NCBI GenBank assembly: GCA_964645535.1 | Contig: CAZYCQ010000030.1 | Span: 1 to 41,192 of the forward strand | DNA: 41,192 nucleotides | Direction: 5' to 3' | Source of the DNA: an uncultured archaeon | GTDB taxonomy: Archaea; Asgardarchaeota; Heimdallarchaeia; Heimdallarchaeales; Kariarchaeaceae | Shown here: positions 1 through 41,192 of the stretch, piece after piece | How positions within the stretch are numbered: position 1 is the first letter of the stretch | Layout of the letters: every line of letters begins with the position of its first letter | Translations under genes and position numbers: made by a program | The notes under the pieces: generated by a model | The model's input: the letters and a program-made list of their open reading frames with translations, nothing else | What the model was told of the DNA's origin: nothing | The model's database searches: none

Positions 1-7257: not shown

Positions 7258-9981
7258 TCATTTTGGCAATTGTCTGCTCTTTCCTCGTGCGTAATCAGAA
7301 ATGACGATGTTTCCAAGAATTTTCACGAAGTATTCGGAACCACTTGCTATGGCTACATAATCGTTATTCCCTTCATCAATGGTGCCAAGAAGAATCTCTT
7401 CCCCTTCCCGTTCACAACCGATGAAATCGGGAAGTGTACCTCCAAGCCCCCCTCTTTGAATTGCTCGCAAAGTCACGTTTGCGGGTGCATTATGCATTTT
7501 TTCAATCCAATCCTTGTGAGTGATTTCATCAATATATGAAACAATGGTGACTTGAACAGTACGTGGTAGTTGAAGGATTCTCTGTTCATTAACCATATCA
7601 ACAGAAGGAACCAAGATAGTTGCCTTGCTTTTGATGCGTCCCAACATGTCATTGATGTATTCAATTATTGCCTGTTTTCCCACAACCGTTGTGGTTTTGA
7701 TTTGGGGGGTTTCTGTTGTGTCAATCAGTTTTGAGAACCCCATCAGCGATTCATTGAGCCCTTGAAGGCTTGAAACCAACATATCGGAATTTGAAATAAA
7801 GTTTCCGACATATTGATCCAGAAGAGCCCTTGATCTTTCAAGATGGGCTGTGCTGACTCCTGTAGCAACGTCCTTGACTTTATCAACAGTGGCAAAGCCA
7901 TTTTCCTTGATCTGCTCGTTGTGTTCATTTAATTTTGAGATAAGTAGATCGGTCAATTGGGAGGTTCCGGTAGCCATTTCCTCTGCCAAAGTGGTCGAAA
8001 GAGCCTTGAGTCTTTGGGAAAATCCATCAAGATCTGATTTGAAAGCTTCAACCAAGTTCTTTTGAGCAAGTGTTTCAGTCTCCGTGATGCCTTCAAATTC
8101 ATTTTTTAGATTTTCCAGATGGGAAGAAAGGGATTCTGTAATTTGAATCACCTTGTCATTTAAACTTGAATTGGTCTCAGCAACCTTGGTAGAGATTTGA
8201 TTTTTCAACATCGAGAAACTTGAGTCTACATCTTCCAATGAATGTCCAATGTCCTGTTCAATGTCCGTCAATATCGAATTTAATTGGGCATCTATTTGGG
8301 TTCCTTGTTCGGTAAGCTGGTTTACAAATGCTTCCTTTTCGCCTTGCAATGATTCATGAAATGCTTGGAGAGTGGCATTGAGGTTTTGGAGGAATTGTTC
8401 AATTGATTGGTCTATTTGTATCCTGTTTTCGGCAAGAGAGTCTGTCGATTGTGAAATATGATTTTTTGTCGAACTCAGCAATTCAGATATCTTTTGCTGT
8501 AAACCAGTCACTTGAGCATTTATATTGCCGAACGCCTGTTCCATTTGTGCGGCCAGGTTGGTTTTGATGCCTTCAAGATTCTGGATCTGTTGTTGTTGCA
8601 GACTATCCAGTTCTTGGTTTTTTTGTGCATTCAATTGATTGATGGTCTCAATTGCCTGTGATTGGAGTTCTCCCTGTTTGTTTCTTGCAATATCAAGCTT
8701 TTGTTTCAGGGTTTCAGAGAGAGTTGTATTCAGAGTTTCAATGGTCTCCTGTGCCTGTTGGAGCAATCGGGCAAATTCCTGTTCCATTGACTGTTTAAGT
8801 TCCACCTCCTTTTGTTTGATGATTGAATTGAAATCATTTTCCAGAAGGGAGAAATGTTCCAGAACCGATTGGCTGGTATTCTCGACAAATGTTGTACCAG
8901 AGGAATGGATTGTAGACATTTGATCTTTTCCAGCCTGAATGGCGGTTGACAGAGCATTCTGCAATCCGATGGTTCCCTCATCCAATTTCTGCTGTAATGA
9001 CTCCTTAGATGATGAAAGCATATCTAGTCCCTGACCCAAAGATTCGGCAACCTCAGATGAACTTGTTTCTAGACCGGAGGATGCATCATCAAGGGTTTTT
9101 TTTGCTTGATCCAAGGATGTGTCTATCTTTTCCTTAATTCCCGCAGTCCTGTCCATGAATTCACCATGATGTTTTTGTGATAGTTGGATCAGCTTTTCAT
9201 AATTTTCCTCTGCCATTCCCTTCATATTGTCAATCTGGGATTTGTTGACATTTGATTGACGTCCAATCAGTCCCCGTTCGCTCTCTCTCAAGATTTCAAG
9301 TCTTTCCTTGATTGAGTTGGCGGTTGCTTCAACCGTTTCCAAATCCACTGAAATTTGGGGTGGAGTAATCTGAGTAGATTCAAGAAATGTCCGCAATGAT
9401 TCGGAGATTTTTGTGTCCAATGTGGTTTTTGCTGAGTCCAGCCTATTGGTAAAGTGTTGGATCAATTCTGTAGCTCGTCTATCAAGATCAGTCTTGTTTT
9501 GTCCAATCTCATCCAGATATTGGTCTTTATTGGAATTCAGTGCCTGCATTGCGGTTTGTGCATTTTCATTGATTCCTTTGGCAGTTTCATCGGATTTTAC
9601 GGAGATTTCATGACGGACGGTTTCAAGGGTTCCCTCCAAACCGCTGAGTAGTTTTTCGGACTCTTTTTTTATTTCATCAAGGGTTCTCTCTTTTTCTTCT
9701 TGGAATTCTCTCCCCAATGTGGAGATTGTCCCCAATGAACCCTGCACTTTTTCAATTGCCGTATCGACCGGCAATAGAGCAGCAAAACGATCCTGCAAGC
9801 CCGGAACGCGTCGTACAAGCTTTTTTGTTTCAAGTGTTTGAAGGGCATCATTGACAGCAGAGCTCCCAAAGCCTGTAATCGATCGAATTTCACCACCCGA
9901 AAGCTGACCACTGACCAATAGAACCCTGTAAATTTCTGCTTCTTCATGGGAAAGTCCCAAGGAACTTAAAACGTCACTCAT
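7258..9981 (-). CDS. TrmB-family wHTH protein with ~680-aa helical/coiled-coil insert and C-terminal TrmB effector-like domain
   Basis: N-terminus LSSLGLSHEEAEIYRVLL..G.LS..EI...L..L..K.LV is a TrmB wHTH. Long Q/E/L/S-rich, nearly proline-free helical middle. C-terminus VVGKQAIIEYINDMLGRIKSKATILVP resembles the TrmB sensor domain. Confidence 0.75.
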   Translation of the reverse strand: MSDVLSSLGLSHEEAEIYRVLLVSGQLSGGEIRSITGFGSSAVNDALQTLETKKLVRRVPGLQDRFAALLPVDTAIEKVQGSLGTISTLGREFQEEKERTLDEIKKESEKLLSGLEGTLETVRHEISVKSDETAKGINENAQTAMQALNSNKDQYLDEIGQNKTDLDRRATELIQHFTNRLDSAKTTLDTKISESLRTFLESTQITPPQISVDLETVEATANSIKERLEILRESERGLIGRQSNVNKSQIDNMKGMAEENYEKLIQLSQKHHGEFMDRTAGIKEKIDTSLDQAKKTLDDASSGLETSSSEVAESLGQGLDMLSSSKESLQQKLDEGTIGLQNALSTAIQAGKDQMSTIHSSGTTFVENTSQSVLEHFSLLENDFNSIIKQKEVELKQSMEQEFARLLQQAQETIETLNTTLSETLKQKLDIARNKQGELQSQAIETINQLNAQKNQELDSLQQQQIQNLEGIKTNLAAQMEQAFGNINAQVTGLQQKISELLSSTKNHISQSTDSLAENRIQIDQSIEQFLQNLNATLQAFHESLQGEKEAFVNQLTEQGTQIDAQLNSILTDIEQDIGHSLEDVDSSFSMLKNQISTKVAETNSSLNDKVIQITESLSSHLENLKNEFEGITETETLAQKNLVEAFKSDLDGFSQRLKALSTTLAEEMATGTSQLTDLLISKLNEHNEQIKENGFATVDKVKDVATGVSTAHLERSRALLDQYVGNFISNSDMLVSSLQGLNESLMGFSKLIDTTETPQIKTTTVVGKQAIIEYINDMLGRIKSKATILVPSVDMVNEQRILQLPRTVQVTIVSYIDEITHKDWIEKMHNAPANVTLRAIQRGGLGGTLPDFIGCEREGEEILLGTIDEGNNDYVAIASGSEYFVKILGNIVISDYARGKSRQLPK

Positions 9982-10003
9982 ACCTTTCGATTCATAATTA
10001 CAG

Positions 10004-10010
10004 TTATAAG
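10004..10010 (-). promoter_or_regulatory. Putative TATA box of the TrmB-like gene
   Basis: CTTATAA on the minus strand, 29-23 nt upstream of ATG 9981. Confidence 0.55.
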
Positions 10011-10199
10011 CTCATCCCCTTATGGGAATAGAATTTGTGGTTGAAGTGAAAATGACATATGCAGACGTGTGATAAAGGAATAGATAGGTAGAAGGATTTT
10101 TTGAAATATTTTGAATTGAATATCATGTTTCGAAAATATTGCAATAGTTCTATTTCGGATAACCGAAAATTTTGAATAGTCGATAAATAACAAGACCAT

Positions 10200-10934
10200 G
10201 TGAGCACTACAGTCTCAAGAGAAGAAATGAAGAAAGAAGCTGTTGTAGAAGCCCGGAAGCTATTGAAATCAACCAATTACGGCGTAATGTCCACTATCAG
10301 TGTCCAAGTCTCGGGATATCCTTTTGGATCCCATATGCCATTTTGCATGGACGATGATGGAAGCCTTTTGGTGTATATCAGTACCTTGGCACAACACACC
10401 AAAAACCTTGATGCCAATCCAAAATGTTCCCTCACCATCATCAGCCCAAATTATACACATATTCAGAATTCACAGAGGTTGACATATATTGGAGAGGGAT
10501 TCAAGGTTCTTGAAGAGGAGTTTGAAAAGGCGTATGAGACATATGTCAGGTTTTTCCCGAAGGCTGCAAGGTATAAGGAAATGCATGACTTTCATATTTA
10601 CAGGATCAATCCAGTGAGAATCCGTTATATCGGTGGTTTCGGTAAAATTTTCTGGATAGAAGTTGATGAACTTTTTGAACCTTCAATTTTCACGGGAAAC
10701 ACCAAAAAGTCCATTCTAGAACACATGAATGAGGATCACAAGGAATTTATGCAACGATACTTCAGCAAATTTGGTCTACCGGTTCCTGATATGGAAAAAA
10801 TCCGGATGGTCGATATAGATAAGTACGGAGTGATGATCATGGAGAATGATAAGCCCTTCTTTTTTGAATTTGAGGAACCATTGACGGATGAAGGACAGGC
10901 CAAAGATGCGATAATAAAATTGGGAAAATCCTAA
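10200..10934 (+). CDS. HugZ/HutZ-like heme-utilisation protein (PNPOx-like split barrel plus DUF2470-like C-terminus)
   Basis: GVMSTIS..GYPFGS, YISTLAQHTKNL..NPKCSL, MHDF.IY, RYIGGFGKIFW and ILEHMNEDH motifs. Start is GTG 10200 or ATG 10227. Confidence 0.85.
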   Translation: MSTTVSREEMKKEAVVEARKLLKSTNYGVMSTISVQVSGYPFGSHMPFCMDDDGSLLVYISTLAQHTKNLDANPKCSLTIISPNYTHIQNSQRLTYIGEGFKVLEEEFEKAYETYVRFFPKAARYKEMHDFHIYRINPVRIRYIGGFGKIFWIEVDELFEPSIFTGNTKKSILEHMNEDHKEFMQRYFSKFGLPVPDMEKIRMVDIDKYGVMIMENDKPFFFEFEEPLTDEGQAKDAIIKLGKS

Positions 10935-10935
10935 G

Positions 10936-12150
10936 TTAATCATCCCTATGATAGACCAATTTGCCATCAATGTAAGTTCGTTCGACCGCAGATCTTGCAT
11001 CTAAAGGATCGCCATCAAAGATGAGAAAATCAGCGTCTTTTCCGACTTCAATACTTCCCACTCTCTCATCGACACCCAAGATTTTGGCAGGATTGATCGT
11101 GATGGTTTCCAAGGCTCTCGTGGCAGGCAGTCCTTCCCGGACAGCCATGATCACAGTATCTCGTAGTCCATGTATTGGAATGACAGGGGCATCGGTGGTA
11201 ATGGCAACGGTAACGCCAGCCTTCATCATGATACCGGGGGTCTTAAGAGTCCTATTTTTCAGTTCACGTTTGGAACGGTTGGTGAGGAGAGGACCGACAA
11301 CAACAGGTAGGTTTCTTTCCTTGATGATTTCCTTGATCTTATGCGATTCAGTTGCATGGTCGATTATCAGTTGAAAGCCGAATTCCTCAGATAGGCGGAT
11401 GGCGGTTCTGATATCATCTGCACGATGGGAGTGGCATCTGACCGGTACGCTGCCTGAAAGGATTTTAAGAAGCATTTCATTGCCGAGGTCATATTTCGGT
11501 CGTTTGGGAAGTTTTCTTTCTTCGGGAGGTTTACTTTCGTTGGCTCTCAATTCATCTTGGTACTGTTGCCACTCGGACTGGTAATCGAGAGCATCATAAA
11601 ATGCTTGACGGATCAGATATGCATTGCCCATCCTTGTTGTTGGGGCTCTTTTGTTGTTGAAACCGACTCGCTTGGCGTTTTCACCGAGAGCCATCTTCAC
11701 TCCTGCGGGTTGCTTGATGATCATATCATCCACAACATGACCATAGGATTTGACCACGCAGAATTGACCGCCAATAAGGTTTCCTGAACCGGGAGTGATG
11801 CCCATGGTGGTGACACCTCCTTTTCTGGCATCGTCAAAGCCCATGTCTTCAGGGAATATGGCATCCATTGCCCGTAGATATGGAGTGATAGGAGCGGTCA
11901 TTTCATTTCCGTCACTGTTTGCTGGACCGGGACCTGCGCCTTCCTCCCACAAACCGACATGGGAGTGAGCATCAATGAATCCCGGAGTGATATGTTTTCC
12001 GGAACAGTCAATGATTTCATATCTGCTTGCATCAATACGGGAAGTGTCGCCAACAGCGACAATTTTTCCCTCGTCTACAAGCAACGTCCCGTTAGGAATT
12101 ACAGGACCAGTTATAGTATGTATAGTAGCATTGGTGAATGCCAATCTCAT
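10936..12150 (-). CDS. Amidohydrolase (imidazolonepropionase-like / Xaa-Pro dipeptidase-like group)
   Basis: TPGFIDAHSH, GGVTT..ITPGS.N.IGG, KMALGEN, CHSHRADDI, DHATE, TTDAPV and GSIEVGKDADF motifs. Confidence 0.9.
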   Translation of the reverse strand: MRLAFTNATIHTITGPVIPNGTLLVDEGKIVAVGDTSRIDASRYEIIDCSGKHITPGFIDAHSHVGLWEEGAGPGPANSDGNEMTAPITPYLRAMDAIFPEDMGFDDARKGGVTTMGITPGSGNLIGGQFCVVKSYGHVVDDMIIKQPAGVKMALGENAKRVGFNNKRAPTTRMGNAYLIRQAFYDALDYQSEWQQYQDELRANESKPPEERKLPKRPKYDLGNEMLLKILSGSVPVRCHSHRADDIRTAIRLSEEFGFQLIIDHATESHKIKEIIKERNLPVVVGPLLTNRSKRELKNRTLKTPGIMMKAGVTVAITTDAPVIPIHGLRDTVIMAVREGLPATRALETITINPAKILGVDERVGSIEVGKDADFLIFDGDPLDARSAVERTYIDGKLVYHRDD

Positions 12151-12261
12151 GATGAAAGGGTGTGGGAAACAGGTTTTTTCAAGGTTATCAGGGGGGGTAT
12201 TGTAAATGGTTGAATTTGGGAGGTTTCTTTAGTCAATTTGGGGTTTGTCGCTTCAGGAATC

Positions 12262-12275
12262 CGAAAGGTCTATAA
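12262..12275 (+). promoter_or_regulatory. Putative BRE plus TATA box of the GNAT gene
   Basis: CGAAAGGT-CTATAA with TATA 28-23 nt upstream of ATG 12298. Confidence 0.5.
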
Positions 12276-12297
12276 TCATCAAAATCCGTGAGAAGGC

Positions 12298-12732
12298 ATG
12301 GCAGAAATAACCATAAGGGAACTTAGCCTTGATGATGTACCCAGAATGGTGGAAATTTACAAGGGACTTACAGGGGATGAGATTGATGAGGACACCATGA
12401 GTGAGAAAATAGAGTATGGTCAGTGCTTGACAGCTTTAGGCGCCGAAGCGGATGGAATGCTTGTCGGGTTCATTATCGGAGAAACCAACCAAGGAACATT
12501 TGGAGAGGATGAGACAGTTGGTTGGATAAACATGGTTGGATTGGATAAGAAATACCGGAAGATGGGGATTGGAACCAAATTGGGAAAGGAACTTTTGGCA
12601 AGGTTTCAAGGATTGGGAATTAAGAAAATAAGAACAATTGTTGAGGATCGCGATTATGGTCTTCTGAATTATTTTCGATCCCTTGGTCTGGAAAAGGTAC
12701 CTTGGACTGTTTTGGAACTGAATTTCACATAA
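12298..12732 (+). CDS. GNAT-family N-acetyltransferase
   Basis: LVGFI, GWINMVGLDKKYRKMGIGTKL (acetyl-CoA motif A) and LNYFRSLG. Confidence 0.9.
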   Translation: MAEITIRELSLDDVPRMVEIYKGLTGDEIDEDTMSEKIEYGQCLTALGAEADGMLVGFIIGETNQGTFGEDETVGWINMVGLDKKYRKMGIGTKLGKELLARFQGLGIKKIRTIVEDRDYGLLNYFRSLGLEKVPWTVLELNFT

Positions 12733-13483
12733 TATGCCTGTCCTTATCGATGGGGGGTGCAACAAGACCTAGATTATTGCACAGTTGAACTACTTCCTGA
12801 TAATACCTTTGCCGCATTTCTTCGTTTTCCCATCTTTTGATCCCCAATTCGACAGCCAACTGTGCATTCTTGGAATCCTTATGTCCAAACATATCCAAGG
12901 CGCGTGGTATCCAAAAGTCAACGGCAGCTTGGGCAGTTTCCTTGTTTCCAGGATAGTTGGGATCAGTAATCACTTTTTTGAGTCCGTTGTAGCCAAAACC
13001 AATATGAAGCTTTTCCTCATTCAACATGAGCGGCATTTCCCGAGCCAATGGGGCATAGGAACATTCCTGAAATGCTTCAAGTTGGTACAGCCCAACCCTG
13101 TCAACGAAACAGGTAAAGGCACATACGCTTTCCCAGTTTTCGAATTCGATGTTAAAGCTTTCTAGGGTATGTTCTCCGATCTTTCTGGCAAGAAGTTTAT
13201 CGACAAGTGCTTCTCCTTCCGGACCGAATTGCTTTAGAAGCCTAGTCATTGTCAGTCCATGCCTGACCTCATCTGCCACGATACGTGAAAGAACCCACTT
13301 ATCTTCTGCGGTAGGAGCGTTTTCCTGCCATTCCAGATGTTGCTGAACGCTTGCAAATTCGGTATCTGCCTGTACAAAGAGCATCTTTTTCAGCAATGTG
13401 GCATATTCCTCTGGAAGCTCGTCAGGCGTTTCGAATTTTCGAATTTTTGCATATTTTCCTTTTTTGATGTGCCGTGTTGACAT
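12725..13483 (-). CDS. Ferritin-like diiron aryl-CoA epoxidase catalytic subunit (short BoxB/PaaA-like)
   Basis: QADTEFASVQQ, DEVRH, SFN..FENW, FVDRVGLYQL, YAPLAR and EEKLHIGFG align with BoxB motifs (QGDTEPASVEQ, EEGRH, FTDRDGKFQL, EEAHH). All six putative iron ligands are present. Confidence 0.85.
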   Translation of the reverse strand: MSTRHIKKGKYAKIRKFETPDELPEEYATLLKKMLFVQADTEFASVQQHLEWQENAPTAEDKWVLSRIVADEVRHGLTMTRLLKQFGPEGEALVDKLLARKIGEHTLESFNIEFENWESVCAFTCFVDRVGLYQLEAFQECSYAPLAREMPLMLNEEKLHIGFGYNGLKKVITDPNYPGNKETAQAAVDFWIPRALDMFGHKDSKNAQLAVELGIKRWENEEMRQRYYQEVVQLCNNLGLVAPPIDKDRHIM

Positions 13484-13547
13484 GAAAATCCTTCCTTAAA
13501 TTTCAGTTTACATTTCCATTAATATAGATTACCCCTGAAAAAAATTG

Positions 13548-14318
13548 TCAGGGAAACTCGGGCTTTCGTTTTTCCAAAAATGCGGATACACCCTCCTTAT
13601 GCTCATCCGTGGTGAATGCAACTCCTTGGTATGCCGATTCAAGCCGAAGTTGTTCTTCTAGATGGTTATCCATTGCAGCATTCAACAACTGCTTGGACAA
13701 TCCAATTGTAGCTCTTGGACCGTTTGCCCATTCAGTCAAAATTTCCTTTGAGAAAGAAGCGAGGGCTTCATGAGGAACTACGTCAAGAACCAGGCCAAAT
13801 TCCTTGGCTTGGCTTGCGGAAATGGTTTTTCTTCCAAACACCAAGTACTTGGCTCGTTGAAGACCCATGTATCTGACCAGATGATAGGAAGCTTCAGAGA
13901 TAAGCCCTACATTTCCATAAGCAAATCCGAATTTGGAATTTTCCGAGGCAATGATGAGATCACAGGCGGTAGCAAGAACAATACCCGCTCCAAAGCAGCT
14001 GCCATTTACCACGGCCAAACTGGGTTTTTTCATTCCCTGAATTTTGACCACTATCGAATGCAGAAGTTTTTCCAAACGTTCCTTGGTGATATACGCCTTA
14101 CCCAGCCTCGAGATCATGGTTTGGATATCTCCACCTGCACAGAAGGCCTTCCCCTCTCCAGTAAGAACCAGCGCTCGGATTTCTTCATTAATTGAAATTT
14201 CATCCAGTTGATGATTGAGTTCCTCGAGGAGTTCTGTATTGAGGGCATTTCTTTTATCAGGTCGGTTAAGGGTCAAGGTACAGATTCCGTTCTCGACAGT
14301 CTTTTTCAGGTAATCCAT
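13548..14318 (-). CDS. Crotonase-family protein, PaaG-like epoxy-CoA isomerase candidate
   Basis: LTLNRPDKRNAL, GKAFCAGGD, VNGSCFGAG and EHKEGVSAFLEKRKP. Lacks both hydratase glutamates (GAGIVLA; FAYGNVG) and has an acidic residue at the PaaG Asp position (GLISEA). Confidence 0.75.
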   Translation of the reverse strand: MDYLKKTVENGICTLTLNRPDKRNALNTELLEELNHQLDEISINEEIRALVLTGEGKAFCAGGDIQTMISRLGKAYITKERLEKLLHSIVVKIQGMKKPSLAVVNGSCFGAGIVLATACDLIIASENSKFGFAYGNVGLISEASYHLVRYMGLQRAKYLVFGRKTISASQAKEFGLVLDVVPHEALASFSKEILTEWANGPRATIGLSKQLLNAAMDNHLEEQLRLESAYQGVAFTTDEHKEGVSAFLEKRKPEFP

Positions 14319-14364
14319 GAACGTCTGTAAGGACTATGCTACATGTAGGTTTCGTTTTCCGTAG

Positions 14365-15072
14365 CTAGATCTTCAAACCGATTTTCTCAAGGATTTGCGA
14401 AACATTTTCCTGATAGTAGGTTTCAAATTGCTGGCGATCCCATTTTGGTATTCCCAATTCCTCAGGTGCGTCCAATTCGGATTCCGGCAGTCCATATCCA
14501 AATATCATTTTTGCCTTTTCAATCCATTCACGGATTCGTTTTTCCACGTTGGCCTGTTGTTCCGGGTTTGTGTCCAAAGCCCTTCGTAGTCCATTGATTC
14601 CAAATGCAGGATGTAAAGATTCCTCGTTTATGATCAAGGGCATTGCCCTTCTCAAAGGAGCATATTTTGCTTTCTGGAGCATTTTCAATTGATATACATC
14701 AACCAATGGGACAAAGCAGGAGAAGGCGCAAACATCGACCCAATCTTCAAATGGTTTGTTGAAAATTTCGAATTCGTGTTCACCAAGCTTCCTTTTGAAA
14801 AGTTCATCGGCGATTCCTTCACCTTCCTCACCAAAGTCTCTGAGAAAACGAGTGACTTGTAGGCCATGCCGGATCTCCGCGGAGACAATCCTTGCCATTC
14901 TCCATCTCGCCTCTGAACTTTCTGCCTTACTCTGCCAAACCAAATGAAGGTTATACATACCATACTCAATATCCCCCTGCTTTGAGAGGATTTTCAGCAA
15001 GAATTGCCTGCTTGGATCTGGCAGATTCTTTGCAGATATGAAAACATTTTCCTCAATCTGCGTGTCTTCCAT
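14365..15072 (-). CDS. Paralogous ferritin-like BoxB/Paa-type subunit with altered metal site
   Basis: Ungapped alignment with 12725..13483 (74/148 identities by hand count). QGDIE, AEIRH and EESLH are kept, but FVDRVG becomes FVPLVD. Confidence 0.8.
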   Translation of the reverse strand: MEDTQIEENVFISAKNLPDPSRQFLLKILSKQGDIEYGMYNLHLVWQSKAESSEARWRMARIVSAEIRHGLQVTRFLRDFGEEGEGIADELFKRKLGEHEFEIFNKPFEDWVDVCAFSCFVPLVDVYQLKMLQKAKYAPLRRAMPLIINEESLHPAFGINGLRRALDTNPEQQANVEKRIREWIEKAKMIFGYGLPESELDAPEELGIPKWDRQQFETYYQENVSQILEKIGLKI

Positions 15073-15236
15073 ATTGAAGGATTATCCATCACCTTAAAAT
15101 CTGTTCTGTCTTCCAATTCCAAAATAGCTTTGTGCTGAAGCCGACTATAGTAAATTCTTCCCAAATTGGTCTAGACGGATACCCTGAATCCCAAAAAGAT
15201 AAAAACAAGAGGAAAATTCAGGATTAGGCGATCATA

Positions 15237-16079
15237 ATGTCACAAACACCCAAGACACCAGGAGCAACATATATTGAAAGCGACAACCTTAGCCTCGTGG
15301 AATTCCGTAAAGAAGGCAAGGTTGGGTATATTGAACTGACAAACGAAAGAAAAATGAATACGTACAGCCATGAATTCTTTGTGCAGATGGATCGAGCCAT
15401 AATGACCGCAAGATTCGATCCGGATGTTTCAGTCATTGTCATCAAGAACCGGGTTCCCGGTGCTTTTTCGGCAGGGGCAGAAATTTCTTATCTGCAAGCC
15501 TGTAGCACTGACAGCAAAGGCAATTTTTGTCTGCACGGAAATGAAACACTGCTCAAGCTGGAACAAACACCAAAGGTCGTGATTGCGGCAATGAACGGCC
15601 ATACCGTAGGAGGAGGTCTGGAAATTGCCTTGGCGGCAGATATCAGGATTGCAGCTCGTTCTCCCAATCCAGAAAAGGAATACAAGATCGGTTTACCAGA
15701 GGTCAACCTTGGAGTCTTGCCAGGAACGGGAGGGACACAGAGGCTTTGCAGGCTCATTGGAAATTCAAGAGCAATTGATATGATGATAACTGGGAGACTG
15801 GTTACTCCTGATGAGGCATTGGAGTTAGGGCTTGTCAATTATGTGTTTGATGGGAATGAATTTGATGAGAAACTTTCAGAATATCTTTCCTTGCTAACTT
15901 CAAAGCCAGGAATGGCAATCGGATTGATCAAGAGAGCCGTTGTTTCAGGATCGCAAATGAGTCTCCACGAAGGCCTCACTCTTGAGAGAGAACTTCAGAA
16001 CCGGCTGTTTGCTTCGGAAGATGCACAAGAAGGAATAAACGCCTATCTTGAGAAACGAAAGCCAAATTGGAAAACATGA
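15237..16079 (+). CDS. Enoyl-CoA hydratase/crotonase, possibly BoxC-like ring-opening hydrolase
   Basis: AFSAGAEI, FCLHGNETL.KLEQTPK, NGHTVGGGLEIALAAD and IGLPEVNLGVLPGTGGTQRL; both catalytic Glu are present. Divergent from the epoxidase genes. Confidence 0.8.
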   Translation: MSQTPKTPGATYIESDNLSLVEFRKEGKVGYIELTNERKMNTYSHEFFVQMDRAIMTARFDPDVSVIVIKNRVPGAFSAGAEISYLQACSTDSKGNFCLHGNETLLKLEQTPKVVIAAMNGHTVGGGLEIALAADIRIAARSPNPEKEYKIGLPEVNLGVLPGTGGTQRLCRLIGNSRAIDMMITGRLVTPDEALELGLVNYVFDGNEFDEKLSEYLSLLTSKPGMAIGLIKRAVVSGSQMSLHEGLTLERELQNRLFASEDAQEGINAYLEKRKPNWKT

Positions 16080-16154
16080 AAGAACCCACCAATTTTCGTT
16101 TCATTCTCCTAAAGCTTTATACAGGGTTATACAAAAATTGATTGAGGACATACC

Positions 16155-18524
16155 ATGGTACACCTAAAGGTCGTTCAAGCCCCGATTGAAGATTTCGGGA
16201 AGAAAATCGTCCGAATTTCAAGGACCTTGATGGATGAGTATGAGTTCAAAAAAGGAGAAATCATTGAAGTGATTGGGGAGAAACGGACTGGAGCAAAGGT
16301 GTATCCAATCGGAGAAAAAAACAGGAAGCTTCTGACCGGCTTGAAACTGCATGAAGATTCCTACGTTGAAGGATTCATCATGATGGATGGATTAACAAGA
16401 GCCTCAATTGCGGCATCACTTGAATCGGTTGTACGGATTGACAAATCGGTTTCGAAGCCTGCAAAAAAGATCGTTATTGCACCCGTCGATGAACGAAGTG
16501 ATCCAGAAAATATGGAAATTGATTTTTCGACCATTCTTGGTCAACCGTTCTCCACATATGACTTTCTTATTCTTCCAACGATAGCAGAAAGCAAAACTTT
16601 GGTCGAAGAAACCCTGAAAGAAGATGACATCATCAAGGTACAGGAAGAAGGACTGAGGGTCAATGAAGGTAATGATGTGCTCACCAAGTCCAAACCAGTC
16701 CACATTGCCTTGGCAACGGAAGCAGTCAATTCAATACTTGGGGAAACAAGGTTTGTTGTTCTGGATACACAACCCCCAGGTATTGTGATTGTTTCAAAGG
16801 AAACGGAGTTTGAAGTGATCAAGCCACCCACCAAGCATGTTGTCAGTCGAAGTGCCAAGATTACCTATGATGATTTTGGGGGATACAAGCGCCAATTGCG
16901 TCGATTGCATGAACTTATTGCATTGCCCCTTCAAAATCCTGAATTTTTCAAGCAATTGAACATTGACTTTCCTCGAGGGGTGATCATATCTGGAGTCTCT
17001 GGAGTGGGCAAAACATTGCTTGCTGAAGCGATTGCCAACGAGACAGGTGTCTATGTTGTCAAGATTGAGCCATCGGAAGTGATCTCAAGCAATGTCGACG
17101 AATCAGAACGACGGATAAAGAAATACTTCAAAGAAGCAGTGATCAATGCCCCAAGCCTGATAATTTTGGACAATATCACAACCATCGCTCCTCGAAGGGA
17201 TCCAATGGTGGCAGGAGAGCTTGCAAGGCGTATCACCTCAGAATTTATTTTCCAGATTGATCAACTTCCAAAAGATGTCCCAGTATTTATCATTGCCACC
17301 ACCAACAGACCAGAGGACATTGATCCAGGATTCAAAAGAGCAGACAGACTTGAAGTTGAGGTAACCTTGACCCCTCCCGACAAGACCGAAAGAAAAGAAA
17401 TTTTGGCAATCAAGACCCGAGGCGTTCCTCTTGATCCGTCAGTCGATATTCATGAGTTGGCCGAAAGAACGAAAAGGTTTACAGGTGCAGACCTGAATAG
17501 GTTGGTGAAGGAAGCTGCATTGTCTGCAATGAGCAGGCTTCTTCCAAGCATTGATTTCAGCAAAGGAATTCCAAAAACGATCATCAGCTCATTGAGGATA
17601 ACCAGAGAGAATTTTGAAGAGGCATTCAAACATTTGGAGCCCTCAGCGATGAAGGAATTTTCAATGGATATTCCTGAGATTACTTGGCATGATATCGGGG
17701 GACTTACAGAAGTCAAACAAAAACTTATTGAGGCAGTGGAATGGCCCTTGAAATATCCAGATATTTTTGTAGAGATGGGGATAACACCACCATCAGGGGT
17801 CTTGCTTTATGGACCGCCCGGAACGGGGAAAACGTTGCTGGCAAAAGCAATTGCCAATGCTTCAGACAGTAATTTCATTGCAGTCCGGGGACCGGAACTC
17901 CTCAGCAAATGGGTGGGTGAATCTGAAAAGGCAGTTAGAGAGGTTTTCAGACTGGCTCGTCAAAATGCCCCTTCCGTCATTTTCTTTGATGAAATTGATG
18001 CCCTTGTTCGTACAAGGGGAAGTTCAGGAAGTGAAACATGGATGGACAGTCTAATCAACCAATTGTTAAGCAGTATGGATGGAATAGACAGAAAAGGCAA
18101 GATTCTGGTGATCGGTGCAACAAATCGTCCAGATGCATTGGATCCTGCGATCATGCGTCCAGGAAGATTTGACCGATTGATTTATGTCCCGATGCCAGAT
18201 GAGGAGACACGCCTTGCCATTCTCAAAGTCCATACCCAATTCATGCCATTGGATTCGGATGTTGATTTGTCAGAAATAGCCAAGAAAACCAAGTACTATG
18301 TCGGTGCGGATCTAGAAAACCTTTGCAGAGAGGCAGCGATCATTGCAATGAGAGAAGACCTTTTCAAAAGGAAGGTTTCAATGAGGCATTTCCTCAAGGC
18401 ATTGGAAGGAACAGACCCTACAATGTCTCCAGAACTTGACAGCTATTACAACGAGCTTTCGAAACATCTGAGAGGAAACATAACAGCTAAGGTTTCCAGA
18501 AATACAAGGGATCTATTCGCTTAA
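16155..18524 (+). CDS. cdc48: Cdc48/VAT-family type II AAA+ ATPase with degenerate D1
   Basis: Cdc48 N-domain. D1: [33 protein letters not shown]2 canonical: [43 protein letters not shown]. Confidence 0.9.
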
Positions 18525-21500
18525 TTTTCTCTGAGATTTTCCTCATTGATTCTTTTGATTTCCACAAATACGGAGACAATAACCATTACAAAGACTGCAA
18601 ACAGGTTTGTAAGAATAAGTGGCAGTTGCCAAGGGTTCAATGTCAAGTCTTTACCAAAAAGGGTGAGATGATTCAATTCCACAAAATAGGAAAGTAGCCC
18701 ATACCCTGCAAAGTAACCGATTAAAGAAAGAATAGGAGTCACAACAAACAGTTCACGCGAAACCAATAGAATTGAGCTTCCTTTAGAGGTGCCAATGGAA
18801 AGCAACGTTCTAAGTTCCTTTTTTGAAAGGACAACAAAGAAATCGATTGATCTGAGAATGTTTATGACAAGAATAAATGAGATGACGATAATCTCTGCCA
18901 AAAACACTAGTTTTACAAGTGTGATTAGATTTCCCAAAAAAGATTCCAAATAGGCGGAAGAAGAAACCGCTCCAAGGTTAACATTAATTGCACCTTTGTT
19001 GAGCAGGGTTGAATCCACAAACTGATTGTTGATGCCTGAAAAGTCAAGTGTCACCTCTATGGAAATGAATGGGATATCCTCTGTGTTTAATTGGATCAAA
19101 TGTGTTCGAGAATTACTTAAAATAACTTTGATATTCATTTTTCCATAAGGAAAGGATTGGATACTCCATATCTCCAAATCGGAAGAGGTTCGCTCTGATT
19201 TACCTGAATGGATGATCCCAAGGATTTCATGCTGGAAAATTATATCTTTGATATAGAAATTCCCTTGTTTAGTAACAGTCAGTGAAATTTCCTGATACTT
19301 AATGGGAAGATCAAAAGCCATATTCCTTGCGAATTCAACGGAAAATTGGAAAAGATATGGTGTATCATCAATAACAATTGACGCAGAATAATTTGAGCCA
19401 GGTATGGAAATCCTCTGAAGTTTGGAAATATTGCCATTGAATACCATTAGTCCAGATTTCAAATCCCTAATTATCAATGGACCAGCATATGCATCAGTCA
19501 ACCCTTCATTGAGATTGTTGGTGTAAATTCGAATCCAAGGATCAAATATCTGCAAGTCAATTTCACGAGAAGAATAATTAACGGAATAATCGAAGCTAAT
19601 GGCAATTCCGGAAGTGAAGACATTTTGAATGGTCAATTGATGGTCAAACAATTGGACAGTGGTCTCAGCATTGTTGAGAAAAGCAGTGATTACACCTACT
19701 TGCTGAATTTGAACCTCAAGACCAAGGATTGGAAATGATGAGTTGTCTCGCATGGCCACCCTAATAGAATAAGGGTTTCGTACTTGATTCAAAGCAACAA
19801 CTGTATCATAGATATGGACTTTACCAAACCTATCGGTTACTGCCAAATATAACGAGACTTCCTCCATGATGGGGGAATTGAGAAAAATACTTGAATTGTA
19901 AACTCCGGCCATCATCGTACCGTTTTGATAATTGATTGAATATTCGATGTGTCTTGCACCTGAAATTACAAGATCTACAAAGGAAGCATTGGTGGTATAT
20001 GGGAGTGCTGGCATGGAAAAACCGGGAGATGTTGCCACAAAAAACGGATTGCCAAGGCCATCAAAGTAAACTCCATCGCGAAGTATGAAAGTTTCATTTG
20101 CCCCTATCAGGTAACCTTCAGAAAAACTCAGCAGAGGGGAGTTGAACGCAACATATCGTCCTTTAGAGGTATATGAAGGGACATCAAGCACAAAGGAAAA
20201 GGAATTGTTGTTAGAATCGGTTACAGTAACCCGGAATTCTCCAGGAGGAAGGACGATTCGTGTAGGGGAAAGCCTAGTTGGAATGAATGTCATTCCATCA
20301 AGATGTTCAAAAGAATATAAGTAATCATCAAGTTCAAACTGTCCAGTGGCAGAGTTATTCAGAAATTGGATGTGAGGGGTGGGAAGATCGGGAATAGAAG
20401 CGGTATCGTTTACTTTCCAAGAGAATTCATCCACAAGAAAACTAGATTGACCGATTTTCTGATAAATCTGAAGTGTGGCATTAGATGCATATGATGGAAC
20501 AGAATATGGAATATTTGGAGTGACAGAATATGAATCTCCTGCAAGAGTTAATTTCAAGTCAAGCAGGAAAGGATCATACAGGAAAATCATGTCGGAAGTA
20601 TTGAGTTGAATGCCAGAAGTAATGTTTAGAGGAATACCAGTAGAGTTTTCAATTGAAACAAGGGAGAACAGGGATGCAGGAGGGGTAACGTTTAATTGTA
20701 CAATGCCGGTAGTAAGTTGGATGGCTATTTCGCTCTGATTTATTGTGTGATTTGCAATCAAATAACCGAAGCCTTCGGAAACAGGAGCATAAGACCAATT
20801 CGTTGGAACGGAAACAACGGCACTTCTATGCCAAATGGGGTAGCCAATAGCAGGATAAATCATTGGAGATGGAGTTGGCAATCTCCATCCTGCAAGGTTT
20901 GCATTTCGATCAACAATTATGTTGTAGGTTTTAACGAACATGTTGCCTAAATGATCAATCAATTGGAATTGAATGGAGTAGAGACCATTTTCCGAGGGTA
21001 AATGGAATTGAATGACCTTATCGGTCATGGAGAAGGAGGTTTGTTCCTTATTGATTAGAACCCTGATTTCATCTATGGCATCGACACTTACTGAAGCGGT
21101 TACCATTTCAAATGGGAGGTAATGTGCATAATCAACCAATGCCGAAACAAGGATACTTTTTTGGGTGTTGATGCTGAAACGAAACTCTCCGACAATGGTG
21201 GTGGGATCAGTTTTTGGTTCCAAAACCTGCAACACATAGGAGCCATCGGGTGCACTGATTCGAACCAACCCATGCTCAATGTCTGCATTTAGACCAGAGA
21301 TGAGTTCCGTTCCATTTTCAGAGATCAACCGAAGTTTTTGGTGAGGAAGCAGATTTTCTACCTTGAGGGCAATTTCCGAGGAAAGATAAGTTATTCCTTG
21401 AGGTTCAGAAAACGAGATTGCTGGGAGGTGATCAAACACATCTATGGTTTGGGTAATTGAGCCAGTCACAGTAAAATCGACATTCATTTCTTGTGTGCCG

Positions 21501-22567
21501 AAGGGAACTGTGAGAGTATAGTTTCCTTTCCTCAGGTTTAGATGTAAATTGTTTTCTGTTGAATTCCCGGATAACGTATCTCGTTCGGAGGAGATTATAT
21601 AGCTAAAATTGGAAAACGGTAGTCCTTTGTAGGTTAAATTCAATGTGACATCAAAAACGTATTCTCCTGTTCGGATGGTCAATTTAGTGTCATCGATCAC
21701 TTGGAACTTTTGATCTCGCAAAATCTCATAAGGAGATCGTAAAATCAGACGATACTGCCCCGCAGGAAAGAAATATCTTTGTGATGCATTAGCAGGACCT
21801 GAAACAAGTCCTTTATTTTCGATATCCAATATTGACAACTGAAGTTCAGAGATTTCCGAACCGTTGTCAAATCCTATATTGATGATCACTTCAAATTTCT
21901 GTGTGAGAAGGTCAGAAATGGTTTCGGAATCCAATTGGAAGGGATCATAATTCACTTGAACATGGGTATATTGGGCAGTGAAGGAAGCCAAATATTGTGC
22001 GGTATCAACAGACAGGAGCAACTCGTACTGATATGGCAATTTTGATTCGAAGAAACCAACGATCTCTACCCATGTCGATCTCCCGCTAATTGTGGAAGAG
22101 ACAAAAATACGATCCCCCAATCGAATGTTGAATCTTGCTTGGAGAATTTTCCCGACGATAGCAGTTCCAGGATCCAAAGAAGTCAAATTGTTTGCTCCTT
22201 CAACAATTCTGAAGCTGGGATCGAACTGGGCAAGATGGAGCAGATTGACACCTCGGAAAAACGCAGGTTGTTCATTGATCACGGCAGGCTGTAGAACCTC
22301 TTCACTATAGGATAGCACACCCGGAAGGATATCAAGGCTTTTGACGACCTCTTTAGGGATGCGAGAAGTAAATGGTGTATTGACAGTGGTGTCATATATG
22401 ATTGTTGTATTGGGGCGTGTATCAAAGAAATTTGTAGACTGTTGATCCAAAGTGGATATGCCGATGATTGTCCCTGAAAAAATTGCAGAGGCAAGAATGA
22501 TTGAGATAATGGTTGAGGAAAACCTTTTTTTGGGGATGAGGCGGGGAAAAAGAAACATGGACATCAT
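18521..22567 (-). CDS. Giant FtsX/MacB-type ABC permease with ~1000-aa extracellular beta-rich insert
   Basis: N-terminal TM; MacB-like extracellular domain (FRGV..IVEG..AIVG..L..RFNI.LGD.I...IVGFF); long beta-rich region with many N-x-S/T; C-terminal FtsX segment (KKELRTLLSIG) with TM helices. Exact start uncertain (22567, 22564 or 22558). Confidence 0.8.
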   Translation of the reverse strand: MMSMFLFPRLIPKKRFSSTIISIILASAIFSGTIIGISTLDQQSTNFFDTRPNTTIIYDTTVNTPFTSRIPKEVVKSLDILPGVLSYSEEVLQPAVINEQPAFFRGVNLLHLAQFDPSFRIVEGANNLTSLDPGTAIVGKILQARFNIRLGDRIFVSSTISGRSTWVEIVGFFESKLPYQYELLLSVDTAQYLASFTAQYTHVQVNYDPFQLDSETISDLLTQKFEVIINIGFDNGSEISELQLSILDIENKGLVSGPANASQRYFFPAGQYRLILRSPYEILRDQKFQVIDDTKLTIRTGEYVFDVTLNLTYKGLPFSNFSYIISSERDTLSGNSTENNLHLNLRKGNYTLTVPFGTQEMNVDFTVTGSITQTIDVFDHLPAISFSEPQGITYLSSEIALKVENLLPHQKLRLISENGTELISGLNADIEHGLVRISAPDGSYVLQVLEPKTDPTTIVGEFRFSINTQKSILVSALVDYAHYLPFEMVTASVSVDAIDEIRVLINKEQTSFSMTDKVIQFHLPSENGLYSIQFQLIDHLGNMFVKTYNIIVDRNANLAGWRLPTPSPMIYPAIGYPIWHRSAVVSVPTNWSYAPVSEGFGYLIANHTINQSEIAIQLTTGIVQLNVTPPASLFSLVSIENSTGIPLNITSGIQLNTSDMIFLYDPFLLDLKLTLAGDSYSVTPNIPYSVPSYASNATLQIYQKIGQSSFLVDEFSWKVNDTASIPDLPTPHIQFLNNSATGQFELDDYLYSFEHLDGMTFIPTRLSPTRIVLPPGEFRVTVTDSNNNSFSFVLDVPSYTSKGRYVAFNSPLLSFSEGYLIGANETFILRDGVYFDGLGNPFFVATSPGFSMPALPYTTNASFVDLVISGARHIEYSINYQNGTMMAGVYNSSIFLNSPIMEEVSLYLAVTDRFGKVHIYDTVVALNQVRNPYSIRVAMRDNSSFPILGLEVQIQQVGVITAFLNNAETTVQLFDHQLTIQNVFTSGIAISFDYSVNYSSREIDLQIFDPWIRIYTNNLNEGLTDAYAGPLIIRDLKSGLMVFNGNISKLQRISIPGSNYSASIVIDDTPYLFQFSVEFARNMAFDLPIKYQEISLTVTKQGNFYIKDIIFQHEILGIIHSGKSERTSSDLEIWSIQSFPYGKMNIKVILSNSRTHLIQLNTEDIPFISIEVTLDFSGINNQFVDSTLLNKGAINVNLGAVSSSAYLESFLGNLITLVKLVFLAEIIVISFILVINILRSIDFFVVLSKKELRTLLSIGTSKGSSILLVSRELFVVTPILSLIGYFAGYGLLSYFVELNHLTLFGKDLTLNPWQLPLILTNLFAVFVMVIVSVFVEIKRINEENLREN

Positions 22568-23754
22568 AGGAAATCTGGATCCTCCTTTTTCGTGATGACA
22601 AGACCAATCGCGGTTCCCAAGATTGAGGTAGTGGAACTCAGTAGAATTAATTCGAAGAGAACCTGAAATTGTGCATCCGATACCACATAAATGCTGTTGA
22701 AAATCAATGCCAAGGTCGAGAAAATCAGATTATAGATGACAAGGCTAGTAATATAAGAAAACAAGGAACTTAAGATCGAAACCAATATGAACTGGGTCAT
22801 GATAAGTCTGACAATTGAAAAACGGGTAAATCCAATGGCTTTGAGAACCTTCAGTTCTTTTTTACGTTCTTGTATCAAAAGGTAGGTGGAATTGACGATA
22901 GAGACAAGTATGAGTACAAAGATGCTGACAAGGAGAACACGCAAAAGACGTATGATGTCATTTTTCGAAATTTCCAAGTATTTGGTCACCGCACTGTTGG
23001 TCTTGATTTCAATTCCTTCAATTTCGGTTAACTTGGCAATTACACGGTTCAGATTTTTTTTGGTGACAAGACCCTCTAGAAGGGAACTTGAGATAATAGA
23101 AAATTGAAGACGATTTGTTTGATCAAGAGGAAGTCTTTTCCAAATAACATTCCAATCAGCAAGTATTCCGGATCCAAAAGCATCTTGGTAGGTGGACTGC
23201 AATGTCAGGTTCAATTCTGATTTTACATCAGTGATATACACGTGGTACAGCTCACCAATAACAAAGAATGAAGGGTCATTTATCCAATATCCTTGGTTAA
23301 TCAACAAAGAATCATTCAACTGAAATTTGATTGCGTTAGTTCCAAATAGCTGCGTCAGATTTGTAAAAGTAAATTGGATGCGCCGTGAAGAGTCTTCGTC
23401 ACTTAGGTCGGCAAAGGTCACCCTACTGAAAAGATATTGGACATTTGAAATGACGGATGTTTGGTTGTGAAGAGCCTCAAGGTCATTTCTGGTAAGCCCA
23501 TAAGGGTTCAGGTTCTCTTGGGCAATAATTTGCTGGAACTGGATCAATTGGGAAGAGGTAAAAACTTCATATTGTGAAATCACGGTGACTTCAGTCACCT
23601 CATTTTGGACAGTAGAGGTTAAACTATCAATCTCAGTAGTCAGTCCATCTATGATAAGAGTGGTTGAGGCAAAGGCCATCATTGAAATCACCATTCCGAC
23701 AACCAAGTAGTTCAATTTTTCTGAATTCCAAACAAAATACCTCAACCCTAACAT
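22564..23754 (-). CDS. FtsX-like ABC permease
   Basis: N-terminal TM, extracellular domain, IQERKKELKVLKAIGF FtsX signature and C-terminal TMs; ATGA overlap with the downstream giant permease. Confidence 0.85.
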   Translation of the reverse strand: MLGLRYFVWNSEKLNYLVVGMVISMMAFASTTLIIDGLTTEIDSLTSTVQNEVTEVTVISQYEVFTSSQLIQFQQIIAQENLNPYGLTRNDLEALHNQTSVISNVQYLFSRVTFADLSDEDSSRRIQFTFTNLTQLFGTNAIKFQLNDSLLINQGYWINDPSFFVIGELYHVYITDVKSELNLTLQSTYQDAFGSGILADWNVIWKRLPLDQTNRLQFSIISSSLLEGLVTKKNLNRVIAKLTEIEGIEIKTNSAVTKYLEISKNDIIRLLRVLLVSIFVLILVSIVNSTYLLIQERKKELKVLKAIGFTRFSIVRLIMTQFILVSILSSLFSYITSLVIYNLIFSTLALIFNSIYVVSDAQFQVLFELILLSSTTSILGTAIGLVITKKEDPDFL

Positions 23755-23763
23755 TGAACCACC

Positions 23764-26292
23764 TCAAAACACAAAGACCCGGAATTCCTCATTTTCAAAC
23801 ACGGGTTGATGGATGATTTCCACGTCTTCTAGGAACGGAAATCTTGGGACAAAGGATTTCATATATTCTGCATAGTACGCATGACTCTTATTCAACGAGA
23901 TTATAATGTGGATATTGTTTTCCACGAGAACGTCAAGGGTTTTTGTGATGTTGGTTTCACTGAAAGATATGCTGATATTGGCAAAGGAGGCGAACCAAAG
24001 GTCAATGAATCCTCGTTGGGTGAAATATTCAATTCCAGGGATATTGACACCCACCATTACATATGTTGGATCCAAGTCTAGATCATTAATAAAATTAACC
24101 ATCTCATGGAAGGCAGGTCTATTGTCATAATAGAAGAATTCTTGGTATGAGTGGACGTCATAGTCATGGAGAGAAAGATAACCTATTTGGACAAGTGTTG
24201 GACTCATCGTGAGGATAAAAAGCAGTCCGAGTTTTGATCCTCTTCCTATTCTTTTCCTGACCGGTTCAACCCAAGAGAAAAACCTTTTTTCGATTCGGGT
24301 GGGTTTGATTTGACTCGGAACTGCTACAGTCCGTCTACCCAAATGATATCTAAATCGACTATAGAAAGAAATTACAGACCACAGCAGGAAGACAAAGCCC
24401 AACAGGTAGGCAATCAAGGGCCAAATGCTTTTGTGATACTCATACCATCTATAATTTGGACTTTTGAAAATGGCATTCAATGGGATGAAAGGATAATAGA
24501 ATAAATAGTTTGTACCTAGAAGCACCAAGATCACACCTTGTTCAAATAACCCAAATTGGTGATCAAAACGGAACAGGTCAAATACATTTGCAATATCGAT
24601 TGTTTCACCATGGATTTTCGGATCGATTTTTTTCCTGATTGAAAAATAGATCTTTCTGAAAAACAAAACAGGGCTTAAACTGGCCAATGATTGCAGGAAG
24701 GAGAAAAATCCAGAAGCAGTCAGGATGGAAAGGGGCACCATGATGATCGAGAGATAACGGATGGAAGCTTGAGAGAAATATCCCATCCAGAATCCGTAAA
24801 AGGTGAACAACCAGCTCATCAGGATGAGTGCATACTTTTGGTTGGTATCAAAAAATGCTCTTGCCATTCCCCATAGTTTGAACGGCAACAGAAAGAGGTT
24901 GAATGGACTTCCAATGAAGACAACAAGTATAGTAGTGAAGAGATTGACGGTATGGCCATGCTCGAAATAGGCAAGGTCAGGAGAAACCGTGGGGAAACTG
25001 GTTCTGAAAGGGCGTGGGGGTGTTGCAAGATAAGTATTATACAGAAATTGCCGGATGGCGGAATTTTGGATCATATGATATAGCCAAGCCAATCCAGACA
25101 ATGTGGCTATGGAAATCGCCAAGAAAAAGGGTTTTATGGTTGAAGGGATTCCGACCATGTTGGTTCTAATGGAAAGTAGGAAGACACTGATGAATATCAA
25201 AATTACAGCCACACCAATCCCAATATACACATTTGTGCTTGCCTTCCTAAAGAGTAGAACGGAAATTCCCACAATGAGCAGAAATTTAGGGATCAAGTCC
25301 TTTTTTCCTCGAAGAAGCGGAAAGGAGAGTATGAGTAGTAGAGGAAAGGAATATCCAGAGATTTTGGTAAGAGGAGAAATTCCAAAGGAAAGAGCTAGAT
25401 ACAGTCCATTCCTTTTCAATCCGGAATTTTCCTTTATGCTTCTCAGGTAGTAAAGAAACCCTGCCGAAATGTAAAATGCAATTGGAAGATCCTGATAGAA
25501 AATGAATTCATGCATCATGTAATACATGAATGGACTGACAAGCAGCAAAATGCTTGCCATGGCCGCTTCGATCTTTCCAAGACCGATTTCCAAGGCAAGA
25601 TCATAGGTAATGCCTGAAAGACCTATCAGGTAAAGAACAGGTATCAGATGAGGATAAAAACCTTTGGAGATGTAGAAGACATAGGTAAAGAGCAGGGAAT
25701 TGACAGGGGGTTTGAAAGTGTAGATGAAATTAAGTGGATTGATGGTGGAAGGAATATCATCAGTCAAGTAAAAAAAGAGTGAGTTCGGAAGGTAGACATG
25801 AAGGGCATCCCATCCAGTAGGCGGAGAGAGCAGTGCCAGAATACCGTATTGGAATAAAATGAGGAAATTGACAAAAACCAGAATTCTATGGAATGAAACA
25901 TTTTCTAAGAAAAATTCATTGAGGCGGCTAAATCGTTCCTGAGAGGTTTCAGCCTTTCCGACAAATTCTGCGATCTCCTTCTGAGTGTTATCGGAGAATT
26001 CCTGAATTGAGAAAAGGTATTTCGGAAGATTTAAAAGAATAAGGCCAAGAGAGAGCGAAAGCAAGCCCATTGCCACTGCGAAATAACTAAAAGCCACTAG
26101 ATAAAGCAGTCCGTCAAGAAAAATGCCAACCAGAACCATAGGAAAAATGAGGCTTGATGTTCCTAAAATTAGGGATTCGGTGAATACACTTCTAAGATCG
26201 TTCCTCAAGGGGAAAAAACGTCCACTGAGCCTTCGTAGAAAAAAACCATTTACAAGAATTGAGAGGGGAGCAAGGAAGGCATATTGGAACAT
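23764..26292 (-). CDS. GT-C fold (ArnT/PMT-like) integral membrane glycosyltransferase
   Basis: Many TM helices; PP.GWDA..Y loop, KPP...LL, YQDLP, LTKISG and IRYLS.I.VP motifs; C-terminal extracellular domain. Confidence 0.75.
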   Translation of the reverse strand: MFQYAFLAPLSILVNGFFLRRLSGRFFPLRNDLRSVFTESLILGTSSLIFPMVLVGIFLDGLLYLVAFSYFAVAMGLLSLSLGLILLNLPKYLFSIQEFSDNTQKEIAEFVGKAETSQERFSRLNEFFLENVSFHRILVFVNFLILFQYGILALLSPPTGWDALHVYLPNSLFFYLTDDIPSTINPLNFIYTFKPPVNSLLFTYVFYISKGFYPHLIPVLYLIGLSGITYDLALEIGLGKIEAAMASILLLVSPFMYYMMHEFIFYQDLPIAFYISAGFLYYLRSIKENSGLKRNGLYLALSFGISPLTKISGYSFPLLLILSFPLLRGKKDLIPKFLLIVGISVLLFRKASTNVYIGIGVAVILIFISVFLLSIRTNMVGIPSTIKPFFLAISIATLSGLAWLYHMIQNSAIRQFLYNTYLATPPRPFRTSFPTVSPDLAYFEHGHTVNLFTTILVVFIGSPFNLFLLPFKLWGMARAFFDTNQKYALILMSWLFTFYGFWMGYFSQASIRYLSIIMVPLSILTASGFFSFLQSLASLSPVLFFRKIYFSIRKKIDPKIHGETIDIANVFDLFRFDHQFGLFEQGVILVLLGTNYLFYYPFIPLNAIFKSPNYRWYEYHKSIWPLIAYLLGFVFLLWSVISFYSRFRYHLGRRTVAVPSQIKPTRIEKRFFSWVEPVRKRIGRGSKLGLLFILTMSPTLVQIGYLSLHDYDVHSYQEFFYYDNRPAFHEMVNFINDLDLDPTYVMVGVNIPGIEYFTQRGFIDLWFASFANISISFSETNITKTLDVLVENNIHIIISLNKSHAYYAEYMKSFVPRFPFLEDVEIIHQPVFENEEFRVFVF

Positions 26293-26349
26293 TTGCTACA
26301 TTTTTCTTCATGAGTTGGAATTCAATTAAACCTTACTTTCGTACACTAG

Positions 26350-27483
26350 TCATTCCCTGACAATACAACCTTCAAGAACATCCTTGGCGTTTTCAGCTTT
26401 TTCCTGATGCATTTCAAGGAATATGACGACTCGATCGATGAGTTCAGCCTTGCAAGGTCCACACATCAAATTGCCACTTTTGCAGTCATCCCATCTTTTC
26501 CTGAGAGCTGCATCATCATCCTCGAAAGAAGTCCGGTACCAAGCGAAAACATTGCATTTTTCAGGTTCACCGCCCAATTCCTTCTGTTCAGCAATTGTTG
26601 CGCGACCTCCAGTGAATGCGCGATTGATCTTTCGTTTCACTTGCTTGGGATTGTCCGTTGTAAAAACGGTGGTATCAGGTTTACTTGCACTCATTTTGCC
26701 ACCTTCTTCCAATCCCGGGATGAACTCGGAATGAAGTGCGACAGGTTTGTAGTAGCCCATTTTTTCTGCAATGTCCCTTGTTGCCCTCCAATAGGGATCT
26801 TGATCGATCCCAGCAGGGATGAGAACCGGGATATTACGACCATGAAGCACAGATGGATAGAAGCAGGGAGCTGCTTGCATGGCGGGATGGAAAATCATTC
26901 CGATATTAGTGCTCTCAGTAAATCCGAAGATTGCCTTGGCGGTGGAGAAGGTAATACGTCGGGAGATCTCTGTTGCCAGTCTTCGGAATTTGGGTCCTGC
27001 TTCCGAATCTATGATGAATTTTGTTTTTTCCGGGTCGAAACCGACTGCAAGGATATCCAAGGCATTCTGGTAGGCGTATTTCGTAGTCTCATCATATGTC
27101 TTTGAACGATCAAGCAGGAATTTCTCGTCATCAGTCAATTGGAAATATAATTCCACATCGAATGTTTCCTGTAACCATTGAGTGAATTGCCATGGAACCA
27201 AGTGACCCAAATGGGTATTACCGCTTGGTCCCCTTCCCGTATAAAGGGCAAAATCACCACCCTTTTCGATATGATCCAATAGCCAATCGAAATCCCTATG
27301 CGAAAAGACAATTCCCCGCCGTATCATTGGATGAAGGGGTTTATCGATCAGTTTGGCCAACCTTTCCTTAAGGTCATCGGTAAAGGGCTGGGTACCGAAT
27401 TTCTTTATTAGCTTGTCGTAATCAATACGTCCTCGAACCTCCCACGGAGTCACAACTACCTCATCAAATTCCTTAGTAGCCAT
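26350..27483 (-). CDS. trpS: Tryptophanyl-tRNA synthetase (archaeal/eukaryotic type)
   Basis: VTPWEV.G.IDYDKLI..FG, YTGRGPS, HLGH, GIDQDPY.R and KMSAS. Start ATG 27483 after AGGTGA RBS. Confidence 0.97.
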   Translation of the reverse strand: MATKEFDEVVVTPWEVRGRIDYDKLIKKFGTQPFTDDLKERLAKLIDKPLHPMIRRGIVFSHRDFDWLLDHIEKGGDFALYTGRGPSGNTHLGHLVPWQFTQWLQETFDVELYFQLTDDEKFLLDRSKTYDETTKYAYQNALDILAVGFDPEKTKFIIDSEAGPKFRRLATEISRRITFSTAKAIFGFTESTNIGMIFHPAMQAAPCFYPSVLHGRNIPVLIPAGIDQDPYWRATRDIAEKMGYYKPVALHSEFIPGLEEGGKMSASKPDTTVFTTDNPKQVKRKINRAFTGGRATIAEQKELGGEPEKCNVFAWYRTSFEDDDAALRKRWDDCKSGNLMCGPCKAELIDRVVIFLEMHQEKAENAKDVLEGCIVRE

Positions 27484-27619
27484 AGAATTCACCTACAATG
27501 CTGGAAAATTGATTCTTGGATTCTGAAAAGAAGATTATATCCAAGAAAGCCATTGCCATTCCAATTGCATCGTCTCAAATTCCTTTCTGTATTGGGTTAT
27601 CTAAACCTATCGGTAAAAC

Positions 27620-28477
27620 CTATCTGCTCATTAGGAAAAGAGCCAATCGAGCAGCGACACTTTGGGAGGTTCCGGAAGGATCGAATGACGGATTAAGTTC
27701 CGTAATATCGAATCCATCAATTTTCGGCAATTTGGAAAGGATAGAGAAAACTTCGCGAGTGGAAAGACCCAACGGTTCAGGATTTCCGACCCCGGGAACA
27801 TAGGCAGGATCAAATCCATCCATGTCCAAGGTTAGGTAAATTCCATCATAGGATTCAATTCGTTCATTGACTTCAAGAAGCAGTTCTTTTTCCGTTTTGG
27901 GAGACCATTCATGAGCAAAATATTGGGAGATTTTCATTTCCTTTGCAAACTCCAGTTCTTCTCGGGATATGGCTCGGATCCCGAATTGGATCATGGAGCC
28001 AGCACCTATGGAATCAATAACCCTTCTTGCAGTACAGGCATGAGACCATCTGCCATTATATGAATCCCGCAAATCTGCATGAGCATCAAGCATGATGAAC
28101 AGATGATTTTTGTATCTTTCAGTAACAGCAGCCGTGATTGTGTGTTCCCCACCCAGAAGTACAGGCGTCTTGTCATGGGTTTGTTGAAGGATGCTTTGCA
28201 CTTTTGAGAAAAGGTCTTCCCTTCGGTTAAATGTCAGATTTCCTAAATCACAGATCATGGATTCTGCAATATCCCTTCCTGTAAAAACATTGATCGGTTC
28301 TATATTGTTTGCATAATAGCGAATGGCATCAGGTGCATCAGCACATCCTTCTCTAAAGGAGGCAGTTTCATCAAATGGCAGACCTATAACGACATATTCC
28401 GCGAGTTCCAATTCAGCCTGAAATCCACCTATGGGAAGCTCAGGATCTGTAAACCAGTCAACAAAATGAACTGCCAT
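27620..28477 (-). CDS. speB: Agmatinase (ureohydrolase family)
   Basis: GLPFD.TASFR.G, GGEHTIT, DAHADLRD, SHAC and DMDGFDP..PGVGNPEP.G motifs. Confidence 0.9.
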   Translation of the reverse strand: MAVHFVDWFTDPELPIGGFQAELELAEYVVIGLPFDETASFREGCADAPDAIRYYANNIEPINVFTGRDIAESMICDLGNLTFNRREDLFSKVQSILQQTHDKTPVLLGGEHTITAAVTERYKNHLFIMLDAHADLRDSYNGRWSHACTARRVIDSIGAGSMIQFGIRAISREELEFAKEMKISQYFAHEWSPKTEKELLLEVNERIESYDGIYLTLDMDGFDPAYVPGVGNPEPLGLSTREVFSILSKLPKIDGFDITELNPSFDPSGTSQSVAARLALFLMSR

Positions 28478-28485
28478 CCACTCAC

Positions 28486-29232
28486 CTAACTGAACAGTCG
28501 TTCGTTTGAAGGACGATTTAGTTCCCTTGCCCCAACAGTTGATGTTTCAAACTGGACATTCCTCACAATTACAAACGGGATACCCTCATCAGATTGGCCT
28601 TGCACAAGTTCGGCAGCTGATGCAATTTCATCAGCCAAGGCTATTTTCGAAACTTTCAATTCGTATCCGAACAGATCTTTCTTTCCAACGTAGTTTTTAA
28701 CTGGGTCAATGCCCGCTGATCCGATCGCAATATTCACTGCATGTCTGCGAAGTGCCCGACCCACCGTATCTGAAATGATGACTGCAATTTTTACACCGAG
28801 TTCATTAAGGACAAAGGTTCGTATTTGATTTGCCAATTCATCTGGATTTTCAGGTACGGCCACTAATCTCCCTAATCCCGCGTTTGATTCATCAATTCCC
28901 GAGTTCGCACATACGACACCGGCGTGATTTTCTGCAATCACTACGTTACGGCCGATCTTGACAATTTCTTTTGAATGTTGCAGGATTGCCTCGATTTTTC
29001 GGGGATCCTTTGAAACAATTGCTGCAATTGTTTTGGCTTGTTCAGAAGGAGTGAAATCTTCCAAGGCAAAAGAGTAGCCCATAACCCTAGAAAACGGTGT
29101 ATGAGCACATACCAATACATCGCCATCTTTAATTTGCCCAGAGAGAACCTGTTTCAGGGAAGTCCAAAGCTGATTTTCGTTTTTGACAATTGGAAACCCT
29201 GTGAGGGGAATAATTTCAATAGGATTTGACAT
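28486..29232 (-). CDS. cofE: Coenzyme F420-0:gamma-glutamyl ligase
   Basis: CANSGIDESN, ISDT.GR..R, DLFG.EL, ADEIASAAELV.GQ..EG.P.VIVR motifs. Confidence 0.88.
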   Translation of the reverse strand: MSNPIEIIPLTGFPIVKNENQLWTSLKQVLSGQIKDGDVLVCAHTPFSRVMGYSFALEDFTPSEQAKTIAAIVSKDPRKIEAILQHSKEIVKIGRNVVIAENHAGVVCANSGIDESNAGLGRLVAVPENPDELANQIRTFVLNELGVKIAVIISDTVGRALRRHAVNIAIGSAGIDPVKNYVGKKDLFGYELKVSKIALADEIASAAELVQGQSDEGIPFVIVRNVQFETSTVGARELNRPSNERLFS

Positions 29233-29244
29233 TTTCCAGGCGCC

Positions 29245-29529
29245 TTACTTCTTTTTCTCGATCTTGAATACCGCAGGACGAATCTTTTCTTTTCCACATT
29301 CTGGACATCGGGAAGGAGTCTTGATATGGGAGGCATCGAAAAGAAAGTCACAAAATTCACATTGCGGTCTTTGAACCATCAATTCGTACTCAGGGTCATT
29401 TCTCAGCGATGTTCTAATGTGGGCAATGTCTTCTTCAATTGCTCCAGCGGGTCTATCAAAAGCCCGAACCAAGTCTGCAATGGTGGCTGGTCTTTGTTTA
29501 AGGTAATTGATGATGTCTCCACGAGTCAT
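29245..29529 (-). CDS. Archaeal HTH plus Zn-ribbon transcriptional regulator (COG3357-like)
   Basis: Start moved to ATG 29529 (MTRGDIINYL); EDIAHI..SL, P.CEFCDF.F and PSRCPECG.E.I..A.F. Confidence 0.85.
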   Translation of the reverse strand: MTRGDIINYLKQRPATIADLVRAFDRPAGAIEEDIAHIRTSLRNDPEYELMVQRPQCEFCDFLFDASHIKTPSRCPECGKEKIRPAVFKIEKKK

Positions 29530-29587
29530 ACATCTTTCACAGGTAATCCTCAGATAAAAAACATGCTGTCCTGACCTAGCCGAACAC

Positions 29588-30202
29588 TCAGTACTTGTAA
29601 TCTCTTTCTTCCTTACGTTCAAGGGGACAGCCAGTGCCCAATGCCAATCTGTTGACGAAATTGAAATATGAGATGATTAAGATGATGTTCAGGATATCCT
29701 TGTCATCAAATTCTTTTGTCCGCAGGTTTGAAATGTCATTTTCGGTTATTGAATAGGGTTCAAGTGTAAGCTTTGCTGCAAACGAAATCAATGCCAAATC
29801 ACGGGTAGCCATCTGAACCTTTCCCAGAACCAGATCTTTTGGAGGAGGAGCGTCAGGCCAATGTGTAAGAAGGGCTTCATAATGATGGGTAATGCAGTAT
29901 TTGCAGGAATTGAGATAGCTGACAACTGTGGCAATAAGCTCTTTTTGCCTTCGATCCAAGTGGGTATCATCATTATACATGATGTTCATGTAAAGATCAA
30001 GATGGTTTCGTATGATTTCAGGCATCAGACTTTGACTTTGATGGATATTTGCCACTGATTTCCTTGAAGCGGCCACTCGTTTGTACATCCGTTTGAGTGT
30101 GGGATTTTCCGCTTCCTCAGGTCTTATGAATTGAATAAAAGGTACATTTGGGGGTTCATGTATCCTCGTTTCAATTTGCTCAACAATTTTCTCCAAATCC
30201 AT
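29588..30202 (-). CDS. AhpD/CMD-family peroxidase-related enzyme
   Basis: ELIATVVS.LNSCKYCITHH (CxxC..HH) and ISYFNFVNRLA.G.G. Confidence 0.88.
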   Translation of the reverse strand: MDLEKIVEQIETRIHEPPNVPFIQFIRPEEAENPTLKRMYKRVAASRKSVANIHQSQSLMPEIIRNHLDLYMNIMYNDDTHLDRRQKELIATVVSYLNSCKYCITHHYEALLTHWPDAPPPKDLVLGKVQMATRDLALISFAAKLTLEPYSITENDISNLRTKEFDDKDILNIILIISYFNFVNRLALGTGCPLERKEERDYKY

Positions 30203-30224
30203 GATTTTCCCATGGTTTAATCAC

Positions 30225-30231
30225 ATATAAA
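30225..30231 (-). promoter_or_regulatory. Putative TATA box of the AhpD-like gene
   Basis: TTTATAT on the minus strand, 29-23 nt upstream of ATG 30202. Confidence 0.55.
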
Positions 30232-30253
30232 CGTCAAGTACGGATTTTTTTCT

Positions 30254-31393
30254 TCATTCCTGCCATGATTTCCAATAATCTTCGATCAACGCCTCGCCCA
30301 GTTCTTTCGAAATGTTCAGAGGTCTTCGTGCATCAATCATAACGGCGTATTCATCTGTCATGGGCTTGTCCTGCTTGAAGGCCCTTTTTAGCGCCTTGGG
30401 ATGGGGGCCATGGGTAAATCCTCCTGGATGGAAGCTGATATAACCTTCTCCGACATTATCCCTACTCATGAAATCCCCTTGGTGGTAAAAGATAACCTCA
30501 TCATATTCGACATTGGAATGGAAAAACGGAATTTTCAAGGCATCTTCAGAGGATTCATATGGACGAGGAACAAAGCTGCACACCACAAAACCTTGACTGA
30601 TCCAAGTTGTATGGACACTGGGGGGAAGATGGTAGCGGTGTGAGTTGACTGGTCGGAAGTTCTTGATTGATAGTTTGAAAGGAGTTACATCCCCTTTCCA
30701 TCCAATGACATCGATGGGATTGTGAGGATGGGTGAAATGAGTATATTGACCTTGGCGTTTGTATCTGACCACCCATTCCCTGTCATCATCAATAGGTTGG
30801 GGTTCGGGTGTTTCGAGTATGGCTGGATCGAAAAGGGCAGTTGGGCCCAACATTCCCCGATCCGGAATCTGTACCTCTTCAGTACTTTCAATCAGCAGAA
30901 AATGGTTATCTCTTGTTTCAGGCACAAGCCGGTAAATTGTTCCCCTAGGGATGACGATATAATCGCCCCGTTCAAAATTGAGCGGACCGTAAATGGTCTC
31001 CATTACGCCCTTACCTTGATGAACAAACCAGATGTCATCTGAATCTGTTGATTTGTAATAGAATGGCATTGGTTCAGACCGCATGGAGATACGGATCTTC
31101 AAGTCGGCATTTTCCATTATGGTCAACGGGCTGCCCCATGGATCTGTTTTGTCGGTAGGAGTTGCCTTATTGGAATCGATCATGTATGGCTTGAAAGGTC
31201 CGTCAATTTTGGTAAAGTCTGTTGGAGGGTTTTTATGATATAGATGGGAAACCTTGCCGAAAAACCCTTGACGACCATGTTCATGTTCATATGTGGGAAT
31301 TCCGTCAATTTCCTTAAATCCAGCATGAGCCTGCTTGACAGTTTTCCCTTTAACCAGTGGAAAGACAGGCAAATAGCGATTTCGGTCTACCAT
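30254..31393 (-). CDS. hmgA: Homogentisate 1,2-dioxygenase
   Basis: GDYIVIPRG, DVIGW.G, HLPPSVHTT, CSFVPR, PFFHSN.EYDEV.FYH.G and HPGG..HGPHP (Fe ligands H, E, H); near hppD. Confidence 0.93.
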   Translation of the reverse strand: MVDRNRYLPVFPLVKGKTVKQAHAGFKEIDGIPTYEHEHGRQGFFGKVSHLYHKNPPTDFTKIDGPFKPYMIDSNKATPTDKTDPWGSPLTIMENADLKIRISMRSEPMPFYYKSTDSDDIWFVHQGKGVMETIYGPLNFERGDYIVIPRGTIYRLVPETRDNHFLLIESTEEVQIPDRGMLGPTALFDPAILETPEPQPIDDDREWVVRYKRQGQYTHFTHPHNPIDVIGWKGDVTPFKLSIKNFRPVNSHRYHLPPSVHTTWISQGFVVCSFVPRPYESSEDALKIPFFHSNVEYDEVIFYHQGDFMSRDNVGEGYISFHPGGFTHGPHPKALKRAFKQDKPMTDEYAVMIDARRPLNISKELGEALIEDYWKSWQE

Positions 31394-31447
31394 ACTGTAC
31401 TGAAGTCTGCTATAGTAATAAGTATTTTCAGGAGCAAATGAAAAGTT

Positions 31448-32785
31448 CTAACTTCTCTTGCGACGAATGATCGGGATTGCTGCTAAAACAGCCATCATTC
31501 CAAGTAGGGGCAATGATCCGTTGTCCTTGGTGCTTTCCTCAGTTGCTTCAGTCACGGTCAGGACTGCCGTATCTGTAGCAGAGTTTCCTTTGGCATCAGT
31601 TACCGTGATGGAGAACTCATAGGTTCCCACCTCCAATGAACTGAAATCGGGAGAGATCTTTTGACCAAACTGCCATTCTCCAGAGAGAACCTTTGTTCCA
31701 TTCTGAGACAGTTCAAAAGTGCCTCCGAAAAGATAGCCTCCGACAATCCATCCGAAACCAGAACTTTCCAGTTTATTGATTGGAACAGTTAAATCATCCT
31801 GTGGAGTCAGTTGGACATCACCATCATAGTCGAACACTTGGATTCTATAATTTCCTTGATCTGCAACAGCCACCCTTTTGTTTGTCGCGTCAAATGCGAT
31901 GCCGTCAGGAGAGATGAAACGTCCTTGTTCAGTTCCGGCGAAACCGCCAAATGACGCAATTGGCTTATAGGTATCCCTATCGAAAATGATGACACGGGAA
32001 TACTGTGAAGAGGAGGCACTATCAGGGCCTTCATCGACTGCAAGGATATTGCCATCACTATCCAATGCCAATCCTTCATAATTCATCGTGGCATACTCTT
32101 TTCCGAATACCGTGATCTGGGTTTGATTGCTCAATCCATATACCGCGATCTGTCTTTGACCTTCAAGAGACACATAAAGAAGATCCCGGTCAGCATCGAC
32201 CACCATATTTTCAGGGGTTGAGAATTGGGGAAGAGCAATTTCGCCTTGATAGACCCCATTTGAGTTGAAAATCAAAACCTTATTGTTTGGTTGGTCAGTT
32301 ATGTAAATATCACCGGTATCTGGATTAACCGCCAAACCTTGGGTATCTCTTTCCTTTTCATCGCCAGAAATGGCAGGCATGGAGACCACAGTGTTTGGAG
32401 AAGTTCCATCATGGTCAAAGAAGTAGAGGTTTCCCGCTTTTTCCACCACTACAATCGTTCCATTCGGCAATTCACCAATTCCCTGCACTTCATTGTTGAC
32501 AGCAGTTTCTATTGGAGTAAACCCTGTCATTTCCCGCAGGAAATTGCCATCTTTGTCAAAGACTTGGACTCGGAGGTTCACGGTATCGCCTGCATAGATA
32601 TTTCCCGTAGAATCTATGTAAACACTGTCAGGTTCATCAAATTGACCCTGAGCCGATCCCTGTTCCCCACCAATGACCAAGATCGGTTCAAGGGATCCAG
32701 TAAGAAGATCATCCTGCGCCTTCACCGGGAATGACGCAAAGAAGATGAGTAAAATGACTGCAAAAGCTTTTCTTCTCATTTTCAT
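31448..32785 (-). CDS. Secreted NHL-repeat beta-propeller with Ig domain and CTERM-like anchor
   Basis: Signal peptide; NHL repeats (GQFDEP..V.ID..GNIY.GD..N.RVQVFD; GRFISPDGIAFD..VAVADQGNYRIQVFD); Ig segment L.VGTYEF.ITVTD.KGN.ATD; ends SLPLLGMMAVLAAIPIIRRKRS. Confidence 0.85.
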   Translation of the reverse strand: MKMRRKAFAVILLIFFASFPVKAQDDLLTGSLEPILVIGGEQGSAQGQFDEPDSVYIDSTGNIYAGDTVNLRVQVFDKDGNFLREMTGFTPIETAVNNEVQGIGELPNGTIVVVEKAGNLYFFDHDGTSPNTVVSMPAISGDEKERDTQGLAVNPDTGDIYITDQPNNKVLIFNSNGVYQGEIALPQFSTPENMVVDADRDLLYVSLEGQRQIAVYGLSNQTQITVFGKEYATMNYEGLALDSDGNILAVDEGPDSASSSQYSRVIIFDRDTYKPIASFGGFAGTEQGRFISPDGIAFDATNKRVAVADQGNYRIQVFDYDGDVQLTPQDDLTVPINKLESSGFGWIVGGYLFGGTFELSQNGTKVLSGEWQFGQKISPDFSSLEVGTYEFSITVTDAKGNSATDTAVLTVTEATEESTKDNGSLPLLGMMAVLAAIPIIRRKRS

Positions 32786-32866
32786 GGTTATCTATCTATC
32801 TATTTCAAACAATGTTTTATACCTTTTTCAGAAGCCTTAGACTAAAGAGAGAAGCATAGATCACAC

Positions 32867-33994
32867 TTAGAGATTGCCACGTTCGGCTTGTTCCCTCTCA
32901 ATCGCTTCAAAAAGGGCTTGGAAATTGCCTTTCCCGAAACCTTCACTCCCCTTTCTCTGGATGATTTCGAAGAAGAAGGTAGGTCGATCTTGGATAGGGC
33001 GTGTAAACAACTGAAGAAGATACCCCTTGTCATCCCGATCGACAAGGATACCATGTTCTGCAAGCACTTCCACATCCTCTTCAATTTCACCGACACGGTC
33101 AATGAGATTATCATAGTATGTATGTGGCACTCGGATGAATTCAACTCCTCTTTCCCTCATGCTTTTTACTGTTGAGACAATGTCATCAGTACTAAGAGCA
33201 ATGTGTTGCACACCAGCGCCATGGTAGTAGTTGATGTACTCTTCGATTTGTGACATTTTAAGACCTTTGGCAGGTTCATTGATGGGCATTTTCACCTTGT
33301 TGTTGTAGTTTCTTACCACTTTTGATCGCAAAGCGGAGTATTGCGTTGCGATATCGTTTTCAGAAAATTCGATGAATGTGTCAAAACCAAAGACATTGTG
33401 ATAGAACTGGACAGTAGGATCCATTTGATGCCAATTGACATTGCCTACGATATGGTCAATCCTAGTGACACCACGTTCAGGAACCTCGACAGGAGGTTGG
33501 TATTCTTGATACCCTGGCAGGAAAAGCCCATCATATCCATCTCTTTCAATGAACCTGTGAACCACATCACCATAGGTCGATATTGTTGCAACCCTAACAG
33601 ATCCATAATCATCCTTCAGCTCTTTGGGAGGAGAAATGCCTTTTGCACCCCTTTCCAAGGCATTCTCCCAAGCGACCTCAACGTCCCTGACAGTCAAACC
33701 CACAACCTTGACACCATCCCCATGAGTCATATGGTGTGCAGCCATTTCACTTGCGGGAGAGTAAGGTGCAGAGAGCACGATTTTGGCATCACCCTGTTGC
33801 ATGACATAGGAGGCGAACTTCCGATTTCCAGTCTTCAGCGTTGACCAAGCAACAGGTTGGAAGCCAAAGGCATGTTGGTAATAATAGGCGGCCTGATAGG
33901 CGTTGCCTACCCAAAATTCAACCGAATCAAAGTCTTCGACTGTCAAAATGTCTGTGGCTTTCTTAACCCCGGTGTCCCTTTCCAAATCTAGCAT
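32867..33994 (-). CDS. hppD: 4-hydroxyphenylpyruvate dioxygenase
   Basis: IDHIVGN, YSALRSKV, PINEPA, SQIEEY, GVQHIAL, GYLLQLFT and FFEIIQRKG..GFGKGNF.ALFEAIEREQ..RGNL. Confidence 0.97.
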   Translation of the reverse strand: MLDLERDTGVKKATDILTVEDFDSVEFWVGNAYQAAYYYQHAFGFQPVAWSTLKTGNRKFASYVMQQGDAKIVLSAPYSPASEMAAHHMTHGDGVKVVGLTVRDVEVAWENALERGAKGISPPKELKDDYGSVRVATISTYGDVVHRFIERDGYDGLFLPGYQEYQPPVEVPERGVTRIDHIVGNVNWHQMDPTVQFYHNVFGFDTFIEFSENDIATQYSALRSKVVRNYNNKVKMPINEPAKGLKMSQIEEYINYYHGAGVQHIALSTDDIVSTVKSMRERGVEFIRVPHTYYDNLIDRVGEIEEDVEVLAEHGILVDRDDKGYLLQLFTRPIQDRPTFFFEIIQRKGSEGFGKGNFQALFEAIEREQAERGNL

Positions 33995-34014
33995 GGTCTA
34001 GAATAAACCTGAAT

Positions 34015-34029
34015 TTTAAATAAGTTTTC
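34015..34029 (-). promoter_or_regulatory. Putative BRE plus TATA box of hppD
   Basis: GAAAA-CTTATTTAAA on the minus strand, about 35-21 nt upstream of ATG 33994. Confidence 0.55.
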
Positions 34030-34047
34030 GTTCCAACAAAGGAGTCA

Positions 34048-34230
34048 TCAAACCTTTTCTTTCCGCCACCAAGAGATTTTCAGCTTACTTGATCTACAGT
34101 TAGGACATTTGGCGATGACATAATAGAATTCCCCAATTTTTTCCTTTTCCAGCAGCGCATCATTGAACCTGTTGTGGCACTCGAGACACTGGTAATGATC
34201 AGGACGTTTCACTTTGTCAACTTTACTCAT
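34048..34230 (-). CDS. Small Zn-ribbon protein (~60 aa)
   Basis: YQCLECH and KCPNCRS; likely start ATG 34230 (MSKVDK). Confidence 0.7.
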   Translation of the reverse strand: MSKVDKVKRPDHYQCLECHNRFNDALLEKEKIGEFYYVIAKCPNCRSSKLKISWWRKEKV

Positions 34231-34379
34231 GGACACAATCCAGATAATCAACCAGCCCATGAAATAAAAATTTATTCAACCTGCCATGAGACATTAGTGA
34301 AAAAAATCATCAGGAAATGGATTGTCTGAGTCTTTTTCCTTTGTCAAAAGATTAAAAGACCTAGAGAAGGTTGGAGATT

Positions 34380-36449
34380 ATGGTCAACCGCCTATCCAAA
34401 GAACGAAGTCTCTATTTGCAGCAACATAAAAACAATCCCATTGATTGGTGGCCATATATTCCAGAGGCTTTTGAGAAGGCACAGGAGAGGAACGTTCCGA
34501 TTTTTCTATCGATTGGTTACAGTTCCTGTCATTGGTGTCATGTCATGGCCAGGGAAAGCTTTGAGGATCCTGAAGTGGCAAAATTCATGAACTCAAATTT
34601 TGTTAACATTAAGGTCGACCGGGAGGAACGGCCGGGAATCGATAAGATTTTCCAAGACATCTATCAGTTGGTGCATAAAAGAGGAGGAGGCTGGCCACTT
34701 TCGGTTTGGATGACACCAGAGGGGAAGCCCATCTTTTTGGGAACCTATTTCCCCAATATTCCGAAGCATGGGCTACCATCCTTCATCCAAGTTTCCCAAA
34801 AAATCGCCCAGCTTTGGAAGGAAGACCGAGAAAATGTCCTCCGACAGGCAGAAGCCTTGGGAACGGGAATCCAAAAGCTTAACGAGTATATCCTCAGTGG
34901 AGATAGCGGAACTTGGCAAGAGGACAAGTTGCCGATCTTGGTGCAGAAGGCGGCAAACAACTTTGATTGGGAAAACGGAGGCATTGGTTTCAAACCGAAA
35001 TTCCCACATTCACCTTTGCTTAGATTCCTGCTCTATTATGGAAAGAAAACCAGAAATGAAAAGATACAGGAATTTGTTAGGTTTTCATACAAAAAAATGA
35101 TCAGAGGAGGCATTTTTGACCAGCTCAAAGGCGGTTTTGCAAGGTATTCGGTTGATGAGCAATGGCTTATTCCTCATTTTGAAAAGATGCTGTATGACAA
35201 TGCGGAACTCCTCATGCTTGGAGCCCACCTCTATCAGATTGCACCGGATGAGGAAATCAGAACTGCAATGGAAAAAACATTATTTTGGCTGTATGATGAG
35301 ATGGAAGATGAGCAGGGAGGATTTTATGCGAGTCTCAATGCAGAATCAGAACATCGAGAAGGAAAATACTACGTCTGGCATCTTGAGGAGATCACGGCAT
35401 TGGTTGACCAAAAAAAACTGACCCCGATTCAGGCCACCATTCTCCGATCCTACTACGGGATAACTCAAGAAGGGAATTTTGAGGATCCCCATCATCCAGA
35501 GATTAAAGGGATGAATGTACTTTCCATCACAAAAAGCATTGAAGAGTTGATGCAGGAAACCAATCTTCCAAAGGAAAAAATCAGGGAAGAAATCGAGACT
35601 GCCAGGAAAGTTCTTCTAGCTGAGAGGGAGAAACGGATCAAACCAGACCGTGATGAAAAGATAATCACCTCATGGAATGCATTGCTTATTTCGGCACTTT
35701 TGACGGTTGCACAAGCTTTTGAGATCCAACAACCCGCAGATAAGGCATTGAAAGCGCTTGATCGTCTTCTTTCCCACGTCATCGAAGAGGATGGAGTATT
35801 GAGAGTGGTTCCGCAAGACGAAAAGGCTAGGAAAATCTATGGCGTACTTGAGGATTATGCATTTCTTGCAAAGGCCTGCATCGATGCATATGAGCACACA
35901 TCTGAACAAAGGTATCTGACCGAAGCTCTTCGCATTACCAGACTTGCTGACAGGAGATTTTATGATTTCAACCTCAAGAACTACAAGCTTTCAGATGAAC
36001 CATTGCTAGACAACCCCATTGATTTTTCAGACAATTCCCTTCCATCTGCAATTTCCATCATGATTCAGGTTCTCTACAAGCTTGGAAGGTACCACATGAT
36101 GCAAGATCTCATTGAAAGGGGACAAATAATTGTGGATCGGGCACTTGCCAAAGCTGAAGACATGTTCATTGTCTTGGGAGAATTCTTTCTTGCAAGGGAA
36201 TACTACATGGAACAGGCCAAGGAAATTGTTCAGATCCATGATGGGTCACTTAATGACAAATACCTCAGATACTATCTTCCTGTTCGCCTTATCTATAGAT
36301 GGGTACCCAAGGCAAACCTGCCGAAGTGGGAAGTGCTTGAAGGGAGAACCAATGTAACCAAACAGACGATATTTGTGTGTCAAGGGCAGACCTGTTCTTT
36401 GCCCATTACAACTGAGAATGAGCTTTCAGTTTATTTTTCAGCGCAATAG
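34380..36449 (+). CDS. YyaL/SPATA20-family thioredoxin-domain plus alpha/alpha-toroid protein
   Basis: NRL..E.S.YL.QH..NP.DW, SIGYSSCHWCHVM..ESFED, KVDREERP, GGWPL, PKFP, PHFEKMLYDNA and D.K..TSWN. Start ATG 34380 after GGAG. Confidence 0.93.
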   Translation: MVNRLSKERSLYLQQHKNNPIDWWPYIPEAFEKAQERNVPIFLSIGYSSCHWCHVMARESFEDPEVAKFMNSNFVNIKVDREERPGIDKIFQDIYQLVHKRGGGWPLSVWMTPEGKPIFLGTYFPNIPKHGLPSFIQVSQKIAQLWKEDRENVLRQAEALGTGIQKLNEYILSGDSGTWQEDKLPILVQKAANNFDWENGGIGFKPKFPHSPLLRFLLYYGKKTRNEKIQEFVRFSYKKMIRGGIFDQLKGGFARYSVDEQWLIPHFEKMLYDNAELLMLGAHLYQIAPDEEIRTAMEKTLFWLYDEMEDEQGGFYASLNAESEHREGKYYVWHLEEITALVDQKKLTPIQATILRSYYGITQEGNFEDPHHPEIKGMNVLSITKSIEELMQETNLPKEKIREEIETARKVLLAEREKRIKPDRDEKIITSWNALLISALLTVAQAFEIQQPADKALKALDRLLSHVIEEDGVLRVVPQDEKARKIYGVLEDYAFLAKACIDAYEHTSEQRYLTEALRITRLADRRFYDFNLKNYKLSDEPLLDNPIDFSDNSLPSAISIMIQVLYKLGRYHMMQDLIERGQIIVDRALAKAEDMFIVLGEFFLAREYYMEQAKEIVQIHDGSLNDKYLRYYLPVRLIYRWVPKANLPKWEVLEGRTNVTKQTIFVCQGQTCSLPITTENELSVYFSAQ

Positions 36450-36510
36450 GTACATCTAGGAAAAATTTTCCCTAAATATCCTTAAATTCAATGAACACAT
36501 AATATTCCTA

Positions 36511-37440
36511 ATGGAAAAGGCACACCACAATCCCATGATAGGGAAACTAGAGAACGATCTTGATCGATCTCTCGAAAGGAGGTTTGTGGTGGAAGAAAAA
36601 CAGATTACAGAACTGAATTTGGAACGCTTGGATCTTACAGAAGTCCCAGAAAGGCTCAAAGAATTTTCCGAACTGAAAAGTCTCAACCTTGCCTTCAATA
36701 AGCTGACTAGATTGCCGGAATGGTTGTGCAACTTGAGAAAACTGGAATGGGTAGCATTGGCTGGCAACCGGATACAGAATCTTCCGGATTGCAACCCAAC
36801 ATTCACGAAAATTGATCTCACCGACAATGGATTGACCACGTTTCCGAACGTCGCACATTTTTGGGAACTGCAAACATTGATACTTAATCATAACATGCTG
36901 ACTGTAATTCCAGAGTGGATAGGACAACTCTATCATCTTGAAGAACTGCATCTGGCAGATAATCTTATCAAACACGTTCCCTGCAAATGGGAAAATCTGG
37001 AAAGGCTTGAAATAGTGAATCTTGGAACAAACAGGCTAACAGCCATCCCGATTTCACTTCTTGAACTTCCAAGCATTCAAAATCTCAATTTTCGAATGAA
37101 CCTGCTCAATATCATTCCTGAAGAAATCACAAAGATGGAAAGCCTGCGTTCTCTTGACCTTAGTTCCAATAGGATCAAGGAGTTGCCGAATGTTGCAGGT
37201 GACCTCATCAACTTGCATCTGCTTGATTTAAGCCATAATTTGTTTGAAGAGGCAACAATTCCGTGGTATCTTCCCAACCTCAAGATCCTCAATATGGCAG
37301 GAAATCCATTCAAAGAGGTCACCACAGACACCCTTGCAATGTTACCTTCCCTTGTGGGATTGGTCATCGAAGGATCAAAACTCTCAGAGGATGCAATCAG
37401 CTTCATGAGGGAAAATGAGATCAGGCATATTGTTCCCTAA
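36511..37440 (+). CDS. Stand-alone leucine-rich-repeat protein
   Basis: About 10-11 repeats of LxxLxLxxNxLxxLP with ~23-aa period; no signal peptide or effector domain seen. Confidence 0.92.
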   Translation: MEKAHHNPMIGKLENDLDRSLERRFVVEEKQITELNLERLDLTEVPERLKEFSELKSLNLAFNKLTRLPEWLCNLRKLEWVALAGNRIQNLPDCNPTFTKIDLTDNGLTTFPNVAHFWELQTLILNHNMLTVIPEWIGQLYHLEELHLADNLIKHVPCKWENLERLEIVNLGTNRLTAIPISLLELPSIQNLNFRMNLLNIIPEEITKMESLRSLDLSSNRIKELPNVAGDLINLHLLDLSHNLFEEATIPWYLPNLKILNMAGNPFKEVTTDTLAMLPSLVGLVIEGSKLSEDAISFMRENEIRHIVP

Positions 37441-37477
37441 AATCAAGGCTTTATTTCAAGGATGCACCAATAAAGAT

Positions 37478-37708
37478 ATGGAATGGAAATACCTTTCGTG
37501 GGGATTGTTTATACTTTCTTTGATCAACCTTTTTGGATTCCTTTTTCTTGGTTGGCCTTTTTTCTTTTTCTTCTTAGTCCCCCCAATCGTGTTTACACGT
37601 AAGTCTGAGATAAATCTGAATGTCTGTCCCAAATGCGGCTACCCTCTCGATCCAGCATGGGAATACTGCCCCAATTGTGGAACCACAGTTCGAGCCACCT
37701 TTCAATGA
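37478..37708 (+). CDS. Small membrane protein with C-terminal zinc ribbon
   Basis: Hydrophobic N-half (WGLFILSLINLFGFLFLGWPFFFFFLVPP), then CPKCG...W.YCPNCG; likely start ATG 37478. Confidence 0.75.
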   Translation: MEWKYLSWGLFILSLINLFGFLFLGWPFFFFFLVPPIVFTRKSEINLNVCPKCGYPLDPAWEYCPNCGTTVRATFQ

Positions 37709-37791
37709 AAAAAAGATTTACTGTTAAAGAAAATTTGACTTTTCCCTCAAAGATTAACTTCTTAACTGTATGGACATATCGTTTTTCAGAC

Positions 37792-39204
37792 ATGCTCGAC
37801 GAATTACGTTCTGTGATCGAGACGGTTGATACTTCAATCGTCCAGTTTGCAGATATGCGATCCTTTGAAAGTACAGAATTGAAGATCACTGTCCGGAAGG
37901 GAAAGGCCGAGGACATCTCTTCTGATAAACTCGGGGGTGTTGCCATCCGGGTTCTTGTGGATGGAGCTTGGGGGTTTGCCTCTGTCGCCTCTTTTGAACG
38001 GCAGAAATTATTGGAAACACTTGCCACGGCCATCAAAATGGCAAAGGGAGCTTCCCAACACATTACCAGAAAAGCCAGCATTACAGTTGACCAAGCCTTT
38101 GAAGGAAGAAATGAGTTTCAGCCCGATGTCAATCCCAAAGATCTTTCGTTCGAGGAGAAGTATGAATTGGCTGCCAAGACAGAGAAGGTTCTGAGAGAAC
38201 ATGATAGCAGGATCATTAGTTCCCAAGGACGATATACGGAGAAGATCCAACGGGAGACCATTGTCAACACCCTCGGTACTGCTGTGGTCAACGACTACGG
38301 AGTTTTCAGGTTGAATGGCAGTGCAACCGCAAGATCTGGAGATGTAATCCAAAATGTCAGTGACAGTGTGGCTACCAACGCAGGCGTCAGAAGGCTTCTT
38401 GATTGGGATATTGAAAATGAGATGACAAAGCTCGGTGAACGGGCAATCAGCCTGCTTGATGCAGTACCCTCCCCCTCGGGAAGGATGAACGTTGTTCTTG
38501 AACCCTCATTGGTTGGTGTCTATATTCATGAAGCCTTTGGGCATGCCTCAGAGGGCGATGCAATCCTTGCAGGAAATTCAGTTCTGAGAAACAAGATTGG
38601 TGAGAAATTGGCCATTTCCGGGGTCAATGTAATTGACGACCCCACCTTGCCGGGAATGCGAGGATCATTCAAGTATGATTCAGAGGGAACACCTACATCC
38701 CGCAGGGAAATCATCAGAGATGGAGTCCTTGTCGGTTACTTGAACGACTTGCAAAGTGCTTCAATGCTGGATCGAGGCAATGCATTGAACGGCGCAGGTC
38801 GAGCAACAGACTTCAGGCATATGAGCATGCCGAGAATGGGTAATACATACATCGACAGAGGCAACTTAAGCTTTGAAGAACTCCTAGAATCGGTCGGAAA
38901 TGGAGTGTACCTTACACATTCCTATGGAGGATATGTCAATCCCGCAAATGGTCAGTTTTATTTCTCCTCGCAGTCAGGGTACCTCATTGAAAACGGTGAG
39001 CTCACCAAGCCCATCAGAAATTCAGGAATGAGTGGATTGACACTGGAAGTACTTCAGAACACCATTGGAGTAGGTAGGGATCTTGTGATCGATGCTTTTC
39101 CGGGAGTATGCGGAAAGGCCAACCTGACAGGCTTCCAGCCCATGCCGGTCACTGGAGGAGGTCCAACAATTGCTGCAAGAGATATCGTTGTAGGTGGAAA
39201 ATGA
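37792..39204 (+). CDS. tldD: TldD metalloprotease subunit
   Basis: G.AIRVL.DG.WGFA, HEAFGHASEGD (HExxxH), GS..YD.EG, PRM.NT and C-terminal CGK. Start moved to ATG 37792. Confidence 0.92.
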   Translation: MLDELRSVIETVDTSIVQFADMRSFESTELKITVRKGKAEDISSDKLGGVAIRVLVDGAWGFASVASFERQKLLETLATAIKMAKGASQHITRKASITVDQAFEGRNEFQPDVNPKDLSFEEKYELAAKTEKVLREHDSRIISSQGRYTEKIQRETIVNTLGTAVVNDYGVFRLNGSATARSGDVIQNVSDSVATNAGVRRLLDWDIENEMTKLGERAISLLDAVPSPSGRMNVVLEPSLVGVYIHEAFGHASEGDAILAGNSVLRNKIGEKLAISGVNVIDDPTLPGMRGSFKYDSEGTPTSRREIIRDGVLVGYLNDLQSASMLDRGNALNGAGRATDFRHMSMPRMGNTYIDRGNLSFEELLESVGNGVYLTHSYGGYVNPANGQFYFSSQSGYLIENGELTKPIRNSGMSGLTLEVLQNTIGVGRDLVIDAFPGVCGKANLTGFQPMPVTGGGPTIAARDIVVGGK

Positions 39205-40616
39205 TGGAACTCCAACATAGCTCAACTCTTGAAAAACTAAACGATCTTGCTCAAAGAGCCCTCGAAATCAACAAGACTACAAATGCTCAGATGGAGATTT
39301 CTTTGACCAATGGCTTCGAACGAAGCATCGAAGTGCGTGCCAACTCCATTGCAGGAGTACAGCAACAGACCAAAACCAAAGTTACAGTCAGAGTCTATTT
39401 GGGCAAAAAGCTTGGTGTGGCAACAGCAACCTCGCTCAGTCCCCAATCCATCGAGGAAACTGTAAGAACCGCTCATGAACTGGCTAAGCTAGCACCTGAA
39501 GATGACAAGTTCGTTTCACTTCCAGAACCCTCTAGCAGAAAACCTGCAAAGATCAAAGGACTTTATGACGAAGCACTTGCCACCATGGACCCATCAACTG
39601 TGGTGGAGACAATGGAAGATCTCATCCAAGGTGCCAAGGAAACCCATCAACAGGCCAACACCCGTAGCCGGCTCAACATCAACCTTTCAGAAAAGGTGAT
39701 TGCCAACAGTTTAGGGATTCTTACCGAAACCATGACCACATCCCTTAACACTTTTGCATTTGTTTCCATTCCCCTCTCACCCCAAAACGTGGGTGTTGGA
39801 TCGGAATTTTATGTAGACAGGCAATGGCCAAAAGATTTCAGCTTCCATGATCTTGGAAAGACTGCGGCGGAAAAGGCAACAAAAATGCTTGGGGCAAAGA
39901 TAGGGCCATCCAAAAAACTACCGGTCATTCTAGATGAACGGGCGACCTTCCAAACATTGGCACAGATATTTGGCTTCGGTGTCAACGGCTACACGGTCAT
40001 GACAGGAATCTCTTATTTTGCAGATAAAATAGGTGCGCAGCTTGCAAATGAGGAATTGACCCTTTGGGACGATCCCCATGTGGATGCAGGTGCTTCATCC
40101 ACCGCCTTTGACTATGAAGGAGTACCGACAACCAAAGTCAACATCCTTGAAAAAGGAGTGCTTCAAAGCTATGTCACGGATTCCTATACAGCACAAGCCC
40201 TTGGACTTGAGAATACCGGAAATGCAGGGCCAGGAATGAGAAGTTCCATCCCTCGACCGAAAATCCACCAACTGCAAATTGCATCAGGAAATGTATCAAA
40301 AGATGAACTCTACGAGGATCTGAAAGAAGGTATCATCCTCGAATCCGGTGTGGGACCGGCAGGCGGATCTCCGCAGATATCATCTCAAATAAATCGAGGG
40401 TTCTATGTCGAAAACGGCGAAATCCAATATCCATTGAAAAATACCATGCTTGGAAGTTCCGTGTATGAATTTCTTTCAGGAATAACCGGGATATCCAAGG
40501 AACTCAGAAAAGAATTCGGACATCAAGCACCAACAATCATGGTGAAAGAAGTCTCCATTGCAGGAGCAGGAAAGAAAAAGAATTCAGGACCCACAATTGT
40601 CATGAGGGCAGATTAA
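39201..40616 (+). CDS. pmbA: PmbA/TldE non-catalytic partner subunit
   Basis: TldD/PmbA fold (DDP, FDYEG, G.L..Y..D, TGNAG, GFYVENGEI..P) without HExxH; ATGA overlap with tldD. Confidence 0.88.
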   Translation: MMELQHSSTLEKLNDLAQRALEINKTTNAQMEISLTNGFERSIEVRANSIAGVQQQTKTKVTVRVYLGKKLGVATATSLSPQSIEETVRTAHELAKLAPEDDKFVSLPEPSSRKPAKIKGLYDEALATMDPSTVVETMEDLIQGAKETHQQANTRSRLNINLSEKVIANSLGILTETMTTSLNTFAFVSIPLSPQNVGVGSEFYVDRQWPKDFSFHDLGKTAAEKATKMLGAKIGPSKKLPVILDERATFQTLAQIFGFGVNGYTVMTGISYFADKIGAQLANEELTLWDDPHVDAGASSTAFDYEGVPTTKVNILEKGVLQSYVTDSYTAQALGLENTGNAGPGMRSSIPRPKIHQLQIASGNVSKDELYEDLKEGIILESGVGPAGGSPQISSQINRGFYVENGEIQYPLKNTMLGSSVYEFLSGITGISKELRKEFGHQAPTIMVKEVSIAGAGKKKNSGPTIVMRAD

Positions 40617-40645
40617 CCAAACAGCCATTTCCCTTTAACCTTAAC

Positions 40646-40651
40646 TTATAT
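40646..40651 (+). promoter_or_regulatory. Putative TATA box of the methyltransferase gene
   Basis: TTATAT 29-24 nt upstream of ATG 40675. Confidence 0.55.
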
Positions 40652-40674
40652 TTGACAGAAATCACAGAATATCA

Positions 40675-41192
40675 ATGGCAGAACATTTTACAGGAAGTCC
40701 TGAAAAACTGTTCCAATATTGGCAGGATGAAAACAGAGCTCGAAAGTTCCTTTCCGGAGGAACAAGAGAAGCAGCCATCGAGTTCTGCCGATCCTTCAAG
40801 ACCCACTTCGCAGAAAAAGTATGGATGGATATCGGGACGGGAACAGGCTATGTTGTCAAGAAATTGTTGCATGACTACAGACCAAAAGCCATCATCGGGA
40901 TAGACATCTCAAAAGCAATGCTTGCAATGTATCAAGTGGAGGATGCATTGCTTGCAATAAGCTCAGCGTTCAACCTCCCCTTCAGAGATAGATCCGTTGA
41001 TGCAATCTCCACATTTTTCTGCCTCTCCGATTACCCCTCGCTCACTCCTTTTCTCCGTAAGGTCGAACGAACTCTCCGAAACGAAGGAATTTTCCTCTTC
41101 GTCGATTATGCCAAAGGTGATGGATATTGGGAACTTAGAAAGAAACATCATGGAGAAAACGGAATCGTCGGAAACATCAACCTCAGAACCAC
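40675..41192 (+). CDS. Class I SAM-dependent methyltransferase (3'-truncated by window)
   Basis: Hand translation from ATG 40675: VWMDIGTGTG (motif I), IIGIDISKAML, NLPFRDRSVDAI and RTLRNEGIFLFVD. Open to the window end, so absent from the ORF track. Confidence 0.88.
   Translation, partial: MAEHFTGSPEKLFQYWQDENRARKFLSGGTREAAIEFCRSFKTHFAEKVWMDIGTGTGYVVKKLLHDYRPKAIIGIDISKAMLAMYQVEDALLAISSAFNLPFRDRSVDAISTFFCLSDYPSLTPFLRKVERTLRNEGIFLFVDYAKGDGYWELRKKHHGENGIVGNINLRT

Follow-up and report, generated by a model that had tools for sequence, protein, structure and literature searches.

A TrmBL2 relative of a Heimdall-group archaeon with a giant 11-residue-repeat rod and a conserved antiparallel charge register

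In the 41,192-nucleotide stretch of DNA that was analyzed (the window), the open reading frame at positions 7258-9981 of the minus strand starts with ATG and encodes a protein of 907 amino acids, which consists of a TrmB winged-helix head, a helical rod of ~685 residues and a C-terminal PLD-like domain. The protein is a relative of TrmBL2 in which the short pairing helix has grown to ~685 residues of helix with an 11-residue repeat, and among its orthologues opposite charges are enriched at positions of the two rod halves that face each other in an antiparallel register. We put at roughly even chances the reading in which this is a TrmBL2-type DNA-binding protein with a fold-back rod, whose antiparallel halves place the head beside the C-domain, and which serves as a DNA-anchored spacer or tether. 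The protein carries the database label 'hypothetical protein', and a literature search found no paper that describes this fold-back rod protein or its paralogues.

Terminal domains and relation to TrmBL2

The head (residues 1-71; positions 9769..9981, minus strand) is a TrmB-type winged helix-turn-helix. Residues 5-68 score 37.8 bits with Pfam TrmB (PF01978), for which the cut-off is 25.6, and the heads of the orthologues score 35.7-39.1 bits with the same family. A profile of the N-terminal 130 residues in 15 orthologues from across the class finds TrmBL2 in the PDB with an E-value of 1.7e-9 (chain residues 11-104) and TrmB with 2.1e-8. In structural comparison by VIA, residues 1-71 resemble MarR/wHTH folds with Z up to about 10. 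E14, Y18, G25, L27, E31 and P71 are invariant in the head across the class. The head overall is not basic, with a pI of 5.7 and a net charge of -1.

The C-domain (residues 760-907; positions 7261..7704, minus strand) is modelled by AlphaFold2 as a PLD-like fold (pTM 0.80, pLDDT 82.6). The best structural matches of this model are TrmBL2 and TrmB, and the C-terminus is therefore TrmB-like by fold: VIA places model residues 760-901 on TrmBL2 chain residues 123-261 (Z 13.3, rmsd 2.4-2.6 Å over 128-130 residues) and also finds TrmB (Z 13.0, chain residues 110-239), whilst Foldseek gives E-values of 4e-7 and 8e-7 to TrmBL2 and TrmB, respectively. By sequence, the C-domain finds nothing meaningful in Pfam or the PDB (S100-A2 at E 0.74). 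Both terminal assignments had been made in an initial annotation of this DNA; the winged helix is supported by the Pfam and profile matches, and the TrmB-like C-terminal domain holds by fold and not by sequence. The orthologue alignment shows that the C-domain carries an invariant motif, LPDFIGCEREGEEILLGT. The catalytic phospholipase D motif HxK(x)4D is absent from the 907-aa protein, and the His of a local 'THKD' is not kept among the orthologues. The last element of the PLD-like domain is also the end of the protein and no sugar-binding barrel follows it; the sugar-binding family of TrmB regulators (Regulator_TrmB, PF11495) gives no match to E = 1 with the whole protein or to E = 10 with the C-domain.

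The order of the domains is that of TrmBL2 (TK0471 / PF0496; PDB 5bpd, 5bpi, 5bqt and 5box), a chromatin protein of Thermococcales. It was shown that TrmBL2 binds DNA through paired heads, has a parallel dimerisation helix, coats DNA non-specifically and forms tetramers (PMC4877046). Both proteins have a winged-helix head, an amphipathic pairing helix and a PLD-like C-domain, and both are without a sugar-binding barrel. The helix follows directly after the head in both, as the alignment covers TrmBL2 chain residues 77-104 and the AlphaFold2 helix starts from residue 72; residues 72-99 are homologous to the TrmBL2 dimerisation helix, with the profile alignment extending to TrmBL2 residue 104. 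The difference lies in the length, since TrmBL2 has ~262 amino acids with ~47 residues from head to C-domain, whereas the protein described here has 907 with ~688 residues between them. The two C-domains are similar by fold with no detectable sequence similarity. TrmB (PDB 3qph and 2f5t), a sugar-sensing regulator of Thermococcales, shares the head, and the first subdomain of its sugar-binding region has the same fold as the C-domain. Unlike TrmB, the 907-aa protein lacks the second (barrel) subdomain and PF11495, shows no sign of sugar sensing and contains the giant helix.

The initial annotation had also set the protein apart from SMC proteins, and this agrees with our searches: it has neither an ABC ATPase nor a hinge, Walker A, HKD (H.K....D) and CxxC motifs are absent in a motif scan, and SMC families are missing among its Pfam and NCBIfam matches. 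The tails of ZorA and subunit b of ATP synthase were matched in NCBIfam with E-values of 4e-5 to 4e-4, far under the cut-offs of these families, and we rejected both as compositional coiled-coil matches. The protein has no membrane segment, with a top 19-residue hydropathy of 1.38. Immediately past the stop codon there are two inverted repeats with arms of 8 nt and 11 nt (7190..7256), which are a candidate transcript end or structure.

Period, charge and conservation of the helical rod

The rod is encoded, as is the whole protein, on the minus strand. Its N arm begins with a helix predicted by AlphaFold2 at residues 72-202 (9376..9768), followed by the TPPQ linker at residues 203-214 (9340..9375), which contains P207 and P208 and shows a pLDDT below 50 at 202-213. 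The remainder of the N arm (residues 215-384; 8830..9339) is a hendecad helix with an AlphaFold2 break at 264-270. It leads to a conserved central island (residues 385-427; 8701..8829), with a symmetry centre at about 410 and an AlphaFold2 break at 408-411; pLDDT is under 50 at 409-414. The C arm (residues 428-755; 7717..8700) is again a hendecad helix, with an AlphaFold2 break at 552-555 and a more conserved neck at 715-755. Conservation of the central island is 1.0-1.2 against about 0.2 in its flanks, and the neck at residues 80-110 reaches 1.0-1.4 against about 0.2 across the rod.

Prolines are found at residues 60, 71, 207, 208, 759 and beyond. The proline positions agree with the earlier description of TPPQ as the sole internal proline site, followed by about 550 Pro-free residues (550 by our count). 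The linker is also the only conserved helix breaker of the rod: its region contains G or P in 85% of the orthologues and is a site of indels, and the hydrophobic phase shifts there by +88 to +121 degrees.

Analysis of the L/I/V/M/F pattern of residues 76-760 results in a single Fourier peak at 3.645 residues with a power of 12.3, compared with 0.14 at 3.5 residues and a top value of 2.1 in 500 shuffles. BLOSUM autocorrelation has its maxima at lags 33, 11 and 22, and the period falls at 3.645-3.68 in 28/28 orthologues tested. An 11-residue spacing had previously been seen by eye, with a Fourier comparison of 3.5 and 3.67 residues proposed as a check, and the peak lies far above chance on the side of the hendecad. 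The hydrophobic stripe is narrow, occupying about 3 of 11 sectors with 26% L/I/V/M/F; Lys and Arg stand beside it and Asp and Glu are on the opposite side of the helix. The net charge of the rod is -46, and Ser, Thr, Asn and Gln are plentiful.

Such a pattern can also be read as an apolipoprotein- or LEA-like amphipathic helix of 11-mers lying along a lipid surface, in which case the protein would be a DNA-membrane tether or the coat of a lipid particle. The exchangeable apolipoproteins (PF01442; ApoA-IV, PDB 3s84) share the 11-residue amphipathic periodicity and a weak sequence match: Pfam Apolipoprotein is found at 68.8 bits and ApoA-IV in the PDB at E 8e-4, and both the period near 11/3 and the arrangement of basic and acidic residues around the hydrophobic face fit this reading. 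However, the Pfam score stays below the family cut-off of 90 bits, the Pro-punctuated 22-mers are absent (there is no Pro between residues 208 and 759), and a narrow hydrophobic face, an acidic rod and the lack of a membrane segment all speak against lipid. The antiparallel register described below indicates helix-helix pairing, which the evidence favours over lipid binding. We find the lipid reading extremely improbable; of the apolipoprotein-like spacing that was initially proposed, the 11-residue period stands and its lipid or membrane meaning does not hold well.

Antiparallel register of the two halves

In 17 orthologues with a sequence identity of 21-30%, there is an enrichment of opposite charges between residues i and 821-i (+/-3). 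When charge complementarity was scanned over about 970 centres, the highest z, 5.18, was obtained at 410.5, while the next unrelated centre reaches 2.75 and the highest z among 60 column permutations is 4.42. After removal of the column means centre 410.5 is still first (z 3.68), and the register signal is positive in 17/17 sequences and in each distance bin to 340 residues. Two other orthologue groups have their top centres at 330.5 and 358.5 with rod midpoints at 336.5 and 363.5, that is, 5-6 residues off the rod midpoint in each. A palindromic scan of the hydrophobic pattern is consistent with this centre and not decisive, as no centre stands out in single sequences, and in the orthologue average centre 410 is first but tied with 536-547. 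In the three short orthologues the changes in arm length match only in part (-22/-10, -22/-3 and -30/-18 residues). An HMM of the central island matched its own family only and could not be used to anchor the arm lengths of the 750-aa or the 800-aa group.

The full-length AlphaFold2 model, made with 15 sequences and moderately confident (pTM 0.33, pLDDT 67.9), contains helices at residues 72-202, 215-263, 271-407, 412-551 and 556-755. The stretches of low pLDDT at which the helix is broken (259-275, 409-414 and 545-560) are arranged mirror-symmetrically around residue 410. Compact antiparallel four-helix bundles can be superimposed on the model over their full length, and the first and last residues of the matched stretch always sum to about 815-830; for example, 4uos_A lies on model residues 161..664 (Z 13.1, rmsd 2.7 Å, 188/188 residues) and 2lff_A on 211..606 (rmsd 2.5 Å, 114/115 residues). 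This is a monomer run, which cannot reveal intermolecular pairing. Compact bundles in the middle had been named by the initial annotation as evidence against its rod; AlphaFold2 gives a long antiparallel bundle and not a single extended helix, and this objection to the rod applies in part. In the four-helix version of AlphaFold2 there would be additional contacts around centres 267 and 553. The charges at these centres are weakly complementary (z 1.0-1.9), and for this reason the four-helix version is not preferred over a two-helix arm.

When residues 1-202 and residues 618-907 are co-folded by ESMFold2, the score is 0.37 ('weak support') against 0.00 for the best control; the runs share at least 70% of their contacts and the partner pLDDT is at least 79. 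The mark used is reached by 58/80 solved complexes and by 2/110 mismatched pairs, and it is reached at a score of 0.60 or less by 7/80 solved complexes plus both mismatches. This pass may reflect memory, since the structure of TrmBL2 has already been solved. Taken together, the charge register, the symmetry and fold matches of the AlphaFold2 model and the weak co-fold suggest that the head adjoins the C-domain. The same charge register, AlphaFold2 breaks and weak co-fold pair the two halves antiparallel, and the evidence does not support the initial proposal, in which ~100 nm separate the head from a "distal" domain.

These data also bear on a parallel in-register coiled-coil dimer of ~100 nm, with the heads at one end and the C-domains at the other. 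Such a dimer would follow from the helix of TrmB and TrmBL2, which is a parallel dimerisation helix (PMC4877046) and the start of which is conserved here, and the rod has no sequence-level breaker besides TPPQ. Along the rod the hendecads keep a coherent phase, yet when random offsets were placed between the five AlphaFold2 helices and the period was re-fitted, 9% of the trials equalled the observed power, so that a single continuous helix cannot be argued from the global phase coherence. With a parallel dimer no complementarity between i and 821-i is expected, yet this register forms a single sharp peak in three orthologue groups, and such a dimer also leaves unexplained the conserved island at the exact centre and the mirror-symmetric AlphaFold2 breaks. 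We consider this arrangement quite improbable.

Another hypothesis is that the antiparallel register is formed between chains. In a bipolar antiparallel dimer (or tetramer), extended chains of ~100 nm would lie head-to-tail with residue i facing 821-i of the partner, each end would combine the head of one chain with the C-domain of the other, and the complex could link two DNA segments while keeping them a constant distance apart. This accounts for the same charge register and midpoint symmetry and, weakly, for the co-folding of the N end and the C end as separate chains, and the central island would be the two-fold axis. It is also the better fit to the centre of the rod. No Gly or Pro is present at residues 404-412, where the fold-back would turn, or at the AlphaFold2 break 552-555, in any orthologue, and the phase jump through the centre is -36 to -48, -52 and -13 to -17 degrees in the three orthologue groups, within or near background; a continuous helix would give the same picture of a near-unbroken hydrophobic phase. 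Against the bipolar dimer, it would have one winged helix per end, whereas TrmBL2 binds DNA via paired heads (PMC4877046), and the start of the rod retains sequence similarity to the parallel dimerisation helix of TrmBL2. AlphaFold2 also folds the chain back, though the monomer run could not do otherwise. In the same genome, a 1477-aa paralogue (L001 1390-5823) has a clear turn motif at the midpoint: the basic, Gly-containing KGMFGKK lies precisely in the middle and follows 205 residues without Gly. We counted this in favour of the fold-back in particular; the 907-aa group differs from it in being shorter and in having no explicit Gly/Pro turn at the midpoint. Natural antiparallel coiled coils of great length mostly form within one chain, and this was counted against the bipolar dimer as well. 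The bipolar dimer is a possible arrangement, and we hold it to be clearly less probable than the fold-back.

In the preferred fold-back reading, a pairing helix of ~47 residues in TrmBL2 would have been lengthened to about 685 hendecad amphipathic residues, and the N half (72-407) would pair antiparallel with the C half (412-755) with i + j at ~821. This would bring head and C-domain next to each other at one end, an arrangement also found in TrmBL2, and the acidic rod would project from them. The most likely form would be a single chain bent back at the conserved centre, giving an arm of ~50 nm; the version of AlphaFold2, with four helices, would be shorter at roughly 30 nm. The chains probably dimerise via a TrmBL2-like neck.

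Distribution, length constraint and possible role

The gene is found in 78/83 genomes of its Heimdall-group class and in 14/14 of the high-quality ones, and its orthologue group is restricted to this one class. Orthologue lengths are 747-925 aa, with 904-913 aa in 11/15. The C arm (408 to 759) measures 351-352 residues in 16/20 orthologues, and most indels are of 3, 4, 5, 7, 11, 21, 22 or 32 residues. The length of the rod is fixed within lineages despite a sequence identity of 21-30%.

One could still suppose an ordinary gene-specific regulator of TrmB type, in which the long helix is a tolerated linker without a function of its own. The TrmB head and the C-domain are both present, and the genome has many TrmB paralogues, including ordinary TrmB genes of 258-340 aa. 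Yet a tolerated linker would not hold its length within a few residues at 21-30% identity, the period is kept in every orthologue, the indels are mostly helix-compatible and the pairing register is conserved. The protein also lacks the sugar-binding PF11495, and no conserved target operon adjoins the gene, which is standalone and has, in the orthologue contexts, no neighbour conserved beyond family level. The neighbours in this window do not recur beside orthologues except for a 46-residue amidohydrolase fragment at a contig end (L019). We judge an ordinary regulator highly improbable.

The ESM Atlas holds no model of the 907-aa protein, and its feature neighbours there are all 'hypothetical protein' clusters of Promethearchaeota. 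The sequencing runs that hold the gene are DNA runs of one hot-spring metagenome study only, with no RNA run among those listed. Paralogous giant rods occur in 195/251 Asgard genomes sampled, and the Asgard origin implied by the initial annotation is correct. Head, hendecad rod and PLD-like C-domain are all present in these paralogues, and their C-domains are related to the one described here (E 1.8e-11).

In the arms of SMC, Rad50 and MukB, the end pieces are united through antiparallel self-pairing of a long helix, and the length of the arm is conserved. The 907-aa protein is alike in both respects if its ends are united by a self-paired antiparallel helix, and by analogy with these proteins the TPPQ break in one arm may act as a joint. 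Unlike them, it has no ABC ATPase head (Walker A), no hinge and no zinc hook; a TrmB winged helix and a PLD-like domain take the place of the heads, and its repeat is almost purely hendecad. The coils of eukaryotic TRIM proteins are antiparallel dimers of about 17 nm. They are not homologous to the rod, and the likeness is in a helix pattern that is symmetric about its centre, which permits antiparallel pairing and sets the terminal domains at defined distances.

The length of the rod stays constant while its sequence drifts, and we infer from this that the rod is most likely a DNA-anchored structural spacer or tether, not a ligand-sensing switch; the initial annotation had named scaffold, tether and filament as candidate roles. 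The rod proteins are soluble and cofactor-free and their predicted shape is simple, which makes them directly testable. The charge-register scan is a cheap test for antiparallel pairing that requires no structures and can be used across the whole superfamily.

TrmBL2 is one of the few known non-histone archaeal chromatin proteins, and in the relative described here the pairing helix extends over tens of nanometres as a rod. Should this rod serve as a spacer or bridge anchored on DNA, the lineage closest to eukaryotes would possess a nucleoid-organising element of a new kind. A wider proposal, which we regard as unlikely, is that acidic rods of fixed length, attached to DNA through the TrmBL2-type head, are a structural element of the Asgard nucleoid, forming a spacer or brush layer or, if the chains lie head-to-tail, bipolar DNA bridges of 100 nm. 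If this is true, the brush or spacer layer would define how far the chromosome lies from other structures of the cell, and the bipolar bridges would keep DNA segments at a given spacing. In either case, the archaea most closely related to eukaryotes would have a prokaryotic counterpart of the eukaryotic chromatin-scaffold or tether proteins.

End domains of the TrmBL2 type

The minus-strand reading frame at window positions 7258-9981 encodes a protein of 907 residues, of which residues 5-68 match the Pfam TrmB winged helix with 37.8 bits (cut-off 25.6). A head profile was built from residues 1-130 of 15 orthologues from across the class and run against the PDB; its top match is TrmBL2, the chromatin protein of Thermococcales (E 1.7e-9), aligned over chain residues 11-104, which cover the head and the beginning of the TrmBL2 pairing helix, and the second match is TrmB (E 2.1e-8). 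Sequence searches of Pfam and the PDB with the last 155 residues gave no match. The model of the C-terminal domain, a five-sequence fold (pLDDT 82.6, pTM 0.80), is PLD-like and finds TrmBL2 as its top structural match (VIA Z 13.3, rmsd 2.4-2.6 A over 128-130 residues, model 760-901 on chain 123-261), with a Z of 13.0 for TrmB; the HKD motif is absent from the protein. Both end domains proposed in the initial annotation are thus real, the TrmB head by sequence and the TrmB-like C-terminal domain by fold.

TrmBL2 and TrmB are the nearest known proteins. Since the sugar-binding barrel of TrmB and a match to PF11495 are both missing, the rod protein is of the TrmBL2 type. The head belongs to the TrmB family, as does the C-terminal domain by fold; the 907-aa protein lacks the compact size that defines known TrmB and TrmBL2 members. 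Databases label such rod proteins as hypothetical, and our literature search found no published description of them.

Another long TrmB-headed protein of the same genome has 677 aa (contig C36:24114-26147; locus L002 2115-4148), with a Pfam TrmB score of 24.9 bits, slightly below the cut-off; its helical middle is rich in Pro and its C-terminus is TrmB-like. Its gene lies 7 bp upstream of two same-strand genes resembling ribosomal protein genes.

A hendecad rod of conserved length

Prolines occur at residues 60, 71, 207, 208, 759 and beyond, and the proline-free stretch of ~550 residues noticed earlier after the TPPQ linker (residues 203-214) was counted at 550. Fourier analysis of the L/I/V/M/F pattern over residues 76-760 gives one sharp peak at 3.645 residues (power 12.3; shuffle maximum 2.1, n=500), with a power of only 0.14 at 3.5 residues. 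The 11-residue spacing that had been called by eye, with a proposed check of 3.5 versus 3.67, is therefore borne out. BLOSUM autocorrelation of the rod tops at lags 33, 11 and 22, and a hydrophobic period of 3.645-3.68 residues was seen in 28/28 orthologues tested. The hydrophobic stripe occupies about 3 of 11 angular sectors (64, 80 and 53% L/I/V/M/F), with Lys and Arg beside it and Asp, Glu, Ser, Thr, Asn and Gln on the opposite face. The net charge of the rod is -46 and the pI of the whole protein 4.8; no membrane segment was found. A Pfam Apolipoprotein match of 68.8 bits lies under the 90-bit cut-off and reflects the common 11-mer period, so that membership of this family was rejected.

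A word-indexed search returned only two full-length relatives. An exhaustive C-domain profile search returned 165 proteins, whose lengths of 98-2122 aa include fragments at the short end; fourteen of them are full-length representatives of the orthologue, with 880-943 aa. Of the 83 genomes of the class, 78 contain the orthologue, as do all 14 high-quality ones. Frame lengths differ by family within the class: about 907-925 aa in f1 and f4, 747-766 aa in f3, 802-819 aa in f5, and about 752-763 plus about 787-798 aa in f7. The f7 genomes (G071-G082) carry two copies, one of each length (e.g., locus L033 5805-8063 and locus L034 5754-8111), unlike most other families, which have one. The wider C-domain family occurs in 195 of 251 Asgard genomes with frames of 750-1796 aa; named fragments come from Heimdallarchaeota MAGs, and the rod gene itself from a hot-spring metagenome.

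Length is kept at 904-913 aa in 11/15 orthologues despite 21-30% identity, rod indels are mostly of 3, 4, 5, 7, 11, 21, 22 or 32 residues, and 16 of 20 sequences have 351-352 residues between the central anchor and the C-domain. Both end domains are highly conserved and the rod very little, apart from its necks at 80-110 and at 715-760 and the central island at 385-427; a central region is likewise conserved in the 750-aa orthologue group.

The rod gene stands alone, as no neighbouring gene is conserved above family level. Two inverted repeats at window 7190-7256, one of 8 nt with 100% complementarity and one of 11 nt with 91%, occupy the 69 bp that separate the stop codon of the rod gene from the following amidohydrolase gene, and may mark a transcript end. 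A TTATAA noticed by eye at 10004-10009 on the minus strand precedes the ATG by 23-28 nt, a spacing that would suit the TATA box of an archaeal gene with a leaderless or very short-leader transcript. Three co-oriented downstream genes (window 154-6261) encode large Ig-like/carboxypeptidase-regulatory-like repeat proteins of 672, 1004 and 399 aa, probably surface proteins with no relation to the rod gene.

Antiparallel pairing of the rod halves

The initial annotation placed the head and the distal domain up to 100 nm apart. We scanned 17 non-redundant orthologues, mapped on the reference, for the antiparallel register in which opposite charges face each other, a measure that is independent of structure. 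Among ~970 centres there is one sharp peak, at 410.5 (z 5.18), followed by its adjacent centres, the best unrelated centre reaching 2.75 and the maximum of 60 column permutations 4.42. This centre remains on top with conserved column means alone (z 4.13) and with the means removed, which leaves covariation (z 3.68), and its signal is positive in 17/17 sequences and in every distance bin to 340 residues from the centre. In the other groups the top centre also lies close to the rod midpoint (330.5 vs 336.5 in the 750-aa group; 358.5 vs 363.5 in the 800-aa group). For the part of the rod N-terminal of TPPQ the best centre is displaced by ~5 residues, which fits an extended linker of ~12 residues in place of about two hendecads of helix. 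Such a linker would also account for an N arm that has 11-15 residues fewer than the C arm.

A full-length AlphaFold2 run with 15 orthologues (pLDDT 67.9, pTM 0.33) gave rod helices at 72-202, 215-263, 271-407, 412-551 and 556-755, with low-confidence breaks (259-275, 409-414, 545-560) that form a mirror-symmetric set centred on residue 410; the midpoint of the rod is 413. In a structure search without Foldseek, compact antiparallel four-helix bundles can be aligned in full to the model, such as 4uos_A (Z 13.1, rmsd 2.7 A, 188/188 residues, model range 161..664) and 2lff_A (114/115 residues, rmsd 2.5 A, model range 211..606), and in each of these matches the two ends of the model range add up to about 815-830. 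These ranges suggest for the model an up-down-up-down bundle, ~30 nm long, with its chain ends together; the charge complementarity of its extra four-helix contacts is weak (z 1.0-1.9). Co-folding of residues 1-202 with 618-907 in ESMFold2 scored 0.37, the highest of three controls being 0.00 (at least 70% contact agreement between runs, partner pLDDT at least 79), which earns a "weak support" mark reached by 58/80 solved complexes and 2/110 mismatched pairs, and at scores up to 0.60 by 7/80 solved complexes and both mismatches; this pass may stem from memorisation, because the TrmBL2 structure is solved.

The charge register, the symmetric breaks and, weakly, the co-folding of the ends speak against the 100 nm separation. 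Our conclusion is an antiparallel pairing of the N half (72-407) with the C half (412-755) along the full length, which puts the head and C-domain side by side; a parallel dimer of extended chains is very improbable.

Another question is whether the pairing occurs within one chain or between two, as the register signal is alike for a one-chain hairpin and for two extended head-to-tail chains. A fold-back within one chain is the most likely form, at about even odds. AlphaFold2 folds the chain back, in a monomer run that is biased that way, and the beginning of the rod resembles the parallel dimerisation helix of TrmBL2, which uses paired heads for DNA binding (PMC4877046). In a 1477-aa paralogue of the same genome, too, 205 residues without Gly are followed by a basic motif that contains Gly and lies exactly at the midpoint of the protein. 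However, Gly and Pro are absent at 404-412 and 552-555 in every orthologue, TPPQ being the only conserved helix breaker of the rod, and the hydrophobic phase runs nearly continuously across the centre in all three orthologue groups; a head-to-tail dimer of two extended chains is accordingly conceivable, if rather doubtful.

In the paralogue (contig C65:3389-9963; locus L001 1390-7964, with two upstream genes), whose midpoint motif is KGMFGKK, a hendecad helix of ~1250 residues joins a TrmB head to a PLD-like C-domain. Immediately upstream on the same strand are a gene for a 437-aa all-helical protein and another gene.

A possible spacer, tether or scaffold

In the working that we propose, a TrmBL2-like unit of head, neck and C-domain would bind DNA via its winged helices, probably as a dimer through the neck, and the acidic rod, expected not to stick to DNA, would project a fixed distance of ~50 nm as a two-helix arm (0.15 nm per residue). 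The central island (385-427) would form the distal tip in a two-helix fold-back, the two-fold axis in a head-to-tail dimer, and would sit near the neck in the four-helix version of AlphaFold2. By analogy, the rod protein may work like the antiparallel arms of SMC and Rad50, yet it is without any defining SMC feature; Walker A and CxxC are absent, in agreement with the earlier remark that SMC Walker motifs and a hinge are lacking. Because length, period and pairing register are kept while the sequence drifts, a role as spacer, tether or scaffold would fit this protein better than that of a ligand-controlled regulator.

Follow-up and report, generated by a model that had tools for sequence, protein, structure and literature searches.

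Sequence comparison and structural modelling suggest, with a probability of about 0.55, that a four-gene cluster in the 41,192-nt stretch of DNA analysed here (the window) encodes a compact Box-type system that dearomatises benzoyl-CoA, or a form of it with ring substituents, under aerobic conditions, and not a Box/Paa hybrid. CoA-dependent aerobic ring cleavage is so far known from two bacterial layouts, and we found no publication on a compact epoxidase and crotonase system in the literature searched. If our reading is true, this is an overlooked aromatic-degradation route with a two-gene core of ~250 + ~270 aa, carried by Kariarchaeaceae, peat and soil Thermoplasmata, Sulfolobales and several bacterial phyla, and now mislabelled as phenylacetate catabolism by current annotation. 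It would also assign functions to the orphan structures 4MUD and 2PPY, make the smallest aryl-CoA epoxidase available for studies of mechanism, and strengthen the case for oxygen use in Heimdallarchaeia. A 2026 survey placed archaeal Paa pathways in Halobacteria only (PMC13186573).

Gene content and host

The four open reading frames are intact, and the BoxB-type motifs listed in an earlier note on this DNA are all present. Three of the genes lie on the minus strand: copy A (12725..13483, 252 aa), a short diiron protein of the BoxB clade and the predicted catalytic subunit of an aryl-CoA oxygenase; a PaaG-type crotonase (13548..14318, 256 aa); and copy C (14365..15072, 235 aa), a degenerate paralogue of copy A. 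The fourth gene (15237..16079, plus strand, 280 aa) is divergent from the others across a gap of 164 nt and encodes a single-domain BoxC-like crotonase, a predicted epoxide/oxepin ring hydrolase. Copies A and C match Pfam PaaA_PaaC with 106 and 59 bits (cut-off 28.5), and both crotonases match ECH_1 above cut-off (E ~1e-56). In comparisons with two congeners, dN for the cluster genes is 0.06-0.31 while synonymous sites are near saturation, indicating that the genes are conserved. A GNAT acetyltransferase gene (12298..12732, plus strand, 144 aa) is convergent with copy A and overlaps it by 8 nt; it adjoins copy A only in four related Asgard loci, and its membership of the cluster is uncertain.

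The host probably belongs to the Kariarchaeaceae within the Heimdallarchaeia. The nearest named proteins to the cluster products are from Ca. Kariarchaeaceae, which bears out the Asgard origin proposed in the earlier note. The genome assembly is 89% complete, and all absences from the host genome reported below should be read with that figure in mind.

Copy A falls on the BoxB side of the family

Copy A has the full class I diiron ligand set (E42, E72, H75, D128, E157 and H160), supplied by the motifs QADTE.ASV.Q, DEVRH, F.DR.G.YQL and EEKLH. The BoxB diiron ligands are Glu120, Glu150, His153, Asp211, Glu240 and His243, and its benzoyl pocket consists of Gln116, Thr119, Ser123, Phe193, Phe203, Phe206 and Thr210 (PMC5489048). 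Five of these seven pocket residues are kept in copy A, where Q38, T41, S45, F110 and F123 correspond to Gln116, Thr119, Ser123, Phe193 and Phe206; the other two differ, with V120 for Phe203 and V127 for Thr210. E. coli PaaA keeps only the equivalent of Phe193. The PaaA lysine bridge, Glu49/Lys68 (PMC4498308), is absent from copy A, which has His49/Ile68 at these positions; the C-terminal Lys/Asn equivalents of PaaA 214/218 are retained.

Phylogenetic analysis placed copy A and BoxB in one clade (98/93), with PaaA and PaaC outside it (99/99), and a grouping of copy A with Paa was rejected (p-AU 0.021). Copy A scores below the cut-off of the BoxB model TIGR03225 (95 bits vs 499), and the scores against the Paa models TIGR02156 and TIGR02158 (PaaA and PaaC) are likewise below cut-off (102 vs 280 and 31 vs 133). 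A fold search matched 4MUD, PaaA and BoxB with E-values of 3e-12 to 1e-7, with R2lox and R2 at E >8e-3, which ruled out identity as R2lox, ribonucleotide reductase R2 or ferritin. The closest solved structure to both diiron copies is 4MUD (E 4e-35 and 2e-20; TM 0.83), and the TM-score of copy A against BoxB is 0.88 by query length. Overall, copy A resembles the oxygenase of BoxABC(D) (Aromatoleum/Azoarcus evansii BoxB, 3PER/3PM5) in its six ligands, in five of seven second-shell residues and in its side of the tree. It is unlike BoxB in being 252 aa rather than ~475 aa, in its two Val substitutions, in that BoxA was not found, and in having a paralogous partner, BoxB being monomeric (PMC4498308).

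Copy C is a degenerate product of a family-level duplication

Copy C is 42% identical to copy A and retains five ligands (E36, E66, H69, E151 and H154). Pro122 occupies the position of the Asp ligand, with Asp125 three residues later; the earlier note overlooked this replacement. The pocket Thr and Ser are replaced by Ile35 and Met39, and the CoA-binding Lys by Pro209. Copy C is a probable non-catalytic partner subunit. The five metal ligands are kept by all five divergent copy-C lineages, however, and copy C may therefore have its own metal-dependent role.

The earlier note proposed a hybrid of Box and Paa systems. As regards descent this does not hold: copies A and C trace back to a single duplication at the level of the Kariarchaeaceae, within the BoxB side of the tree, and the second copy has degenerated and is not found in every carrier. 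An identification of copy C with PaaC was rejected (p-AU 0.007), as was a single common origin for all second copies (p-AU 3e-5). The duplication is not an essential trait, since a single copy is present in G005, G008 and G009, and in four Thermoplasmata genomes; copy C was not found in those three relatives, which have copy A (G008 is 94% complete). SSO1313, the Sulfolobus solfataricus ring-oxidation-related protein whose structure is 4MUD, keeps all six ligands, unlike copy C, and resembles the Sulfolobales second copy, which has a separate origin from copy C.

The modelled A/C complex scored 0.91 vs 0.63 for the best control, and the mark for such models was reached by 58 of 80 solved pairs and 2 of 110 mismatched pairs. 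Contact agreement was at least 97% and partner pLDDT at least 89; because similar complexes (PaaAC) have already been solved, the model indicates likeness only. The cluster is like E. coli PaaABC(D)E (3PVR, 4IIT) in fold and ligand set, in its catalytic/degenerate paralogue pair and in its PaaG-type crotonase. By contrast, copy C keeps five ligands, and the lysine bridge, PaaB, PaaD, PaaK and PaaX were not found.

Two crotonases of different types

Cys98, Glu129 and Glu155 of the 280-aa crotonase correspond to BoxC Cys111, Glu146 and Glu168. This combination occurs in 69 of 69 rows selected at >=45% identity, and in 0 of the other crotonases; in the wider clade, the crotonases of Chloroflexota, Sulfolobales and Thermus lack the Cys. 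A role for BoxC Cys111 was reportedly described by Bains et al. in 2009. The protein shares the Cys/Glu/Glu set with Burkholderia BoxC (2W3P), but is a single 280-aa domain aligning with BoxC 51-272, as opposed to 556 aa; a full-length two-domain BoxC was not found in the host genome. Its best solved-structure match is 2PPY (E 1e-74), which we take to be a Geobacillus-type enoyl-CoA hydratase. The FC motif is present in both, and 2PPY is also the best solved relative of BoxC after BoxC itself. No functional study of 4MUD or 2PPY was found in the literature searched. The BoxC N-domain is nested within the clade of the 280-aa crotonase (97/94), on a long branch whose placement outside the clade was not rejected (p-AU 0.11), and the AU tests of the crotonase tree were indecisive (p 0.11 and 0.08). 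In our view, the best reading of the two-Glu crotonase is a BoxC-like enzyme with one domain.

The 256-aa crotonase lacks both hydratase glutamates and, where E. coli PaaG has Asp144, carries Glu142. It is the best PaaG match in the genome (37%) and scores 183 bits against TIGR02280, vs a cut-off of 345. The protein fits a predicted role downstream, as a delta3-delta2 dehydroadipyl-CoA isomerase. PaaG also isomerises dehydroadipyl-CoA (PMC4498308), a reaction that the Box route requires as well. A small BoxB-type protein together with an isomerase-type and a hydrolase-type crotonase fits neither BoxABC nor PaaABCDE, as the earlier note had said. We read the system as a smaller version of the Box route and not as a third chemistry.

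The epoxidase and BoxC-like crotonase form a recurrent core

Of 61 related genomes, 8 carry copy A, and the BoxC-like crotonase is found in exactly these 8; the genomes are kin and not independent samples. Among loci with enough flank, genes for the epoxidase and the BoxC-like crotonase are adjacent in 35 of 36 cases in Thermoplasmata and 28 of 28 in the Gemmatimonadota/Acidobacteria group. The synteny survey suggested in the earlier note finds a recurring pair, but one that is not Asgard-specific: the core is present in Thermoplasmata, Sulfolobales, Chloroflexota, Gemmatimonadota and Acidobacteria. Metallosphaera and Acidianus are cultured carriers. Bacterial operons add genes for aldehyde dehydrogenase, thiolase, PaaG-like, 3-hydroxyacyl-CoA dehydrogenase and PaaF-like proteins, and the Chloroflexota operon holds a NuoE/NuoF-like pair, which was not found in the host genome.

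For BoxA, the only match in the host genome was a 51-residue ferredoxin domain, and there was none in 16 carrier genomes (incomplete assemblies). Neither a linked reductase nor a benzoate-CoA ligase above cut-off was found in the host genome or seven relatives, and within the window neither a ligase nor a thioesterase is linked to the cluster. The C10 reductase is also found in genomes that lack copy A, and hence is not specifically linked to it. Searches of the host genome for PaaE returned only stand-alone FAD/NAD reductases without a ferredoxin domain, and the MaoC-type PaaZ hydrolase domain had no match. A canonical Paa system scattered over the genome was ruled out: the host has only two PF05138 genes, and PaaB, PaaD, PaaK and PaaX were not found. 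With no canonical PaaA/PaaC or PaaB/D/K elsewhere in the genome, and nesting within Paa rejected, the outcomes that the earlier note had named as refuting its reading were not observed.

Proposed pathway and alternatives

In the pathway we propose, reduced copy A would activate O2 to form an aroyl-CoA 2,3-epoxide, acting as a homodimer in single-copy genomes and as an A/C heterodimer in the host genus. Electrons would come from an unlinked non-BoxA donor, for which the C10 and C25 stand-alone FAD/NAD(P) reductases are candidates. The 280-aa crotonase would hydrolyse the epoxide/oxepin with release of formate, giving 3,4-dehydroadipyl-CoA semialdehyde, and an unlinked aldehyde dehydrogenase would oxidise this product (candidate C13:58419-59879, whose G003 orthologue adjoins the cluster). 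The 256-aa enzyme would then isomerise the 3,4 double bond to the 2,3 position, with general beta-oxidation completing the route. Given that no dedicated ligase was found, the aroyl-CoA probably arises from aromatic amino acid breakdown inside the cell. The reading is in line with the gene content of the host, where two genes for heme-copper oxidase subunit I and a cluster resembling class I benzoyl-CoA reductase are present, and with the benzoate-CoA-ligase-family genes beside orthologues in relatives. A CoA-transferase-fold gene within the reductase-like cluster was considered as a candidate activating enzyme.

Copy A could instead epoxidise phenylacetyl-CoA or another aryl-acetyl-CoA, i.e. 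perform Paa-type chemistry with Box-clade parts; the PaaG-like enzyme would then convert the epoxide to oxepin-CoA, with the 280-aa crotonase in place of the PaaZ hydrolase. V120 and V127 do resemble PaaA I118 and V125, the 256-aa protein groups with PaaG (81/97) and its type occurs in 7 of 8 genomes with copy A, and an indolepyruvate-oxidoreductase-like alpha subunit in the host genome (599 bits, below the cut-off of 651) would yield aryl-acetyl-CoAs without a ligase. Moreover, the first gene of the Chloroflexota operon is PaaX, and the Metallosphaera cluster includes a PaaK-like gene, albeit below cut-off. Searches for PaaK, however, matched nothing in seven Asgard relatives and gave no hit that passed the cut-off in 16 genomes, a close PaaG-like partner was not found beside the Thermoplasmata genes, and the isomerisation ascribed to PaaG is shared with the Box route. 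The Gln/Thr/Ser/Phe pocket is BoxB-type, the Cys is BoxC-type and the lysine bridge is lacking, and we regard Paa-type chemistry as unlikely. It is improbable that the substrate is non-benzenoid (a heteroaromatic or olefinic acyl-CoA), or that the pair serves mainly in epoxide deoxygenation/detoxification or metal binding. Such roles would suit the lack of a linked ligase or reductase, the acyl-CoA dehydrogenase and long-chain ligase type among relatives' neighbours, and the constancy of the five copy-C ligands; they sit poorly with a fold search that places 4MUD, PaaA and BoxB far above R2lox and R2, and with the benzoate-CoA-ligase-family genes (above cut-off) that adjoin the Metallosphaera orthologue and lie directly upstream of P0127.

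The gene for P0126, a protein of the same clade (47% identical), is flanked by a thioesterase gene and a 3-hydroxyanthranilate dioxygenase gene (above cut-off), which indicates that members of the family need not all lead to a single product. This locus, the kynureninase in the host genome and the hotdog thioesterase near some Thermoplasmata loci would be consistent with copy A being an aroyl-CoA hydroxylase, converting a substrate such as anthraniloyl- or 4-hydroxybenzoyl-CoA through an arene oxide to a phenol, with the crotonases acting elsewhere. A parallel exists in the 4-hydroxybenzoyl-CoA hydroxylase PhgABC, which oxygenates an aroyl-CoA without Paa accessory subunits. PhgA itself belongs to the short, PaaA-like diiron proteins. 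PhgABC takes 4-hydroxybenzoate to gentisate via the CoA ester by an NIH-shift route (PMC7862547, citing Zhao et al. 2018). This system leaves the ring intact and employs a ligase together with a thioesterase, whereas the constant partner in the Asgard system is a ring-hydrolase-type crotonase, which is found with copy A in 8 of 8 genomes; the P0126 locus shows no crotonase. The Asgard cluster has no thioesterase, and 3-HAO was not found, although the same search matched no control genome either. We consider hydroxylation improbable, and favour the compact Box-type route.

It is possible, though doubtful, that the short epoxidase and single-domain hydrolase represent an ancestral, archaea-rich CoA-epoxide route that was the source of BoxB/BoxC. 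Such a route would use an undescribed electron donor and a substrate other than plain benzoyl-CoA; its PaaC-like partner would have been re-invented by duplication at least twice, and in Kariarchaeaceae the metal site of the partner would be altered, with the Asp ligand one helical turn away. If this ancestral form is real, an Asgard lineage would alternate, for one and the same aroyl-CoA, between dearomatisation with O2 and without it.

A minimal cluster of two diiron proteins and two crotonases

The four clustered open reading frames described in the earlier note were present as claimed when we checked the window sequence. On the minus strand, copy C, a 235-aa diiron paralogue (14365-15072), is followed after 46 nt by a 256-aa PaaG-type crotonase (13548-14318) and, after a further 64 nt, by copy A, a 252-aa diiron protein (12725-13483); the gene for a 280-aa crotonase (15237-16079) is divergent from the other three. 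Copy A and copy C share 42% identity, and both passed the Pfam PaaA_PaaC profile. Neither passed a curated equivalog, with copy A scoring 102 against a cut-off of 280 for PaaA, 95 against 499 for BoxB and 31 against 133 for PaaC. Relative to two congeners, dN was 0.06-0.11 for copy A and 0.21-0.28 for copy C, with synonymous sites near saturation for both.

A GNAT gene (12298-12732), convergent with copy A, adjoins it in four Asgard loci with varying orientation, and a GNAT gene likewise borders the Haloarcula cluster. Positions 10200-10934 encode a HugZ-like heme-utilisation protein, a homologue of which lies near the cluster of the Asgard relative G003, apparently as two ORFs (L026:15934-16691). 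The product of positions 7258-9981 (907 aa) carries a TrmB helix-turn-helix at its N-terminus and also contains a long coiled coil of apolipoprotein-like type.

Copy A groups with BoxB, and its partner is a BoxC-like crotonase

All six ligands of PaaA and BoxB are present in copy A (PMC4498308; PMC5489048). In a fold search with its predicted model (pLDDT 92.6), the uncharacterised structure 4MUD, PaaA and BoxB matched far better than R2lox and R2. In a mixture-model tree of 56 sequences, copy A shared a clade (98/93) with full-length BoxB and BoxB proteins of 380-390 aa, with PaaA and PaaC outside (99/99). A topology forcing copy A to group with Paa was rejected (p-AU 0.021).

The best match to BoxC in the host genome was the 280-aa crotonase, covering BoxC residues 51-272, and the best solved match for both proteins, other than BoxC itself, was 2PPY (E 1e-74 for the 280-aa crotonase). 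Cys98, Glu129 and Glu155 of this crotonase align with BoxC Cys111, Glu146 and Glu168, and the set was found in 69/69 rows at 45% identity or more (near-duplicates included) and in no other crotonase. The role of Cys111 was reportedly addressed by Bains et al. in 2009. The BoxC active site contains two glutamates (PMC4498308). The BoxC N-domain fell inside the 280-aa crotonase clade (97/94) on a long branch; its placement outside was not rejected (p-AU 0.11).

Of 61 related genomes, eight carry the 280-aa crotonase gene, and these eight are also the ones with copy A; the two types adjoin in 35/36 Thermoplasmata loci and 28/28 Gemmatimonadota/Acidobacteria-group loci with enough flank. Copy C was not found in three of the eight carrier genomes, one of them 94% complete, and four Thermoplasmata genomes have a single copy only. 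The conserved core is the pair of copy A and the 280-aa crotonase, not the duplication. One Thermoplasmata copy-A gene appears as a shorter open-frame match (L074:9001-9755; profile positions 55-207), which suggests a frameshift or assembly error.

Copy C is a degenerate sister of copy A

Copy C and copy A of the same family form one clade (99/94). Copy C retains five ligands; across five related lineages the Asp ligand has given way to Pro, Ala, Thr or Ser, and each of the five has an Asp three positions further on. The pocket Thr and Ser are replaced by Ile and Met, and a Pro stands at the equivalent of PaaA Lys214. The predicted A/C complex scored 0.91 (best control, 0.63), above a mark attained by 58/80 solved pairs and 2/110 mismatched pairs, with contact agreement of at least 97% and partner pLDDT of at least 89; because PaaAC complexes have been solved and copy-A rows are in the partner alignment, the model speaks for likeness only and does not distinguish heterodimer from homodimer. 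We infer a PaaC-like structural role for copy C. Trees placing it as PaaC (p-AU 0.007), or joining it to the second copies that Chloroflexota and Sulfolobales have (p-AU 3e-5), were rejected. The degenerate copy arose independently of these.

A Box-type pathway is the best reading

We consider a Box-type pathway on benzoyl-CoA or a substituted form to be the best reading (probability roughly 0.55), and infer all of its chemical steps. Copy A would epoxidise the ring, the single-domain BoxC-like crotonase would open it by hydrolysis, an unlinked aldehyde dehydrogenase would oxidise the product, and the 256-aa enzyme would isomerise it ahead of beta-oxidation. The module is predicted to work like Box but differs from it in size, BoxA and the two-domain BoxC, and it differs from Paa on most features. 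Across 16 carrier genomes, BoxA had no match, benzoate-ligase-family genes were above cut-off in four and PaaK in none. We found no paper on this layout in the literature searched, which leaves out most subscription journals.

Paa-type chemistry, on an aryl-acetyl-CoA made by an indolepyruvate-oxidoreductase-like enzyme, seems unlikely. Copy A retains 5/7 BoxB second-shell residues and the other two are Val, nearer PaaA than BoxB; the PaaA lysine bridge has no equivalent in copy A. The Thr and Ser among these residues do not alone settle the substrate, since Thermus and haloarchaeal PaaA-like proteins have both. The 256-aa crotonase, found in 7/8 carriers and no non-carrier (21 genomes), joins PaaG in the tree with modest support; it lacks both hydratase glutamates, and its Glu142 aligns with PaaG Asp144. 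Dehydroadipyl-CoA is a further PaaG substrate, in which the enzyme moves the double bond (PMC4498308); this isomerisation comes after BoxC and BoxD as well, so the presence of the 256-aa enzyme need not imply phenylacetyl-CoA. Hydroxylation or an NIH shift is improbable for copy A itself; judged from gene content, the neighbours of its relative P0126 (a thioesterase and 3-hydroxyanthranilate dioxygenase) show that the family can serve hydroxylation. Another substrate or role is similarly doubtful.

Host metabolism and related loci

The host genome (3.6 Mb, 89% complete), whose nearest named proteins come from Ca. Kariarchaeaceae, has two genes for heme-copper oxidase subunit I, which is also encoded by 7/7 relatives carrying copy A. 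In the window, genes for 4-hydroxyphenylpyruvate dioxygenase (above cut-off) and a divergent homogentisate-dioxygenase-like protein, the latter with a CMD/AhpD-like gene after it (30254-33994), may provide additional O2-dependent aromatic catabolism. Contig C14 of the host genome carries a class I benzoyl-CoA-reductase-like cluster (L127:2930-11550) of Had, BcrC, BcrB, BcrA, BcrD, Oah/BadI-like, CoA-transferase-fold and SDR genes, all best matches under cut-offs; among the 21 genomes searched, four have a BcrB-like gene, and each of these four encodes copy A.

Elsewhere, a Metallosphaera locus contains a benzoate-CoA-ligase-family gene (above cut-off), crotonase, copy A, second copy, thiolase, PaaK-like gene and dehydrogenase, and a Gemmatimonadota locus a crotonase, aldehyde dehydrogenase, thiolase, PaaG-like, 380-aa BoxB-like, dehydrogenase and PaaF-like genes. 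A Chloroflexota operon under PaaX (L115:8136-14934; L166:8023-14890) comprises a crotonase, copy A, a further crotonase, a CoA-transferase-fold gene, a NuoE/NuoF-like pair and the second copy. It thereby encodes two distinct short diiron proteins, both with six ligands, and the NuoE/NuoF-like pair is a candidate reductase of a type undescribed for the diiron family. An acidobacterial operon (L105:6488-15049) encodes a BoxC-like crotonase and an aldehyde dehydrogenase, then a BoxB-like protein of 391 aa, another crotonase and a molybdenum enzyme of the xanthine-dehydrogenase type, which may be a 4-hydroxybenzoyl-CoA reductase. The 'paa' clusters of a Thermus plasmid (L123:5968-12663) and Haloarcula (L124:4995-8429) encode a PaaA whose pocket has the Thr/Ser residues in BoxB-like form, together with a crotonase that falls in the wider BoxC-like clade but lacks the Cys; these clusters may serve a substrate other than phenylacetate. 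At L164:82-4424, a short diiron protein has PaaX/thioesterase genes on one side and, on the other, genes for 3-hydroxyanthranilate dioxygenase, an amidohydrolase and a RidA-type protein; it is a candidate anthraniloyl-CoA 3-hydroxylase.
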